Origin: Rebecca billardiae RCC1528
Taxonomy: Eukaryota; Protista; Haptophyta
Length of the DNA stretch: 64,000 nt
Reading direction: 5' to 3'
NCBI GenBank assembly: GCA_965240325.2
Contig: OZ251252.1
Span: 186,001 to 250,000 of the forward strand
In this document: one piece after another, positions 1 to 64,000 of the stretch
How the letters are laid out: each line of letters opens with the position of its first letter
How positions within the stretch are numbered: position 1 is the stretch's first letter
The notes under the pieces: generated by a model
Told to the model about the DNA's origin: nothing
Database searches by the model: none
What the model saw: the letters and a program-made list of their open reading frames with translations, nothing else
Position numbers and translations under genes: made by a program

Positions 1-44
1 GCCGCGCGGCGGTGCGGCGCCCGGCGCTTGGCTGCGGCGCTCAC

Positions 45-2698
45 CCTCTGACTGGATGGTGACGTCGGTGCCCATGATAGTGGTGAAGAGGAACCACGGG
101 ACGGGCAGGCCGATGAGGATGTCGAAGATGTTCGAGCCCAGCGAGGAGGACACCGCCATGTCGCCGTGCCCCTTCCGCGCGACCGCCATGCTGGAGAGGC
201 AGTCCGGGATGGACGTGCCGCCAGCCAGCAGCGTCAGCCCCATCACCGGCGCCGGGATATTCGCCGTGATGCCGAGCTCTGTCGCCATCCAGACCATGAA
301 GTAGGAGAGAAAGGCGATCCACACGATGGACATGAGGAAGGTGGCGAAGAAGAAGCGCTTGAACAGCGGGCGCCTGCAGTCCGGGATCGTCAGCCACATG
401 CTCAGCAGCAGCGGGAACGACAGCGCCCACACGAACCGACCGGTCGCAGAGCTCGGGAGTTCAAACGGATTCGACGGCTCGTTGTCGTCATCGTCCTCGC
501 CCTCGCCGCCGCCGTCGTCCGCGCCGCCGTCGGCGTCGGCGTCGGCGGGGTCGGGCCCGTGCTCCGCCGCGGCGGCGATCCCCGCCGCCACCCCGCGCCC
601 GCCGCCCGCCTCCGTGTCCTCGTCCCCCGGCGCGAACGCCCGCGGCCGCGGCCGCTCGTGCGCCGCGGCCGCTCGCACGAGCGCGTCGCCGCCGCCGTCG
701 GCGTCACCCATCGCCTCCGTGGTGAACGAGGCGTCGTCGGCGGGCACGGTGGGCACCGCGGGCACCGCGGCGGGCGCGGTCTTGCACGCGTGCGCCGGCT
801 GCGCCTCCGCCTCGGTGTTCGCGCGCGCCGCGCGCTCCCCCGCCGAGTACCGCGCCTCCGCCCCTCTCCACTCGGGCTCCGCTCGCTTAGTGAGCGCGCC
901 GAGCGCCGCCGCCGCCTTTGGCCTGTGGCCGATGGCGTGGTGGGCAGCGGCGTGGTGGTTGCCCTCCGGGGCGACGCGCACGATGGAGGGGCGGTGGCCC
1001 GAGGGCTGCACGCTCTCCCCGCCCGGCCGCTCGGCGCCGCCCAGCACCTGCTCGAAGAACGTGCGCTCCGCCGACAGGTGCACCTGCTGGCTCAGCGGGA
1101 TCGTGCCCGTGGGCGCGAGATTGAAATCTCCCTCGCGCACCTGCGTCGCGTTGTCGCGGTACGACTTTGCGAGCAGCCGGTAGAGCCGCGCGGCGCGGAG
1201 CACGCGCACGACGCGGATGAAGCGGAGCACGCGCAGCCCCGACGCCGTGCCCGAGCCCGTCCACGCCAGCTCGACGATGATCAGCAGCACGAGCACGCCG
1301 TCGAAGACGTTCAGCGCGTCCTGCCAGCACTGGAAGAACCCATAGCTGTACAGCTTGAGCGCAATCTCGGCGATGAAGATTGCGGCGCACGCGAGGTTGA
1401 CGCCTTCGAGCACGGCGGAGGCGAAGAGGTTGGAGAAGATGACCATGAAGACGTTCACCACGATCACCGCCATGATAAAGTACACGAACGGCTTCGACTC
1501 CACCAGCACCACCAGCCGCTCGCGGTGCGGCGGCCGCGGCTGCGTCTGCGCCTCGTACACCTTCCGCTCCGTCCACGCCTGCAAGGACTCGTTGTAATAC
1601 ATGATCGAGATATACCCGGCGTATAGGAAGAGCAGCGCGAGCGACTCCCACCAGGTCACCGCCTGCGCGCCGCACGCGCGGGCGCGCGAGAGCGCGCAGC
1701 CCGCCAGCCAGCCGACGCGGGGGCGCCGGGCGCACGGGTGAGCCCTCTGCCTCCGCCTCTGCCTCCGCCCGTCTCGCTCGGCAGCGCGCGCGCGCTGCGC
1801 CCGGCCGCGGGCGCGCGTCCGCCCACGCACAGGCGACGCGCCGGGCGGAGCGGCCCGCGAGGGCGTAGGGCGCACCGCGTGCGCGTGCACTGCCCACCCA
1901 GTCCACGCAGGCCGGGCCCCGCGCGGCCGCGCCGTGGCGGCGCGCGCACGACGGGCCACCGCCACGCGGACGGCGCGCGGGGCGCACCGCGCGCGCTGCC
2001 GCCGCGCCGCGGGCGGCGGTGCGCAGCACCTGGTCGGAGATGAATGCGACGAGGATGGCGATGGACGTGCAGTAGTAGACGGAGTCGCGCACGAGGGGCC
2101 ACCAGGTGAGCTGGAGGCCGGGCGCGACGAACGAGCACATCGCGATCACGAAGAGCACGTTGAAGATCGCCGAGCCCACGATCGTGCCGAAGCCGACGTC
2201 CGACTTGGCGACAAAGACGCCCATCACCGAGGTGGCGAGCTCGGGCGCGGAGCCGCCGGCCGCCATGAAGGTGGCGCCGGCGACGTCGTCCTTGAGGGCG
2301 AGCGAGTCGCAGATCTGCGACAGCGCAGCCTCGAAGTAGTCGTCGCACACGATCGCCAGCCCGAGGAACATGTAGAGCATCACGAGCACGTGCACGAGGA
2401 TCCAGCCGCGCGCCTTCTCCTCCGGGGTGAACGTGTCCTCGGGGAAGTCCGAGTCGACGACGCCGATGGGCGGGCAGGGCTGGAGCTCGGGGTCGTCTTC
2501 GAGCTGCCCGTCCAGCTGGAGAAGCCGCCTCGACGTCGCCTCGTCGGCCGTCGCGTGCGGCGCGGCCGCGCCGCCGGCCGGTCCGAGCGCGAGCTGGTAA
2601 AGGCAGACGCCGACGAGCGTGGCGACGAGCAGGCCGGCCTGCAGCGGGAGGACGCGCTCGCGCCGGCGGCGCTTGCGCACGAGGAGCGGCCCGGCCAT
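45..2698 (-). CDS. K+-dependent Na+/Ca2+ exchanger (NCKX/SLC24-like) with an inserted voltage-sensor domain; 3' end runs off the window
   Basis: ATG at 2698. Exon 1 is 2698-2030, GT-AG intron 2029-1663, exon 2 is 1662-45 (open frame), next donor GT at 44. Alpha-1 repeat GATFMAAGGSAPE...GTIVGSAIFNVL. Alpha-2 repeat GLTLLAAGTSIPD...AVSSSLGSNIFD. Four extra TM helices ending in LRVLRFIRVVRVLRAARLYRL lie at about 1515-1172. Confidence 0.92.
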
Positions 2699-3097
2699 CG
2701 CGCCGAGCCCGGCGCCGCGGGCGTGCTGCTTTGGCGGGCAGCGCCGCGCCCGGTGATCTGCCTTGCGGTTGCGTTCGCGGAGGGCAGGCTTTGCCCGCCC
2801 GGCGCCCAAGCCCGCGGGCGGCGGAGCTGATTGGCGCTGTAACTCTGTAAGTTAGGTAGATAGGTCCCATCGCCCACTATTCGCCATTAGGCGATTGGGA
2901 GCGCCGATTAGGCTCGACGGTTACGGAGCGCACCGCGATCGACGCGGGCCTATGGCGGACGGGGGTATGCGGGTAAAGTAGTGTAGTACTCACCGATAAG
3001 TGGATCCAGCGTATGATGATGGTGTCGGTCTGCCAAGCGCGACGACGGCCGGCGCGGACACCGAGCAGCCCGCAATCGCCCGGGCCAGCGCGGCCCT

Positions 3098-6000
3098 TCA
3101 GCCCGCGTCCTCCACCTCGAGGCGCGGGTCGGCGATGTCGACGCCCGCGCGCAGCTTCGTCCCGCACCCCGCCTCCTTCTCCACCGCCGCCGGGTACCGG
3201 CAGCCGAGGAACTTGACGTTGGCCCACACGACCGACAGCGCCTGCGCCTTGAGCTTGTCTTCCGAGCCCAGCGCCTCGACGCGGCCCCACCGCTCGGCGA
3301 CGTACGCGGCGCGCGCGCGGTACACGGCCATGCTCTCGCCCGGCTGCGCGCGGCGGGGTGGGCGCGGCGCGCACGCGCGTCACGCACCGCCGCCGCCGCC
3401 GCGCCGCCTCCCACGCACGTCGCACGCGCCAACAACGCACGGCCCCGCCGCGCCGCGCCGAGCGCGCGGCAAGAGCGCGCGCGCGCGAGCGAGCGCGCAC
3501 CTGCCGTCGCAGATAGTCCGGGAAGACGATGGGCGGCGGCGCGGGCTGCGGCGTCTCGTCCTGCTTCACGCCCTTCCCCTTCCGCGCCATCGCGAGCGCG
3601 TTGCTCGGCAGCGTGCCCGCCACCTGCACCGCGTCCAGCTCGCCCCAGTACCCGTCGTCCCAGACAGTCACGTCCAGCCCGATCTCAATCGCCCGACACA
3701 GGATGGCGGCGCACTTGGCCTGGGGGGCGGGGGAGGGGCGGGCACGGGCGCGTGTGCGCGCGCAAGCACGCACGCAAGCACGCGCACGAGAGGCGGCGCG
3801 GGGCGCGTGAGCGGGGGCGCGTGCCGAGGGGCAAGGCACTCGCCCCGCCGAGCGCCCGCAGCGCGCGCCGCCGCGCGCCGCGTGCCCCGCCCCCACCTGA
3901 TCCAGCTTTGGAGTGAACGCGCGCGGCTTCGCGCCCGCGGCGGCGCGCTTGGCCGCGCCGCCGCCCTTCGCCTCCCAGACGGTGACCCACTCGCGCGCGG
4001 TGCCCTTGCCGCCCGTGACCGCCGGGTCCGCCGCGAGCCGGATCGCGCACGTGTGCCCCGGGTTGAACGTCTCGTACACCGTTACGGACGTAACGACCAC
4101 CGGCCGCGCCAGCCCGATCCGCACCCACTCGCGCGAGGAGCCCGGGGCGGGCGCGGGCGCCCACGCCTGCGGGTGCGAGCCGCCGCCCGCGGCGAAGGCG
4201 ATGGGCTTGCCGAGGATGCAGCGCGCGCCGTGCTCCGCGCGGGAGAACTGCGACGAGAACCCGAGCACCGCGCTGCCGTGCTGCACCACCGCCGCGCCGC
4301 CCGCCGCGCCCACCTGCGCTGAGCCACCTCCCGGGTTGAGCGGAGACTTGGCGGCGGCGGCGCCGCCGCCGCCGCCGCCCCTGGAAGGCGGCGGCGCGCG
4401 CGGCTCGCCGGGCGAGGCGGGCGGCGCGGGCGGCGGCGGCGGCTTGGGGAAGGCGAAGGGGGCGCGCGCGCCACCGCCGCCACGCCGGGCCACGCCGCCC
4501 GCGGGCGGCGGGATCGCGGCGCCGCCGCCCGCGGGCGGCGGCGTCGCGGCGCCGCCGCCGTCGCCGCCGTCAGCGTCGGCCGCGCCGCCGGCCGGCGGCG
4601 CGCGCTCTCGCTTCGCGACGGTGAGCGCGCGCGCGGCGCCGCTGCCGCTCGACTTGGAGACGAGGCCGTGCGCGCGCGCCACGGTGTGCACGCACTTGCG
4701 CTCCTCCGCGCTCAGCTCCGCGTCGAGCGTGAGCGCCTGCGCGCCCGGGTCGGCGATAAAATTCTTGAGCAATTCCTCGACGCCCGATTTAATCGCCTTG
4801 GCGGCGGGCAGGTCGACGCAGCCGAGCCCGACGCCCTCGGGCACGGCGACGGCCTCGATGGGGGCGGCGGGGCCCTGCCGCTCCTTCCCGAGGCCCTGCC
4901 CCGGCGCCCACCCCAGCGACTTGAGCAGCTCGAAGCCGAAGCCCTCGCCCACCTCCGCCGCGCCCGCGCCCACGGTGCCGCCGGCCGCGCGCAGCGCGGC
5001 GCGGCCGAGCCGGCCGCCGCCGCCGCCGCCGCCGTCGTCGTCGCCGTCGTCGTCGTCGTCGGCCGCGTCGGCCGCGTCGGGCGCGGCCGCGCCGGGCGCG
5101 GCGGCGTCCGAGCTGCCGCCCGCCGCGCCCGCGGGCTCGTCGAACGCGTCCCCCTCCGCCGCGCCCTCCACGTGCGGCGGCAGTGTCGCCCTGACAAACC
5201 GAATGTACGGCCCCGTAACGGCCCCCGTAACGGCCCCCGTAACGGCCGCGCCCGCAGTGGGAGCGCCCGCGCCCGCCGCGGCGGCGGCGTCCGCGGCGCG
5301 CTGCGCGCCCTCCTTCGGCCGCCGCGCGCCACCGCGCCGCCCGCCCCGCCGCCCGCGGCTGCTGTCGCCGCCGCCGGCGCTCAGCTCCGCCGCCGAGTCC
5401 GAGTCTGTCGCGTCGGCGGCGGCGGCCGAGGCGCGCGTCGCCACGCCCGGCTCGCACGCGGGCGTGTTGGGCGGCGTGGCGGTGGGCCGCGGCTCGGCCG
5501 CCGCGGCGGCGAGCGCGTGCGGCGGCAGCGCCGCCTCCTCCGCCTCCTCCGCCTCCTCGCCGCCCTCGGCGTACGAACCGTCGAGCGCGCGCGGGCCGGC
5601 GCGCACGCGGAGAGCTGAGAGTGTTGCCGCCTCCTGGCCCTTGGTCGCGGCGCCGAGCTCGAGCGCGTCCGGCAGCGCCGCCGCCGCGCCGAGCACGAGC
5701 TCGAGCGCCGTCGCGCACCCGTACGCCCGCGGCGCCAGCCCCACGCCGAACCGCTGCTGGTACGCGTGCGCCAGCTGAAGGCCTGTGACGTCGACGCCCG
5801 AGCCGCGCGCGAGCACGAGCTCGACGAGCGCGGCGCCGAGGGCGGAGAGCGTGGGCGGCGGCGGCGGGCGGCCGGCGGCGGGCTTGGGCGGCGTCGCGGA
5901 TGCGCCGCCGCCGCGCCCGCCCGCCAGCATCGTCGAGACGGGCACGAGCGGCGCGTCGGGCGGCGCGGCGGCGCGCGGCGCGGCCGGCCGCCCCACGAGC

Positions 6001-6335
6001 GCCGAGGGCTGGAGCGCCGCGGGCGGCGGGGGCATGTAGGCCTGCGGCGGCATCATCGGGTACATGCCGGCGGGTGGCAGCGGAAGCATCACGCCCGGCC
6101 CGAGCTGCGGCGCCATCGGCATCGGGCCGCCGCCGCCCGCGCCGCGCGCGCCGCGGCCGCGCGCGCCGCGGCCGCGCGCGGCCGCGGGCGGCACGCTACC
6201 GCTGCCGCGGCCGCGCATGGCGGTGCGGCCGAGGCCGCGCGCGCCGCCGCGCCCGCGCGGAGCACCACCGCCACCGCACAGCTGCGTCGGCGCCGGGAGG
6301 CTGCCCACGTCTGGCGCCGCGCCGCTGCTCGACAT
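3098..6335 (-). CDS. NKRF-like RNA-processing protein: LOTUS/OST-HTH-like + G-patch + R3H + beta-sandwich + C-terminal XRN2-binding (XTBD)-like domain
   Basis: ATG at 6335, introns 3896-3720 and 3500-3344, stop at 3098. G-patch GFGFELLKSLGWAPGQGLGKERQG..EGVGLG. R3H LSAEERKCVHTVARAHGLVSKSSGSGAARAL. XTBD-like RQPGESMAVYRARAAY..ALSVVWANVKFLGCRYP. Confidence 0.8.
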
Positions 6336-6746
6336 GGCGCCGCGCGAGCCCAGGGCTGAGTGTGGCTGCTGAGCTAGCGCCGCGCGCGAGCCAGCTCCCG
6401 CCGCAAGCCGCCGCCGAGGCCGTGTCGACTGTCGAGCGAGGGGAGAGTCCGGCTCGCCGGGTTGACGAGATTCCGGGAGGAGGCGCAACTTTTCGCGCGG
6501 CGGCGTGAAAAGATCAAACGCGGCAAAGTCTGAAAATCGCGCGGCAGTCGTCGATTTCCAGGCGTGCTCGCGCAGTCGCGCGTGATTTCTCGCGAGCGGT
6601 TTGAAATAAAGACGCTTGGCGCAAAAAAGCAAGAGAATCGCAGCGCCGCCCAGCCAGCAAGGGTGGTGGCCCCGGCAAACGCAGGCCGGGCCGCGCGCGC
6701 GCCTCCGGGCACAGCCCTGAGGCAGCTGTCGGGCGCGCGCTGCCCG

Positions 6747-8396
6747 ATGGCGGCCGCCGCCCCGGGCGAGCCGCCCGCGCTCCGCTCGCGCCGCGCCGCC
6801 GCGCCGCTATGCGCCGCGCTCGCACTGGTCTCGACGGTCGGCGCGCTGGCCGCGCTCGGCGCCGGCCGCGCGCCGGCACGGCAGGAGGGCGAGTCCGCGG
6901 GCGAGCCCGGCCCGATGCGCATCGCGATCCTCGGCTCCTCCCACGCCGCGCACGTCGGCGCCGGGCTGCAGGAGGTCCTCCCGCCCGCCGACTTTGAGGT
7001 GCGAGACTTCACGACGGACGCGGCGACGATGTGGAAGAACGTCTCGTGGTGCGGAGGTGTGGCGCATGCACATTGGCGCCGCGCGCGCGCCGCTGGCGGG
7101 CGCGGGCGCGGCTGGGGTGGCTGCGTGCGCGCGCGCGCGCTCCGCGCGCCGGCGGGCGAGAGGATGGCACTGTCTGCCATGCGCGCGCGGCCTGGCGTGC
7201 CCGCGCCGGAGCGCCGGAGCGCCGCGCGCCGCGCGCCGCGCGCCGCCGCGCGAGCACACGCCCCGGCGTGGCGTGGGCGTGCGGCCTGAGCGCGTTTCGC
7301 GCACGGCCCGCCCGCGCGCCCCGCCAGGCATCCACTTCCCCATCTGGAAGTTCCTCCCGGGCGTGGACGCGTACAGCCCGCACGTGGTGATCCTAAGCAC
7401 CGGCGCGTCCGACTCGCGCGGCTGCTTCTGGGATCCGGAGGTGGAGGGGCGGCCGTTGGGCGCGTACTACGGGCAGAACCTGAAGCAGATGGTGGCGCGG
7501 CTCACCGCGCGCGGGTACTACGTCCTCTTCGTCACGCCGCCCGCCTTCCTGCGCGGCCGCCAGATCTACGGCAACTGCGATTCCGCCGAGAAGCTTTTTG
7601 GGCACGGCGACCCGAAGCACTGCTTCAACCGCTCGCGGATCGACACGTCCGTCGTGCCGCTGCAGCGCTACCTGGTGCGCGCGTGGCGGGCGTCGCGCGG
7701 TGTTGCGCTGTGTGTGCGCGCGCGCGTCTCCGCGAGTGTGCCCGCGCGCGTGCGGGGCGCGTGGGAAGCAACGTGCACGCCGCGCGCGTCGCAGGCTGGG
7801 CCCGGCCGGGCACGCCCGCCCGCACGCCCGCACGCACGCGTCGCGCTGCCGCTGCCGCCCGCCTCTCCTGACGCCCGCCTCTGCCGCCGCGCGCGCAGGC
7901 CACGCGCATGTGGAACGTGGGCCTGTACGACCTGCACGCGCTCACGCGCGACGCCGAGCGCCTCGGCCGCACGAGCGCGATCTACCGCGACTGCGCCCAC
8001 CTGAAGGACGCCAGCGCCGCCTACGAGCTGTACGGCCGTCTGCGCACGATGCTCGAGAGCGTGCGCGAGGCGGTGCTCGGCGAGGGCTCGGCGCAGCTGT
8101 GCGCGTCGGTGCGCTGCCGCCGGCACAACGCGGAGGTCGCGCCCGACGGCGCGCCCGTCCCCGAGCCCTTTGTCCTCGACGACGTCGACCTGAGCGACGA
8201 GTCTGTGTTCCTACTGCGGCGGAGCGGCCCTCCGCCCGCCGTGCAGTACGCGCAGCGCGCCGGCAGGCGGCTGCTGCTCGGCCGAGCGCAGCCGCAGTGG
8301 CACGAGCGCCGACGCGGAGCGGCCGCCGAGGGAGTGGCGGGCGCAGGCGACGCCACGCGCGCATCCAGCGGCTGGCGGCCAGTACTGCACACATGA
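6747..8396 (+). CDS. SGNH/GDSL-like hydrolase or acyl-esterase with N-terminal hydrophobic anchor
   Basis: Exons 6747-7056, 7328-7674 and 7899-8396 splice in frame. Block I-like IAILGSSHA, block III-like VVILSTGASD, DxxH motif RDCAHL. Confidence 0.7.
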
Positions 8397-9308
8397 CGGC
8401 GGGGCCGCGCGGGGCCGCGCCATGTCAAAACGGTGCCCGCGGATCAGCGGCGGCACGTTCTGATACTGCTGTTTCGTCAATGATGGTCATGGTGGTGGCA
8501 CAGCGGCAGCGGCAGCCTGGCGCGACGATGCCGTGGCGTGAGGCGGCGTCCCGCCAGTGCGCTGTCGCAATGTTTCCTGCTCTGCGGTCAGTCGTTCGCG
8601 TGGCCCCGGTTTCAGGCCTCAGGGCCACATATAAATAAATATAATAATATATCTGCGATATTCCGATCCACATTCGCAGTCGCTCGTCGTAGCAGTGTCT
8701 GTAGCAGGCTCAGTAGGAGTCACAAGCCCACGGCCGCTGGCCGGGGCCACGGCCCGCCGGCCGGCCCGCGCCATTACAGTTTACACAGTTAGATCATCTG
8801 ATCACTGCTACTTATATGTGCTACTTATATATATAATAATATATGATGAAAAACGCGCGCTTTATTATTGATATGCTGCTGCTGATTATTCAGTTGGGCG
8901 CGACTGGCGCCGCTCATCACGCGGGTAGGTGGGCCCACTGGCTACTGTGGGATTATAGTGGCGCAGAGCGCGAGCTCATAGCGCGGTGTTCACTTTCGTC
9001 TCGAGCTGGATTCCAGCCCCATGAGATGGCCCCTGGCCTGCCTGGTAAAAAAACCAGTGGTACATGCTGTAAATATAGGGCGTAACGGTGACCCTATTTA
9101 CTTATTGGAAATGGCCTGTGACCAATGTAACGACCATGTAACGGGCGTCTTAAACGTGATATATAGGGTCGACAGACGTCACTTTGATATAGCACTAGTT
9201 GATGAGCTGATCATAGGTCTTCAGCAGCATGCACACTCATTGTCACATATACGGCGTATATGGGTACTCTGAGAATACGGGATAACGACCGTTATACCCG
9301 TGCGTTAC

Positions 9309-10542
9309 TGTCGAAGGGAATGAAGAGCCCGAAACGACTGAGCTAAATCGGTTCGCGCGAACCAATTTAGCTCAGTCGTTTCGGGCTCTTCAACTCCTCG
9401 GACATAACCGTAAGTCTCCTGTGGGACATAATAACCCCGCGAGGGGCTGTAGTCCCGTCCAGTGTTCTGACGGATTTGTTGTCGAGGTTTTTCTCTCCCC
9501 GCCTGGTCTTTCCCAGGTGTTCCACCCTGCGTGCTCGTCTGCTCTGTGGCTTCGTAGAGACTCCGTCTTTTGTGGGCGGTGAGCCCTTCTTTGCTGCTGT
9601 GGCTTTGTGAGGCTCTTTTTGTGTCTTTGTTGTTCACCCGGGCGACTGTACCCGGAGGTTGCGCGTCGCGTACCGTGCTCGTTTTTCTGTCGTCTTTCTT
9701 TGTCGGTCATCTTCTTCGTGCTCCCCTCTTTTCGTTCGTCTTTTTGCCGACTCCTCGCTTTTCATTCCCCCCCGGAGCCGCGAGGCTCTCGCGAGGTCGA
9801 AAGCGCTTCGCGTGAAAGGCCAAGAGTTGCCCGCGTCGGTCGGTCGCTGGATTCGAACAGGTGACTTTACGGTTGTGTCCGAGGAGTTGAAGAGCCCGAA
9901 ACGACTGAGCTAAATTGGTTCGCGCCAACCGATTTAGCTCAGTCGTTTCGGGCTCTTCATTCCCTTCGACACAACCGTAAAGTCACCTGTTCGAATCCAG
10001 CGACCGACCGACGCGGGCAACTCTAGTGGCCTTTCACGCGAAGCGCTTTCGACCTCGCGAGAGCCTCGCGGCTCCGGGGGGGAATGAAAAGCGAGGAGTC
10101 GGCAAAAAGACGAACGAAAGAGGGGAGCACGAAGAAGATGACCGACAAAGAAAGACGACGACCACAAAAAAAAAACGAGCACGGTCCGCGACGCGCAACC
10201 TCCGGGTACAGTCGCCCGGGTGAACAACAAAGACACAAAAAGAGCCTCACAAAGCCACAGCAGCAAAGAAGGGCTCACCGCCCACAAAAGACGGAGTCTC
10301 TACGAAGCCACAGAGCAGACGAGCACGCAGGGTGGAACACCTGGGAAAGACCAGGCGGGGAGAGAAAAACCTCGACAACAAATCCGTCAGAACACTGGAC
10401 GGGACTACAGCCCCTCGCGGGGTGTCCCACAGGAGACTTACGGTTATGTCGAAGGGAATGAAGAGCCCGAAACGACTGAGCTAAATCGGTTGGCGCGAAC
10501 CAATTTAGCTCAGTCGTTTCGGGCTCTTCAACTCCTCGGACA
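9309..10542. mobile_element. Non-autonomous palindromic element H-A-H'-A'-H with 96-bp hairpin units, TG..CA termini and GTTAC target-site duplication
   Basis: H1 9309-9404, H2 9876-9971 (inverted), H3 10447-10542. A 9405-9875 and A' 9972-10446 are diverged reverse complements. GTTAC occurs at 9304-9308 and 10543-10547. Confidence 0.88.
9935..9998 (+). promoter_or_regulatory. tRNA-derived Pol III type-2 promoter (A box + B box); a mirror copy lies on the minus strand at 9912-9849
   Basis: A box TAGCTCAGTCG at 9935-9945 with D-arm GCTC/GGGC. B box GTTCGAATCC at 9989-9998. Confidence 0.6.
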
Positions 10543-13500
10543 GTTACATATACACCGCCATGCTGATCAGCATGGCTACCATAGTATTTCAGACTGTTTC
10601 AGACTGCTCTCGTAGCAACCGTACGGCGTGCATGTGACACCTAAGAATTTTTCCAACCCTTCTACTCTCGAAGGACGAGTCTTAAGGAGCCGTGGGCAAA
10701 GATTGAGCCTAGCCGAGTCGCGGCGCCAGCCCGCCGGCCGTGGTCAAGGCAAGCAGGAGTGGGGCACGCGGCGCCGGGCACATCCAGCAGCCTGCAGCTT
10801 GAACACGGCGGACAAGGTTCGTCGAGTGCTCATCTGTGGCGTTCAAGGCAGGCACTGCTACGCATCGAATGCCTTTTCGCGTGCTCCGACCTAACCGTTG
10901 CTCTACATTGCGACCAAGCTGTGTCCGAGCTGTCCTCAGCTGGACCGTCCTCTGCCTAACTGTGCGCAACGGCCGATTCGTCGCAGCGCCGAGCTGGCTC
11001 GCCGTGGTGTGCGCGCGCGTAGCGATGTGCACTCATCACCGCTTCCTGCGTGGCAGCAGGGCAAGATATGGCTCACTGGTAAGCTGGTACGCCTGCTGAC
11101 CGTGCACCGGCGTCGGTGGCGCCGCCAACGTGCTCGGGCAGGCTCACGAAGGGCTTAAATCACTGTTGAACGGATCAACTGTACTGTCCGCAGCGAGCAC
11201 GGCGCACAGCGGATGACCAAGCAGAGGCGGGGCGACTGCTGTGCGGCCGCGCGGGGGAGTAGCTAGGCTCTTGAGGTACGCGTAGAGCCATGACAGGGCT
11301 CAACAAGCGCATCAGCTGCAATCTACCCGGCTCGACGCGCAGCCCGACCTCGTGCAATCGTGTGGCTCGAGGCCCTCCAAGTGGCTCGTAGCTTCCAAAC
11401 ACCTGAGGAGCGTCGGCACTGAGAGTTGAGTCGAGGCCGGGGAGGTGACAGACGGCACACGCATCCGCTTTGACCGCTGTTTGACCATCAGATCCTTCCC
11501 CAAGTGCCCACGATCGTGTGAACAGCCCCAGCGTTCGGCCACACCGCACAGACTTCCGGGGACCTGACCGACGAGGCGGGCCTCCGCAGGGCCGCAGAAG
11601 TAGCTGGGCATTGCCAGGACACCATGCAGATGCTGTCCCAGTAACGTCCCGGAGTGTCCCAGTTCGTTCACGGGTGTCCCAAGCTCGCGTTGTGCACGCA
11701 TTACAATCCCCAAAGCTGTTCCCGTGTTTGAACGCGCGACTGTCGGCGAGAGATGGCAGACCGGGAAGATGACCCAGGTATGAACCGTTCGCATGGCTCG
11801 TTCCAGAAGGCTACGCAGCATGCCACGGGCGTGCGGCGCAGCGTGCCTCGCATGGCAGGCGGGCAAGCGCGGCGGACAACGCGCTGACGACGCGCACAGG
11901 TCCATCCCGGTCATCGTTTTCGCGATCGATCGGCTTCCCGGACCGGGAGTTCGGCGGCCTGGAAAAAGGGACTTCAGCGCGAGGAAAAGAGCACGGCTGC
12001 GGTCCGAAAAAGCCAGAGAGATTGTGTTTTCATTTTTTAATTGCTGTGGGCCCACCTAAGTCGCGGGCAGCGTCGATGATGGGCGCTTGGCGCGCGCACG
12101 GGGGTGAAAATCCCATTTTCTGGCCTGTCCGGGCGGAAAATCCGGCTGCTCAGATCTGACCGGACCGGGACCCGGACAGCACAGTATCTAGGGACCAGAC
12201 ACTTTTACATCTTCGTTCTCTTCGGATTTGAGCATGGGGCGGCGCCCCATTTGCACAGTCAAAAGACCGCGGGTGTAAAAGCAACCGTTGTCGAGTTCGA
12301 TGTAGCGGCTGGGCGAATTAGTGAATAAAAAAACAATTCACGCGAGACACTTGCGCCCACGGCCGCGATGGCGTGCGCCGTCCACCCACGACGGAGTCGT
12401 GGACGGACATCGCTACACAGCCTACGCGACAGGCGTTGTCGTGATCGAGGTGCCCGTGCCCCTTGTCGATAGCCAAACGATTGGCACGACGACCTGGCAC
12501 CACATCCGCGTCAAGCGCGGCGAGGCCGTGGTCCAGCGCGTGTGCGGCAAGCTGGCCGATGTGCGGACGGCGTCGGGTGGCGCAGGGGCTCCTGCCGATG
12601 CTACCTGGCGGCTGCTGCGGGGCCTGCTGCCGTGGTCGAACCTGAGGCAGAGGGTGAGTCAACCGCGAAGCAGCTCAACGCTTCCGAGATCGAGCTGCGC
12701 GCGGTCGGACCAGATGACGGCCCGCGGCCGTCCAAGCGCACACGCAAGGACGCCTGAGCACACGCGTTCAGTCCGAGCAAAGCCTGGTCGGCGTACGAGC
12801 GCGAGCCAGCTCAGACACGGCACGAGCGCACGCGTGACGGCTCGTACGATGAGCTCGTCGGCTTGGTCATCGGGCTGCTGTCGCTCGTCGCCTCGCTTGT
12901 CACGTCACACTCAGCTGAGCAGAGACATCACTCCCGCCGTTCAGCTGATCGACGAGGACGAGGCGGCCAAGGCGGCGGCGGCTCAAAGGCCTGGAGGAGG
13001 AGCGCAGGAGGAGGAGGAGCTCCCAGCGCTGAGCCTGTGGGGCCGCGCCGAGGCCAGGCACCGCGGCCAGCGGCTGCAGTAGCGGGTGGCTGCCGGACAG
13101 CAGCTTGGCGGCACACGCTCACTCTTACGTCGATCCTCTTGCTCGAGAGTCAAGGCGGCTGGCAAGGTGCAGGCCGCACGCAAGCTTGCTGAGCGTGCGC
13201 AGGCCGAGCCGCAGCTGAGCCCTGAGGGTGCTCGGGACGCCGCGTGCGCAAGCAGGCCGCCTCGCAGCAGATGATGCTTCGCATACTGTAGTGAACTACG
13301 CTGATACTACGACCCGAAAAAATTTCTTCGCACTACGTGCGCGCTTTATTCCCTTTATTGTTTTATTCCTTATACATCGCGTATTAAATACCGCTTTTCC
13401 GCCTCCCCAGTGCAGAATAAGTGCGCCAGAAAATGGGAATTCCACCCACGGCGTGGGGCGCTGCGGCCGACGAGCTGCCGTGCGAAGCCGGTGCGTTGCT

Positions 13501-14394
13501 TGCGTTTCATTGGAACGCTACCATACTCCGCACGTTGCACCTCGCAGCCTTGCTCCTCGCCTCGCCTTTGCCGCGCCTACGATCCACTGCGAGCGAGCGT
13601 CGCCTTAGAAGTGAGCAGCCCTTGCCAGCCATGAGCGCCCGCCTGGCGCACGATGCGATCAACTCTGAGCACGCGCGGCGGCTGGGCGTGGAAGCATGTC
13701 CTTGTTGCAAGCCGTGCCGCCTTGAGCCACCGATCGTACGCTTTGATGTAGTTTTAGACGGGTGTTGACGCCAGTGCCGATCAGCCTGCACCAGCCATGC
13801 ATGCGCAGGAGCGTGAGCGCCCCAGGTGAAGCGATGAATCGGCGTATTCGGGTTGTGCATGGGTGCAGCGACGAGTTCAGCACGTCTGTACGCAAAACTT
13901 GCGCACGTGGCGGTTGCTATGGCATGCCTGAGTAGTTGCCCTGACGAGGGCAAGATGACAAGTCAGCGTGCAAGGTGCATGCCATGCTCATGATCGGGTT
14001 ATCAAGGAGGCGTGGCTGGCGATAAGGTGCATTCATCCTCGCTCAGCCGGAGCGCGTGCCCCGAGTTGATCGCATCCCGCGCCGGGCGGGCGCTCGCGGC
14101 TGACTGAGGCCGACGCGCGCGCTCGGGTCATTTTGAGGCGACGCTCGTCATGCGCGCTGATCGTAGGCCCGGCAAAGTCGACGGGGAGCAAGCTGCAGGG
14201 CGCAGTGCGGGGCATGGCAGCGTTCCGATGCCACGTGCTGCGCGGATGCCCGCAGTCTCGGCATTTGTCGTCGGCGAACTCGTCGGTCCGGACGGTTCCG
14301 GACTGCGTGCATCGTGTCGGTGCGTGCGAATCATTATTCTGTGCCCGACGGCCGAGGACCCGAGCGCACGTGATCGCGCCCAGCGCCGGGGGAC

Positions 14395-15096
14395 ATGTGG
14401 GCGTGCTTCTACACGGCGCTGTTCGTGGCTGTGCCCACTTTGAGCTTGTGGGCTGCGCACCATGTGAAACACCAGGCAGCCTTCTTCAACTGGCCGTACC
14501 TCCTGCTCTCGCTCTTCTGCATGATCAACACGATGATCTCTGTGTGGGAGATCTCGCTGTTTGTGAACATCCAGTGGATTGCGGAGAACTTCCAGCGCCT
14601 CAAGAAGAAGCACGAGAAGGGGACGCTCCCACCGGTGTTCATGTTCCAGCACGTGCCTGTCGCGGAGGCCTTGAGCATGAAGTACTGGGCCAACGTGTGG
14701 CTGCTCTACGCGTTTTACGACTCGAGCTACGCGGACGACAAGAGCTGGGGCTTCTGGGTCGACACGGGCAACGGCCTCGTCACGCTGCTGCCTGCCGTCC
14801 TCTTCGCCCTGGGCATGACATTCGACATCATGCCCGCCCGACATCTCGGGCTGCTGGGCTTTGTGACGTTCTATCAGATGCTGGTCGGCACGTGCGTGTA
14901 CTTTTGGCAGTTCTTCCACCACAAGAGGCTGTCGGAGCACGGCTGGCGCAACCGCGGCTTCCGCAACGCGATGATCCTCGTGACCGTCTCGAACGGCATC
15001 TGGCTTGTCACGCCTGCGCTCGGCATGTACACTGCGTACCGTCTCGTCATCGAGGGACAGCCGGTGCTCGATCAGCTGCGCAGCCTGAGCGGGTAG
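14395..15096 (+). CDS. EXPERA/EBP-TMEM97-like multi-pass membrane protein (sterol isomerase superfamily)
   Basis: Intronless 233-aa hydrophobic ORF. WLLYAFYDSSY..GFWVDTGNG and terminal NGIWLVTP motifs resemble EBP/EXPERA. Confidence 0.7.
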   Translation: MWACFYTALFVAVPTLSLWAAHHVKHQAAFFNWPYLLLSLFCMINTMISVWEISLFVNIQWIAENFQRLKKKHEKGTLPPVFMFQHVPVAEALSMKYWANVWLLYAFYDSSYADDKSWGFWVDTGNGLVTLLPAVLFALGMTFDIMPARHLGLLGFVTFYQMLVGTCVYFWQFFHHKRLSEHGWRNRGFRNAMILVTVSNGIWLVTPALGMYTAYRLVIEGQPVLDQLRSLSG

Positions 15097-15410
15097 GCGG
15101 CACCGGGCGCGGGCCGGCGGGCGCGCAGCACGCGGCCGGTCGCCAGTAGCAACGCGCCTGTGCTGAGCGCAGCTCGGCTGATCCCGGCTCCAGCAAGTTT
15201 GCGAGTCCGGGCCGGCATGACGAAGCAGCTACTGTCACGCGAGCGCAGTTGACGCCGCCGTTACTCGAATCCGGGCCAGCCCGATCCGCGTTCAGCGCGT
15301 CAGTGCGCTGCTCACTGCCACTGGTCACTGGAGTGCTCTGACAGTCTCGGCTGTCTCCGACTCCGTCACGCGATTTGCGGCGGTCGCGTTCGAGGAGATG
15401 CGCAACCATA

Positions 15411-15524
<114 letters not shown>

Positions 15525-15529
15525 CCGAC

Positions 15530-16167
15530 GTCAGTTGTATTGCCGCTTATTTGGATAGTCGTAGTGGTCAGTTGTATTGCCAATAAAAGCGCGCGCACGT
15601 TATATTGTCGTCAGAGTATATTCTGGCACTGCTGATGCTGCGCTATACGTGAGCTGATTGTACACGCTCATCTACCCGCACGGACAAGCTTACAGCCATT
15701 GAGGGCGCGCTGCAGAACGGTCCGGACAACCAGAGTCCGAAGCTCAGTGGAGTCTCGGAAGGTTGGCCCCGGAGTGATCGGTTTCAGCGCGCGCCCGTTG
15801 GTTGCGACGCATTGACATGTGAACGGCCGCCGGCGCTCACGGATGGAGCGTCGTCGTCTCAGCGGGGTCGATCCAGGCGGACTGCAGCCCACACGTGCTG
15901 TATCGAGTGCAATCGTATCTGTCCTGCTCTAACAGTTATGACTACCGTGGTCAGTTGTATTGCCGTTTTCAGTAGTATGGGTCAAGAATATTGCGCCGCT
16001 TTTGGATAGTGTGTCAACAATATTGCCCCTCATCAAATACTGGTTTCAAACCAATGACCCTTTCACACTACTTGGTTCACGAATATTGCCGTTTTCGACG
16101 AGCTTGAACATAGTCTGCTCAGAAATATTGCCGCCTTTCCATATAACTATGTGTCAGTTGTATTGCC
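15530..16167. repeat. Cluster of short dispersed direct repeats GTCAGTTGTATTGCC (x4) and AATATTGC(C) (x4) in an AT-richer block
   Basis: The 15-mer occurs at 15530, 15567, 15950 and 16153. Confidence 0.7.
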
Positions 16168-17276
16168 GCCAGCAGCTGGTGGCTGGGGCACGACTCGCAT
16201 TCTCAGACAAGAGACTCGCGCAGCCCGTGTGCGCGTGCGTGCCGAGCTGCGACTGCCTGCACGCGGCATGCAGGATACGCGACTGCAACCAACCAACATG
16301 CCATCATCATGCGGCCTGCGTAGCTCATCTTGACTTCCAGTAGCAGTCGGCGCTTCCCGTCGACGTCGCGCTTGCCGCCCGCCTGCGGCCGGCCGCCAGC
16401 GCCATCGGGACTGCTGCTACTTCAGCGGCCACGTGAGCCGCATCGCGTCCCATGCCACTGCACGCGCCGCCTCAAGCTGCGACCGCGCTCGCCAAGCCTG
16501 CCACTCGGGTTCCAGCAGCAGCAGGAAGCGTCGCCTGCCCCCTCCTGCTTGCTGGCTCGTCGAGGCGCGCGCGGCGCACCGCTCGCCGGTCGGTGCGTTG
16601 TGTCCCAGCTGGCAGTACGCCCTGGACTTCCTCCTCCACGGGCCAATCAGCCTGCGTTGACGAGTGCGACTGGCGCACGGTCAGCCACCTGCACACGGTT
16701 GGCCACCGGGCAGTCTGCTATTGGAGTGATGACAATCGCAAAAAGGCTAACGCGCCAGCAGTGTTGCACGAGCGAGAGCGACGCGCGTTGGTTGACCGCC
16801 ACGGTGTGAATGACAGTCGATGGCAGGGAGTGAGGGGGACGCGCGTCGCGTTGGTCAAGCGTACCGGCTTGGTCGTCGATTCCCCACGTGTTGGCGGGTT
16901 GTCCGATGGAAGCTTCGTTGTTCGGCGGCTAGAATGCTAGATGCCAGAAACATCCGATTTTATGCTCTGAAACCCCAAATCTGCTCACAAAAATGGCGGG
17001 CTCACGGCGGACGGAGCGGCGGAGTTGGCGGGCGCTACTGGGCTTTCTGAAGCGCCTATGCGTGGGGCATCTAGCGCGCACTGGCCGGACCATGTGGCCG
17101 CAGTCATCCCCTCGCCTACCATGCACGCATTAGTGCGTGCCGAATTTGCACAATGCATTTCAATGGGGGTCTTTGTATAATGGGCGGGGTCAGCAGTAAT
17201 CAATGACGCCGTACTACCGCTAGTTACTAGTTAGTCACCGCCGGATGGCCACCGGCCCAGCGGCTGAGACGGCCGT

Positions 17277-17361
17277 CTGACATCCGGACCTGCACTCCCT
17301 CGCCCTCGCTCGGGGCACAGCAGGTCCATGCGAGCCGCGCAGCGCAGGTGCGGATCGCGCT
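17277..17361 (+). repeat. ~85-bp dispersed repeat; second copy at 44676-44756
   Basis: CTGACATCCGGACCTGCAC...GCTCGGGGCACAGCAGGTCCATGCGAGCCGCGCAGCGCAGGTG is shared by both copies. Confidence 0.85.
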
Positions 17362-19528
17362 CCAGCCTCCAGTAGCCTGGTCCATCCCGATTTTCGCCAG
17401 TGAAAAAGCCTTTTCGGATTTTGGGCGCCTGATTCTCCCGATTTTTCTCGTCGCTCGTCGCGCTCGTCAAAAATCGCCACCGGCCGTCCGACGGCTCGCC
17501 GCGACGAAGGTCGAAGGGGCTCGAGAGCCTCGACTGGACGACTGCGCCGCCTCATGTCAGGTGTAGTGCTGGACACATCGTTCGGGTGCCCCGGTGGTGT
17601 GCGTGCACACCTTGAGCGACATGTCTGCGTTGCTTCCGCCGCCCGCGGTCCGTCGCCAGGTCAACTTCTCGCCTGACGGCGCGCGTCGAACGCTCAGCTG
17701 CTGGGTTGCGCCGCGCCTTCGAGACGGGCCAGTTTGGGCCAGATGCGGGCCACGTGACCGCTCGTGTCGGCCTAAGCCTACCCCTAGCATGTACTCGATG
17801 CCACCACCAGCGTTGGGCGCGCTGCGCATCGCCAGCGCTTCATCCGGCCAGTCCCGTCACGTTTGCGCATGGGTCGTCCTGAGCGGCGGCTGTCGATTTG
17901 TGCTCCTCGTGGAGCTGTATGACGGGCTGGTGGCGAGCAGGATGGCTCGCCTTGCGGGGCTGGGTGTGTACAGTCGCAGTGTAGTGGCTGCCGGCTGACT
18001 CCCATCGCCTGGGTGCTGCTTTACCGTCATGGCCTTTGCTGCGAGCACAAGGTCGAGGATCATACCGCGGTCTGCGAGGCAGAGTCGACGGAGTCGTCGC
18101 TTGAAGATGGTTGAGAGCGCTCATACGTCTTCCTTGGTGTCGTGCGGCTACTCCAGCACGCAAGGCTCGCGCTCTGGCACGTGTTTGGTGTCCATGGGTG
18201 GCACATTGTGCCATTCGGGTGGCTCGGAAGCACGTGCTCGGGTGTCTTTCCCGTTTACGCGCGGTGGGCCAAGTCACCACGCACGGCCAGAGCATGCCAT
18301 GGCACGCAGAGGGTGCCCATGAACGATCCCCACCCCGGTGGTGGCCGTAGGCGCACTCGAAGCGGTCGCATCGTCACCCGCGGATCACATCAGTCCGCCG
18401 TTGAGGCTGTCGGGCGAGCAAAGACGTGCGATCTGACCCTTGGACGGGCAGCTAGAATCGCGATTATGCCTCATCTAAGGACGCACATGTCGTCGTTGTA
18501 GGCAGTACTGATGCCCCAAGTGAAAGGGCGGGCGTGGCACGCGACTTGACAGCTTGAATGACTCGATGCACGCCGCCATGGACACGCGATCCGGATCCAT
18601 TGCGAACCTGCCGTGTGGCTCACGGCGGCGCGCGTTGTGCCGCAGATCGGCCAGTTGCCACGCAGGAGATGGTCTCCAGACCAGGTCCAGCACCTGACCG
18701 ACTGCCGCACGCCTGGCCGGGTGGGAGTCCGGCCCTCTTCTTGTCTGCAGGAGTGCGCGGAAGGCCAGGCGGAGCCTCGTCCGACCACTGCACCCCCGAG
18801 CGCCGCACTAATCGTGCAGCCTGGGACAGCTACCCACCTATGGCGAATATGTAACGACATAGTGGCATTTTAATTATACAGGTCCAGAAATCATACTTAT
18901 GCGGGTACATTGCCCATAATATGCGGGTATAAATGGGTAATATAGTCGATCTTGCAGTAGTTGAGTACGGCCACTTGCGCACAGACCACAGCCCATCCTA
19001 ATGGCCTGTACCAGGGTTCATGCTCGCCTCGACGTACGCCAATAAGTAAGTTCGTGCGTTTGGGCTCATTTCGGCTAAGTACTTACCCACATTCGGACTG
19101 ACGACTCTCTATGTGTCCGTAGTTGTCCGCGGCGCGCGCGCACACGCTCACGACGGGCCACGGATGATGCGATTTTTAGGCCGCCGAATAAACTTTCGCT
19201 GCGCCCGGGCTGGGCCCATTTGTTACGCTGTTTCCGGCGGGTGTGAGCGCGTGCCTAGGGGCCCGCGTTCATTTGGCGATAAAATCCCCGAAAGTGCTCC
19301 AGTCGTGCGTTTGGACCAGGCTACCTCCAGCAGCTCAACTGGGCGCGGCTCCGAAGCCATTCGATCGGCTGACTTCGGGCAGGAATCAGGCTCATGCTCC
19401 GGACGCGCGGCCGCCGGGGCGGCCAGTGGCAGTGCCCGAAGGTGATCAGTCCGAGGCAGGCGAGCAGCTGCACTGCCCACTCCGCCTCCGGCACTCGCCG
19501 GCCATACGCGGAACGTAGTGCGCTGCGC

Positions 19529-20581
19529 TCAGGCCCTCACCCGTCTGGCCATCACCACTGGTCGTACATGCGATGGCGTCTCCGAGATAGGCGAGGCACT
19601 GGCTGTGACCAGCGGCGCGGGCAGCTGCGATGGTCGCGGCCGCCACGCTGCCAGACTACTGTCCGAGGGTGTGGGTGTGCTCCTGGCGCGCTTCCGCTGT
19701 CGTTTGGCGGCGCTCACTTCTTTGGTGCTCATCACGTCTTGTTCCAGCCCGCGCTTGTGCGCACCACTCCGAAGGCGCTTCATGCCCGCCAGCTTGTGCG
19801 CTTCGCATCGGCTGGCGCGCGCATTGCCCGGCGTGCCGAATGAAGGCACCGTGGTGCAGCCGATGTGGTCACACTTGGAGTTCTTCAGGTCGACCATGCC
19901 GGCCAGCTTGTGCGCAGCGCACCGGCTGGCGCGCGCGTCGCCCGGCATGCCCAATGACGGCCGCGTGGTGCAGCCCTCGTGATCACACTTGGGGCTCTTC
20001 ACGTCGACCATGCCGGCCAGCTTGTGCGCAGCGCACCGGCTGGCACACGCGTCGCCCGCCATGCCGAACGAAGGCCGCGTGGTGCAGCCGGTGTGATCGC
20101 ACTTGCGGGTCATCACGTCGACCATGCCGGCCAGCTTGTGCACAGCGCACCGGCAGGCGCGCGCGTCGCCCGGCATGCCGAATGAAGGCCGCGTGGTGCA
20201 GCCGGTGTGATCACACTTGAGGTTCTTCAGGTCGACCATGCCGGCCAGCTTGTGCGTAGCGCACCGGCTGGCGCGCGCGTCACCCGGCGTGCCGAAGTAA
20301 GGCCGCGTGGTGCAGCCGGTGTGATCACACTTGGGGTGCTTCAGGTCGACCATGCCGGTCAGCTTGTGCGCAGCGCACCGGCTGGCGCGCGCGTCGCCCG
20401 GCATGCCGAATGAAGGCACCGTGGTGCAGCCGGTGTGATCACACTTGGGGTGCTTCAGGTCGACCATGCCGGCCAGCTTGTGCGCAGCGCACCGGCTGGC
20501 GCGCGCGTCGCCCGGCATGCCGAAGTGAGGCCTCGTGGTGCAGCCGGTGCGATCACACTTGCGGCTCTTGAGGTCGACCAT
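19529..20581 (-). CDS. EsV-1-7-type cysteine-rich repeat protein (7 x 38-aa / 114-bp repeats)
   Basis: Repeat KCDHTGCTTRPSFGMPGDARASRCAAHKLAGMVDLKxP with 114-bp periodicity (19889, 20003 ... 20573). Basic NLS-like tail. The 5' end starts within a truncated repeat. Confidence 0.85.
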   Translation of the reverse strand: MVDLKSRKCDRTGCTTRPHFGMPGDARASRCAAHKLAGMVDLKHPKCDHTGCTTVPSFGMPGDARASRCAAHKLTGMVDLKHPKCDHTGCTTRPYFGTPGDARASRCATHKLAGMVDLKNLKCDHTGCTTRPSFGMPGDARACRCAVHKLAGMVDVMTRKCDHTGCTTRPSFGMAGDACASRCAAHKLAGMVDVKSPKCDHEGCTTRPSLGMPGDARASRCAAHKLAGMVDLKNSKCDHIGCTTVPSFGTPGNARASRCEAHKLAGMKRLRSGAHKRGLEQDVMSTKEVSAAKRQRKRARSTPTPSDSSLAAWRPRPSQLPAPLVTASASPISETPSHVRPVVMARRVRA

Positions 20582-20604
20582 GCCGGCCAGCTTGGCGCAG
20601 CGCC

Positions 20605-22068
20605 TTGGTACCGTCCTTGGCCTTGGCCGGCAAGGAGACCGTGACCGTGAGGACGGACCGCGAGGCTCCTCTTGATCAGGGCCGCGCCGGCCGCCGGCCC
20701 GCCTTCCGCCGCAGGCTTCCGCGGAGCTTCCGCGGGGTTATTTGTAGACCCCTTGTTCCGCGCACACTCTACGACGTCGGCCTGCTGCTTTCATGGCCGA
20801 CGTCGGCCGAGCAGGCGGCCGAGCAGGGCCTCGCTGAGGCGCAGTACAACGCGGGCCTGCAGTACACGACGGGCGAGGGCGTGGCGCAGGATTGGGGCGA
20901 GGCGGCGCGCTGGTGGCGGCTGGCCGCCGAGCAGGGCTCTGCCGCGGCGCAGGTCATTCTGGGTACACTGCACCTGGCAGACCAGGCCGTGCCGCGGGAC
21001 GAGGCCGAGGCGGCCCGCTGGTTCAAGCTGGCGGCCGATCAGGGCGTTGCTGAGGCGCAGTACTACCTGGGCGCGCAGCACGGAGAAGGCCACGGCGTGC
21101 CACAGGACTGGGCAGAGATGGTACGCCTGTTCCGGCTGGCGGTCGCGCAGGGCCATGCTCCGGCGCAGTGGAGCCTAGGCCAGTGCTACGCGCAAGGCCA
21201 GGGTGTGCCGCAGGATCTGGCTGAAGCGGTACGCTTGTACCGGCTGGCGGTCGAGCAGGGCTGTGCTATGGCGCAGTGCAGTCTGGGCCAGTGCTACGCG
21301 CAAGGCCAGGGCGTGCCGCAGGATATGGCCGAGGCAGTGCGCTTGTCCCAGCTGGCGGCTGAGCAGGGCGTTGCTCAAGCGCAGCACAACCTGGGCGGGT
21401 GCTACATGCATGGCACTGGTGTGCGGCAGGATACGGGCGAGGCAGTGCGCCTGTACCGGCTGGCGGCCGAGCAGGGCTTTGCTGAAGCGCAGTGCATCAT
21501 GGGCTGGTTCCACGAGCAAGGCACTGGCATGCGGCAGGATATGGAGCGGGCGGTGCGCTTGTACCGGCTGGCGGCCGGGCAGGGCCATGGTCGCGCGCGG
21601 TACAATCTGGGCAGGTGCTACGAGAAAGGCATAGGTGTGCAGCCGCAGTCGGCCGAGGCAAGGCGCTGGTACCGCCTGGCTGCCGAGAGCGGGAGCGCAC
21701 CTGCGCACATGACGCTCGGGTCGATGACGCTGATGGAGGAGCGCGACGTGGAGGAGGGCGCGCGGCTGCTGCGCCGTGCCAAAGAGCTCGACCCCAGCCT
21801 CGGAGGTGTGGTGTGCGATATGCTGGCTGCGACAGCTGGAGTGCCAGAGGTGGCGTCCCAGTGCTGCATCGCCTGCGGACGGACAGGCCGCGGTCTGAAG
21901 AAGTGCGAGCGGTGCCACGTGGCGGTCTTCTGCTCGCGTGAGCACCTGCGCAGCTCGTGGAAGCTGCACAAGCCCTACTGCAACAGGTGGTGCGCGCGCG
22001 CACCGGCACAGGCAGCCTCGTCATCGACATCAACCGCAGCGGCGGCTTCGTCATCATCGGCATGCTGA
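20605..22068 (+). CDS. Sel1-like repeat protein with C-terminal MYND-type zinc finger (start uncertain)
   Basis: About 8 repeats of AEQGxAxAQxxLGxxYxxGxGVxQDxxEAVRLYRLA. CIACG..LKKCERCHVAVFCSREHLRSSWKLHKPYC. No in-frame ATG before the first repeat. Confidence 0.88.
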   Translation: MVPSLALAGKETVTVRTDREAPLDQGRAGRRPAFRRRLPRSFRGVICRPLVPRTLYDVGLLLSWPTSAEQAAEQGLAEAQYNAGLQYTTGEGVAQDWGEAARWWRLAAEQGSAAAQVILGTLHLADQAVPRDEAEAARWFKLAADQGVAEAQYYLGAQHGEGHGVPQDWAEMVRLFRLAVAQGHAPAQWSLGQCYAQGQGVPQDLAEAVRLYRLAVEQGCAMAQCSLGQCYAQGQGVPQDMAEAVRLSQLAAEQGVAQAQHNLGGCYMHGTGVRQDTGEAVRLYRLAAEQGFAEAQCIMGWFHEQGTGMRQDMERAVRLYRLAAGQGHGRARYNLGRCYEKGIGVQPQSAEARRWYRLAAESGSAPAHMTLGSMTLMEERDVEEGARLLRRAKELDPSLGGVVCDMLAATAGVPEVASQCCIACGRTGRGLKKCERCHVAVFCSREHLRSSWKLHKPYCNRWCARAPAQAASSSTSTAAAASSSSAC

Positions 22069-22614
22069 TGATGGCGATGAGTCGTAGTAGCTAGTAGTTC
22101 ATCACCCGCGGCTGCTAGTGATGCTAGGACGACGACTATATATATATACAGCAGCAGGCTGCGGTAGCGCAGCAGTCGTGTCTCGTGCTGCTAGTCGAAG
22201 ACTACCTGTGTCCTGTCGTGATGTCGTCACGACACTCGACAGTGTCGGCGGCCTGTGTCGACCTGCGCGCTATATATATCGCTACTGCTGCTACTGCTGC
22301 TGCTGACTGCGCGACTACGATTCATCATTGGATGCTGCGCCTAGGTTCGGATGATGCGCGGCCGGCCGGCTGACTCGCTGCCCCGGCTTGCGCCGCCCGC
22401 ACCGTCCGATCCGGACTCGACTCGCCGCGGGCCGCCACCGGCGCACGGGCCCGGCCCGCCCGTGACGCGGCCCGGTGCGCTGCGTGCGGCGGCGCGCACG
22501 CCCTGCCGCGTGCCGCCGGGCCCCGCCCGCCACCCCGCCACGTTTCGTCACCGCGCGTACGTGAGTAACAGCTGATCGTCGTCGTGCGTACTCTTTTCGT
22601 CTCTCTGTCGACTG

Positions 22615-23451
22615 TCAGAGGTCGGACTCGACCGCCTGCAGGATCTTGTCGAGCTCGCGCGAGTAGAGCGTCGCGAGGTTGGCGACGAACCAGCACAGGT
22701 AGAGGCAGAGGCAGAGCGCGCCGAAGGTGGGGCGCATCTTGCCGCGGTAGCACCCCACGGCGAGCAGGAAGAGCGCGACGAACGCCAGATCGACCGTCAC
22801 GTCGACCGAGAGCTCGGGCGCCTCGACGACGAGCGGTGCGCCGCCCTCGAGCGCGCACTTGGCGGCGAGGGGCAGCGCGAACGCGACGAGGATGTCAAAG
22901 GTGTTGGAGCCGAAGGCCTGGCACACGGCCATGTCGGCCTTGCCACGCCGGCCGACCGAGACCGCGGCGAACACGTTGGGCAGCGACGTGCCCATCGCCA
23001 CCACCGTCGAGCCAATCAGCGTCGCGGGTATGCTCCACGCCTCTGCGATGTAATCGCAGAGGCCGCTCATTAAGAAGGCGAGCACGGCGAGCCAGCCGAT
23101 TGAGAGCAGCATGGTGAGCGGGAACCAGCCGTGCGCGCTGGCGGCGGTGCTCGGCATCATCAGCCAGAGCGAGGCGTGCAGCGGCAGGTGCAGCACGAAG
23201 AGCGCGCGCTCGAGCAGCGGCGCGCCGGGCGGAGGCCACTCGAGCAATCTGTCTGCAATCTCACCGCCGGCCTCGTCGCCCGGTTGGGTTGTGGCGAGCA
23301 GCGCGGCGGCCTCGGGGTCGGCGGAGGCGGCGGCGAGCGCGTCGGAGAGCGAGAGCGCGGCGTCAGCGGAGCCCTCCATGCCGAACAGGTCGAGCTGCGA
23401 CGGCACCGTCCACGCGCACGTCGCCGAGAGCATCGGCGACGGCGACGCGCT

Positions 23452-23482
<31 letters not shown>

Positions 23483-24478
23483 CGGCCGCCCGCCGATCGA
23501 TAGAGCGAATCGGGGCCTGCGGCGAACGACGCGCGCTGCCACGACTCGTCGACGGAGGCGCGGAGCGCGGCGGAGCCCGAGGGGAGCACGCCGCCGAGGG
23601 AGGAGCGCCGGCTCGAGCAGCCCCCGCCGCCGCCGCCACCCACCGCCGCCGCCTTGGACGACGCGGGCAACTCGTACCCGGCGCGGCGCGCCGCCGCGAC
23701 GTGCGCGGCGTGCGCGGCGCGCGCCTCGGCCGAGTCGCCGAGCTCGTGCACGAGAGAGGAGCAGGAGGCGGTGGAGGAGGCGGCGGAGAGGCCGCCGGCG
23801 CACGCGGCGAGGCCGGCGAGCGAGAACGCCTCCGGCCCCGCCTGCTGCCCGAGTCCGGACGTGCCCGCGACTCCGGACAAGTCCGGCTCCTCGCCGATAC
23901 CGGACGATGTCACCGAGTGGCCTCCGCCCGACGCGCCGCCAGTGAGCGCCCACAGGCTCGGGTCGGCGCAGCTCGCGCTGACGGAGGGGCGGCGGCTGGG
24001 CGGCCGCCGCGCCGTCGCGCCCGCGTACAGCGCGCCGCTCGGCTGCGCCGGGAACGCCAGCGGCGGCGGCACGACGGGCAGCGTTTCGTCATCCAGAGCG
24101 GAGAGGGCAGAGGAGATGGAGGCGGACGCAAGCGAGAACTTGTGCTTGAGCAGAGACAGCGGCCGCGCGCCGCCCTCGCCGTCGTGCGCGCCGGTGGCGC
24201 AGCCGGCGGCGGCGCCGCCCGCCGCGAGGTGCGCCGCGGAGCCCACGCACAGCGAGCGCGCGCGCCCCGCCGGGCTCGTGCTCGTGGCCGCGCGCGCGCG
24301 CTGCAGCGAGCCGGTGCGCTCGCCTGGGCCGGCGCCGCCCGCCGCCGCGGCGGTGCCGAGGCCGTAGAGACCGCCGCCGCCGCCGCCGACGCTGCCGCCG
24401 CGCATGCCTCCGCCGCCCATGCTCCCGCCGGCACACCCAAGCCCAACCCCGCCCACGCCCGCCGACGGGTCCTTCAGC

Positions 24479-24516
<38 letters not shown>

Positions 24517-25233
24517 CAGCCCAAGCAGGGGTGTGGACAGTGCGTCACACGCCGCGCCGCACGAGGCGGCGGCGGCGGCGGCGGCGGCGGGCGGCTCACG
24601 CCGCGCGCCGGGCGCGGGCGAGGGCGTCGCGCTCAGCTTCTGCGCCGGCGGCGTGCGCGGCGCGCTCATCGGCGCGATCGGCAGCGTCGGGCGCAGCCGG
24701 CGCCGGCGCGAGCGCTTGCTGCGAGGGCCACGGCGCTCCGAGCAGCAGCGGCGCGCGATCGCGCCGGTGCAGAGGCACGCGAGCACGTACGCGGCGTACG
24801 TGCCGATCAGCGCGGAGAGTTCCAGCGCGGTGAGCTGCCCGTCCAGCACCGTCAGCTGCAGCAGCCCCAGCGAGAGCACGTACGCCGCCACGTCGCGCAC
24901 GACGTATCGAAATTCGAGCGTCAGCCGGACGGCGGGCGGCGTGAGCAGCGCGGTGAAGCCGGAGATGGCGAAGATGTTGAACTGGAAGCTGCCGATGATC
25001 GTGCCCAGCCCCACCGGGTTCCCCTGGATCAGCGCGACCACGTGGCCGAACAGCTCGGGCGCGTTGAGGCCGGCGCCCAGGATGGTCGCCCCCGCCACGT
25101 CGTCGGGCATGTGCAGCCAATCGCAGCAGACGGTGCAGGCCGGGACGAAGAAGCCGTCGGTGACGGCGTGCAGGGCGTAGAAGATGTAGCACACCGCCAC
25201 CCACGCGAGCAGCGGCATCAGCACGGCCACCAT
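22615..25233 (-). CDS. Divergent CaCA-family (NCKX-like) cation/Ca2+ exchanger
   Basis: Intronless 872 aa. Alpha-1 DDVAGATILGAGLNAPE..GTIIGSFQFN, alpha-2 MGTSLPNVFAA..QAFGSNTFD, long low-complexity central loop. Confidence 0.88.
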
Positions 25234-25527
25234 CGCGCACGGAACCGACCGCCACGCCTCACGCGGCCTCCGCCATCAGCTGCGCCCTGCGCGACGGGCC
25301 GTTCGAGTCGAGCCCGGCCCCCCGAGCGGCGAGCAGCGAGTTCTCATTTTCATCAGCCCGGCCCGTTCGCGCCGTACAAAAAAGTCCGGGAGCTCCACAC
25401 CTCCGCTGCCAACTGCTCAAGCGGCGAGGATGGCGGTAGCCGCTGCGGCCGTCAGTCAGGCTGGCATCGCAGGGCTGAGCAGCCCACCACCTGGCAGCCT
25501 GTCCTCACGCCAACAAGCAGCGCAGAG

Positions 25528-28363
25528 TCAGACGCGATACCTCGTGCCTCCTGCGCCGCCCGCTGCCGAGTGCTCGCCCTCGGCGCCCGCCCCGTCGTAG
25601 TCCGCGGTCGGGGCGGCCGGCCCACCGCCCGCCGCCAGGACAATCTGCCACGTTTTCGCCAGCTGCGTGGCGAGCCGCTCCGCCGCGGCGTCGTCCCACA
25701 CGCCAACGCACGCGCCGCCGCCCGCCCGCGCCACGCCGGCGTGCGCGCCGCCCGCCGCCGCCTCCGCCGCGGGCCGCCACTTGCTGAGAGGCGCGACCGC
25801 GCGCTGCAAAGCCGGCAGAGCCTTGAAGAACGCGGCCTTGCTCGCGGCCGGCTGCGCGCACGCGAGCAGCGGGCGCACAAACGAGTGGCTGTCGCGCGCC
25901 GACTCGCGCGCGAGCGCCAGGCTCGCCTCGTCCTGCTCCTCCGACCCCTCCGCGCCGCCAGCGTCCAGCGCGCCAGCTCCAAAGGGCGCCCCGCCCGCGC
26001 CGCCGCCGCCGCCGCCGCCCGCGGCCGCCGCCGCCGCGCCGCCTCCGCCGCTGCCCTCGGCACCGCCGCCCTCGTCCGCGCCGTCCGGGCCGTCCGCGTC
26101 CGCCATGCTGGCGACCTCCACCAGCGCGTGCCACGAGAAGAAGCGCGCGGCGGAGGGCACGAGCGGCAGCGCGTGAGCCAGCCGCAGCAGCTGCGGCACG
26201 CTCAGCGACCCAGCCGCCGAGCCGGCGCCGCCGCTGCCGTGCGCGCCCGCGGCCGAGCCCGCCGCCCCCGCCGCCCCGGCGCCGGCGGCGCCGGCGGCAC
26301 CGGCCGAGCGGCGCGCGTGCGCGGCGCCGAGCAGCGCGAGGTTCTGCGCGTACGCCCACAGCTCGGGCGCGCGGCCCGCGCTCACGCGCCCGCCAAACAC
26401 GCGGCGGCACCAACTGCGGGCGGCGGGTTAGGGTTGGGGGCAGGGTTAGGCTCAGGCGCGCGGCGGGCGCGCGCGGCGCTCCTCGCAGGGCGCTGGCTGC
26501 GCGCGCGGCACAGCTGCCCGCGCGCTCGCGGGCGCAGGGGTGCGCCCGCCAGCCCGGCGGCAGTGGGCCGTCGGGCGCGCGGGCGCAGGCGCGGGCGCGG
26601 GCGCGCGGGCGCGCGGGCGCGCGGGCGCGGGCGCGCGGGCGCGGGCGCGGGCGCGCGCACCGGTTCGAGACGGGGAGTGTGTGTCCGCACGCGACCACGC
26701 GCGCCTTGTACTTGATGTGCGAGCCCGCGGCAGCGGCCGAGGCGGCGCCGCCGCCCGCGGCGCTCGGCCCGACGCCCGCGCCGCCGCCGCCGGCCGCCGC
26801 CGCCTCCCGGACTGCGTCTCGGACCGAGTCGATCACGAGAGACGCGCCGCGCGCGGTGCGGTGCACGACCGGCACTGTGACCGTAGAGGGCGCGGAGGAG
26901 GAGGCGCAGCAGCCGCCGCCGAGCGCGCCCTCGGCCCCGCGTGTGCCCTTCGCGCCGCCGCCCGCACCCGGCGGGGAGAGCAAAGAGGCGCTCCCCCCGT
27001 CGGCCGCGCCCGCCCGAACCTCGGCCGCGGCCGCGAGCGCACAGGCTTCGTGGCGGACGCGCTCGGTAGTGATGCCGACGGCGCGGGCGCAGCGCGCCGC
27101 CGCGGCGCGCAGCGGCGGCGGGAGCGCGCAGCACGCGCACGCCGGGAGGCACGCGCACAGCGCGCCGCCGCACCGCCGGTGCCGGCCGCGCCGCGCGCCG
27201 CCCACCGCGCCCGCGCTCTCGCCGGCTGCGCCCGCGGCCGCGCCGGGCCCGGCGGCGCGGCGCCCTGGCTGCTGCTGGCCTGTGGGCGGGACGGCAGCGT
27301 GGGGCGTGAGGGGCGCCAGCGGTCGCTGGCTGTCGTCCTCGTCAGCCGCGGCGCTGCGTGTCGACACGTCGTCGTCGATGGCGCCGACCCCGCCACCGGC
27401 GCTGTTGCTGCTCCCCGGCTCCGCCGCCGGCGTTGGCACGGGCGCGGCGCTCGCGCTCGCGCGCCCCGAGCGCGCCGCGGCCTCGGCGGCGGCCGCGGCT
27501 GGCTCGGCGCTCTGTGCGGCCGCGCGCCCGTCCAGCCGCCACGGCAGCGGGGACTGCTGCGCGGACTGAGTGGCCGCCGCCGCTGCGGAGCCCAATGGCG
27601 CGTCGAGCCCCAGGCACGCCGCGGCCCCCATCGGCGAGAGCTGCAGCCCCGCGCCGCCACCCGCAGCGCCGAAGCTACTGCTGCAGCTGCCGCCGCCGCC
27701 GCCGACGCCGTTGCACCCGTCGCCGCCGCCGCCGAGCGCGCCCGCCGCCGCGCCCTCGTGCCCTTGGGGCGCGCCCTGCGGCACAGAGGGCATGAGCGCC
27801 GCCGCGGCGCTCGCGTGGACACCCGCCGCGCCGGCCTGCGTGCACGTGGCGCCCACCACGCCGCCCGCTACGCTGCTGCCGCCGCCGCCGCCGCCCGCCC
27901 GCGCGCCGTCGGCGCCGCCCCGCTCCGCCGCTGCTGCTGCGGCCGCGGCCATCGCCGCGTCCGCTGCAGAGATGGGCGGCGGGCGCGCGGGCGCGCGCGC
28001 GCGCGGGTCAGCGCGCGCGGCGGCCTCGACCTGCTCGAGCACGCCCGTCGCGTGCAGCGGGCGCAGCGCCGCGTGCGCGCGCGCCAGCGCCTCCGCCCAG
28101 CCCTGCTGTTGCTTACGCGTGTCCGCGCCAAGAATCAGACTAGGCGGAATCAGACTTGCGCCGCCGGGCCGGCCGCGCGCGGACGGCGGCGCGTCGGCTG
28201 GGGGCAGCGCGGCGTGCACGGCGAGCGAGCGCTGCCCCGGCAGCACGGCGGGCCCGTCCATCGCCTCCACGCAAAGCACGCCAAGCGGCGCGCCCGCGCT
28301 GCGCGCTGAGCCGAAGAGCCAGACCGAGCCTCTGTCGAGCACGCACCACAACCGCTGCGCACT

Positions 28364-28398
<35 letters not shown>

Positions 28399-28703
28399 GC
28401 TCGGCGCCGACGGCTGAGGCGGCGTGCGCGGCGGCGGCGGCCACGTCGCCGCGCTCGCGTGAGATCGTGAGGAACCCATCCGTCCGCACGTCGCACCCGA
28501 GCTGCAGCCGCTGCCGGTCGGCCGCGACGCTCGCGCCGGCGCCGGCGCCGCCGTCAGCGGCCGCGTGCTCGAGCGCGCGCGTCGACCAGAGGGCGGTGCG
28601 CCTGATGCGCGCGGCGAGGAGGGCGTCGAGCCACGCGCGCGCATCCGCGCCGTCCACCGCCTGGAACGAGTGCAGCTCGTCCGCCGCGCCCAGCTCGAAG
28701 CGC

Positions 28704-28745
<42 letters not shown>

Positions 28746-28933
28746 ACGACTCGGATGAGCCAGCTGCCGTCGAGCTGCGCGCGGCCCTTCGGGCGGCCTC
28801 CGGGCGAGTCGGCCCAGACGAGGAGCGAGCCCTCGAGCACGACCCAGCGCCGGTGCCACTGCTTGAAGCCGTGCGGCCCCTTGGACGCCTTCTTCTTGAG
28901 CCAGCCCGACTTGGACTCGTCCACGTCCGCCAT
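25528..28933 (-). CDS. Tandem PH-domain protein with long Ala/Gly-rich regions
   Basis: KSGWLKKKASKGPHGFKQWHRRWVVLEGSLLVW..ARAWLDAL, and a second PH-like domain DGFLTI..RLWCVLDRGSVWLF..QQGWAEAL. One intron at about 26660-26415 joins the 25528-26400 frame. Confidence 0.75.
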
Positions 28934-29399
28934 CGTCCAGGAGGAGGGCGTACGCACCCGCGCCCCGAGCGAGAATCGAGATGGAGATCTTCGCGACTTA
29001 TGATGCAATATTCATCAAAAGGGGAGCCAGTTCTGTTTCCATATTGGGCGATGCGATCAGGCTTGTAATAAAAGCCTGAATTCAGCGGGTGTTGCTTGAC
29101 AGAGATTTCGATCTGAGCGGGTCGCGTGGCCGATTCAAGTAGGTGAACGTACCCACATGCTCCCTCTCGAGAGTTGTCGTTGCGCATCTCCGACCGCTGA
29201 GGGCAGCCCCGAGACCCCCAAGCCGTGCCCGTGGGCGGGCGCGAGACATGTCAGCCGCCGCGGCGAATATGCGGCGCAGCACCGCGGGCTCGCCGGCGCA
29301 CGGGGCCGCCGACCGCAGCCAGCAGAATACACCGGTGCGCCCGCGGGCCCTCCTGCCGCGCCCAGCGCGTGCGCGCCCGCGGCGCGGCACTCACGCCAT

Positions 29400-30140
29400 A
29401 TGGCCCGGCTTGTTGCGCGCCGCCAGTCTCAGATGAACCGTATCAAGGCGAAGGGCCCGCGCACGCCGGTGCAGAAGCTGATGGAGCACCTGCAGATCCC
29501 CGTGCAGCCGCCCTCGCTCAACGAGGCGGACATCCTCAAGGCGCGCGACGCCTTCATCGAGTGCGACACGGACGGCTCCGGCTACCTCGAGGCGGAGGAG
29601 CTGGTGGGCATCCTCAAGCGGCTCGGGATCGACATGTCGCTGCACAAGATGAAGGAGCTGATGGAGCCGTACGATCTGAACGGCGACGGCAAGCTGGTGC
29701 GCGCGCCGCGCGCCGCGCGCTCGCCCACCCGGCCCAGTGGCCGCCGCCGCCACTCGCTCACGGTGCGAGCTGTGCTGTGCTGCCTGCCCCTGCCGCCTCG
29801 GCCGCAGGACCTGCGAGAGTTCATCCACGTGATCGGCACGAACTCGTTCGACTTGAAAGGCAAGGCGCGCGACGAGCTGCACACCGACGCGCTCATCGAC
29901 ACGCTCGGCATCGCCGACGAGTCCGCGATCCGCGAGCGCGTGCTCTCAGGCGCCGCGGAGGCGGCGGCGAGTGACAGCCCTGCGCGCACCGAGCGGATGG
30001 CGCCGGAGAAGCTCGCGGACCTGGAGGAGAGGCTGCGGCACGACTTCGGGCTGCCCGTCAGCGTGACCGACGTGATCCCGCCGCCCGTGACGGAGGAGAA
30101 GCTGCGGCAGTTCCTGCTGAGCGAGCGGCTGCAGCGCTGA
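29400..30140 (+). CDS. EF-hand (calmodulin/centrin-like) Ca2+-binding protein
   Basis: EF loops DTDGSGYLEAEE and DLNGDGKLDLRE, the second after removal of in-frame intron 29697-29807. Confidence 0.85.
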   Translation: MARLVARRQSQMNRIKAKGPRTPVQKLMEHLQIPVQPPSLNEADILKARDAFIECDTDGSGYLEAEELVGILKRLGIDMSLHKMKELMEPYDLNGDGKLVRAPRAARSPTRPSGRRRHSLTVRAVLCCLPLPPRPQDLREFIHVIGTNSFDLKGKARDELHTDALIDTLGIADESAIRERVLSGAAEAAASDSPARTERMAPEKLADLEERLRHDFGLPVSVTDVIPPPVTEEKLRQFLLSERLQR

Positions 30141-31684
30141 CCGTGTGCCACACGATCGGTGGGCGCGCTGGCTGCCACAAACGTCAACGTGCGTGATGGC
30201 GCCAATGTCAGATCGAGCCTCCGGATGGCTGTCGTGAGACTGCTGTCCGATATGAACATGAATAACTCAGATCGCGAGTCACCCGTCGTCGTCGTACAGC
30301 CACCGTAGTAGCGTGTCGTCGCCAGTATATATATACTGCTACTGCTACCGCACCGTCCGCCGCCTCACGCCTGAACTCGCCGCGCGCGAGCGCGTGCGTC
30401 ACGAATATGACACGATGCTGCCGGCGCGAGCCGCCAGGTGGGGGCGCGTCATCCCTGGCATGGACTGGCTCGCCTCCTGAGCGCGGTCGAGCTCTCCAAT
30501 CGAGACTCACCACCCTGCACACTCGACCCGACCGACGCCGGCGTTGATCCAGAGTCGGCGGCACGGGCCTGGTATGCGCACGCGCGTACCGCCGAGTGCG
30601 GGGATGATTTGCGAAAAGCAGCCAGGTGGGATTGCGCCACGACTCACATTCTGTCTGCTCCTCCGCCCGCTCCCTCTTCCCGCGCGCGGATCGCGCGTGC
30701 GCAGCAGGATTGTGTTGGCAAGGCTCTCGGGCAGCCGCCTGGACTGCAACCGGGTGCCTCGCGGGCGTGGTCGGCGACAGTCGAAGCCGTCTGGCGGCGC
30801 GCGCGGCGTGCGCGGTGAGTGGCCAGTACCTGGTCTTCGCACCCACCGCGCGCGTCGGTCTCCAACGCCTTCCTTCAGTCCCAACACGGGGGCCGTTTGC
30901 TGAGCACGTGTCGTCGTCTCTGGGCGCCGCTACGTGCTGCTCTTTGAGCACGCGCTCTGGCCGAACGCGAGGGTGCGCATCCTCGCGCGCGCGCCACGCG
31001 ATTCAATACCGCATATGCCACCTCCGCACGCGCGCGTATCACCCTCACCGTCCCGCACGCTCCGCTCGGCAACGCGTCGCGTGCGCAGGCTCGCATTCAG
31101 TTGGTCGGCTCAGCTCATTCTCTGCGCGCATGCGACGAGAAGGCCCTCAGCCGCGCACGTTGTTGCCTTCTCGATGTCGCCCAGCCATGGCGAGTGCGCG
31201 CAGCAGCACACCGACCATCTCGAACCTGTTCACACCAGCACGCGCGCGCGCGCTCGGGCCGTCGCTGCACTGTTTCGGCTGTCTCGAAAGGGCTGCCTGA
31301 GCTGCGCAGAGCGGCGGCGGGCGCGCAGACCCTGGTGGCGTTGTCCGCCCTGGTCGTCGGCACGCGTGCTGCCGAACGAACCCAACAAACGCGTCGCCTG
31401 CAGCACGTCTGGATCGGCGTCACGGAGCCATTTGCGGATGGCCGGTTTGGCAGTCGTGCCCGGCGCTGCGCACCGACCCCGAACGGAGGCCCGCGGGACC
31501 CAAAATCAGGGTCCGACGCACGGCGGTTGGGGGGCAGGGACCTGGCTCAGACCACGAGTCCGCCAGCCCGCCCGAGGTAGCCAGTGATGTCCGACGCGTC
31601 AGGCTGCGCCTGCTGACGCGCGATTACAGCGTTTTAGCGCTGAGTTTGCTCGGTCCGTCAGTGGGGCCGCCCCGTAGTAATATA

Positions 31685-31689
<5 letters not shown>

Positions 31690-31731
<42 letters not shown>
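31690..31731. repeat. (TA)n microsatellite
   Basis: Directly visible. Confidence 0.98.
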
Positions 31732-31733
<2 letters not shown>

Positions 31734-31859
31734 ACTTATTATACTATTTATTGACAGGGCTACTAATTAATATGATGATGCGGCGCGCTGGCTTGAGAAT
31801 GAGATGCGGCGGCGGGTACTGGACACCGCGCGCGGCAGCGTGCGGCCGGCGTGCGGCCG

Positions 31860-34800
31860 CTACCGCGCCGCCGCCGGCTGCGCCGCCGGCCGCTGCTCGT
31901 CCGCCTCGCCGCGCGTCCACATCGACTTTCCGTACAGCTCGTTCACGTACTCGCGCGCAGACGGCGAGTCGTCGAGCGGCAGTGTCGCGACGGTGAGCGT
32001 GCGCTGCTCGGCCGTGCGGTGCAGCAGGCCCGGGCGGTGCTGGTCGAGCATCTCGTCCCACGGGAGATCCTGCGGCCGGCGGACGGGCGGGTGGTACGCG
32101 CGCGTGTGTGTGTGTGTGTGTGTGCGGCGCGGCTTCGCGCGCGGGCGCCCCGACGCTGCCGCGCGAGGCAGTCGGGCGGCAGCGGGCGCGCGCAGCCCCG
32201 CGTCACGCGCCGCCGCCTGGGGCCGCACGCCGCCAAGGGTGCCTCCGCGCCGGCGCGCGCGCCCCGCGCCCTCTTGGCCGCGCGCCGGGCAGGGCGCACC
32301 TCCGAGTAGGTGTAGGGCGCCACGCCGTCCAGCTCGAGCAGGTCCACCCACGCCACGTCGTATCCGAGCCGCTTCACCGCGCGCACGTACCCGCCACGCG
32401 TTTCGTCAATTGGGTGCCGCGGCAGCGTGGAGCACGCGTGCACGACCGGGATCCCCATGTGCGCCTTGAGCGCCTCGGCCTGGCGCATGATCTCGGCCCA
32501 GAGCGGCTGGCGGTACCCACCCGACGTGAAGAAGAGCGCGTCGCAGTAGATCACCGGCTGGCGCGAGTCCGAGCGCACAAGCAGCCGGATGAGCGAGCGC
32601 GCGAGCACGGTGCCGGCCGCCTCGTCGGTGACGATCAGCGCGCGCACGTGCGACTGCAGCGCGTAGCCCATCAGCGCCTGCGGGCGGAGGGGGCGGCGGG
32701 GGCACAGCATGACTCGATGCTGCAGCATGGCTGCCGCCGCCGCGCGGCTCGGCGGCCACCGCCGCGTCCGCCGGCGCCGCCGCCCGCCGCGCGCGCGGGG
32801 CGCGGCACCTTGTTGAACTTGTTGCCCATCGTCGAGGTGATGCGCAGGCAGCTCCCCGCGTCCTCGCCCACCATGAAGAGCGTGCGCGCGCTGTTGCTCC
32901 CCGGACAGTCCGGGTGGTACCATCGGCCGAGCACGGCCGCGTCGATGGCGGCGAGGTGTCGCGCGTTGGCCGCGTCGCGGCGTCGGATGTCCTGCGTGCT
33001 CTCCTCCGAGCAGCCGAAGAGGGAGCGGAGCCAGCGCTGCACCACGGGCGCCATCTCCTGCGCCAAGCGCGCACGCGGGCGGGGGCACCAGCCGGCGGGC
33101 GCCGGGCCGAGGCGCCGGGCACGAGAGCGCACGCGCGCGCGCGCGTGAGCGCGGCGCGTGGCACGCGCCGCGCCGCGCCGTAGGGTTAGGGCTGCCGTAG
33201 GGTTGTGAGCGCGCGCGCACGGGGTCTGCGAGGTTGTCCTCGTAGTACCGGAAGAGCAGCTCCGGGTTGCGCCAGCGCAGCATCGCCTCGTTCACCTCGG
33301 CCGCGCGAGATCCAATCTCGTCGGCGGGCGCGCCCAGCAGCACGCCGAGCGCCGCGTGCGCACCCTGCTGCACGAGGGAAGGCGGGATGGCGCGGAGGCG
33401 CGTGCGCGCGGCGGCGGCGAGCACGGCGTCGTGCCGCACGAGCTGCGCGCGCACCTGCGCCGAGACGCGCCCCGTGCGGCTGTACAGCCCTGCGGAGGTC
33501 GCGTCGCGCAGCGACTGCAGAAGCGTCGTCTGCGCCTGGATGCACTTGACGGCGCCGAGCAGCTGCTGCCCCTGCAGCCCCGCGCGTGAGAGGCCCACCA
33601 TCGAGCCGACCAGCCGGCCGACGTCCGCGATCGTCGCCCACATGTACGCGCGCGTCGTCGCCTTGTGCACGAGGAACTGCGTGCGCGGCAGCCCCTGCGC
33701 CGCGCGCGAGGCGAGCGCGCGCTTGAACAGCAGGTCGAGCATCCAGTACAACAAAGACGAGACGGTCTTCTCCGCGGGGCTCGCCTCGGCGAGCGCGCAC
33801 AGCAGCAGCGGCACGCCGGACACGTCCAGGTCGAGCGGCGCCTCGAGCTCGTCGTCGTCGTCGTCCTCGGCCTCGGCCGCGTGCGCGGCGGCGGCGCCCG
33901 CGTCGGCCTCGCCGGGCTCGGCGGCGGCGGCGCGCGCCCCCGCCGGCGCGTCCTCCGCCGCACGCAGCGCGGCCGCCGCCGCCTCGATCGCGGCCGCGTG
34001 CCCGCGCGCCAGCCCGCCGTCGTCCGGCGGCTGCTGCGTCTGCGCGGCGAGATACGCAATCTGGAGATACGGGTACACCATCCGCATGCGCTCGTACGCG
34101 CGCAGCTGCACGTCGTCGGCGGCCGCCGGCCCGCCCGCGCCGCCGCCGCGCGCCGCGGCGAACTGCTCGGCGGCGACGCCCGCCGCGTCCTCGAACGCGG
34201 CGCGGATGTCCACGCACTCCACCAGCTCGAAGAGCGGCGAGGAGCGCGCGTACGCGCCCGCCGCGAGCACCTCGAGCGCGCGCGTGCGCTGGTCCGTCTT
34301 AACCTTCTCCACGACCAGCCGCGTCGCCCAGAGCAGGTCCGAGCTCATCTGCAGCGCGCGCGCGCCGCGTCGGCGCGGGCGTGTGTGCGTGGGGCGGCGA
34401 GGGGGCGTGGGCCGGGTGGGTCCGGGGATGCGAGCGGCCGTGCCTTCGCGCGGGCGCACCTGCCGGGGCAGCGTGCAACCCTATCCTCCCCTTCACCCAC
34501 CCCAACCCTCGACCAGCAGCACAGCCCTCCCCTCCCCTTCACCCACCCCAACCCACCCTACCCTAACCCTACGCACCTGCCGGGGCAGCGTGAGGTACGC
34601 GACCAGCAGCACTCGCACCTGCCGGGGCAGCGTGAGGTACGCGACCAGCAGCACAGCCCTCCCCTCCCCTTCACCCTCCCCTAACCCTACCCTAACCCTA
34701 CGCACCTGCCGGGGCAGCGTGAGGTACGCGACCAGCAGCACAGCCCTCCCCTCCCCTTCACCCTCCCCTAACCCTACCCTAACCCTACGCACCTGCCGGG

Positions 34801-35566
34801 GCAGCGTGAGGTACGCGACCAGCAGCACAAACAGCTGGTTGAAGCAGCGGCGCGCGTCGCGCGCGAGCCAGCCGAACGGGCGCGGCGGCATCGAGTCGAG
34901 GCCGAGGTCGGCGTCGCCCTTCTCCAGCCGCTTGAGCATCGGGTTCAGCCCGTTCTTCTTCGGCACGAACTTGGCGCACGCGTACAGCTTGGCGTGGCGC
35001 GTGCGGACGCCGGCGAGCAGCGCCGACACGGCGCGGAGCGTGGCGCGCACGGAGGCGACGGGCTTGGCGTCGAGCATGGTGCACGCCGCCGGGTCGGCGG
35101 AGGCCTCCCGCCGCGCCTGCGCGTCCAGCTCGTCGTACGGCGCGAGGATCGTCGACGCCACGTGGTCGCGCCACGCCCACGCGTCCTCCCGCCATTCCTC
35201 CAGGCCGGTCGACACCTCCGCGGCGGCGAGGAAGTCGTACGCGGCGGTCTGGCCGATGACGGGCGTGGGGACGGAGAGCAGCATGCGCACCATCTCGCGC
35301 ATCACCTCCTCCGGCTCCGCGTCCGCGGGCGGCAGCGCCGGCCACGCTGGGTACCGGAAGCAGTCGTCGTCGATCTCCGAGCGCGCACCCGGCTCGGCCG
35401 GCGCGGCAGCGGCGACGCGCGCGCGGCGCGACGCGAGCCGCGGAGCGGCCGGGGCTGCGACGACGCCCACGGGCGATGCGGGGCGCGGCGTGCGCGCGCT
35501 CGCCGCCGGCAGCCCGACGACGAGCGCGCACAGCGCAAGCGCGCACCATGCCGCGCCGGCAGCCAT
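31860..35566 (-). CDS. Five-exon secreted or plastid-targeted protein of unknown function
   Basis: Signal peptide MAAGAAWCALALCALVVGLPAASA. Exons 35566-~34793, 34348-33221, 33057-32809, 32677-32300 and 32069-31860 splice in frame. C-terminal motifs GEDAGSCLRI..NKALMGY..LARSLIRLL..PVIYCD..GVAPYTYSE. Confidence 0.72.
34456..34828. repeat. Tandem repeat (87-bp and 42-bp units) duplicating an exon end and its 5' splice site
   Basis: GCACCTGCCGGGGCAGCGTGAGGTACGCGACCAGCAGCAC at 34573, 34615, 34702 and 34789, with a partial copy at 34456. Confidence 0.9.
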
Positions 35567-35690
35567 GATGGCGACGACCGCGGGCGAGCGCGGGCGGCTG
35601 GTCAGGACGATCGACAGCGCGATCTGCTCGTTGAGATCTCGTCATCTTGATCGGGAGCTCACCATTGTCCATTGTCCATCAGCTCGCACG

Positions 35691-36280
35691 ATGGCGACGG
35701 CTCGGATGGCGCGCACGCTAGCGTTGCTGCTCGCGTGTGCGGCGGCGGCCGACGCGGCCGAGGTGGTCCGCCTCGACATGGACTCGTGGGCCGAGCTCGT
35801 CGCCGGCTCGCCGCACGCGTGGGTCATCGAGTTCTCCTCCAAATACTGCGAGACGTGCAAGCAGTTTGCGCCGGAATGGGAGAAGCTGACCGCCGGCGAG
35901 GGGCTTGTGGACGGCGTCCGGTTCGGCCACGTGGGCATCGACGACAAGCCGGCGAAGCTGCTCGCGCGCGAGCTGGGCGCGATGAAAGCGGTGCGCCCGA
36001 GCACGCCGGCCCGCGCGCCACGCCCCGCCCCTCGCCAACCGCCAACCACCACGGCGCCGCTCCCCCGCCGCTGCGTGCGCAACAGGGCATTCCCAATGTT
36101 TCGCTGCTGCCGCGCTGGGGCGAGCCGCTCGTGCCGGTGATGGCCGGCAAGGTGGTGCCGGCGGCCACGGTCGCCGCGAAGCTGACGGCCAAGCTTGAGA
36201 AGCTCGGCCTCCCGCGCGGCGCCGACGGGCTGTACGTCAGTGGCGGTGACAACGCGGGCCTGCAGCACGATGAGCCATGA
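35691..36280 (+). CDS. Secretory-pathway thioredoxin/PDI-like single-domain protein
   Basis: Signal peptide, WVIEFSSKYCETCKQFAPEW, cis-Pro GIP after intron 35991-36085, C-terminus HDEP. Confidence 0.85.
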
Positions 36281-36851
36281 CGGACGTGAGAGTGCTGACT
36301 GCGGACGGGCAGTGTCGGTCCGCAACAGGTCTGCTGCGGCGTAGGTGCAGCCGCCGCCGGCGCACGGCGAGCCCGAGGGCAGTGGCGACACGGGCTGCAG
36401 GCAGTGGGCTGCTCCGCCGTCGCGGGGAAGGCGGCGGCTCGGCCGCGGGGCCCGCGGCGGCGCGGCAGTCGGCCGCCGGCTCGGCCGCGCCGCAGTGTCA
36501 CTCTTGTCTATGCGCTCTTGCTGCGGCTGTAAGTGTAGTCCGTCCGGGGTCCGATATGGCGGCGCGGGCGATATAAATATATATATATATATTTATTTAT
36601 ATATGGCGCTGCTAGCGCGCGCACTGTATCAGCGCAGCAGCAGCAGTAGATGAATTTGAGATAGCGCCGTCATCAGCATCATATCCGATCGCGTCACAGC
36701 GATCGAGTAAAGTCGTCGTCGCGCGCGCGCGTTACGTGCCGTTAGTGCGCCCGCCTGGCCGCCCTGCTGGGCCCATCGCCCTGCATTGCTGACTACGCCG
36801 CCGCGAGGCAGCGCCAGCCGCACGCCGACCCGCTGCTCCCGCCGCCGCCGC

Positions 36852-39800
36852 CTACAGCTGCAGCCCGCCGTCGTACCGCCACGCGGCGCGCAGGTTGGCC
36901 TTGGCCGACTTGCTGAAGCCGTTCTCGCTCAGGTCGAGCCGGCGCAGCGAGCCGAGCTTGCGCAGCTCGGCGGCGATGGCGGAGGCGCCGCGGTCGCCGA
37001 TGCCGTTGTCGTACAGATCAAGCCGCGTGAGCGCGGGCAGGCCGTGCAGCGCGCCGAAGAGCGCGCTCGCGCCGCGGTCGCCGATGTCGTTCAGCTCAAG
37101 CTTGAGCGCCGTCAGCTTCGGCAGGTGGAAGAGCTCGGCCGCGATGGCGGACGCGCCGAGCGGGCCGAAGCCGTTGACGCCGACGTCGAGCGTCGTAAGC
37201 GCGGGCAGGTGGTGCAGGGCCGCGGCGATGGCGGAGGCGCCGCGGTAACCAAAGTCGTTGTACCCGAGGTCGAGCGCGGTGAGCGCGCCGAGCCGGTGCG
37301 CCTTGAGCCGGTGCAGGACGGCAGTGATGGCCGCCGCGCCCTCGTCGCCGATGTCGTTCAGCTCGAGCTGGAGCGAGGCGAGGGCGGGCAGGTGCTGCAG
37401 CGCGTTGGCGAGCGCGGCCGCGCCCCTGTCGCCGAGATCGTTGCGGTTCAGGTCGAGCGCGGTGAGTGCGGCGCAGTGGTGCAGCTCGGCGCCGAGCGCG
37501 GAGGCGCCCTTCGGCCCGATCGCGTTGCTGTAGAGGCTGAGCGTCGTCAGCGCGCCGAGCCCGCGGAGCGCCTCCGCGAGCGCCGTCGCGCCGCGGTCGC
37601 CGACCTCGTTGTAAGACAGGTCGAGTGTCGTCAGCGCGGGCAGCGCGCGCAGCGGCGCGCCGAGCGCGACCGCACCGTCGTCGCCGACGCCATTGAGCTC
37701 AAGGCGGAGCGATCGGAGCGCGGCGCAGCGGTGCAGCGCACCCGCGAGCGCCGACGCGCCGGCCGGGCCGATGTTGTTGTACCCGAGGTTCAGCGCCGTC
37801 AGCGAGGGCAGCTGGTGCAGCTGGCCGGCGAGCGCGGACGCGCCGTGCGCGCCGACCGAGTTCATCGCGAGGTTGAGCGAGGCGAGGCGCGCGCCGACGC
37901 GTGGCAGCGCCGCGCCGACGGCAGCCGCCCCCTCGTCGCCCACCCAGTTCGTCGAGAGGTCCAACGCTTGCAGCTCGCGCGCGCCCAGCCCGGCCGCGAC
38001 CGCGCTCGCGCCCGCGCCGCTCAGCCCGCAGCGCGTGAGCGTGAGCTGCGCGAGCGGCGCGCGCGGCTGCAGCCGCAGCAGCTCGGCGAGCGCGGCGGCG
38101 TCCGAGTCGCTGAAACCAGCCACGGAGCTGCGCGCGCGCGGGCACGCGCGGACGGCGCGGGCGGGGCGAGAGGCGGTGGTGGCGGCGGCGCGGCGGCGCG
38201 GCAGGGCGGCGCGCGCGGCGGCCGGGTGAGCGCAGGCGGCGGGCGCACGCCCGGGAGATCTCGATCTCGATCAGGGGCGCATGCCCGGGAGATCTCGATC
38301 TCGACCAGGGGCGCACGCCCGGGAGATCTCGATCTCGATCAGGGGCGCACGCCCGGCGTGCCATGTCTCGCGCGTGGTGCGCACACGCGCCCTCGCGCAG
38401 CGCGGCGCGGCAGCGCGACCGCGCGCCGAGCACCAGCACCACGCACTCGTACACACACACACGCGCCAACCAACCACGCGCTCGCGCACGCCATAAAGAA
38501 TATTATCAGTAAAAAAAAGGAATTCGGCCGCGCGGCGCCGCACCTCAGCTCGATGTGCGACTGGCCGATGACTTGCCTGGCCTGCACGTGTGCGCTGCCG
38601 TCCGCCAGCCTGCTGAGCTCGGCGAGGCTCACCTGGTCGAGCGCGGCGGCCTTGCCGAGCCGACGCGCGCCGAGCATGCCCAGCGTGAGCGCGCCCGTCG
38701 CCAGGAACTTGAGCCCGGCGAGCGCGAGGCTGAGTGAGAGAGTCGCGCGCGCGGCGGTGATGAGCGCGCGCACGTCCGTGCTGGGACGCAGCGGCGGGAG
38801 GAGCGTCGAGGGGCGCGCGGCGCACGCGGCGAGCTCGGCCCGCGAGAGCAGCTGCCACGGCAGCGTGAGCCCGCGCCACCCCCCGCGCACCTCGCCCCCC
38901 AGGAACGCGTACTGCGCCGCCACCGTCTCCGCCGCGCTGCGCAGCGGCTCGCGCGCGCCCAGCGCAGCCGCGCCGACCCAGCCGCCGAGCAGGACTGGAG
39001 TGGAGAGGGCGGCGGCGAGGAGGGCGGCGGCGAAGAAGAGGGAGGGCGCGGAGCGCGGCAGCTGCGCGAGCGCGCGCACGCGCAGCACGTCCGCCCGCGC
39101 CTTCGCCGGGTCGAGCCAGTGCAGCGCGTCGCGCACCGCCGCCGCCACCGCCGTCCCGTTCCGCAGCCGGCGCGCGCGCCGCTCGCGCGTCATCACACCG
39201 CCGTCCGCGTAATGGAAGCTGCTGGAGAAGTCGTCGCCCGCGGCGCGGTCGAGCGCGTCGTGCGCGCGCTGCAGGAGGGGCACGAGCACGCCGAGCGCCA
39301 CGCCAAGCACGCCGAGCGCGAGCGGCGCGAACGCCAGCGCCGCCAGCGCCCCGAGCGTCGGCACCGACCACAGCAGTGCGCTGCCGAGCGCTGCTGCAGT
39401 CAGCCATGCCTGCGCGCGCGCGAGGCCGCGCACGAGCGCGGCGTCGAGCGCGGCGCAAAGGCGCGCCATGGGGCGCGGCACGAGGTCGTACTCGAACTCG
39501 GCGCGCGCGTGCCTCGCCGCCTGCACGCCCGCCATCAGCGCCAGCGGCTGCATCAGCGCGAGGCTCAGCGCAGCCAGCACGCTGGGCTGGAGCGCGCCCG
39601 AGCTCAGCGTGACGACGTCGAGCAGCCTCGGGCCCGCCGGCCAGCGCTCGGGCGCCCACGGGCGCGCGCAGCAGAGGAGGCGGTGGTGCGCGAGGGCGAA
39701 CGCGCCGAGCGTGAGCACGAGCACGTGCACGCCCGCCGCCCACTGCAGCACCGTCAGTGTGAGCCACAGGAGCTGGCCGGCGGCGCCCGCCGCGCTCACC

Positions 39801-40318
39801 GGCCGCGGGACCTTGCCAAACTGCGAGAGGGCGAGGAGGAGGGCGAGGGCCGGCGCGACGCTGAGCTGCGCGAGGGGCCGTGCGGCGTCGGCGAACACCG
39901 CCATGAAGCCGTTCAGCTCGCCCAGCCCGCACGGAAGCTCGAGCGCGCGCACGCACTCGACGTCGAAGAAAGTGGCGGCGAGCGGGTGCGGCGACAGTTG
40001 GTCGCACGCGCCGCCGTGCGCGCCGGCCGGCGGCGCGAACGGCGCGCGTGGGCACGTGTCGGCGGCGTGGTAGCCGCGCGCGATGGCGAGCCAGAGGCCC
40101 GCGCCGTTCGCCAGCACGGCGATGCCCAGCGCCACCTTGGGCAACGCGCCGTCGAGAGCGCTCAACAGCGGCCGGCCGGCGCTGGGCATCGCGGCCGGCG
40201 GCGACGCCTTGGCTTGGGGGGCGTCGCTGCGCAGCCCGGACTCGAGCAGCGCGCCGTCCTCTCGCGGCGTCGGCGCCGCGGTGCCTGCGGCCGGCGGCCG
40301 CGCGCAGACGCTGCCCAT
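36852..40318 (-). CDS. Multi-pass membrane protein fused to a C-terminal RNI-like leucine-rich repeat array
   Basis: Hydrophobic exon 40318-38544, intron 38543-38128, then a frame continuous with the 28-aa repeats LxxLxLxxNxIGDxGAxALAxAL to the stop at 36852. Confidence 0.8.
38241..38356. repeat. Intronic 34-bp minisatellite (~3.4 copies)
   Basis: GGGCGCACGCCCGGGAGATCTCGATCTCGATCAG at 38241, 38275 and 38309, partial at 38343. Confidence 0.92.
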
Positions 40319-40592
40319 GCCGCGACGGCTCCCCTCCGCGCGCTGATCAACCGATCGCGATGCGGACGCGGACCAGGGCTCTCACATTCAGGGCCGGTCG
40401 TGAATCCGGGCGCTCGGATGGACAACCTTTGATCCGGATCTTTATTCATCAGTTTTGAGTTTTCACTCCCTTTCGTCCCACCAGGCGGCAACTAGCACGG
40501 ATGATGAGTCGCCGGGCGCGCGCCGCGCCGCGCGGCGTGGCCAGCCGCTCGCCAGGCCTGCGCGGCCACGGCGCGACGACGGCCGTCCGCCG

Positions 40593-42017
40593 TCAGCTAC
40601 TGGGCGCGACGCGCTGCAGCAGCCGCAGCGCGCGCTCGTCGTTGGGCCGGATGCGCAGCGCCGCCTCCGCGTCGCCGCGCACGAGTGCCCACTTGCCCAG
40701 CAGCGCGCCCACCTCGCCGCGGACGAGGCGGTACTGCAGCACGTGCGGCGAGCACTCGATCGCGGCGGAGAACGCGCCGAGCGCGCCCTCGTAGTCCGTC
40801 GCGTTGAAGCAGGCCACGCCCTCCGAGTGGTGGATGATCGACACCTTGTCGTTGATCTCGCGCACGAGATTGGCGTCCGGCCGCGCCGACCCCGAGTCCT
40901 GCAGCGCCTTGGCGCGCGTGTAGTCGTCGAGCGCGCGCATCGGCTTGCCGCGGCGCACGAGCAGGTCCGCGCGGTTCACGTAGAACCGCGGCACCGTCGG
41001 GTCCACCTTGATCGCCTTCTCGAAGAAGGCGGCGGCGCGCTCGATCCGCCCCTCCGCAGCCGCGACCACGCCCGCGTCGTTGTAAGTAATCGTGAGTAGG
41101 CGCTCCGCCTCGGGGTAGGTGCCGCCGGTGAGCCGGATGGCCTGCTCGAGGTCCTGCGCCGCGAGCGCCGCGTCGCCGTGCGCCTTGTGCGCGATCGCGC
41201 GCCGCTTGCGCAGCGCCGCCGAGGTCGGGTCCAGATCGATGGCGGCGTTGAGGTTGGTGACCGCCTGCCTGTGCGCGCCCAGGAGCATCAGCCGCGTGGC
41301 CTCGGCCTCGTACACGCGCGTCGAGCTGCGCATCACGCGCGCGAGCTCGAGCGCCTGCGCGTGCTCCGGCTCGAGCCCCAGCGCCGCCCCCAGGTGCAGC
41401 CGCGCGCGCTCGAGCCGCGACGACTTGAGCTGCAGCCGCGCGAGCAGGAAGTGCGCGTCCGCCGTGCCGTCCTCGGCCGAGTCGACGAGCCGCTCGAGGT
41501 CGGACATGGCGGCGACGGTGTTGCCCTGCCCGATGAACGCGAGGGCGCGGTGGAGCCGGAACGTCGCCGTGTCCTCGTCACGCCGCTCCAGCGAGATCGC
41601 CTCGTTCAGCGCGACCACCGCCGCGTCGTACTCGCCGTCGTCGAGCAGCGAGAGCCCGCGCATGTCGTGCAGCAGCGCGAGGCGGTGGACGTGCTTGGAG
41701 CCGGTGTTGCGCCCGCCGGTGAGCTGCACGGTCTTGCCGAGGTTCGCGATCGCCGTGTTCAGGTCGCCGATCATCAGCAGCGCGTCCGCGCGCCGCTCGT
41801 ACAGCGTCGGGTCGGCGGGCGCCAGAAAGACGGCCGCGTTGAGCTCGGCGAGCGCGCCCACAATGTCGCCGCGCTTGATCGCGCGGGTGGACTCGAGCAC
41901 GCGCGCGCGCACGCGCTTCTGCAGCACCTCGCCCATCGTCTCGAGCTCCTCGCCCTCCTCGCCCTCCGCACCCGCCCCGGCCGTCGGCGCCGGCTGCGGC
42001 GACGCGGGCGTCGACAT
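40593..42017 (-). CDS. Tetratricopeptide repeat protein (TTC16-like)
   Basis: Intronless 474 aa with repeated TPR signatures such as ALAELNAAVFLAPADPTLYERRA and FEKAIKVDPTVPRFYVNRA. Confidence 0.85.
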   Translation of the reverse strand: MSTPASPQPAPTAGAGAEGEEGEELETMGEVLQKRVRARVLESTRAIKRGDIVGALAELNAAVFLAPADPTLYERRADALLMIGDLNTAIANLGKTVQLTGGRNTGSKHVHRLALLHDMRGLSLLDDGEYDAAVVALNEAISLERRDEDTATFRLHRALAFIGQGNTVAAMSDLERLVDSAEDGTADAHFLLARLQLKSSRLERARLHLGAALGLEPEHAQALELARVMRSSTRVYEAEATRLMLLGAHRQAVTNLNAAIDLDPTSAALRKRRAIAHKAHGDAALAAQDLEQAIRLTGGTYPEAERLLTITYNDAGVVAAAEGRIERAAAFFEKAIKVDPTVPRFYVNRADLLVRRGKPMRALDDYTRAKALQDSGSARPDANLVREINDKVSIIHHSEGVACFNATDYEGALGAFSAAIECSPHVLQYRLVRGEVGALLGKWALVRGDAEAALRIRPNDERALRLLQRVAPSS

Positions 42018-43513
42018 GGCGGGCCGTTACGAGTCGACGATGGCGGCCTGCCGGGCACCGGTGGGCACTGGGCAGCCGCTCGCGGCTCTTTTGCTCGGCG
42101 GGGCCCCGGGCTTATCTCCTAAACCCCTGGACGGGTAAATCCAGGTCCCCCCCCCCCCTGGAGTCCGGGAGGCCGCGACCAGTGTCGTCGCTGAGTCCGG
42201 GCTGCGTCGCCAAGCGGCGGCTGGAGGAGCGACGGGCGCGTGAGCGTGGCGGCTCGCGGGTATCACCGGCCTTGTGGCACGTAGTCGCGCGTGTGCGCGC
42301 CGTCGCATTGCGTGTACAACACCAGACGCGGACTCCCATGCCATTGCCACGCCCTGAAGACTGCCTCCGCACCTTGTGTCTGCGTTCAAATGCTCACGAA
42401 GCTGGCTCGCGGCGCTTGTGGCAGTGCCTAGCGTGCAAGAAGCTGCTACAAGTGGTGCCATAGCACTCAAGACCCGGCCGTCACGCATGGGGCTAGTCGG
42501 GTAGGCTTATCTGTGCTATGGGCGACCAGGAAAGCAGCTCGATCAGTGATCCATGACTCTGGAAATGTCGTGCGGCACACACCGTTTGAAACGCGAGAGC
42601 GCGGCGCGTGCCTAACGTGACCTCTTTCAGGCGGCGTGCGGGGTCGGAAGTCCAGCGCGCGTGTACGTATACATTGTGCATACATACCCCCACCTCCCCG
42701 AGCCATCTCATCGCGCCCAGGCTCCCCACATGTCGAGTCGGCTGGCAGGAAGTGACCGCTCGGCACAAGGTCAAGCCCGCAAGTGGTTGCGCGCGCCAAC
42801 CGCAAGGGCGACGAGCGAGGAGAGACATCAGCGGGCTGCTTTGTCGACGTTCCCCTACGTCTTGGGGCCCGCCCCGCCCAGCGTGCCGCCACGGAACGCC
42901 CCGCAATCGACCGCTAGGACGCTCGGCGAGCACGCACCCACCGCCGCCACGGCAGCCGTCCCCCGAGCCAGGGGTGTAGGGGACAAGCCCCGGGCTTTGT
43001 ATCTCGCGATTCTCGCCGCGCCGTCGTCGGCAGGGAGTCAGCATGGCAACCATGAGGCGGCGGGCGGGCCACGCGGTACTTGTATTGGACCGATCCGGCG
43101 ACTCGGTGCTGACCCCAGTCCGACCCTAGTCCGCACGCATCAGTGACATCACAGTCATCACGCAAAGCCATCACACTCCCCACCTGGTAGACCTCGACCC
43201 TCCAACTCCAAGTGGCATCCGCTTCTCGGGAGGCGCCCATGCGACGGCCGCTGCCGTATACTTGGCAGACCTCGGGCGCGCAGCGGCGGCACCGAGTCTC
43301 ACGCGGCCCGCATCCGGGGTGCCCACTGCCGGATACCGCAGGCCGACCATCTGCGCCAAAGGTGGCAAGCGCGCCACGCAGCAGGCGGGCGAGGCAAGCT
43401 GCTGCGTACTTTGCAGCGGTGCACGGTGCGGCGCGCGCCGGCGCGCGCCGCCGGCGCCGGTGAGCACGGGCCGCGGCCGGCGTGCTGTGACTGATTCTAT
43501 GCTTTGAACAGGG

Positions 43514-44866
43514 CTCCTGATTCGTTGGCGGCAGTGCCCGACCGTCGACAAGTCGGCGTTGGTGGCAGAGCACCGCCCGGACTTTGCCCCGGTCGAGCGA
43601 GGGCGAGGCGGTGCAGGCAGCAGGTCCGGATGTTGGTCACGACGACAGGACCCAGAAGTCGCCAATGAATTTCGGGTCCAAAAAGGTGGTGCCCGCGCAT
43701 CGGGGGGGGATTGACGAGAGTCTTGTGAGTCTCAAGGGGTAAAAATCGCACTCATGTACCCGCCAGCATATGCTTCAGACAATTCGTCGGGTAAAGTTTA
43801 CCACTTTGGGTCGAATTTATCCCTTCCGGGGCTTGGGCGAGGAAACTCGCTGGGGAGATTCCCGCCGTTCTGAACCACGATGGCCACGTGACAACCCACG
43901 AGTCATGCTCGACGCGACCGCCTTGCCTGAGGGGCTATCGGACGGCGTGCTGCGCCTCTACGACCGCGACGTGCGTGACGTAGAGAAGCGCACCGCCAAA
44001 GATGGGTTCTCACGCATGGCGAAGCTCACCCTGCCAGGTGGCGCGTGTCTGACGCGAACTGTGGCTCTGTGGCCGACGGCCGTGACGGATGCAGGCCTTG
44101 CTTCTCCACAGGGAACCCCCGCCGGTGGCAGCCGGCGGCGCAAGGGAGGCCGTGGCGCGCCTACTCGTGCTCCCCCGCCGACCGCCCAGCGCGCAGCGCG
44201 CAAGCCGGCCCCGCCGGTTCGCCCGCCCGCCGCGCAGGGCATGGACGCTGAGGTGCTGCAGGCAAACGACGAGCAGCAGCACTCTCAGAAGCGGAAGAAG
44301 AAGCCCCGGCGTGGGAAGCGCGGGCAACGGCGCGACGCCGAGGGCCGACGGATTCGTTCTCCATCGAGCCGTCGCTCCTCGGCGAGCCGCGCCGTCAAGG
44401 AACGCCAGGCGCGCAAGGCGGCGCGCCTGGCGCCGACCGCTGCACCGCCCACGCCAGCCCCTGCTGCCCCCCTCCACGATGACCGAGACTCGCCCCCGGG
44501 CGACGACTTGGACGACGAGGAGGCGTCGCCGCAGCGGGCAAAGCGCACCCTGGACGACGCCGCAGCGCCAGCCGCCGCCAGCCAGCCAGCTGGCTCGAGC
44601 AGCAAGCGCGTACGCGACCGCCCGGGGAGCACGGGGCAGGTACGACCAGCTGCTACCCGCGGCTGAGTCTGCCAGCTGACATCCGGACCTGCACTTTCGC
44701 CCTTGCTCGGGGCACAGCAGGTCCATGCGAGCCGCGCAGCGCAGGTGGATCGCGCTTCAGCAGCTCAAGGCCGCGCTCAAGCTTTACGATCGCGGTGCAG
44801 GCTATGCTCTGCCACCAACGCCGACTTCGTGTCGACGATCGGGCACTGCCGCCGACGAATCAGGAG
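43514..44866. mobile_element. Putative TE remnant: imperfect inverted repeats enclosing a basic ORF (43770-44666)
   Basis: 43514-43572 is the imperfect reverse complement of 44805-44866. 43596-43634 matches 44679-44710 in reverse. Confidence 0.5.
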
Positions 44867-45013
44867 ACCCGCGTCGTCCTACCTGTGTCGTTAAATCATA
44901 GAATGGGTCGGCGGTTGATTACTGCGAGCGGCTTGTATTTTGTTTCAACACTCGAAGGCCTCGAATCATACATTCCTTCATCAACGATTCAGAGGTGGAT
45001 CGACAATAGAGTT

Positions 45014-45144
45014 GCTTTAAAAAAATGAATCGGGTAGAAACATGCTCTCACACAAGCTCCACACTTATCGGAGAGGGGGCTTTAAAAAAAGGGAATCGGG
45101 TAGAAACATGCTCTCACACAAGCTCCACACTTATCGGAGAGGGG
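45014..45144. repeat. 65-bp tandem duplication (2 copies)
   Basis: GCTTTAAAAAAA..GAATCGGGTAGAAACATGCTCTCACACAAGCTCCACACTTATCGGAGAGGGG occurs twice. Confidence 0.92.
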
Positions 45145-45299
45145 GATTCCCGCCCTAGAATCCTCACGCGCTCGTTTTTGCCGGTTGAGACAAGAGCGTG
45201 GACTGCCAACAGACGTACGCGTACAGTAGCACAGTACCACTCCAATACCCGGCCGTCTCGCAGACCGACTTGGACCCACCGGCGCACGCGCGAGGCACC

Positions 45300-45626
45300 A
45301 TGGGCTGCCCTGACATCGAAGACGAGAATATCGAGCTGACGGACGAGTTGGTTGAGGACTTCGTGTCGTACGTGCATCGTCTGATCGACCTCGTCCAGGC
45401 GAAGGCATCCCTCCACGACGCAGTGCAATGCGCGAAGGTGCAGATGGAGCTGCACCGCCTCATGGGCGACGCGCAAACGCTCGGACTGGCACCCTTAGCC
45501 AAACGCATTCGGAGCGTGCTGTCCTCAAGACGGCACGATGAGCTTGGCACACTCCTGCACCATCACCTACCTCTCAGCGCCGACACCCTGCATCTACTTG
45601 TGGCGGAAAACACGCTGTGCCTGTAG
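45300..45626 (+). CDS. Stand-alone histidine phosphotransfer (Hpt)-like protein
   Basis: 108 aa, helical. ELVEDF...MELHRLMGDAQTLGLAPLA matches the HxLKGxxxxLGxxxL Hpt signature with K->M. Confidence 0.6.
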   Translation: MGCPDIEDENIELTDELVEDFVSYVHRLIDLVQAKASLHDAVQCAKVQMELHRLMGDAQTLGLAPLAKRIRSVLSSRRHDELGTLLHHHLPLSADTLHLLVAENTLCL

Positions 45627-46854
45627 CGCAGCCGCTACTGTGCCTGACTGACAGTGACGAAGCCTGGCTTTCAGCCTCAGGCTTGGCGGCTTAGCAGCAT
45701 GACTTGTGCCATCGAATAGCATGTCAACATCAATGGTCGATGATGTCACCGGTTTATACCAGGGGTCGTCGGCGCGGCCGTGCCACTCAACACCCAGGCG
45801 GCAGGCATCGCTCCCGAGGCCCTCCGCGGCTCCAGGCAACGGCGTGGCCGTGCCCGTGAACGTGGTGACTGTGGTCAGCAGCTTGCGGATCCTGTGCGGC
45901 TGAGGTGCGGCGTGAACAGGACGTGGGCGCACGTGCGCGGCACCAGCGCCTTCCGCTGCCGGCGCTTCTCGCGCAGCGCGCGCTCGATGAGTCGATGAGC
46001 GCCACGGCCATCGCTTGGATGTGCAGCTGATCGAGCGCCTTGCCCAGCTTGTCAATAATAAGCTTGGCGGCGCGGTCCTCGAGCGGCCCCCGACCGCCAG
46101 CTGCTCGCGAGTCCACTGAAGGTTTCAGCCGCCCGGCTGAAGGTTCACCTCAAGTACGGCGAGAGCCTCGGCGTGCTCGGCTCGCTCGATGGCAAGCTGG
46201 CGCTCTACCGCTTCATCCACGGGCACCCGTTCCTCTTCAAGCGCCGCGCAGGTGTCTGCCTGAACAGCGAGACGCTCCTCGCCAGCTGCGCCACGCGTTG
46301 GGCCGGATGAGCTGATGGTTATTCTCGTTGACCAGAGAGACGACCAGTCCGGGCGTCTGCTCGCTCGCGTGCGTCACGCACGGGTCCATATCCGCGAGCG
46401 CGCGCTCCGGAGCACCGCGTTGCGGCGTTGCGCGCTTCACGTCTAGCTCCTCACGCATGTGTGCGCGCATGGTACCATATATACATCGACGAGTCGTACG
46501 TAGTCTCGGACTGTGCATCACGCACGGAGCCGCCCTGCCGGCTGTCAGCCGCGGTGGACGTATGTCGCGGTCATCATCATATGCCTCGCGCGTGGACCGG
46601 GCCGCGGACTGCCAGCGCGATCTCCTCGGACGCCGCCGCGCTTATGATTGCGCCGGCGCTTGCCGACCGCGCCCAGAGGCGAGGCCATCGACCATCGTAC
46701 TATCGTCACTATCTGCTATATAGTATATCCGGCCGTCATCTGCTGTCGGAAAGCGGCGGCCTGTCATGGCAGCAGTTCGTCGTTCGATCGCGGTCACGCG
46801 ACCACGGGTGCAACTACTGATACGACGAGAATCGCGCGCGCGCTAACTGCTTCG

Positions 46855-47955
46855 CTATGCGGTCGTCCTCGCGTAGTCAAGGCACACAAAGTCCTGCCGG
46901 TAGTACTCTTCGAGCCGCCGCAGGATCGCCGGGTCCGCCAAGTGTCCATGACGCCCGAGCGTGCGCACGACCCGGCCATGGTCGGCATTGCGGCGATTCA
47001 GCGACAGCCGCGGCCGCAGCGGAGAGCCCTTGCTCCAGCGGAGCAGCTGACCGTGCTGCGCCTCGAAGGCGCGCAAGCCCGCCTCGGCCGCCTCCAGGCG
47101 TACCACACCCGCCAGCTCCAACGGGCACAGCGAGAGGAAGAAGGTCTGAGAGAAGGCGTGCATCAGCGCCTCCTTCACGCGGGGGAAGACGTCAGGCGCG
47201 GCAGCGGCGCGCACCAGGCCGCCCTTCGTGAGCCAGTCCGTGTAGCCGGCGAGCGCCACGCTCGTGTTGGGTGTGTGCACCCAAGGCTCCTCGCACACCA
47301 CGGGCCAGCGCCGCGTCTGCTTCCACTTTGGCCGCAGCCGCTGGCACAGGGGGCCCATGCGTGTGCGCACCTCTCCGAACGCTGAGAGCGCGCGTGCGAG
47401 CGGCTCACGCACGATCGCAAACGCGGGCACCGGGCGCTTCGCTTTCACGATGCGCCACATCTCGTTGCCAGACGCCTTCCACTGCGAGCCCGAAGGGTAG
47501 AAGGCATCAAGCGCCTCCTTGAACGCGGACGAGCCCGCCTTGGGCACCTCGACGAACAGGGCGGAGCCAACCGCACCCGTCGTATTGAGCAGCCGGCCGT
47601 ACGGCCAGAAGAAGGTGTTGTGAAGGCGCGCGCGCTGTCCAGCGTCTGGGTAGAACACGTCCTCCACCGTGCGCACGTTCAACACGCCCAACACGCCGCC
47701 CACCGGCGCCGGCGGCGCGCCGTGCGCCGCGCGGCACGCAGCGTCGAGCCGCGGGTCGGCGGCGCGGTACGCCGCGCCCAGGCCGTCGGCGGCGAGGGCG
47801 GGCGGCTTTGCTGTGAGCGCGGCGCCCGCGTCTGCGTGGGGTAGCGGCTGCGATGGGGACAGCGCCTCGGCACCCGCCACGAGCAGGTACACCGATGCGA
47901 CCGTGAGGTTGACGAACACGCCCGCAAGCGGTCGAGCCGAGTGGTGGCTGGTCAT
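46855..47955 (-). CDS. Golgi-type sulfotransferase (Sulfotransfer_2 family)
   Basis: N-terminal TM, 5'-PSB FVEVPKAGSSAFK, 3'-PB IVREPLARALSAF, C-terminal YYRQDF. Confidence 0.85.
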   Translation of the reverse strand: MTSHHSARPLAGVFVNLTVASVYLLVAGAEALSPSQPLPHADAGAALTAKPPALAADGLGAAYRAADPRLDAACRAAHGAPPAPVGGVLGVLNVRTVEDVFYPDAGQRARLHNTFFWPYGRLLNTTGAVGSALFVEVPKAGSSAFKEALDAFYPSGSQWKASGNEMWRIVKAKRPVPAFAIVREPLARALSAFGEVRTRMGPLCQRLRPKWKQTRRWPVVCEEPWVHTPNTSVALAGYTDWLTKGGLVRAAAAPDVFPRVKEALMHAFSQTFFLSLCPLELAGVVRLEAAEAGLRAFEAQHGQLLRWSKGSPLRPRLSLNRRNADHGRVVRTLGRHGHLADPAILRRLEEYYRQDFVCLDYARTTA

Positions 47956-49773
47956 CGTGCGGTATCTTAACTGTACGGGCGTGCATGCCTGAGCTGTACA
48001 TGTGCGACGGTCGTGCGTCTCTTATTTAAACAACGGCCCGCCATAATAATTCTTGGTTACAAAAGGAACGTAGCCTGCAGTGTGGCGCCCGCGGCAGCGT
48101 CGCGTGGGCGCGCACTGCCCCGCTGCCGAGACGTGCTGAACGTGCCTATGAGCGAGGCGCCTGACGTGGAATGGCGCTGCGTGTTCTCTCGCGGCTGCTC
48201 GGCTGTGCATACACTTCGCCTGCGCGGGCGCCTCCACGGCCGAGCGCGCGCCCCCAAGCACCGCCAGGGCTGCCGCGCAGGAGACTTGGCTGCTGCGCCG
48301 AGGCCAGCGCACAACAAGGTGATCCACCAACCTGCGTCGCCCACGCCGGTCTGCGGCGTGGGCGCAGACTGATCGGCGCGCCCCGCAATCTGCTCGGCGG
48401 GTCAGCTGCTCGCACACCCTTCGGGCAAGGCGCGCGACGCGCACGGGCTGGTCGTCTGCGGCAGGAGATGGTGCGCGCGAAGTGTGAGTGAGCGCGCCAT
48501 GTTGCGCTGCGCCGCTCGGAACGTGTGCGCGCGTACTTGTCACAGCCACGCGCGAGAGAGGGCTCGGGTGCGGGGAGAAACAGTGTGGCAAGTGGCTCCT
48601 CTCGCGAGCCATAAGCCACCACGCTCGTCAGCATCAAGTCAGTCCTCTCGCATGCGCGCATGCACAGGTGCGTTCGAACACACGCGCTCGCGCGAGCGCG
48701 CGAGTGCGTGGCACCACAAGCTGGAGCGTGCGAGTCGCTGCACGGCGTAGCTGATGCGCAGTGTGCCCACGGCGCGCAGTACTGTACGCGGTCTCGTGCG
48801 CCAGCGCCGTTCAATGAATGCGAGCAGGGCGGGGCCGGCATGGCGCTTGGCGTCGAACGGAGCCAGCAGCCCTAGTCGAGCTCGACTATGGGGGTCGGCG
48901 TGGATGCGGCAGCCAGCGCCCGACGACGGTCAGAGAGCATATGCTGGCGGGTTGGCAGCCAGCGGGTCGGCAGCTCACGTGCTGACTGCTACTCCGACTA
49001 GGGCTGCACCCTTCCATGGCAACCACTGGCCTAGTCGGAGTAGCCGACTCAGCACGTGAGCATCGGCAGCAGCAACACAGTACTGGCCACGCCGGTGGCC
49101 GGCTCAATGGCCGGTGACGAGCGTGGATTGAGCCCTGATGCGCCACTGGGACAGCAACCAGAGCTCGCGATGCGGCTACTAGGCCCACAGCGCGAGCCGC
49201 ATCTGGCCGCAGCGGGGCGCATTCGGCACTCCGCGCTGGCCTCATCCGCGGTGGCGAGCGCTTGTGGCACGGTTGCCGCCCGACGAGCAAACCGCTCAGC
49301 CCCCAGCACGAGAGCTGGGCGCCCGCGCGTGCCGCCCTGGCTGGAGGGCTGCGCGCCTCTGCGTCTACTGGCGCGGCCCGGCGCGGCGTGCTCGCGGGCT
49401 TAGTCGGCCGGTCCTGGTGGGGCTCCGGACGGACACACGATAATTATGCCCATCGAAGCCCCGCGAAGACCAGGGAATGACAGCTAATTTCCGCCAAGAT
49501 TCCGTCACAGCTACAGCCTGGGCGCGGGAATACCCACCGCGACTATTCATCACATACCTGGCGTATACATCAGTAGCCTGCTCTGCGCCAATCAGGCTGC
49601 GCAACGGCGACTCAACTCATCGCGGCAGCTCGCCGACCGGGAATCTTTGCCGAGCAGCGGTCTCGTCAAAAACACCCGACCCCCACAAGACTCTCGTCTG
49701 GATACGCCCCGGCGCGGGCACGCCCACGCACACCGCGCGCAGGGCGCTGCGCCACCAGCCCCGCCGAGCGCGC

Positions 49774-52313
49774 ATGGCCGCCACCGCCGACGTGGCTTCC
49801 CTGCAGAAGCCACTCGACGTCAGCCAGGTGCAGATGACGCCGACTGGGTCCTCGCCCGAATCGCTCGACATGCGGGAGCCTCTGCCGTCATCTGGGTCGC
49901 AGGAGCTGGGCCCGGCGCCCAAGTCGCCGGTGGACCACGACCACGCGGTCGCCAGCCGCGCCGCCATTCGTAAGCTCGAGCACGGCCACAAGCGCGGCTT
50001 CTACGCGCCCGCCAGGAAGCTGCTGGAGTGGGGGGCGGTGCAGTACGGCCGACGTGAGCGCAGCGGCGCGCGGCGCTCGCGCCGCTGCGGCGGGCTGATG
50101 GGAGATGGGCGCGCTGCCGTGTGCGGGTGGGGTGGTGGCGGGTGGGTGGTGGGTGGTGTGCGCGGCGTGGGGCGCCGAATGCCGCGCCAGGCTCACGCGG
50201 CCTCGCTTACGCGGCCGTCCCCCACCCCGACCCCCGCTCCGCGCGGCCCGCGCGCGCGCTTGTGCACAGACGCGTCGTGGTCGGACCTGTTCTGGGACCT
50301 GATCTTCGTGGGCTCGGCGTTCAAGGTTGGCGACTACTTCAAGAGCAACATCCAGTACGCGCACGGCCCGGTCGTGCTGATGGGCGCGGGCCTCACCATC
50401 GTCAACACGTGGTCGCACCTGCTGCAGTACAGGTGCCGCTTCGAGGCCAACTCCGTCTTCCACAAGATGGTCGATGTGCTGGAGGGGCTGCTGTGCGCGG
50501 CGCAGGCGCACAACGTGGTGAAGGACCCGGCCGCATTCGAGGCGTACAACATGTACGCCTTCGTCGCGATGGTGCTGCTCTGCCGCGCCGTGCAGGCCTT
50601 CCGCCGTCTCGAGCTCGTGCTGACGAAGCCGCCGCCGGCCGAGTACGGCTCCACGCGGTACGCGGCGCTGGACATGCTGGTGCGCACGCTGGTCGAGATG
50701 TCGCTGCTGTGCGTGTGCTTCGCGTTCGAGTCGGTGTACGCGCTGATGACCATGCTCATCTCCGTGTGGGCCATGCAGGTCACGCTCTTCACCGCGCCGG
50801 CGCTGCTGGTACGCGAGCGCTGCGCGCGCGCGCGCCGCGCTGCGTGCGCGCGTGGCGCGCGCTGACGCCGCGGCACCGCCCGTCGCGCGCGCGCGCGCGC
50901 GCGCCCGCCGCGTGCTCGCAGGGCTGGTACCAGAAGAAGCACCTCGTGCCGATCCACGTCGAGTACACCGTGCACCGCATGGGCGAGATGGTGATGCTGA
51001 TGCTGGGCGAGGGCATGTTGTCGCTCGTGCTCTCAGAGACGGTTGTGGACACCACGGAGATCGCCGAGTGCGGCTCCAAGTGCTGGGTGGGCAAGCTCAA
51101 GTCGGGCGTGTCCTTCGCGTCGGGGTACGTGCTCCTCGCCGCGCTCATGTACCTCTACTACCGCTGCAACCGCTTCACCCGCCACCACCACGCCGTGCGC
51201 CGCTCGGCCGCGCGCGGTATCCTCTGGAACAACCTGCACTGGCCGCTGTGTCTCTCACTGATCGGGGCGGGGGTGTGCCTCAAGGCGATCCAGCCGTACG
51301 CGGCCAAGCCCAGCGTGGAGCGGCCGTACATCAACGCGTTCGGCGCCTCGACCGCGTACTCCATGCTCACCATCTGCATCCAGCAGCTGCTCCACCCCGG
51401 ACTGGGTACTTTCCTGGCCGCGCCGCAGAAGCGCGCCAAGCGCGTCGGCCTCTTTGCCGCCAAGATTGCAATCTCGCTCGGGCCGGTGGCGATGAGCTGG
51501 TTCCCCGAGAGCACGGAGGGCTGGGTGTACCTGTTCTACACCGCGCTGCTCGGCATCGCCGCCGTCGTGCTGCTCACCCTCGAGAAGAGCAAGTCCATCG
51601 AGAAGGGCCTCTGGTTCTTCGCCGACCACCGGCCTGCCGCGTCGCAGCGCGGCGGCACGCGCCGCGACGCCATGTACCACTCGCGCAAGTCGATGGCGAT
51701 TCGGAATGAGCTGGCGCGCGCGGAGGCGGCGCAGGGGCGCACGTCTTCGGACTCGTCGGACGTCGAGCTGCACACCGACCACGCGCCGCCCGCCGACGCC
51801 GGCGCCGGCGCGGGCGCGGGCGTCGCGCAGCCGCACCGCCGCTCCGCGCGCACGTACAACTCGGCGGCCGCGCGCGTCGCTGACGCGGTCGCGCGCGCGA
51901 CGCACGCGGCGCCGGCCGGGCGCGTCGGGATGAGGCGGCCGTCCGACCCCTCGCACAACGGCGCGCTCGACCGGCGGCCGATGCGCGCGCACGACCCGCT
52001 CGAGGCGCTGCGCGAGGACGCGCGCGCCGAGGGCATGGGCCTGCGCCGCCCGCGCCACTCGTTCGACGCGCGGCGCGCCGGCATGGCTGGCGTCCGCTAC
52101 GGTTTTGACAAGCCGAGCGGCGGGCTCCAGCCGCGCTGGCCGACGGCCGCGGAGATACTGGCGGCGGCGGAGGATGCGCCGTCGGCGTCGGACTCGGACT
52201 CGGATTCGGACGACTCGGTCGCGCTCGAGGTGCCGCACAACCCGTTCGCCATCCGCGAGTCGAAGCGCTCGGAGGCGGAGGACGTCAACTCCGCCGTTGT
52301 GCTCACCGGCTGA
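49774..52313 (+). CDS. LtrA (low-temperature requirement A)-like multi-pass membrane protein
   Basis: Introns 50054-50269 and 50809-50921. Motifs WSDLFWDLIFV and HVEYTVHRMGEMVMLMLGEG. Confidence 0.78.
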
Positions 52314-52999
52314 GCGCGCGCGCGCCGCCGCCCGGTGCCGCTGGCTGCCGCTGGCGCCCACCGCCATTCGTGGAGGGCGCGTGTAGGCGGCGTGCCGCCA
52401 TGGCGCCGACGCCGCCGGGTCTGCCCCGTGGCGCCGGCGCGTGCTTGCTGGTCCTGTTCTTCTGCTCAGACGGCGCGCCCCCTGCGCGGGCCGCCGCTTG
52501 CCTCAAGCCGTGCGCCCCTGCTCCGAGGTTGCAGCCGAGTCTCGGCCGAGTGGATCATCGCGTCCGTCGCGGGTCATGCCGTCATGCGCCCGCGGGCGTG
52601 ATGCCCGGTGGTGTACCCGTGGGCCCTGGTCATATCGTTGCGGTGTCGTCATGAAGTCGGCTTCGCTGACTCAGACTTCGTCAGAATCGCTCATCTAAAG
52701 CATTGAGCACTGTCTCTTCGGCCAGTGACCTAGATGGAGTTACTCCGAGTTAGGCTACTCAGTCGAGCTGTGTCAGCCGGACTGTGGGGCATGCTGCAGC
52801 CGGCAGCCATCGTGTGAGCTGGGCTCACGGCCACCGCGACTGGCGCGACACGGCCTGCACCGCTGGAAGCGTCCACGTCGTTGGGACGTGCACGTCCGCC
52901 CGCCGAGCGCCGCCCAGCAGGCGCCGCCGAGTGGGGCGCGCAGCGGTCGCGACGGCGCGCTCACTGGTCCTCGCGGCGTGCACGATCTCCGTGCGCGCC

Positions 53000-54238
53000 A
53001 TGCAGCACGCGCCCGCCACCCCCGCCGCCGCCACGCGCGCGCGCGTGCTGGGCGCGGACGCGGCGGGCATTCAGACGGCCGCCGAGCTGCTGCGCGGCGG
53101 CAGGCTGGTGGCCTTCCCGACGGAGACGGTGTACGGGCTGGGCGCGAACGCGCTGGACGAGTCCGCCGTGCGCGACATCTTCCGCGTCAAGGGGCGCCCG
53201 CTCACCGACCCTCTGATCGTGCATGTGCCGACTGCGGCCGATGCCACCAAGCTGCTGCTGCTCGACGACGACTCGGCCGCGGTGGTCGAGGCGCTGGGGC
53301 GCGCGTTCTGGCCGGGCCCGCTGACGCTCGTCGCGCCCGCCGGGCCGAGCCTGCCCCCCGTCGTGTGCGCGGGCACCGGCTTCGTCGGCGTGCGCTGCCC
53401 CGCGCACGACGTCGCGCGCGCGCTGCTAACGGCCGCGGCGGTTCCTGTCGCCGCGCCGTCCGCCAACCGCTTCGGCCACGTCTCGCCGACGCGCGCGGCG
53501 CACGTGCTGGACGACCTGGGCGCGCACGAGATCGCGGTGCTCGACGCGCCCGGCTGCGCCGTCGGCATCGAGTCCACCGTCGCCAAGGTCGACGTCGCCG
53601 CGCGCGAGGTGCTCATCCTGAGGCGCGGTGGCGTCTCTGAGCGCGCGCTGGCGGACGCGCTGGCGGGCTCGCCGGCGGCGTTCCGCGTGCGCGTGCTCGA
53701 GCGCAAGGCGGAGGGCGCGGGCGCGCGGCCGATGTCGCAGCCCGTCAGCGCGCCCGAAGGCGTCGCGCAGCTCGCGCCCGGCCAGCTGCTCACGCACTAC
53801 GCGCCCGACCGCCCGACGCTGCTCGCGGCGCGGCGTGGCCGCGCCGCCGGGCCGGCGGCCGCGGCCGATGGCGGCGGGGCGCGAAGGGCAGATGGCGCGG
53901 TGGCGGAGGCGGCAGTGGGTCTCGGCGCCGTGGGCGCGCAGCTGCGCGCGTGCGCCGTCCTCGACTTTGGTGGCGCGCTCGCCGACACGCGCGCCGTCGC
54001 GCGCGCGTACCGCGACCTCTCAGAGTCCGGGAATGTGCGGGAGGCGGCCCACTCGCTGTTTGACGCGCTGCGCTGGGCGGAGGGCGTGGACGGCGCGTCG
54101 CACGTGCTGCTCGCCGACCTCGCCGAGCTGGGCGTGGAGCACGAGGACGCGGGCGCGCTCTTCGACCGCATGTTCCGCGCCGCCTCCGGGCGGCACGTGC
54201 GCGTCCTCGACGCCGATGTGCAGAGCGAGTCGCAGTGA
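53000..54238 (+). CDS. SUA5: Threonylcarbamoyl-AMP synthase (Sua5/YwlC type)
   Basis: VAFPTETVYGLGANA, KGRP..DPLIVH, FWPGPLT, AAPSANRFG, GIEST, APGQLLTHYAP, plus a C-terminal SUA5 domain. Confidence 0.96.
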   Translation: MQHAPATPAAATRARVLGADAAGIQTAAELLRGGRLVAFPTETVYGLGANALDESAVRDIFRVKGRPLTDPLIVHVPTAADATKLLLLDDDSAAVVEALGRAFWPGPLTLVAPAGPSLPPVVCAGTGFVGVRCPAHDVARALLTAAAVPVAAPSANRFGHVSPTRAAHVLDDLGAHEIAVLDAPGCAVGIESTVAKVDVAAREVLILRRGGVSERALADALAGSPAAFRVRVLERKAEGAGARPMSQPVSAPEGVAQLAPGQLLTHYAPDRPTLLAARRGRAAGPAAAADGGGARRADGAVAEAAVGLGAVGAQLRACAVLDFGGALADTRAVARAYRDLSESGNVREAAHSLFDALRWAEGVDGASHVLLADLAELGVEHEDAGALFDRMFRAASGRHVRVLDADVQSESQ

Positions 54239-54752
54239 CAGTCAGCCCGAGTGGTCCGTGGCAGTGCTGCCACCGGTGGCTGGCACGGCGGCGGTGGCGC
54301 CGGCTGGCACGGCGCCGGCGACGGCGGCGGCCGGGCCGGGCAGGGCCTGCCTCGGCGCCTCGATCATCGGGACGACGCGCGAACAGCAGCGACGTGGTGG
54401 CGCGCGGCACTATTCATACGCGGCTGTGCACGTGCACAGCACCTGTAGGCCCACAGCCATCGCATCGACTAATTTATTCCGCGCGCCTATAGCGCGGGAT
54501 TAGCGGCTAGCACTACGCCACTAGCCGAGCTAGCTGCCTCAAGTCAGACTCAGTGCCGCCTGCGTCCCCGGGGGCCATCGGTACTACTTGCGGTGACGGG
54601 CCACGGCCACGGGGTCGTCGGGTGACCGCGGTCGGCGGTGAGTCGGCGGTCTCGCGGCCCGTGACGGGCTCTCGCGACAAGACTGCATCGACCGTCTGCA
54701 ATGTCCGCGTCGCGTCGCACACGCCACGTGCAGGCTGGGCTGAGACGAGTGC

Positions 54753-54822
54753 GCCGAGGCTCAGCTGTGGTTAGTGAGCCGGTGTCACTAACCACAGCCG
54801 AGGCTCAGCTGTGGTTAGTGAG
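54753..54822. repeat. Direct-inverted-direct mini repeat (alternative hairpins)
   Basis: GCCGAGGCTCAGCTGTGGTTAGTGAG at 54753 and 54797, with inverted TCACTAACCACAGC at 54785-54798. Confidence 0.85.
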
Positions 54823-55420
54823 GCCGTCGGGTCGGCGGCAAGCACGCATGGAAGGCGAGGCGAGAGAACGGCGAATCCGGGCAAGGCGTGTGGGACGCTG
54901 CGACCCGTCAGACCATACATGCACCACAAGATCGTGCCAGCGCGCTCGGCGGGCGCGTCAGGGGCCGCACGAGCCCACGGCGCCAGTGGCGCCGCGCGCG
55001 GCGCGCTGCTACGATCTCAAATTTGGCAGCGTGAATCTCCATCACCGGACTCGCAGTCTTTTGCAACCGGTTCCCGGTTCGCGAGAGAGTCGTGGGTTCT
55101 GGGCCGCTCGCTCATTGGGTGGCAACCGGGGCGGGTGGAAATCCCCGCCGCGTTACGTGGTCAGCGCGCCAAGCCTGATGAGCCACAACCGATCGTCGAA
55201 GCGTTTTTTCTGTGAGAGGGCAAATAAGCCGCGAATAAGCCCGCCGATCCCGGCAGCATCCCGGCCGAGCGGCGCAACTGCCCTCGCTCCCTTGCCTCGG
55301 TCGCACGTGCGCAACTTTCGCCGCTTCGCGGCGTCGGGCCCTGCTTCGCGTCGTCAGGCGTCAGCGCGTGTGCATCTCGCAGTTCCTCGTCCCTCGTCGC
55401 CGCCAACCGACTCGACCGCG

Positions 55421-55723
55421 ATGGATCTCTTCAACATCCAGCCCGTCACGTTCGAGCTCGAGTCGGACTTCGAGAAGAAGCACACATGCGCGAGCCATGG
55501 CAAGCACCGCGTGCGCCACGCCAACGGCCACCACCACTGCGCTCACCGCGCCGCGGACAGCGTGGACCTGCTGCCGGAGGCGCTCGACTTTGACCTGGAG
55601 CTCGAGGAGGTGGAGGAGCTGGCGGGCGACTTCAGCGAGAAGAAGCACACGTGCGCGAGCAAGGGCAAGCACCGCAAGCGCCACCCCGGCGGGAACGCCT
55701 ACCACTGCGCGCACCGCCACTGA
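55421..55723 (+). CDS. 100-aa small protein with two acidic-leader + His/Cys-rich core repeats
   Basis: Strong GC3 codon bias. DFEKKHTCASHGKHRVRHANGHHHCAHR and DFSEKKHTCASKGKHRKRHPGGNAYHCAHRH. Confidence 0.75.
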   Translation: MDLFNIQPVTFELESDFEKKHTCASHGKHRVRHANGHHHCAHRAADSVDLLPEALDFDLELEEVEELAGDFSEKKHTCASKGKHRKRHPGGNAYHCAHRH

Positions 55724-57042
55724 GCACGCCGTGAGCGCGCGGCCGCACTGCTTCCTGTGCGCCCGGCGCTCGGGCTGAGCTGTCGGGGCCGCGCCAAAAG
55801 ATGCGTGCTACCCGGCGGCGACTTTGGCGGGTCCGTGCACCGCTTGCGCCGTGCAGCACCGGGCAGCGCCACAGGAGCGAGCAGCTGGGCTATGCTTCCG
55901 AGCCAGCGCGGATCCGCCGTGGGCGCGGGCGTGAGGTGACTTGCGCACGGATTCACCCGGCGCTGCGCGGCCGCGCCGCGCCACCGTCACGGCCGGCGCC
56001 GCTGCTCCGGTTCCGCCCAGCGCCGGCATCTAGGGCACCTGGGCGAGGGCTGTTTCATAGTGTCACGCAATGTTCTGACTAGAGCCTCATGTAGCGGCTT
56101 GCAGCCTGTGAACGGCTGCCTGGCCTGTGGCCTACACGTCTCGTGGAGGCGGTGCGTCTCAAGCCTCGACTGCGCCGACTGCGAGCGGTCCCGATTCACG
56201 AATCACGAACGCTGGCTGGTGAGCACTGCGCGCGTCTGCACGAATCCAAACTGAAACTGAAAACACCCGCTTACAGGTGGGTGAGGGCAGAATGAGACAA
56301 AATCCCGGATCGTGTTTTGCGCTCCACCACGATGGCGCTCACGCCCTTCGCGCACGTCGTCGTGGAGGGCATCAGACGAAGAGTTCAAGCTGCGAGTCTC
56401 GTGGGCTAACTCCATGCCGTTGAGGAGCACGAGCACCATCAAGTTTGTCTCACTTTGGGGGGGTGAGGGCACTTTGAGACAAACCGCGTGCGCACGCCCG
56501 ACGAGCTCACCAACTGGGGAGAGCAAGCTTCCCATGGGCTCTTGGCGCGTGTCTGACGTCCCTACTACCTCCCATGGCATGGCCAGCCGTCAGGTTGGCG
56601 TCCCCTTGCAGTAGTAGACTACCTTGCTCACGTCACTGAAGGGCACCGTGCATCGCGGTTCGCGGCCGTCTCACAGTGGCGGGGCACGTTCGGCGGCTAC
56701 GTTTGGTGCGTGCAGGCCAGGCATGGGCAGCGGAGCGGCCTGCAAACGAGCGGAGGTGCCAGGCATGCACCTTGGGCACACATGTGACGCGTCTCGACAG
56801 ACTTGCGTCCACCTCACCGGGCGCTGTAGCGCGTGCGGGGCGGGCGCCATGCACCACGCCCAGTGGGCGCCACTGGACCGCCACTGGGCCGCCACCTTTG
56901 TCTCAAAGTGCCCTCTGTCTCATTCTGCCCTCATCGACCTGTACCCGCCGTGACCCAAGCCGAGTTTTATTACTTGCGAGGACGGCGACCAACCGTCAGC
57001 CCTCGTGATCACGCATTCACGCGTGCGGCCGCCATCGTCGTC

Positions 57043-58467
57043 ATGCGCCTCGCGCGGCGGGCCGCGCTGGCGGCGGCGGCGACGACGTCCGCGGCGGGCG
57101 TGGCCGCGCTGTGCGAGCCGGCCCCGCCCGTCCGGCGCGTCACGCGCAGCACCTCCGCCCACCCGGACGCCGTCTATTACGCCCAGCTGGAGGAGCACCG
57201 GCTCCGGGGCCTCTCAGTCCTGCAGGAGGCTCAGCTGGGCGAGTGGTACGAGGTGGTGCGCAAGGTGGAGGCGGGGCGCGCCGAGCTGAACGAGGCGGAC
57301 CCCGCGACAGGCGCAACCGTCCTCCACCTCGCCGCGCAGTCGGGCAAGCGCATCGCCGCGGACGCGCTGCTGCGCGCGGGCGCCGACTGCGGCGCGCGCG
57401 ACGCGCGCGGCGCGTCGCCGTGCGCGTACGCGATGCGCGCCAACCAGGCGAACATGCTGCAGTTCCTGCTGGGCCACCCGCACTGCCCGCAGGCGGATGT
57501 GAACGAGCGCGACAACAACGGCGCGACGCTGCTCCACCGCGCCGCGGCCACGGGCGCGCACGGCATGGTGCGCCGTCTTCTCCAGCACCCACACATAGCG
57601 CCGAACGAGGCAGACCAGTACGGCACCGCGCCGCTGCACAAGGCGGTGGCGTTCGGGCACGAGAAGGTGGTCACAGAGCTGCTCGCCGACGTGCGCGTCG
57701 ACGTCAACCTCGCGTGCGCCGAGCCCAGCGCGCCGAGCTCGCACGGCGCCATCTCCGGCGGCGAATCGGCCCTGCACATTGCGGGTGCGGCGGCGCTGCC
57801 GCGCCGCGCGCCGGGCGCCGGGCGCGGGTGCTGTGGTCCCGGACTGGCGTCCAGGACCCCGGCGGGGCGGGCTGGGGAGCCGGGCCGGGGGATGGCGGGC
57901 GTTGCGCGCTGGCACGGCCGCCCTCGCGCGCGCGCGCGCTCACGCCCGCGCGCCCCTCCCTGCCGCTGCCGCCCTCCGCCCTGCGGCGCGCCGATGCGCG
58001 CGTCTGCGCGCCGGACAGCCGGCCAGGCCGCGGCCTCCGGCACCAAGGGCGCCCTGGCCATCGCGCGCGCTCTGATCGCCTCCGGCGCGGACACGCGCGC
58101 CCGGGACAAGAAGGGGCGCACGCCCGCGCATTGCGCGTGCGCCGCGGGCAACGAGCCCATCGTCCGCGCGCTGGTCAGGGCTCGGGACGAGGAGCAGTGG
58201 GCGGCGGTGGACAACAGCGGGCGCACGCCGCTCGAGGTGGCCAAGGCGGAGGGACACGCGCGGCTCGTCAAACTGCTGCGCGAGAGCAGGCTCGCGCTCA
58301 CGGCTGACGGCGCGAGGGAGGACCCCGTGCCGCCGGCGGATGCAGCGAGACTACGCGCGCGTGCCTCGTCGCGAGCGGCGGCTGTGGCGAGGGGCATGGC
58401 CGCAGGCGGTGCCCGTGATGACGGCGAGCAGTCTTCACCGCCGGAAAGCTCGTCTACTTCTCCATAG
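57043..58467 (+). CDS. Ankyrin repeat protein with a putative mitochondrial-type presequence
   Basis: GATVLHLAA, GATLLHRAA, GTAPLHKAV, GESALHIA, GRTPAHCA, GRTPLEVA. In-frame intron 57785-58018. Confidence 0.9.
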   Translation: MRLARRAALAAAATTSAAGVAALCEPAPPVRRVTRSTSAHPDAVYYAQLEEHRLRGLSVLQEAQLGEWYEVVRKVEAGRAELNEADPATGATVLHLAAQSGKRIAADALLRAGADCGARDARGASPCAYAMRANQANMLQFLLGHPHCPQADVNERDNNGATLLHRAAATGAHGMVRRLLQHPHIAPNEADQYGTAPLHKAVAFGHEKVVTELLADVRVDVNLACAEPSAPSSHGAISGGESALHIAGAAALPRRAPGAGRGCCGPGLASRTPAGRAGEPGRGMAGVARWHGRPRARARSRPRAPPCRCRPPPCGAPMRASARRTAGQAAASGTKGALAIARALIASGADTRARDKKGRTPAHCACAAGNEPIVRALVRARDEEQWAAVDNSGRTPLEVAKAEGHARLVKLLRESRLALTADGAREDPVPPADAARLRARASSRAAAVARGMAAGGARDDGEQSSPPESSSTSP

Positions 58468-58733
58468 TCGTAATTGCACGGCATCGTGAAGGGTGGTGGC
58501 GGGTGGCAGAGCCGCCTCATCATCGTCATCATTGTCGACATTGTTATTGCTGAATATTCGGTGCGCCGATGCGCCTCTTATTAGTGTAAGCCGCGCGCGC
58601 GGGTCCCGTCACTACGCCGTCAGCACGGTCATCAGGCGTCACATGTGCACATGGCGCATGCAGTCGGTACCGTGAGTACTTGACAATGACTGACGAGTGA
58701 CGCGGACCATCCGCCTTCACATAAATCACAATA

Positions 58734-61000
58734 CACGGTGAACAGAATGGCGGCCAAATGTGTACTTTAGGGTGGCCGCCGAGCGACGCGGGCCGGCGGC
58801 CTAGTAAGAACACTGAGCCGGCGCGGACGGGCACCGACAGGTGCGCAACCACCCAATACATGCTTCAGACACCGCTCACCAGCCCCTGCCACCTCGTCTC
58901 CTCGTCTGTTACTGCCCGCGACACGCGCAAATGTCATCTCAATCCGCCCTGCGTCGCGCGACCGCGCGGCCGCGCGCGCATGCGGTGCGCAGGCGTCAGA
59001 TGGCGGAGGTGGAGATGCGGTGCGACGCGCATGGACGATCTCGCGCAGACGCACCTCGCTCGCAGGCCCGCTGCCACTGGATGCGCCCGGCTGCACCGTC
59101 TTGCTGCGCGCAGTCGCAGCCGGCCGTTCTTGTCGACGGTGTTGGTGCGCTTCTTCATGATCTTGCCCACGATCACCTGCTTGGCGGCCTGCTCGACGCG
59201 GCCAGCTCGCGGCATGCTCGTGCCGCGCCTGTTCGAGCTCAGCCCGCCCGGCCGGCACGCGCGGTCGCGGAACGTGTTGCCGATGATCTTGCCGTCGTGC
59301 TCAGACCCACCCTTGTGTGCTCGCGTTGTGCAGCGCGCCGCCGAGTCGCACGATGGCGCGAAGGGCGATGGCGACGACCACGTGCGGGTAGCACGCGACC
59401 GTGCTCGTCCACCGCTTGAGCTCGCGCGCATAGGCGCACCAGGCGTTGAGCGCAGCAAGAACCATCACCTTCACCTCCGCGGCGGTCGTCGGACGCCGCC
59501 GACGAGTTCGCGCACCGCGCGTGAGCTGCGGCTGCTGCGGTGCCTGAGCAGCGTTGGCGTAGCCCTCGCACGGCACGATGGCGTCACGCGCGTGCTGCAT
59601 CCTCTGCTGGGCGTGGCCCTGGCCCTGGCGGTACCTGGCCGCACGCGGTGGGCACTACGACCTCGTCGTGTCCACTTTGCGTCTGCCGACGGCTCGGTCC
59701 ACCGACTGATCACGAGTCAGCCCTGGCTGGGCTCCGCGGCCTTGCAGCGCCACTGCTGTGCGACGATCGCATCGATATATGACTCACAGCGACTCACGCG
59801 TACGTGTGTCGTAGTAGTATGGCAGCGTCATGCAGGGCATCAGACGACTGATGACGAGGCCTCCTGCCCGAAGCGCACGGGCCCGCGGAGGGTGCTGAAA
59901 GTCGAAAGACATGCTATGCATGATTGGCTCGTCCGGACGCGCGCATCCGATCACGCTGCTCGTCGCGCCCAGATTCCGCGCGCTGCTCGCCATGATGACG
60001 ATGCGATCGAACGAACGAAGCACGGACTCCTGCAGGCCGAGGTGCTCAACGGCGCGCTTACTGCGTCGGCGACAGGATCCTCCATCAGCTCCCGCCCCTG
60101 TCGCAGCAGGGCACGGCTTAGGGTCACACCCGCTGATGGCCCTCCCCGCCTCGAGCTGCATCCACGAGCGCACATCAGAAAGTGCGCGCTCGCGATCGCC
60201 CACATCAGAGAGCGCATCACTCCCGACGCTCACCCCGGCGGTACGATGTAGCCCGGTGGGGCGCTGATCGCTGCCATCAGCTTCGCCGCCACGCCGCTGT
60301 CCATCCTCGGGATCTGGTGCTCTGCGAGTTGGCCAGTGTCGAGCTGCGCTGCTCACCACGCGCCCGCCCTCAGATTGATCCGGCGCGCAACGAAAGAGAA
60401 GAGAGAGCTGCACTGCCGAGCGAACGGCGCGGCCTCGTATCGCACCTGGTACTGCTCCGGCAGCGTTCTGTCACCCGCCGCGGCCTTCGGCGCCTCCTGC
60501 TGGTGCTTCAGCTTGAGTTGCGGCGACTGCACCATATCACCTCTGCGCGAGCGCGCCGGAGAGGTCGCGCAGCAGGGGACATCGCGCGAGATTGGCCGGT
60601 CAATGCCGGTTCCAAATTCAAGGGAGGGTGCGCACATGTGTCTCCCTCCCATTCGGCCCCTTTCGCGAGACATCGACCGAAGGTTTTCGGGACGCCGCGC
60701 ATCTGCGCGCGCGAGGTGGCATGACAGCCGCTCACCGCAGGCATCGTCAGCAGCTTGCTGCCACGCGCGTTGTAGCGCCGCTTCGTCTTCTCGACCGAGT
60801 TCGGGGATGCAGTGGGTCGTGTCACCCGCCTCGCCGTCTTGGTCTGCTCTCTCGAGATCGAGTGTGACGTCGGTCATGGACACCTGATGGGCGGGCACTG
60901 AGGGATGGCGGCGGGCCGCCGCAATCCGCCATCTTGCCCTTCGTGTCCGCTCGAGGGGGGCTTCTAAAGTACACATTTTGAGGTCATTCTGTTCACTGTG
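58734..61000 (-). mobile_element. Degenerate Tc1/mariner-superfamily DNA transposon (plant-mariner-like) with a transposase pseudogene
   Basis: 37-bp TIRs at 58734-58770 and 60964-61000 (32/37 match), flanked by TA at 58732-33 and 61001-02. Frameshifted minus-strand remnants KVMVLAA and DGKII...SNRRGT resemble the plant mariner KVMFLAA..FDGKIG..SxNRxxGT motifs. Confidence 0.85.
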
Positions 61001-61163
61001 TACATAATAAGATCAGAGAGTAGTTCGTCCGCGCGGGCCAGCGGCGCGTGCGGACCGAGTTACCCGCTAGCGTGCGTAGTGGAACCGTGACGCGGCAGCT
61101 GAAGCACTGCTAGCAGCAGAGCGCCGACGCAGACGATGACCTAGCCACTGCGCGACGCACGCC

Positions 61164-61377
<214 letters not shown>

Positions 61378-61625
61378 TTGTGACGAGATAATAAGTAAGG
61401 AGCTGCTCGCGAGGCGACCTCGCCGTGCCAGACAAGAGTACACGGTACGCAAATAAGTGCCCGCCGCAATGCCTGCTCGCGCTGCGCTTTGGTGACTGCC
61501 TCGGGTGTGAAGTCACCCCGCCTCCTTGGACCGTGATACTAGATACACGTGCCCTAGTAATGAATCCAATCGCAAGGAATTGACGAAATGTCGCGCGCCA
61601 TGGCTGGCCGCACTGGCCGTGCCGC

Positions 61626-63120
61626 TCACCGCGTCGGCGGCGTTCCGTGCTGCTGCCGCCGCGCGAGCCACTCCGCGCGCTGGCGCTCGAACGGCGAGGG
61701 CACGCCCGCAGGCAGCGCGATCGTCGAGTCGTTCCACCCGACGCGCACGTACCGCTGCTTGTACACGCGCGCGCTCGTCAGCCGGTGCTGCGCCGCCTCC
61801 TCGCAGTACACCGGTGGGCGCCACGGCCGCTCGGCCGCCTTCTCGGCGAGCACGCCCGAGTGCTCGAGCTGGTGGTAGTGGTTAACGCGCGCGACGGTGA
61901 GCTCGGGCATCACGCATGCGGGGCGCGCCCGGTCCTCCGGCGCGTGGTTGTTCAGCTGCGTGCGCACATGCCGCGCCGGCCGGAGCACGTACTTGCCGCC
62001 GACGCAATTCTTGGGCGTCTTGAACGGGTTGGGCACGCAGATGTACAGCATGCGCGCGAGCAGCGCGGTGCTGCCCGCCTCGGCGGCGGGGACGCAGACG
62101 GAGGTGAGCACGTCCGCGAACTGCAGCCCCAGCGCGCCCGTCTCCGCCGGCACGCGCGCGAGCAGCGCGCCGAGCGGCCGTCTGTGCACCCACACGATTT
62201 CGTCAATGTCCACATAGAGCAGCCACGCGGAGGCAGCATGGCGGCGGTAGAGGCAGTCGTACGAGGCGAGCTTCTGGTGGAACGCCCACGTGCGGTACGG
62301 CCCGTGCAGCGCCACCGCCTCCACCGAGCCCAGCGGCTGCTCAGAAATCACGGCGCCGAGATCGGGCCGAGCCGCGCCGTACGCGCGCGCGTCGCTGGCG
62401 GCCGCGCCGGTGGCGGCGGCGCTCGTGCCGTGGTCGTGCATGGTGAAGTGCGTAACGCCGTGCGCGCGGTGCGTGCCAAACCACTCCCGCACGAACTGCG
62501 TGTGCACCGAGTCGCCTGCGGGCCGGCGCGGCGCGCGCCTGCTCAGCTGGGGCCGGTGGCCGGGTGCCGCGCGCTGCGCGCGCTCGCGCGCGCGCACCGA
62601 AGACGCGCGTGCACACGGAGAGGTGTGCACGCTCTGTCGGCGGGTAGCTGGCGTACGGCACGTCCATCTGCGCGCCGCCGAGCACCAGCCGCACGTGCGG
62701 CGAGGGCGCGGGCCGGCGCGCACGCCCGGTCGCGGCCGGCGCCGTGCAGACGATCACCACCGCCTTGTGCAGGGCGATGCGCGGGTTGGCGATGCGGCCC
62801 TCCGTGTCGGCGAGGACGAGGGCGCGCGGGCCCACCGCGTACGCGCCCGACGCGTCGGGGAAGAGGCAGCGTGGCCACGTCGTGAGCAGCCAGTGCTGCT
62901 CCACGAGCCCGTGGCCCAGACCGGCGATCGCGACGTCGCCGGTCGGGCGGCCGTCCTCGGCGTGCAGGGCGTGCGCGGAGAAGACGACGAAGTCGCCCGA
63001 GCCTGTTGTCTGCGCGCCCCAGCGGTGCAGCGCGAAGTCCGTGCGCTTGAACACGCTGCGGTCGACGATGGGCTGGCCGGCCAGCAACGCACCCAGTAGT
63101 AGCGAGTGCCATGCCGCCAT
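61626..63120 (-). CDS. Glycosyltransferase family 92 / DUF23-like protein
   Basis: Signal anchor and intron 62597-62516. LSVCTRVFG..FVREWFGTHRAHGVTHFTMHD, DCLYR..WLLYVDIDEI (DxD), VNHY. Confidence 0.82.
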
Positions 63121-63263
63121 GCTTACAATACTGTAGGTGTTTTCTTGTTTTCGTGTTTTTCTTTTCATCCCGCCGCGGAGGACGTCGCGACGAATAAAAA
63201 AAGCCAGTTCGTGCCCCCATCGTGGCGCGCGAACGCGGCTCGGTCGTGTTCGCGGCACTGGCC

Positions 63264-64000
63264 ATGGGACCGCTGCTGCGCTGCGCCAGCCTGCTCGCCC
63301 TCGCCGCGTGCGCGGCGAGCACGGGCGTCGGGGCGGGCTCGGCGACGCCGCGGCACCAGCGGTGCGCGGCCGCCCGGCCGCACCTCCATGCGCCGACCGA
63401 CCGAGGCGCGCTGCACACCTCGCGGCTGCTTGCGCTGCGCGGCGGCGAATCAAGCGCGGCCGCGGCCGTGCAGGCTGCGCCGGCGAGCGCGAGCGCGGGC
63501 GTGGGCGAGGGTGCGCAGAGCGCCGCGGCACCCGCGATCAGCCTGGACGCGCTCAAGGTGTGCGCTGCGCCGCGCCTCGAGTGGCGCCGCGCTCGCTGCC
63601 ATGCCGCGCCCGCGCGCCTCGCGCTGAGCGCGCGCGCGCGTGCGCCCTGCGCCGTGCTCGCAGGCGCGCATCGCGGCGGTGCTGCTGTGGGAAAACGTGC
63701 TCGTCTCCGGTGCGGCATTCGCTCTGGGCAATGCGCTCTTCGCGCTGGTGCTGCTCGCGAAATGGTCGCCGCTCAGGTCCGCCGCACCGCGCCGCGCCGC
63801 GCGCACGCCGCGCGCTCTCCGCCTCCGTCACGCGCCGGCGGCGCCCGGGGCCCGCCCGCGCTCCGCGCAGCCTGGCAAGCCGGCTACTCTTCCTGGCGAT
63901 CATGGCGGGCTTCTTGTACACGACGTTCTCCAAGTTCCTCGTCGGCTTCCTCGGCCCCGACATTGTGAAGAAGCCCACCCTCGGCGGAGATTACATCTCG
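63264..64000 (+). CDS. Reticulon-domain protein with N-terminal signal peptide and LRGG motif (partial)
   Basis: After introns 63558-63663 and ~63777-63870 the frame reads RIAAVLLWENVLVSGAAFALGNALFALVLLAKWSPLSLASRLLFLAIMAGFLY. Confidence 0.7.

What the first reader, a model, noticed from the sequence alone, without database searches (positions are those of the whole stretch)
1172..1515. NCKX-type Na+/Ca2+-K+ exchanger with a complete voltage-sensor domain in its central loop: candidate voltage-gated Ca2+ exchanger
Seen in sequence: after splicing 2029-1663, the exchanger's TM5 (WWESLALLFLYAGYISIMYYN) continues in the same exon and frame into four helices. These are S1 (VESKPFVYFIMAVIVVNVFMV), S2 (NLACAAIFIAEIALKLYSYG, with the FxxE..K charge-transfer motif), S3 (WQDALNVFDGVLVLLIIVE, with the NxxD motif) and S4 (LRVLRFIRVVRVLRAARLYRL, seven Arg at every third position). 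No S5-P-S6 pore follows. The frame stays open through a low-complexity linker to the alpha-2 repeat, which keeps both NCKX aspartates (GTSIPD, GSNIFD). Established: canonical NCX/NCKX proteins have a soluble loop here and no VSD. A pore-less VSD controlling a transporter is known for the sperm Na+/H+ exchanger SLC9C1, and a VSD controls an enzyme in voltage-sensing phosphatases. Inference: this is an independently evolved voltage-regulated Ca2+ exchanger, possibly for Ca2+ clearance after algal action potentials. I know of no characterised example. The ORF track misses this frame.
Basis: partly seen in the sequence, partly recalled or inferred. Interest (0 to 1): 0.92.

Follow-up and report, generated by a model that had tools for sequence, protein, structure and literature searches.

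The report
Calcium exchanger with built-in voltage sensor
This alga has a gene for a sodium/calcium-potassium exchanger with a complete, pore-less voltage sensor built into its middle; about 90 related proteins from several groups of marine protists share the design, no paper I could search describes it, and it may let membrane voltage switch calcium export on or off.

Summary
On the minus strand, exon 1 (2698-2030) encodes TM0-TM4 with the alpha-1 repeat. A GT..AG intron (2029-1663) is removed in phase. One continuous exon (1662-45) then encodes TM5, a full S1-S4 voltage-sensor domain (VSD), a 230-residue acidic linker, and TM6-TM9 with the alpha-2 repeat. The C-terminus lies beyond the window's left edge.

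Pfam gives Na_Ca_ex, Ion_trans (profile positions 2-110 only) and Na_Ca_ex. NCBIfam places both halves with K+-dependent exchangers (NCKX). No pore segment follows S4.

About 90 protein clusters share the architecture. They include an intronless genomic ORF and complete transcripts from labyrinthulomycetes, euglenids, a cercozoan and haptophytes. The charge-transfer residues and six S4 charges are nearly invariant in 44 members. A tree of the exchanger core is compatible with a single origin.

AlphaFold models are confident, and every top PDB match of the window's insert is a voltage sensor. No solved structure, AlphaFold DB cluster or searchable paper describes this fusion.

Voltage control of transport is inferred, not shown, and its polarity is unknown. 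No RNA reads were available for this genome.

I rate it a new variant of a known kind: a voltage-sensor-coupled carrier, as in SLC9C1.

The parts
2030..2698 (-). Exon 1 (223 aa): start Met, signal-anchor TM0, extracellular stretch, TM1-TM4 with the alpha-1 repeat (GGSAPE)
   Evidence: Translation. Pfam Na_Ca_ex 1.1e-21 at aa 104-204. TIGR00927 2e-55. GC by codon position .69/.45/.97.
1663..2029 (-). Intron, 367 nt, GT..AG, phase 0
   Evidence: Read from the sequence. The junction reproduces the homologues' spacing. No codon periodicity.89/.84/.84.
45..1662 (-). Exon 2 (539 aa plus 1 base): TM5, voltage sensor, linker, TM6-TM9. Probable donor GAGG|GTGAGC at 45/44. The rest of the gene is outside the window.
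   Evidence: Homologues continue for about 55 more residues after the aligned ...IQSEG.
1594..1653 (-). TM5 of the exchanger (WWESLALLFLYAGYISIMYY)
   Evidence: Y14, Y17, M21 and N24 are invariant.
1441..1503 (-). Voltage sensor S1 (aa 54-74; Asn70 conserved in 43/44)
1339..1398 (-). Voltage sensor S2 (aa 89-108; Phe96 aromatic in 44/44, Glu99 in 44/44, Lys103 in 43/44)
1270..1326 (-). Voltage sensor S3 (aa 113-131; Asn118, Asp121 in 44/44, Glu131)
1174..1236 (-). Voltage sensor S4 (aa 143-163; Arg144, 147, 150, 153, 156, 159, 162)
   Evidence: Positions R1-R6 are basic in at least 41/44 members.
478..1167 (-). Post-S4 segment with a semi-conserved D-x-x-TQ motif, then a low-complexity Ala/Gly/Glu/Asp/Pro linker ending in an acidic run. 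It has no TM segment.
   Evidence: Codon periodicity .81/.59/.95 in the same frame.
46..477 (-). TM6-TM9 with the alpha-2 repeat (GTSIPD ... GSNIFD)
   Evidence: Pfam Na_Ca_ex 7e-23 at aa 438-526. TIGR00927 1.5e-56. Invariant columns.

Best explanation
The gene encodes one polypeptide: a K+-dependent Na+/Ca2+ exchanger (NCKX/SLC24-like, CaCA fold). A complete four-helix S1-S4 voltage sensor of the Cav/Nav/BacNav type is inserted about 30 residues after TM5, at the start of the cytoplasmic loop that separates the two inverted halves of the carrier.

The sensor has an even number of helices and begins and ends in the cytoplasm, so the exchanger's topology is preserved.

I propose that S4 moves with membrane potential, as in channels, voltage-sensing phosphatases and SLC9C1. 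This movement would reach the exchanger either through contacts within the membrane or through the conserved segment just after S4. It would change the rate of Ca2+/K+ for Na+ exchange, or permit it at all.

Shown here: the architecture, the conservation of the sensor's functional residues, the fold, and the family. Inferred: that voltage controls transport. The polarity is open. The exchanger could be switched on by depolarisation to clear Ca2+ that entered through voltage-gated channels. Or it could be switched off during depolarisation and released on repolarisation.
For: Domain order Na_Ca_ex - Ion_trans(2-110/241) - Na_Ca_ex. NCKX subfamily is the best hit for both halves.

The SAPE Glu of alpha-1 and both Asp of alpha-2 are invariant in 78 aligned exchangers, with and without the sensor, and all three are present in the window.

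By sequence the sensor is closest to Cav2 domain IV (best single domains 36-42 bits), Cav3 and NavMs (45 bits). It scores lower against TPTE2 and TPC1.

The AF2 model of the window's own sensor has pLDDT 86 and pTM 0.74. Its top 50 PDB matches are all voltage sensors: Cav1.1 TM 0.71, CatSper 0.68 at rmsd 2.2, Ci-VSP TM 0.72 by target.

The full-length homologue P0008 models at pLDDT 80.6 and pTM 0.74, with the sensor residues above 90.

Family: 72 of 193 fetched proteins hold the sensor. About 90 clusters with PF00520+PF01699 score 700-954 bits, followed by a gap down to ordinary NCKX at 634 bits or less.

P0008 is a single uninterrupted 735-codon ORF in a genome assembly. Complete transcripts come from Mucochytrium, Urceolus, Petalomonas and Mataza.

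Purifying selection on the sensor: E99 and D121 in 44/44, an aromatic residue at 96 in 44/44, K103 in 43/44, and S4 R1-R6 basic in at least 41/44, while the linker is not alignable.

A single origin is not rejected: 2 changes on the free tree against 26 for shuffled labels, and AU p 0.565 with the constrained tree better by 5.4 lnL.

Precedent for a voltage-gated carrier: SLC9C1 (PMC6052114; PMC13095418).
Against: There are no functional data of any kind.

No RNA or DNA reads were listed for this genome. The transcript structure here rests on homology and codon statistics.

The C-terminus is outside the window.

An intact S4 does not guarantee voltage gating. CNG channels carry a sensor but are not voltage-gated (stated in PMC6052114).

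S4 is joined to TM6 only through a long, disordered, poorly conserved linker. The coupling route is therefore not obvious.

Model coordinates and PAE were not available to me. The sensor-to-core interface is inferred only from the global pTM.
Confidence: 0.6

Rival explanations
1. The sensor fold is kept but no longer gates transport by voltage. It would serve as a structural, lipid-facing, oligomerisation or targeting module, as the voltage-insensitive sensors of CNG channels do.
For: Such cases exist (PMC6052114 mentions CNG channels; TMEM266 has no known function, PMC13095418). The S4-to-TM6 linker is long and disordered, so mechanical coupling is not evident.
Against: The whole charge-transfer centre and six S4 charges are nearly invariant across 44 diverged members from several eukaryotic supergroups. 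A mere scaffold would not be expected to keep them.
Confidence: 0.17
2. The sensor senses voltage but its output is not the exchanger. It might conduct protons or ions itself (Hv1-like or omega current), or signal to another protein, with the exchanger acting only as an anchor that places it next to the Ca2+ export sites.
For: Voltage sensors can conduct on their own (Hv1; PMC13095418). The same genome is reported to hold other sensor-enzyme fusions (earlier notes s1-336722 and s1-341161, not checked here), which suggests the sensor is used as a versatile module.
Against: The conserved mid-S1 polar residue is Asn, not the Asp that Hv1 selectivity needs (PMC4429351). S4 has an unbroken run of 6-7 charges with no gap that would open a gating pore. 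The tight 30-residue tether to TM5 is conserved. pTM 0.74 suggests one compact assembly.
Confidence: 0.15
3. Gene-model artefact in this genome. The sensor would belong to another transcript or be removed by splicing, or the locus would be a pseudogene, so no fusion protein is made here.
For: No reads could be laid. GC-rich DNA keeps frames open by chance. The gene is cut by the window edge.
Against: TM5, the sensor, the linker and alpha-2 share one frame with strong third-position GC bias throughout. The same order occurs in an intronless ORF and in complete transcripts of other species. All catalytic and sensor residues are intact.
Confidence: 0.04

Closest known systems
SLC9C1 (sperm-specific Na+/H+ exchanger gated by an S4 voltage sensor and cAMP)
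   Same: A secondary ion exchanger carrying a pore-less S1-S4 sensor with about seven S4 charges. The sensor resembles those of Nav/Cav channels. Voltage gating of transport is proven for SLC9C1 (PMC6052114; PMC13095418).
   Different: The carrier fold differs (NhaP-type 13-14 TM against CaCA 5+5 TM). In SLC9C1 the sensor is appended after the transport domain and followed by a cyclic-nucleotide-binding domain. Here it is inserted between the two halves of the carrier, and Pfam found no such domain. SLC9C1 is an animal sperm protein; this one is from protists. Function is untested here.
Animal NCKX1-5 (SLC24) exchangers
   Same: Best-matching subfamily. The alpha-1 Glu and both alpha-2 Asp are kept. 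There is a signal-anchor TM0, a 5+5 TM layout and an acidic run before TM6. AlphaFold DB cluster matches are NCKX proteins.
   Different: Animal NCKX have a soluble cytoplasmic loop with no membrane domain. Ordinary NCKX score 634 bits or less against the fusion-family profile, while members score 700-954.
Voltage-sensing phosphatases (Ci-VSP/TPTE)
   Same: A non-channel effector under a pore-less sensor. The Ci-VSP sensor matches the model at TM 0.72 by target, rmsd 2.8. TPTE2 scores 3.7e-6 by sequence.
   Different: The effector is a soluble enzyme attached after S4, and the sequence similarity is lower than to Cav/Nav sensors.
NCX1 (SLC8) with CBD1/CBD2 in the central loop
   Same: The same loop after TM5 is the site where a regulatory module is inserted into a CaCA exchanger. 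Fold matches to NCX1 and NCLX cover the core.
   Different: NCX regulators are soluble Ca2+-binding domains, and NCX is K+-independent. By sequence this protein is much closer to NCKX.

Membership tests
CaCA superfamily / NCKX (SLC24) exchangers | Two Na_Ca_ex (alpha-1, alpha-2) repeats in one chain | tested here: met
   Pfam PF01699 1.1e-21 (exon 1) and 7.1e-23 (exon 2), both above the 24.9-bit cut-off.
CaCA superfamily / NCKX (SLC24) exchangers | Closer to the K+-dependent subfamily than to NCX or CAX | tested here: met
   TIGR00927 2e-55 and 1.5e-56, against TIGR00845 (NCX1) 9e-13 and 5e-9. The curated whole-protein cut-off of TIGR00927 (710 bits, a 1209-position model built on long animal proteins) is not reached by the pieces, nor by full-length P0001 (405 bits).
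CaCA superfamily / NCKX (SLC24) exchangers | Ion-site residues: Glu of alpha-1 (SAPE), Asp of GTSxPD and Asp of GSNxFD. From my memory of NCKX2 work, the last Asp is linked to K+ dependence. | tested here: met
   Present in the window. The columns are invariant in 78 aligned exchangers.
CaCA superfamily / NCKX (SLC24) exchangers | Complete 5+5 TM core | tested here: inconclusive
   TM1-TM9 are seen. The last two helices lie beyond the window's edge but are present in all full-length homologues.
CaCA superfamily / NCKX (SLC24) exchangers | K+-dependent electrogenic Na+/Ca2+ exchange | not testable with these tools
   Needs transport assays.
S1-S4 voltage-sensor domain (Ion_trans N-terminal half) | Profile match restricted to S1-S4 and above the curated threshold | tested here: met
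   PF00520 65-69 bits against a cut-off of 25, profile positions 2-110 of 241.
S1-S4 voltage-sensor domain (Ion_trans N-terminal half) | S4 with basic residues at every third position | tested here: met
   Seven Arg at 144-162. R1-R6 are basic in at least 41/44 family members.
S1-S4 voltage-sensor domain (Ion_trans N-terminal half) | Gating charge transfer centre: aromatic and acidic residues in S2, acidic residue in S3 | tested here: met
   F96, E99 and D121 are present and conserved in 44/44 (F or Y at 96). The feature is as described in PMC13095418.
S1-S4 voltage-sensor domain (Ion_trans N-terminal half) | Four-helix sensor fold | tested here: met
   AF2 pLDDT 86.2. The top 50 Foldseek PDB hits are all voltage sensors, TM by query 0.52-0.71.
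S1-S4 voltage-sensor domain (Ion_trans N-terminal half) | Charge movement in response to voltage | not testable with these tools
   Needs gating-current or voltage-clamp fluorimetry measurements.
Voltage-gated cation channels (6TM) | S5-P-loop-S6 pore after S4 | tested here: not met
   The Pfam match stops at profile position 110. There is no hydrophobic segment between S3/S4 and TM6.
SLC9C1-type voltage-gated carriers | [quoted passage not shown] | tested here: not met
   Only Na_Ca_ex and Ion_trans were found, and the sensor is internal, not C-terminal. This is an analogue, not a member.
Hv1 proton channels | Asp in mid-S1 as selectivity filter (PMC4429351), and a short S4 with three Arg (from memory) | tested here: not met
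   The mid-S1 polar residue is Asn70 (43/44), and S4 has seven Arg.

The most novel reading that the evidence does not exclude
This is an independently evolved second class of voltage-gated secondary transporter. A Cav/Nav-type voltage sensor sits between the two inverted repeats of a CaCA exchanger and directly gates alternating access. That would give excitable marine protists (haptophytes, labyrinthulomycetes, euglenids, cercozoans) a Ca2+ extrusion system switched by membrane potential on the time scale of their action potentials.
Probability: 0.5. Interest if true: 0.88.

Novelty: new variant of a known kind. Interest (0 to 1): 0.78.

Why it matters
According to the reviews I read, voltage sensors control only two kinds of protein other than channels: voltage-sensing phosphatases and the sperm exchanger SLC9C1 (PMC13095418, PMC6052114).

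A second, unrelated carrier family that acquired a sensor would show that voltage gating of transporters is a recurring evolutionary solution. It would also provide a compact natural system (about 700 residues, no cyclic-nucleotide domain) for asking how S4 movement couples to an alternating-access cycle.

It would add a missing element to Ca2+ signalling in marine protists, whose voltage-gated channels are already studied.

It could also serve as a template for engineering voltage-controlled Ca2+ extrusion tools.

The family is already in public databases under generic exchanger names, so it can be tested at once.

Tried and rejected
- **Read evidence.** I asked look-up of sequencing runs twice, once for the whole gene with RNA runs and once for 1000-1662 with any kind of run. 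None was listed (one search failed because the machine was busy). Read laying could therefore not be used, and the splice and transcript continuity in this genome stay unverified by reads.
- **Rfam.** A search of the whole window gave no match.
- **AlphaFold DB clusters.** The best matches are ordinary NCKX proteins, TM by query 0.52 or less. No cluster representative has the fused architecture.
- **PDB, by sequence and by fold.** No chain combines a CaCA core with a voltage sensor.
- **Literature.** Eight searches ran, combining voltage sensor or sensing domain with NCKX, SLC24, exchanger, protist, coccolithophore and the Pfam names. None found a description of the fusion. Two further calls failed on term syntax.
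- **Own protein.** The window's own predicted protein was not found in the 5.8-billion-protein collection. The best identity was 69% over part of the query. I did not determine the species.
- **Channel fragment, rejected.** There is no pore, and the exchanger halves flank the sensor in one frame.
- **Hv1-like proton channel, rejected.** S1 has Asn rather than Asp, and S4 has seven Arg.
- **Hidden intron in the long linker, considered.** Nine in-frame GTR..YAG pairs exist. However, codon periodicity is uniform across the linker. Any such intron would also leave the architecture unchanged.
- **Not possible.** I could not inspect model coordinates or PAE, so I cannot describe the sensor-to-core interface.
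Full report
**What is in the sequence**

The region is about 73% G+C. The gene lies on the minus strand.

- Exon 1 runs from the ATG at 2698 to 2030 (223 codons). It encodes a basic N-terminus, a signal-anchor helix, an acidic extracellular stretch and TM1-TM4, including AGATFMAAGGSAPE...GTIVGSAIFNVLFV.
- The exon ends ...ISDQ next to a GT. The intron (2029-1663, 367 nt) ends in AG.
- Exon 2 starts at 1662 in phase 0. It stays open for 539 codons to position 46.
- At that point GAGG|GTGAGC offers a donor, with exon end at 45 in phase 1. Homologues continue for about 55 more residues (two TM helices) after the aligned ...IQSEG. The gene therefore runs off the left edge of the window.
- This also explains why the mechanical ORF list lacks the frame: ORFs that run off an end are not listed.

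**Content of exon 2**

- TM5: WWESLALLFLYAGYISIMYY.
- A roughly 30-residue basic connector.
- S1: aa 54-74.
- S2: aa 89-108, containing F96, E99 and K103.
- S3: aa 113-131, containing N118, D121 and E131.
- S4: aa 143-163, with Arg at 144, 147, 150, 153, 156, 159 and 162.
- A 230-residue Ala/Gly/Glu/Asp/Pro-rich linker ending in an acidic run.
- TM6-TM9 with GTSIPD and GSNIFD.

All quoted peptides are present as written.

**Is it more than chance?**

- Pfam finds Na_Ca_ex in exon 1 (1.1e-21). In exon 2 it finds Ion_trans (7.5e-18; 65 bits against a cut-off of 25), matching only profile positions 2-110 of 241, which is S1-S4. It also finds Na_Ca_ex (7.1e-23).
- A Kyte-Doolittle scan finds no hydrophobic segment between S3/S4 and TM6, so no pore follows.
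- Open frames are cheap in GC-rich DNA, so I checked codon-position G+C:
  - exon 1: .69/.45/.97
  - TM5 plus sensor: .61/.38/.95
  - linker: .81/.59/.95
  - alpha-2: .50/.49/.92
  - intron: .89/.84/.84, with no periodicity
- All coding segments are in the one proposed frame. The linker is therefore coding, and it shares a frame with both flanks.
- The exon 1/exon 2 junction reproduces the homologues' spacing exactly: DQ, then 6 residues, then E-x-x-x-L-L.

**What kind of exchanger**

NCBIfam ranks TIGR00927 (K+-dependent Na+/Ca2+ exchanger) first for both halves, at 2e-55 and 1.5e-56. NCX1 (TIGR00845) scores only 9e-13 and 5e-9.

The alpha-1 Glu and both alpha-2 Asp are invariant in an alignment of 78 exchangers with and without the insert. 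All three are present in the window.

**What kind of sensor**

- By sequence the insert is closest to the sensors of Cav2 channels. The whole-chain E-value is 5e-21, summed over four domains. The best single domain is DIV at 36-42 bits.
- It is also close to Cav3 and to the bacterial channel NavMs (45 bits for its single domain). Nav channels follow.
- TPTE2 (3.7e-6) and TPC1 are weaker.
- It therefore belongs to the Cav/Nav/BacNav branch. I cannot say which member is the donor.
- An AlphaFold2 model of the window's own insert, built with 42 family sequences, has mean pLDDT 86.2 and pTM 0.74.
- Its 50 best Foldseek matches in the PDB are all voltage sensors: Cav1.1 at TM 0.71, CatSper at 0.68 and rmsd 2.2 Å, and the isolated Ci-VSP sensor at TM 0.72 by target and rmsd 2.8 Å.

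**A family, not a one-off**

- A first search with exon 2 returned 29 proteins annotated with both PF00520 and PF01699.
- The exhaustive representative search, followed by a local phmmer run, found the sensor in 72 of 193 fetched proteins. Of these, 66 have alpha-1, sensor and alpha-2.
- A profile of 43 full-length members retrieved about 90 clusters at 700-954 bits. The next scores, for ordinary NCKX, are 634 bits or less.
- P0008 is one uninterrupted 735-codon ORF on a contig of NCBI assembly GCA_014466315.1. No splicing model is needed to obtain the fusion there.
- Many members sit on 2.2-3 kb contigs that look like transcripts.
- Named sources:
  - Hondaea fermentalgiana (GBG25547.1, auto-named 'Sodium/potassium/calcium exchanger 1')
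  - Mucochytrium quahogii (MMETSP transcript, 'type:complete')
  - the euglenids Urceolus cornutus and Petalomonas cantuscygni (Pfam Ion_trans 8e-15 in the latter)
  - the cercozoan Mataza sp. D1
  - haptophytes, according to the ESM Atlas cluster 'Ion transport protein/Sodium/calcium exchanger protein domain-containing...' (71 members)
- These complete transcripts are the best available substitute for RNA evidence from this genome. No sequencing run was listed for it.

**Selection on the sensor**

Counts are across the window plus 43 members:

| Position | Conservation |
|---|---|
| S1 Asn70 | 43/44 |
| S2 Asn89 | 43/44 |
| Aromatic at 96 | 44/44 |
| Glu99 | 44/44 |
| Lys103 | 43/44 (the other is Arg) |
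| S3 Asp121 | 44/44 |
| Glu131 | 43/44 |
| S4 positions R1-R6 basic | 41-44 of 44 |

The linker cannot be aligned. These conserved residues form the hydrophobic constriction / charge-transfer centre, as reviewed in PMC13095418.

**Origin**

I built a maximum-likelihood tree from the exchanger core only, with the sensor and linker columns removed.

- Forty of the 44 sensor-bearing proteins fall in one group (SH-aLRT 83). Four (P0056, P0069, P0077, P0079) fall elsewhere.
- The sensor label needs 2 changes on this tree, against a mean of 26 for shuffled labels.
- Forcing all 44 together gave a tree 5.4 log-likelihood units better than the free search had found, with AU p 0.565.
- One insertion event is therefore compatible with the data.
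- The spread over stramenopiles, Rhizaria, haptophytes and euglenids implies either great age or lateral spread. I did not test which.

**Whole-protein model**

P0008, modelled with 77 relatives, gave mean pLDDT 80.6 and pTM 0.74. The sensor (residues 313-436) is above 90. Only the N-terminal stretch and the linker are disordered.

About a fifth of the chain is disordered. A pTM this high therefore suggests that the sensor and the core are predicted as one assembly. That is an inference, because I had no access to coordinates or PAE.

Foldseek matched the core to NCLX, NCX1 and NCX_Mj, and the insert to Cav/Nav sensors. No solved chain has both. AlphaFold DB clusters returned only ordinary NCKX.

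**How it most likely works**

From established knowledge of CaCA topology, TM5 ends in the cytoplasm and TM6 starts there. Every known sensor begins and ends in the cytoplasm. A four-helix insert therefore preserves the topology of both parts, with S4 in its normal orientation in the membrane field.

NCKX transport is electrogenic (4 Na+ against 1 Ca2+ plus 1 K+, from textbook knowledge), so it already has a shallow thermodynamic voltage dependence. A sensor with six to seven gating charges would add a steep, switch-like dependence.

Two coupling routes are conceivable:
- Contacts within the membrane between the sensor and the core, given that the tether to TM5 is short and conserved.
- The semi-conserved segment directly after S4 (D-x-x-TQ, a short helix in the model) acting on the cytoplasmic face. 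By analogy, the start of the same loop regulates NCX1 through its XIP region (from memory).

The direction of gating cannot be read from the sequence. SLC9C1 opens on hyperpolarisation, according to PMC13095418. As far as I remember, voltage-sensing phosphatases act on depolarisation.

I give about 0.6 to voltage regulation of exchange. The rivals are a voltage-insensitive structural role (0.17), a sensor output unrelated to the exchanger (0.15) and an artefact of the gene model (0.04).

**Comparison with what is known**

The 2024 review of voltage sensors lists channels, Hv1, TMEM266, voltage-sensing phosphatases and SLC9C1, and nothing like this protein. [quoted passage not shown]

Work on Emiliania huxleyi noted several NCKX paralogues, one of them specific to calcifying cells. 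In the passages that mention NCKX it says nothing of a voltage sensor.

Eight full-text searches found no description of the fusion. That library omits most subscription journals, so absence there is not proof.

The protein is an analogue of SLC9C1, not a member of its family. The carrier fold differs, the sensor is inserted rather than appended, and there is no cyclic-nucleotide-binding domain.

Earlier notes of this scan report that the same gene was flagged from the overlapping window (s1-357862). They also report that this genome holds sensor-phosphodiesterase and sensor-cyclase fusions (s1-336722, s1-341161). I did not check the latter two.

**Verdict**

The architecture is real and conserved, and as far as I could search it is undescribed. 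The proposed function is plausible and directly testable, but untested. I class it as a new variant of a known kind and score its interest at 0.78.

Noticed in passing
window 2880-6632 (-): The next open frame upstream on the same strand carries a G-patch (1.5e-12) and an R3H domain (3.5e-10) within very GC-rich, low-complexity sequence. It is probably a separate multi-exon RNA-binding protein gene.
   Followed up: partly
P0251 (Aureococcus anophagefferens, 907 aa) and AlphaFold DB entry A0A7S3JVX2: Other protist NCKX-like proteins carry different extra modules. One has NudC-N plus a CS domain at the N-terminus. Another is auto-named 'EF-hand domain-containing protein'. NCKX proteins in protists seem to pick up regulatory domains often. 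P0251 could also be a merged gene model.
   Followed up: partly
P0056, P0069, P0077, P0079: These four sensor-bearing exchangers sit apart from the other 40 in the free tree of the exchanger core. The AU test does not reject uniting them with the rest. They could reflect a second insertion, a loss in the intervening lineages, or tree error.
   Followed up: partly
P0003 and P0007 (S4); P0001 (S3-S4 loop): The Hondaea-type members lack three residues (one basic position) of S4. P0001 has an insertion of about 24 residues in the S3-S4 loop. This natural variation could tune voltage dependence.
   Followed up: no
window 478-1167 (-): The window's linker (230 aa) is about twice as long as in most homologues and extremely Ala/Gly-rich. 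Codon periodicity says it is coding, but nine in-frame GTR..YAG pairs mean a small in-frame intron cannot be excluded without RNA.
   Followed up: partly
window 9304-10547: Earlier first-reader notes (s1-363218, s1-363382) flag a hairpin-ended inverted-dimer element with tRNA-derived promoters here. My whole-window Rfam search at gathering thresholds found nothing anywhere in the window.
   Followed up: no

Follow-up and report, generated by a model that had tools for sequence, protein, structure and literature searches.

Results

Organization of the locus

Within the window, a stretch of 64,000 nucleotides from what is likely a haptophyte microalga of the Pavlovales, lies a 1,234-bp unit (9309-10542) with TG..CA ends and GTTAC on both flanks. 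It is made of two head-to-head, gene-less cores placed between three near-identical 96-bp hairpins, in the order H-A-H'-A'-H, and its features are as follows.

9072..12000, no strand assigned: host repeat that received the element; several slightly different X1 contigs cover the stretch
9304..9308, no strand assigned: left target-site duplication, GTTAC, 5 bp
9309..9404, plus strand: H1, an imperfect hairpin of 96 bp with TG..CA, repeating H3 in direct orientation
9405..9422, plus strand: D segment at the tail, a degenerate version of the head D segment in inverted orientation, with 3 differences over 19 columns and without a B box
9405..9875, minus strand: core A, 471 bp, non-coding; the minus strand is the A-rich, T-poor one
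9837..9919, minus strand: head of monomer 1, putatively tRNA-derived and read on this strand, with an A box from 9912 and a B box from 9858
9876..9971, minus strand: H2, the central hairpin, 96 bp, exact reverse complement of H3, common to both monomers
within 9876..9971, both strands: A boxes of H2, one per strand, facing outward
9928..10010, plus strand: head of monomer 2, putatively tRNA-derived, with an A box from 9935, a B box from 9989 and 9970-9989 corresponding to tRNA positions 34-53
9972..10446, plus strand: core A', 475 bp long, the inverted counterpart of A
10447..10542, plus strand: H3, 96-bp hairpin, TG..CA
10543..10547, no strand assigned: right target-site duplication, GTTAC, 5 bp

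This is the layout that the original prediction had drawn, and the coordinates of the three hairpins, the relation of H3 to H2 and to H1, the two cores, the imperfect inverted repeats at the core ends (the D segments), the flipped hairpin/core junctions between the monomers and the outer boundaries at GTTAC, which are not shiftable, were all recovered. The hairpins had also been described as near-perfect; this is true of the 28-bp arms, which are perfect around a 16-nt spacer, but 14 of the 96 positions of H3 are mismatched within the hairpin. Elsewhere in the window, perfect arms outside microsatellites reach at most 19 bp, and the folding z-scores of H1 (-13.5) and H2 (-14.8) were equalled by 0 of 200 shuffles. 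H1 and H3 differ only at position 46 (95/96 identical), where the change found in H1 makes the palindrome better, a result with a chance of about 0.05.

The two cores differ by 2 substitutions and 4 indels (6, 9, 1 and 2 bp), and both carry private changes, which is compatible with two templates or with divergence after insertion. Each monomer ends in terminal inverted repeats, of 114 and 115 bp. In an LTR-like pattern, identity between the end hairpins of a monomer extends to the TG/CA edge, beyond which the adjoining 19 bp differ: there are 0 and 1 differences in the 96 positions of H, as against 3 in the 19 of D (Fisher p 0.004 and 0.014). Flip and flop terminal hairpins, together with an inner D repeat, are present at this one locus.

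A putative tRNA-derived head and a strand bias

To judge from its sequence, the head of each monomer is tRNA-derived and straddles the H/core edge, a feature that the original prediction had missed, as it had the strand bias described below. The A box is placed in the hairpin arm and the B box 54 bp farther in the core; in the head of monomer 2 the H/core edge cuts through the anticodon. An A+B pair at 54 bp was matched by 20/3000 shuffles with lenient patterns, 2/3000 with medium and 0/3000 with strict ones, the patterns having been picked after the sequence had been seen. Between the boxes, 12 nt correspond in register to tRNA positions 37-48. Against a profile built from 79 bystander tRNAs these score 8.2, the median of real tRNAs being 8.0; this score was reached by 9/20000 shuffles and 4/20000 random 15-mers of the window. 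Moreover, the 12-nt A-box word of the element occurs 7 times in the Helenus consensus file. Against a tRNA origin, the spacing of 54 bp departs from the 44-47 bp measured in 112 of 119 tRNAs. A search of the element with the Rfam tRNA model gave no match to E 10, ARAGORN called no tRNA in it, and alignment of the whole head to tRNAs was no better than chance (equalled by 95/300 and 83/300 shuffles). In Rfam as a whole nothing reached the gathering score, below which there were generic hairpin matches only.

The strand 3' of the head is extremely A-rich and T-poor. Its AT skew of 0.52 was reached by 0 of 1236 other windows, and its composition over 300 nt (40% A, 5.7% T) was reached by 0 of 2488. 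It has no T4 runs; 97% of shuffles likewise have none, and this absence is not independent evidence, as composition alone produces it. Together with the Pol III head of putative tRNA origin, this strand bias suggests an RNA stage. With the remains of a tRNA gene at its head, the element is likely copied through RNA.

A 125-aa frame (10084-10458) was considered and rejected as a coding sequence: its length was reached by 44/2000 shuffles, its counterpart in the other arm is shifted and counts 106 aa, and it had no Pfam or protein match. Scanning of 33 long and 78 shorter frames of the window revealed no reverse transcriptase, integrase, transposase, HUH domain or polymerase; the 78 were drawn from a list of 98, of which the remaining 20 mostly lay in host genes or had been scanned before. 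A hammerhead-like motif, of the kind that Penelope-like elements and retrozymes carry in the terminal repeat, was also set aside, as it lacks C3 and stem I of the consensus, and no Rfam hammerhead match was obtained.

Primer sites and fold-back topology

We found no primer-binding site (PBS) after H: no TGG lies within 6 nt of it in 6 of 6 junction readings, and the best complementarity to a panel of 232 non-host (viral, bacterial) tRNAs, 9 nt, was equalled by 193/500 and 216/500 shuffles. There is no polypurine tract (PPT) either, the longest purine run in the 30 nt before any H being at most 6 nt. The earlier view is upheld that the element, lacking both sites, is not a standard TRIM; nor is it a plain MITE.

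A single fold-back yields the order H-A-H'-A'-H in 0 of 8 cases. The order can be obtained by two rounds of fold-back, from a hairpin-capped circle, or by joining flip and flop strands. Two fold-backs succeed only from the T-rich strand, which has the polarity of cDNA; a capped circle with one cap repeated gives the exact order from 2 of 4 cap choices; and annealing of a flip strand to a flop strand also gives the dimer.

Insertion and relatives

The dimer was inserted whole: it is bounded by TG..CA and flanked by a 5-bp duplication. An empty site with a single GTTAC, which the original prediction had proposed to look for, is carried by a contig of run X1 that starts at 10543. Its 22 loose letters correspond to the left flank (9282-9303) with 2 mismatches (0/100 shuffles), fewer than the 31 letters required by our bridge criterion, and the contig could stem from a paralogous copy of the repeat hosting the element. 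Since an empty site exists, the insertion looks young at this locus. The TG..CA ends, the 5-bp duplication and the empty site bear out the suggestion of a non-autonomous element with integrase-type insertion, and a borrowed LTR-type integrase is the likely agent.

The element is not single-copy, the outcome that had been named as a threat to the prediction. Core pieces, some partly diverged, were found in contigs from runs of two studies. One X2 contig is identical to 10183-10447 (265 nt), an X2 contig is, like A, without the 9-bp insertion, and one contig with a core piece also bears the end of another transposon. A diverged relative in run X1 has its core tail joined to an altered H that still starts with TG; 10 changes are listed in H positions 3-24, the TG being unchanged, and the inner arm antisense to the A box has at most 4 substitutions. 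Other samples show a single junction, that between the core tail and the TGTCG edge; no contig covers a head junction, which would tell direct from inverted H in ordinary monomers. Taken with the empty site, the diverged core copies indicate an inserted member of a family. Among the public contigs examined none spans the dimer or covers H1 or H2.

Elsewhere the searches were negative. Runs X3, X4, X5 and X6 held no piece of the element, viral contigs gave 0 matches to 4 element patterns, and there was no match in plasmids. The single match in prokaryote genomes was a 16-nt chance hairpin; in metagenomes one pattern search gave 0 matches and another 14 chance matches with no similarity past the motif. 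Five viral matches to the A-box plus anticodon pattern were discarded, as they are not tRNAs. The element motifs are absent from the searched supplements of the Tisochrysis TE papers, and searches of the freely accessible literature brought up no element with this combination of features.

Discussion

A possible retroelement with hairpin ends

Our preferred reading, held tentatively and at something less than an even chance, is a Pol III-transcribed mini-retroelement, Helenus/TRIMp3-like, whose self-complementary hairpin LTR would serve as both end-piece and primer and which would be inserted by a borrowed integrase. Transcription would start inside the head hairpin, and the A-rich strand would be read through the core and the tail hairpin. 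Such an RNA would be devoid of the outer half of the head hairpin, so that the inverted tail hairpin would serve to complete the cDNA, in the manner modelled for DIRS-1, and the ends would stay identical. The terminal hairpin of the finished strand would prime the second strand, replacing the PPT, and the dimer would arise from repeated fold-back or from flip and flop strands paired via their 3' hairpins. TG..CA would be presented to the integrase at either edge of H. The weakest step would be first-strand priming, for which the model has no explanation. It also counts against this reading that standard LTR reverse transcription leaves the LTRs direct. Only one complete locus was seen, and the search for a helper element in the window came up empty.

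The wider proposition is that there exists a class of integrase-inserted retroelements with inverted, self-complementary LTRs, in which a tRNA-born Pol III RNA would be reverse-transcribed without PBS or PPT, the hairpin end would regularly prime and flip, and flip, flop and dimer forms would be inserted with 5-bp duplications by a helper supplying reverse transcriptase and DDE integrase. We regard it as doubtful.

The retroelement reading has to be weighed against several others. A cut-and-paste composite of the Ginger2/Tdd kind, which seems to us rather unlikely, would make the monomers MITEs with inverted repeats of 114-115 bp and H an end usable from either edge, the dimer forming by recombination at H before a joint move and the tRNA piece being a passenger. 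No PBS or PPT would be required, and the portions of Bao et al. (2010, PMC2836005) available to us give inverted repeats of 45-297 bp, TGTNR termini and 5-bp duplications made by TDD-4 and TDD-5. KolobokP (PMC9587614, likewise in part) provides a eukaryotic precedent, a composite-like DNA transposon whose terminal repeats are self-inverted and which forms multimers. Such a composite leaves the tRNA head across the H edge and the strand bias unexplained, and gives no account of why H is homogenised and D is not. Moreover, only the flip end of H matches TGTNR; in the diverged relative the part of H adjoining TG is the most altered, just TG being kept at the visible edge; and the Tisochrysis TE papers searched list Copia and Gypsy without mentioning Ginger. 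An ordinary tRNA-promoter TRIM would instead have the direct structure H-core-H and an LTR palindromic by chance, this locus having arisen once, through an error of reverse transcription or through a pair of inversions within a tandem array. The direct repeats H1 and H3, TG..CA and the 5-bp duplication agree with it, the dimer as a whole, though not each monomer, having direct terminal repeats with a duplication in the range of 4-6 bp; tandem arrays are common among TRIMs in the sources as far as available, and the junction of the core tail to the TGTCG edge in other samples fits a direct monomer equally well. Both boxes and tRNA positions 37-48 are present, the A box in H and the B box in the core, and the whole-tRNA tests are negative. 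Against a TRIM, PBS and PPT are both absent; one core end is the inverted copy of the other; the diverged relative has kept its antisense A-box arm; and at least two rare events are required. We consider this explanation unlikely.

Less probable again is a DNA-only replicon, rolling-hairpin or hairpin-capped and linear as in parvoviruses or poxviruses, whose concatemer would be cut at the H edges and inserted by an integrase. The hairpin with its inner D-like repeat does resemble AAV ITRs, which come as flip and flop and have two D sequences where units join (in the accessible parts of those papers), and the exact order can come from two fold-back rounds or from a capped circle with one repeated cap. 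This route is disfavoured by the failure of one fold-back (0/8), by the lack of Rep or polymerase in the window and of matching ends in viral contigs, by the flipping here of the whole of H and not, as in AAV, of the inner palindrome only, and by the tRNA head and strand bias, which it does not explain. The original prediction had combined hairpin-primed copying with integrase insertion; the insertion half is supported, whereas its parvovirus-type DNA route is one candidate among several that fit, and no HUH domain or polymerase was found in the window. Finally, we hold it very improbable that one monomer was mirrored during sequencing or assembly. The dimer is indeed unspanned and H1 and H2 are uncovered by any contig examined, but an independent contig joins the flanks, each of them unique, through one GTTAC, 6 differences separate the arms, the letters of A' are confirmed by X2 and X1, and the X2 contig without the 9-bp insertion resembles A. 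A mirror is further disfavoured because H1 and H3 are direct repeats, which it could not produce.

Significance

The definition of integrase-inserted retroelements calls for LTRs in direct orientation, a primer site for a tRNA and a polypurine tract, and inverted-repeat retroelements (DIRS) rely on a recombinase. If the retroelement reading is true, integrase-type ends, inverted hairpin repeats and a tRNA-derived promoter without primer sites would bridge the gap between both groups. It would also bear on the relation of Ginger-type inverted ends to LTRs, a question left open in the available text of PMC2836005. If the locus is an ordinary TRIM rearranged once, it would still be the first tRNA-promoter TRIM candidate in haptophytes within the literature searched.

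Comparison with known systems

As far as the accessible parts of the papers cited here go, no single system shares all features of the element. AAV and parvoviruses are not known to make a fixed 5-bp duplication. Their ITRs (PMC7671332, PMC5714925) resemble our ends in having a terminal hairpin with an inner D, flip and flop forms and a dimer junction reduced to a single hairpin with two D; they differ in the flipping of the inner palindrome only and in the absence of a tRNA head, and AAV requires Rep and a terminal resolution site. KolobokP (Kojima and Bao 2022, PMC9587614) likewise has terminal repeats with inverted ends of their own, mobile alone, and multimers inside one duplication. Unlike our 96-bp repeats and head-to-head units, its repeats measure about 450 or 660 bp and are direct, its multimers are head-to-tail, and its inverted ends reach up to 18 bp. 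Ginger2/Tdd (PMC2836005) shares TGT..ACA ends, long inverted repeats, an integrase-type enzyme and, for TDD-4/TDD-5, the 5-bp duplication; the values expected of that group, about 45-300 bp and 4-5 bp, include those found here (114/115 bp, 5 bp). A self-palindromic repeat, a dimer and a Pol III head are not described there, the target preference given is RTATAY, and the window has no matching transposase. DIRS-1 (Malicki et al. 2020, PMC7192593) has inverted terminal repeats, a transcript without terminal sequence whose restoration from the other repeat has been modelled, and a linear single-stranded cDNA, to which our element, on the preferred reading, can be likened. It differs in its tyrosine recombinase, internal complementary region, non-identical repeats and trinucleotide junction, whereas our element has TG..CA with a 5-bp duplication and no separate region joining both outer edges.

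The LTRs of Helenus TRIMs derive from tRNA, and duplications of 5 bp are recorded for them in fungi and a plant (Kojima 2024, PMC10886601); the main text of that paper contains none of 'palindrom', 'inverted', 'hairpin' and 'haptophyt'. In Helenus the tRNA-like sequence lies within direct LTRs accompanied by PBS and PPT, whereas here it straddles the edge of a 96-bp hairpin in head-to-head units without either site. Like Helenus, our element has a 5-bp duplication and a length within 311-1263 bp, tandem arrays being known there as well, and like Helenus/TRIMp3 and Cassandra (PMC7215508) it is short and non-coding, with putative tRNA-derived Pol III boxes and TG..CA terminal repeats.

Structure of the dimer

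The anatomy set out in the original prediction was borne out. Three 96-bp hairpins (H) separate two inverted core copies, A and A′ (471 and 475 bp), which are 2 substitutions and 4 indels apart.

Hairpins of the unit
9309-9404: H1 hairpin, 96 bp
9876-9971: H2 hairpin, 96 bp
10447-10542: H3 hairpin, 96 bp

H2 and H3 are exact reverse complements, and H1 differs from H3 at a single position, 46. The hairpins are far more stable than shuffled sequence (folding z of -13.5 and -14.8), and the perfect arms of H reach 28 bp, against 19 bp for the longest other non-microsatellite arm in the window, where no further copy of H was found. Each monomer (a core with its bordering hairpins) carries a terminal inverted repeat of 114-115 bp, made of H and an imperfect 18-19-bp segment, D, at the adjoining core end. 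Within monomers, the H pairs show 0 and 1 differences per 96 positions, whereas the D segments differ at 3 of 19 positions, starting from the first base past the CA (p 0.004 and 0.014 versus H). Near-identical H ends beside diverged D ends indicate that H, unlike D, was copied as one unit over its full length; to judge from these sequences, H behaves like an LTR, though an odd one. The sole change in H1 makes the palindrome better (chance about 0.05), which hints that H may fold in the cell.

The surrounding window is about 70% GC and carries long open frames of eukaryotic genes, including a Sua5 protein whose best named match is from Pavlovales sp. CCMP2436 (60% identity), which makes a pavlovophyte haptophyte the likely host. 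Other self-complementary features include a 26-bp inverted repeat pair at 12099-13450, whose members are 88% complementary, lie 1.3 kb from each other and may mark a further non-autonomous DNA transposon, a ~220-bp inverted pair at 13508-14230 (73% identity) and a short nested palindromic repeat at 54753-54821 with perfect 14-bp arms. Despite the GC content, long self-complementary dinucleotide runs occur at 15410-15520, which is (AT)n, 31689-31731 and 61166-61370. An EsV-1-7 repeat protein (19532-20737, minus strand) adjoins a Sel1-repeat MYND-finger protein (20572-22065, plus strand), both made of tandem repeats. LtrA-like matches at 49444-52310 are split over two plus-strand frames, which suggests an intron or a frameshift.

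Insertion and related copies

Parts of the element region are present in 2 of the 6 sequencing runs examined (X1 and X2, from two studies), with no match lying over H1 or H2 or spanning the dimer. The empty GTTAC site that the original prediction had proposed to seek was found in X1. This contig begins at the right GTTAC, present once, and its 22 extra letters, all that lies left of the joint, match the left flank with 2 mismatches (0 of 100 shuffles were as good); it possibly derives from a paralogue of the repeat in which the element sits. That repeat, at 9072-12000 and beyond, has matches in several X1 contigs, which carry dispersed substitutions, and the genes to its left are uncovered.

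An X2 contig matches 10183-10447 with 0 differences and an X1 contig matches 10171-10455 almost unchanged; X1 also carries a diverged version of 9979-10143. At 10402-10498, an X1 contig that departs from the window by 13 substitutions and 6 gap letters joins the core tail (the end away from H2) to an altered H, in which 10 listed changes fall within H positions 3-24 and the TG is untouched. The inner arm of this H carries no more than 4 substitutions over its 28 bp, since the changes without an assigned position, toward the ends of the contig, are 4 substitutions and 3 inserted letters. Another X2 contig runs out of the core into a different transposon's end, which in the window lies at ~44882-44904, implying additional core copies. 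Core pieces in both runs, some of them diverged, answer the question of family versus single copy in favor of a family, and at the level of sequence the element is an inserted unit with related copies. The ~1.4-kb element at about 43494-44904, whose right end matches the insert in the X2 core copy, has long imperfect inverted ends and frames with no Pfam match.

A tRNA-derived head

At the head, the core end that meets H2, an A-box match occurs on each strand within the inner arm of H2, and a B-box match follows 54 bp further, in the core. With patterns chosen after inspecting the sequence, a pair like this turned up in 20 of 3000 shuffles under the lenient setting, in 2 under the medium and in 0 under the strict one. 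A second test scored 12 nt lying between the boxes, those corresponding to tRNA positions 37-48 in the register set by the B box, on a profile of 79 tRNAs picked independently of the box patterns. This stretch scores 8.2 (median of real tRNAs, 8.0); among 20000 shuffles 9 attained that value, and among 20000 15-mers drawn at random from the window, 4 did. The boundary of H and core falls within the anticodon, about 8 additional bases follow the D arm, and no intact tRNA was found at the head by Rfam, ARAGORN or full-length alignment. By sequence likeness, the head is tRNA-derived and has lost its cloverleaf. Elsewhere, an ARAGORN tRNA of undetermined type (32118-32211) lies within long open frames and is probably spurious.

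Downstream of the boxes the strand holds an extreme excess of A and very little T, beyond any of the 1236 and any of the 2488 control windows. The core tail repeats the head in antisense, in degenerate form and without the B box. We infer that the element may be transcribed by Pol III.

Origin of the dimer

The element is real, mobile and unusual, and is known from one full locus, no helper element having been found in the window. When H and core were modelled as oriented blocks, none of the 8 cases of a single fold-back reproduced the order seen here. The order was obtained when flip and flop monomer strands paired via their 3′ hairpins, and after two rounds of fold-back provided that the start was the T-rich strand of an inverted-repeat monomer. 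A hairpin-capped circle in which one cap is repeated also yielded it, with 2 of the 4 possible choices of cap. The order thus requires hairpin-based copying or recombination, and these outcomes do not single out the parvovirus-type replication of the original prediction. A and A′ both carry private changes relative to the contigs, and the arm differences favor no route.

The best explanation, which we hold tentatively, is a Pol III-transcribed non-autonomous retroelement that is built along the lines of Helenus/TRIMp3 and has, as its terminal repeat, a hairpin able to serve from either edge. Transcription would begin inside H, the cDNA would be finished on the inverted tail H, as in the DIRS-1 model, and second-strand synthesis would be primed by the terminal hairpin; dimers would come from fold-back or flip/flop pairing, and an LTR-type integrase would insert any unit bounded by H. 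Insertion, family, tRNA-derived head and H-end identity are the established parts of this explanation, and the remaining steps are proposed. That such a retroelement forms a new class is possible but doubtful.

A Ginger2/Tdd composite is unlikely; elements of that group have the 5-bp duplication in common with this one, and their TGTNR termini are matched by one edge of H and not by the other (PMC2836005, PMC10045372). To an ordinary TRIM, rearranged once, we give somewhat less credence still; neither a PBS nor a PPT was found, the comparison tRNAs not being the host's own. Replication as a DNA rolling hairpin, one of several routes compatible with the block order, is more doubtful again. An artefact is very improbable, and about as little is left to all other explanations together.

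Comparison with known systems

No published account of this combination of features was found in the literature searched, Repbase and subscription journals being outside its scope. Helenus TRIMs have a tRNA-like sequence within direct LTRs, with PBS and PPT present (PMC10886601). The element works most like TRIMp3 but shows neither of these two defining features, PBS and PPT, and is therefore not classed with it. Tandem arrays are described for Cassandra (PMC7215508) and head-to-tail multimers for KolobokP (PMC9587614), the latter unlike the inverted cores seen here. DIRS-1 shares inverted repeats and, with the route proposed, a single-stranded cDNA, but its integration mark differs (PMC7192593). 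AAV likewise has hairpins in flip and flop forms, together with D sequences (PMC7671332, PMC5714925).
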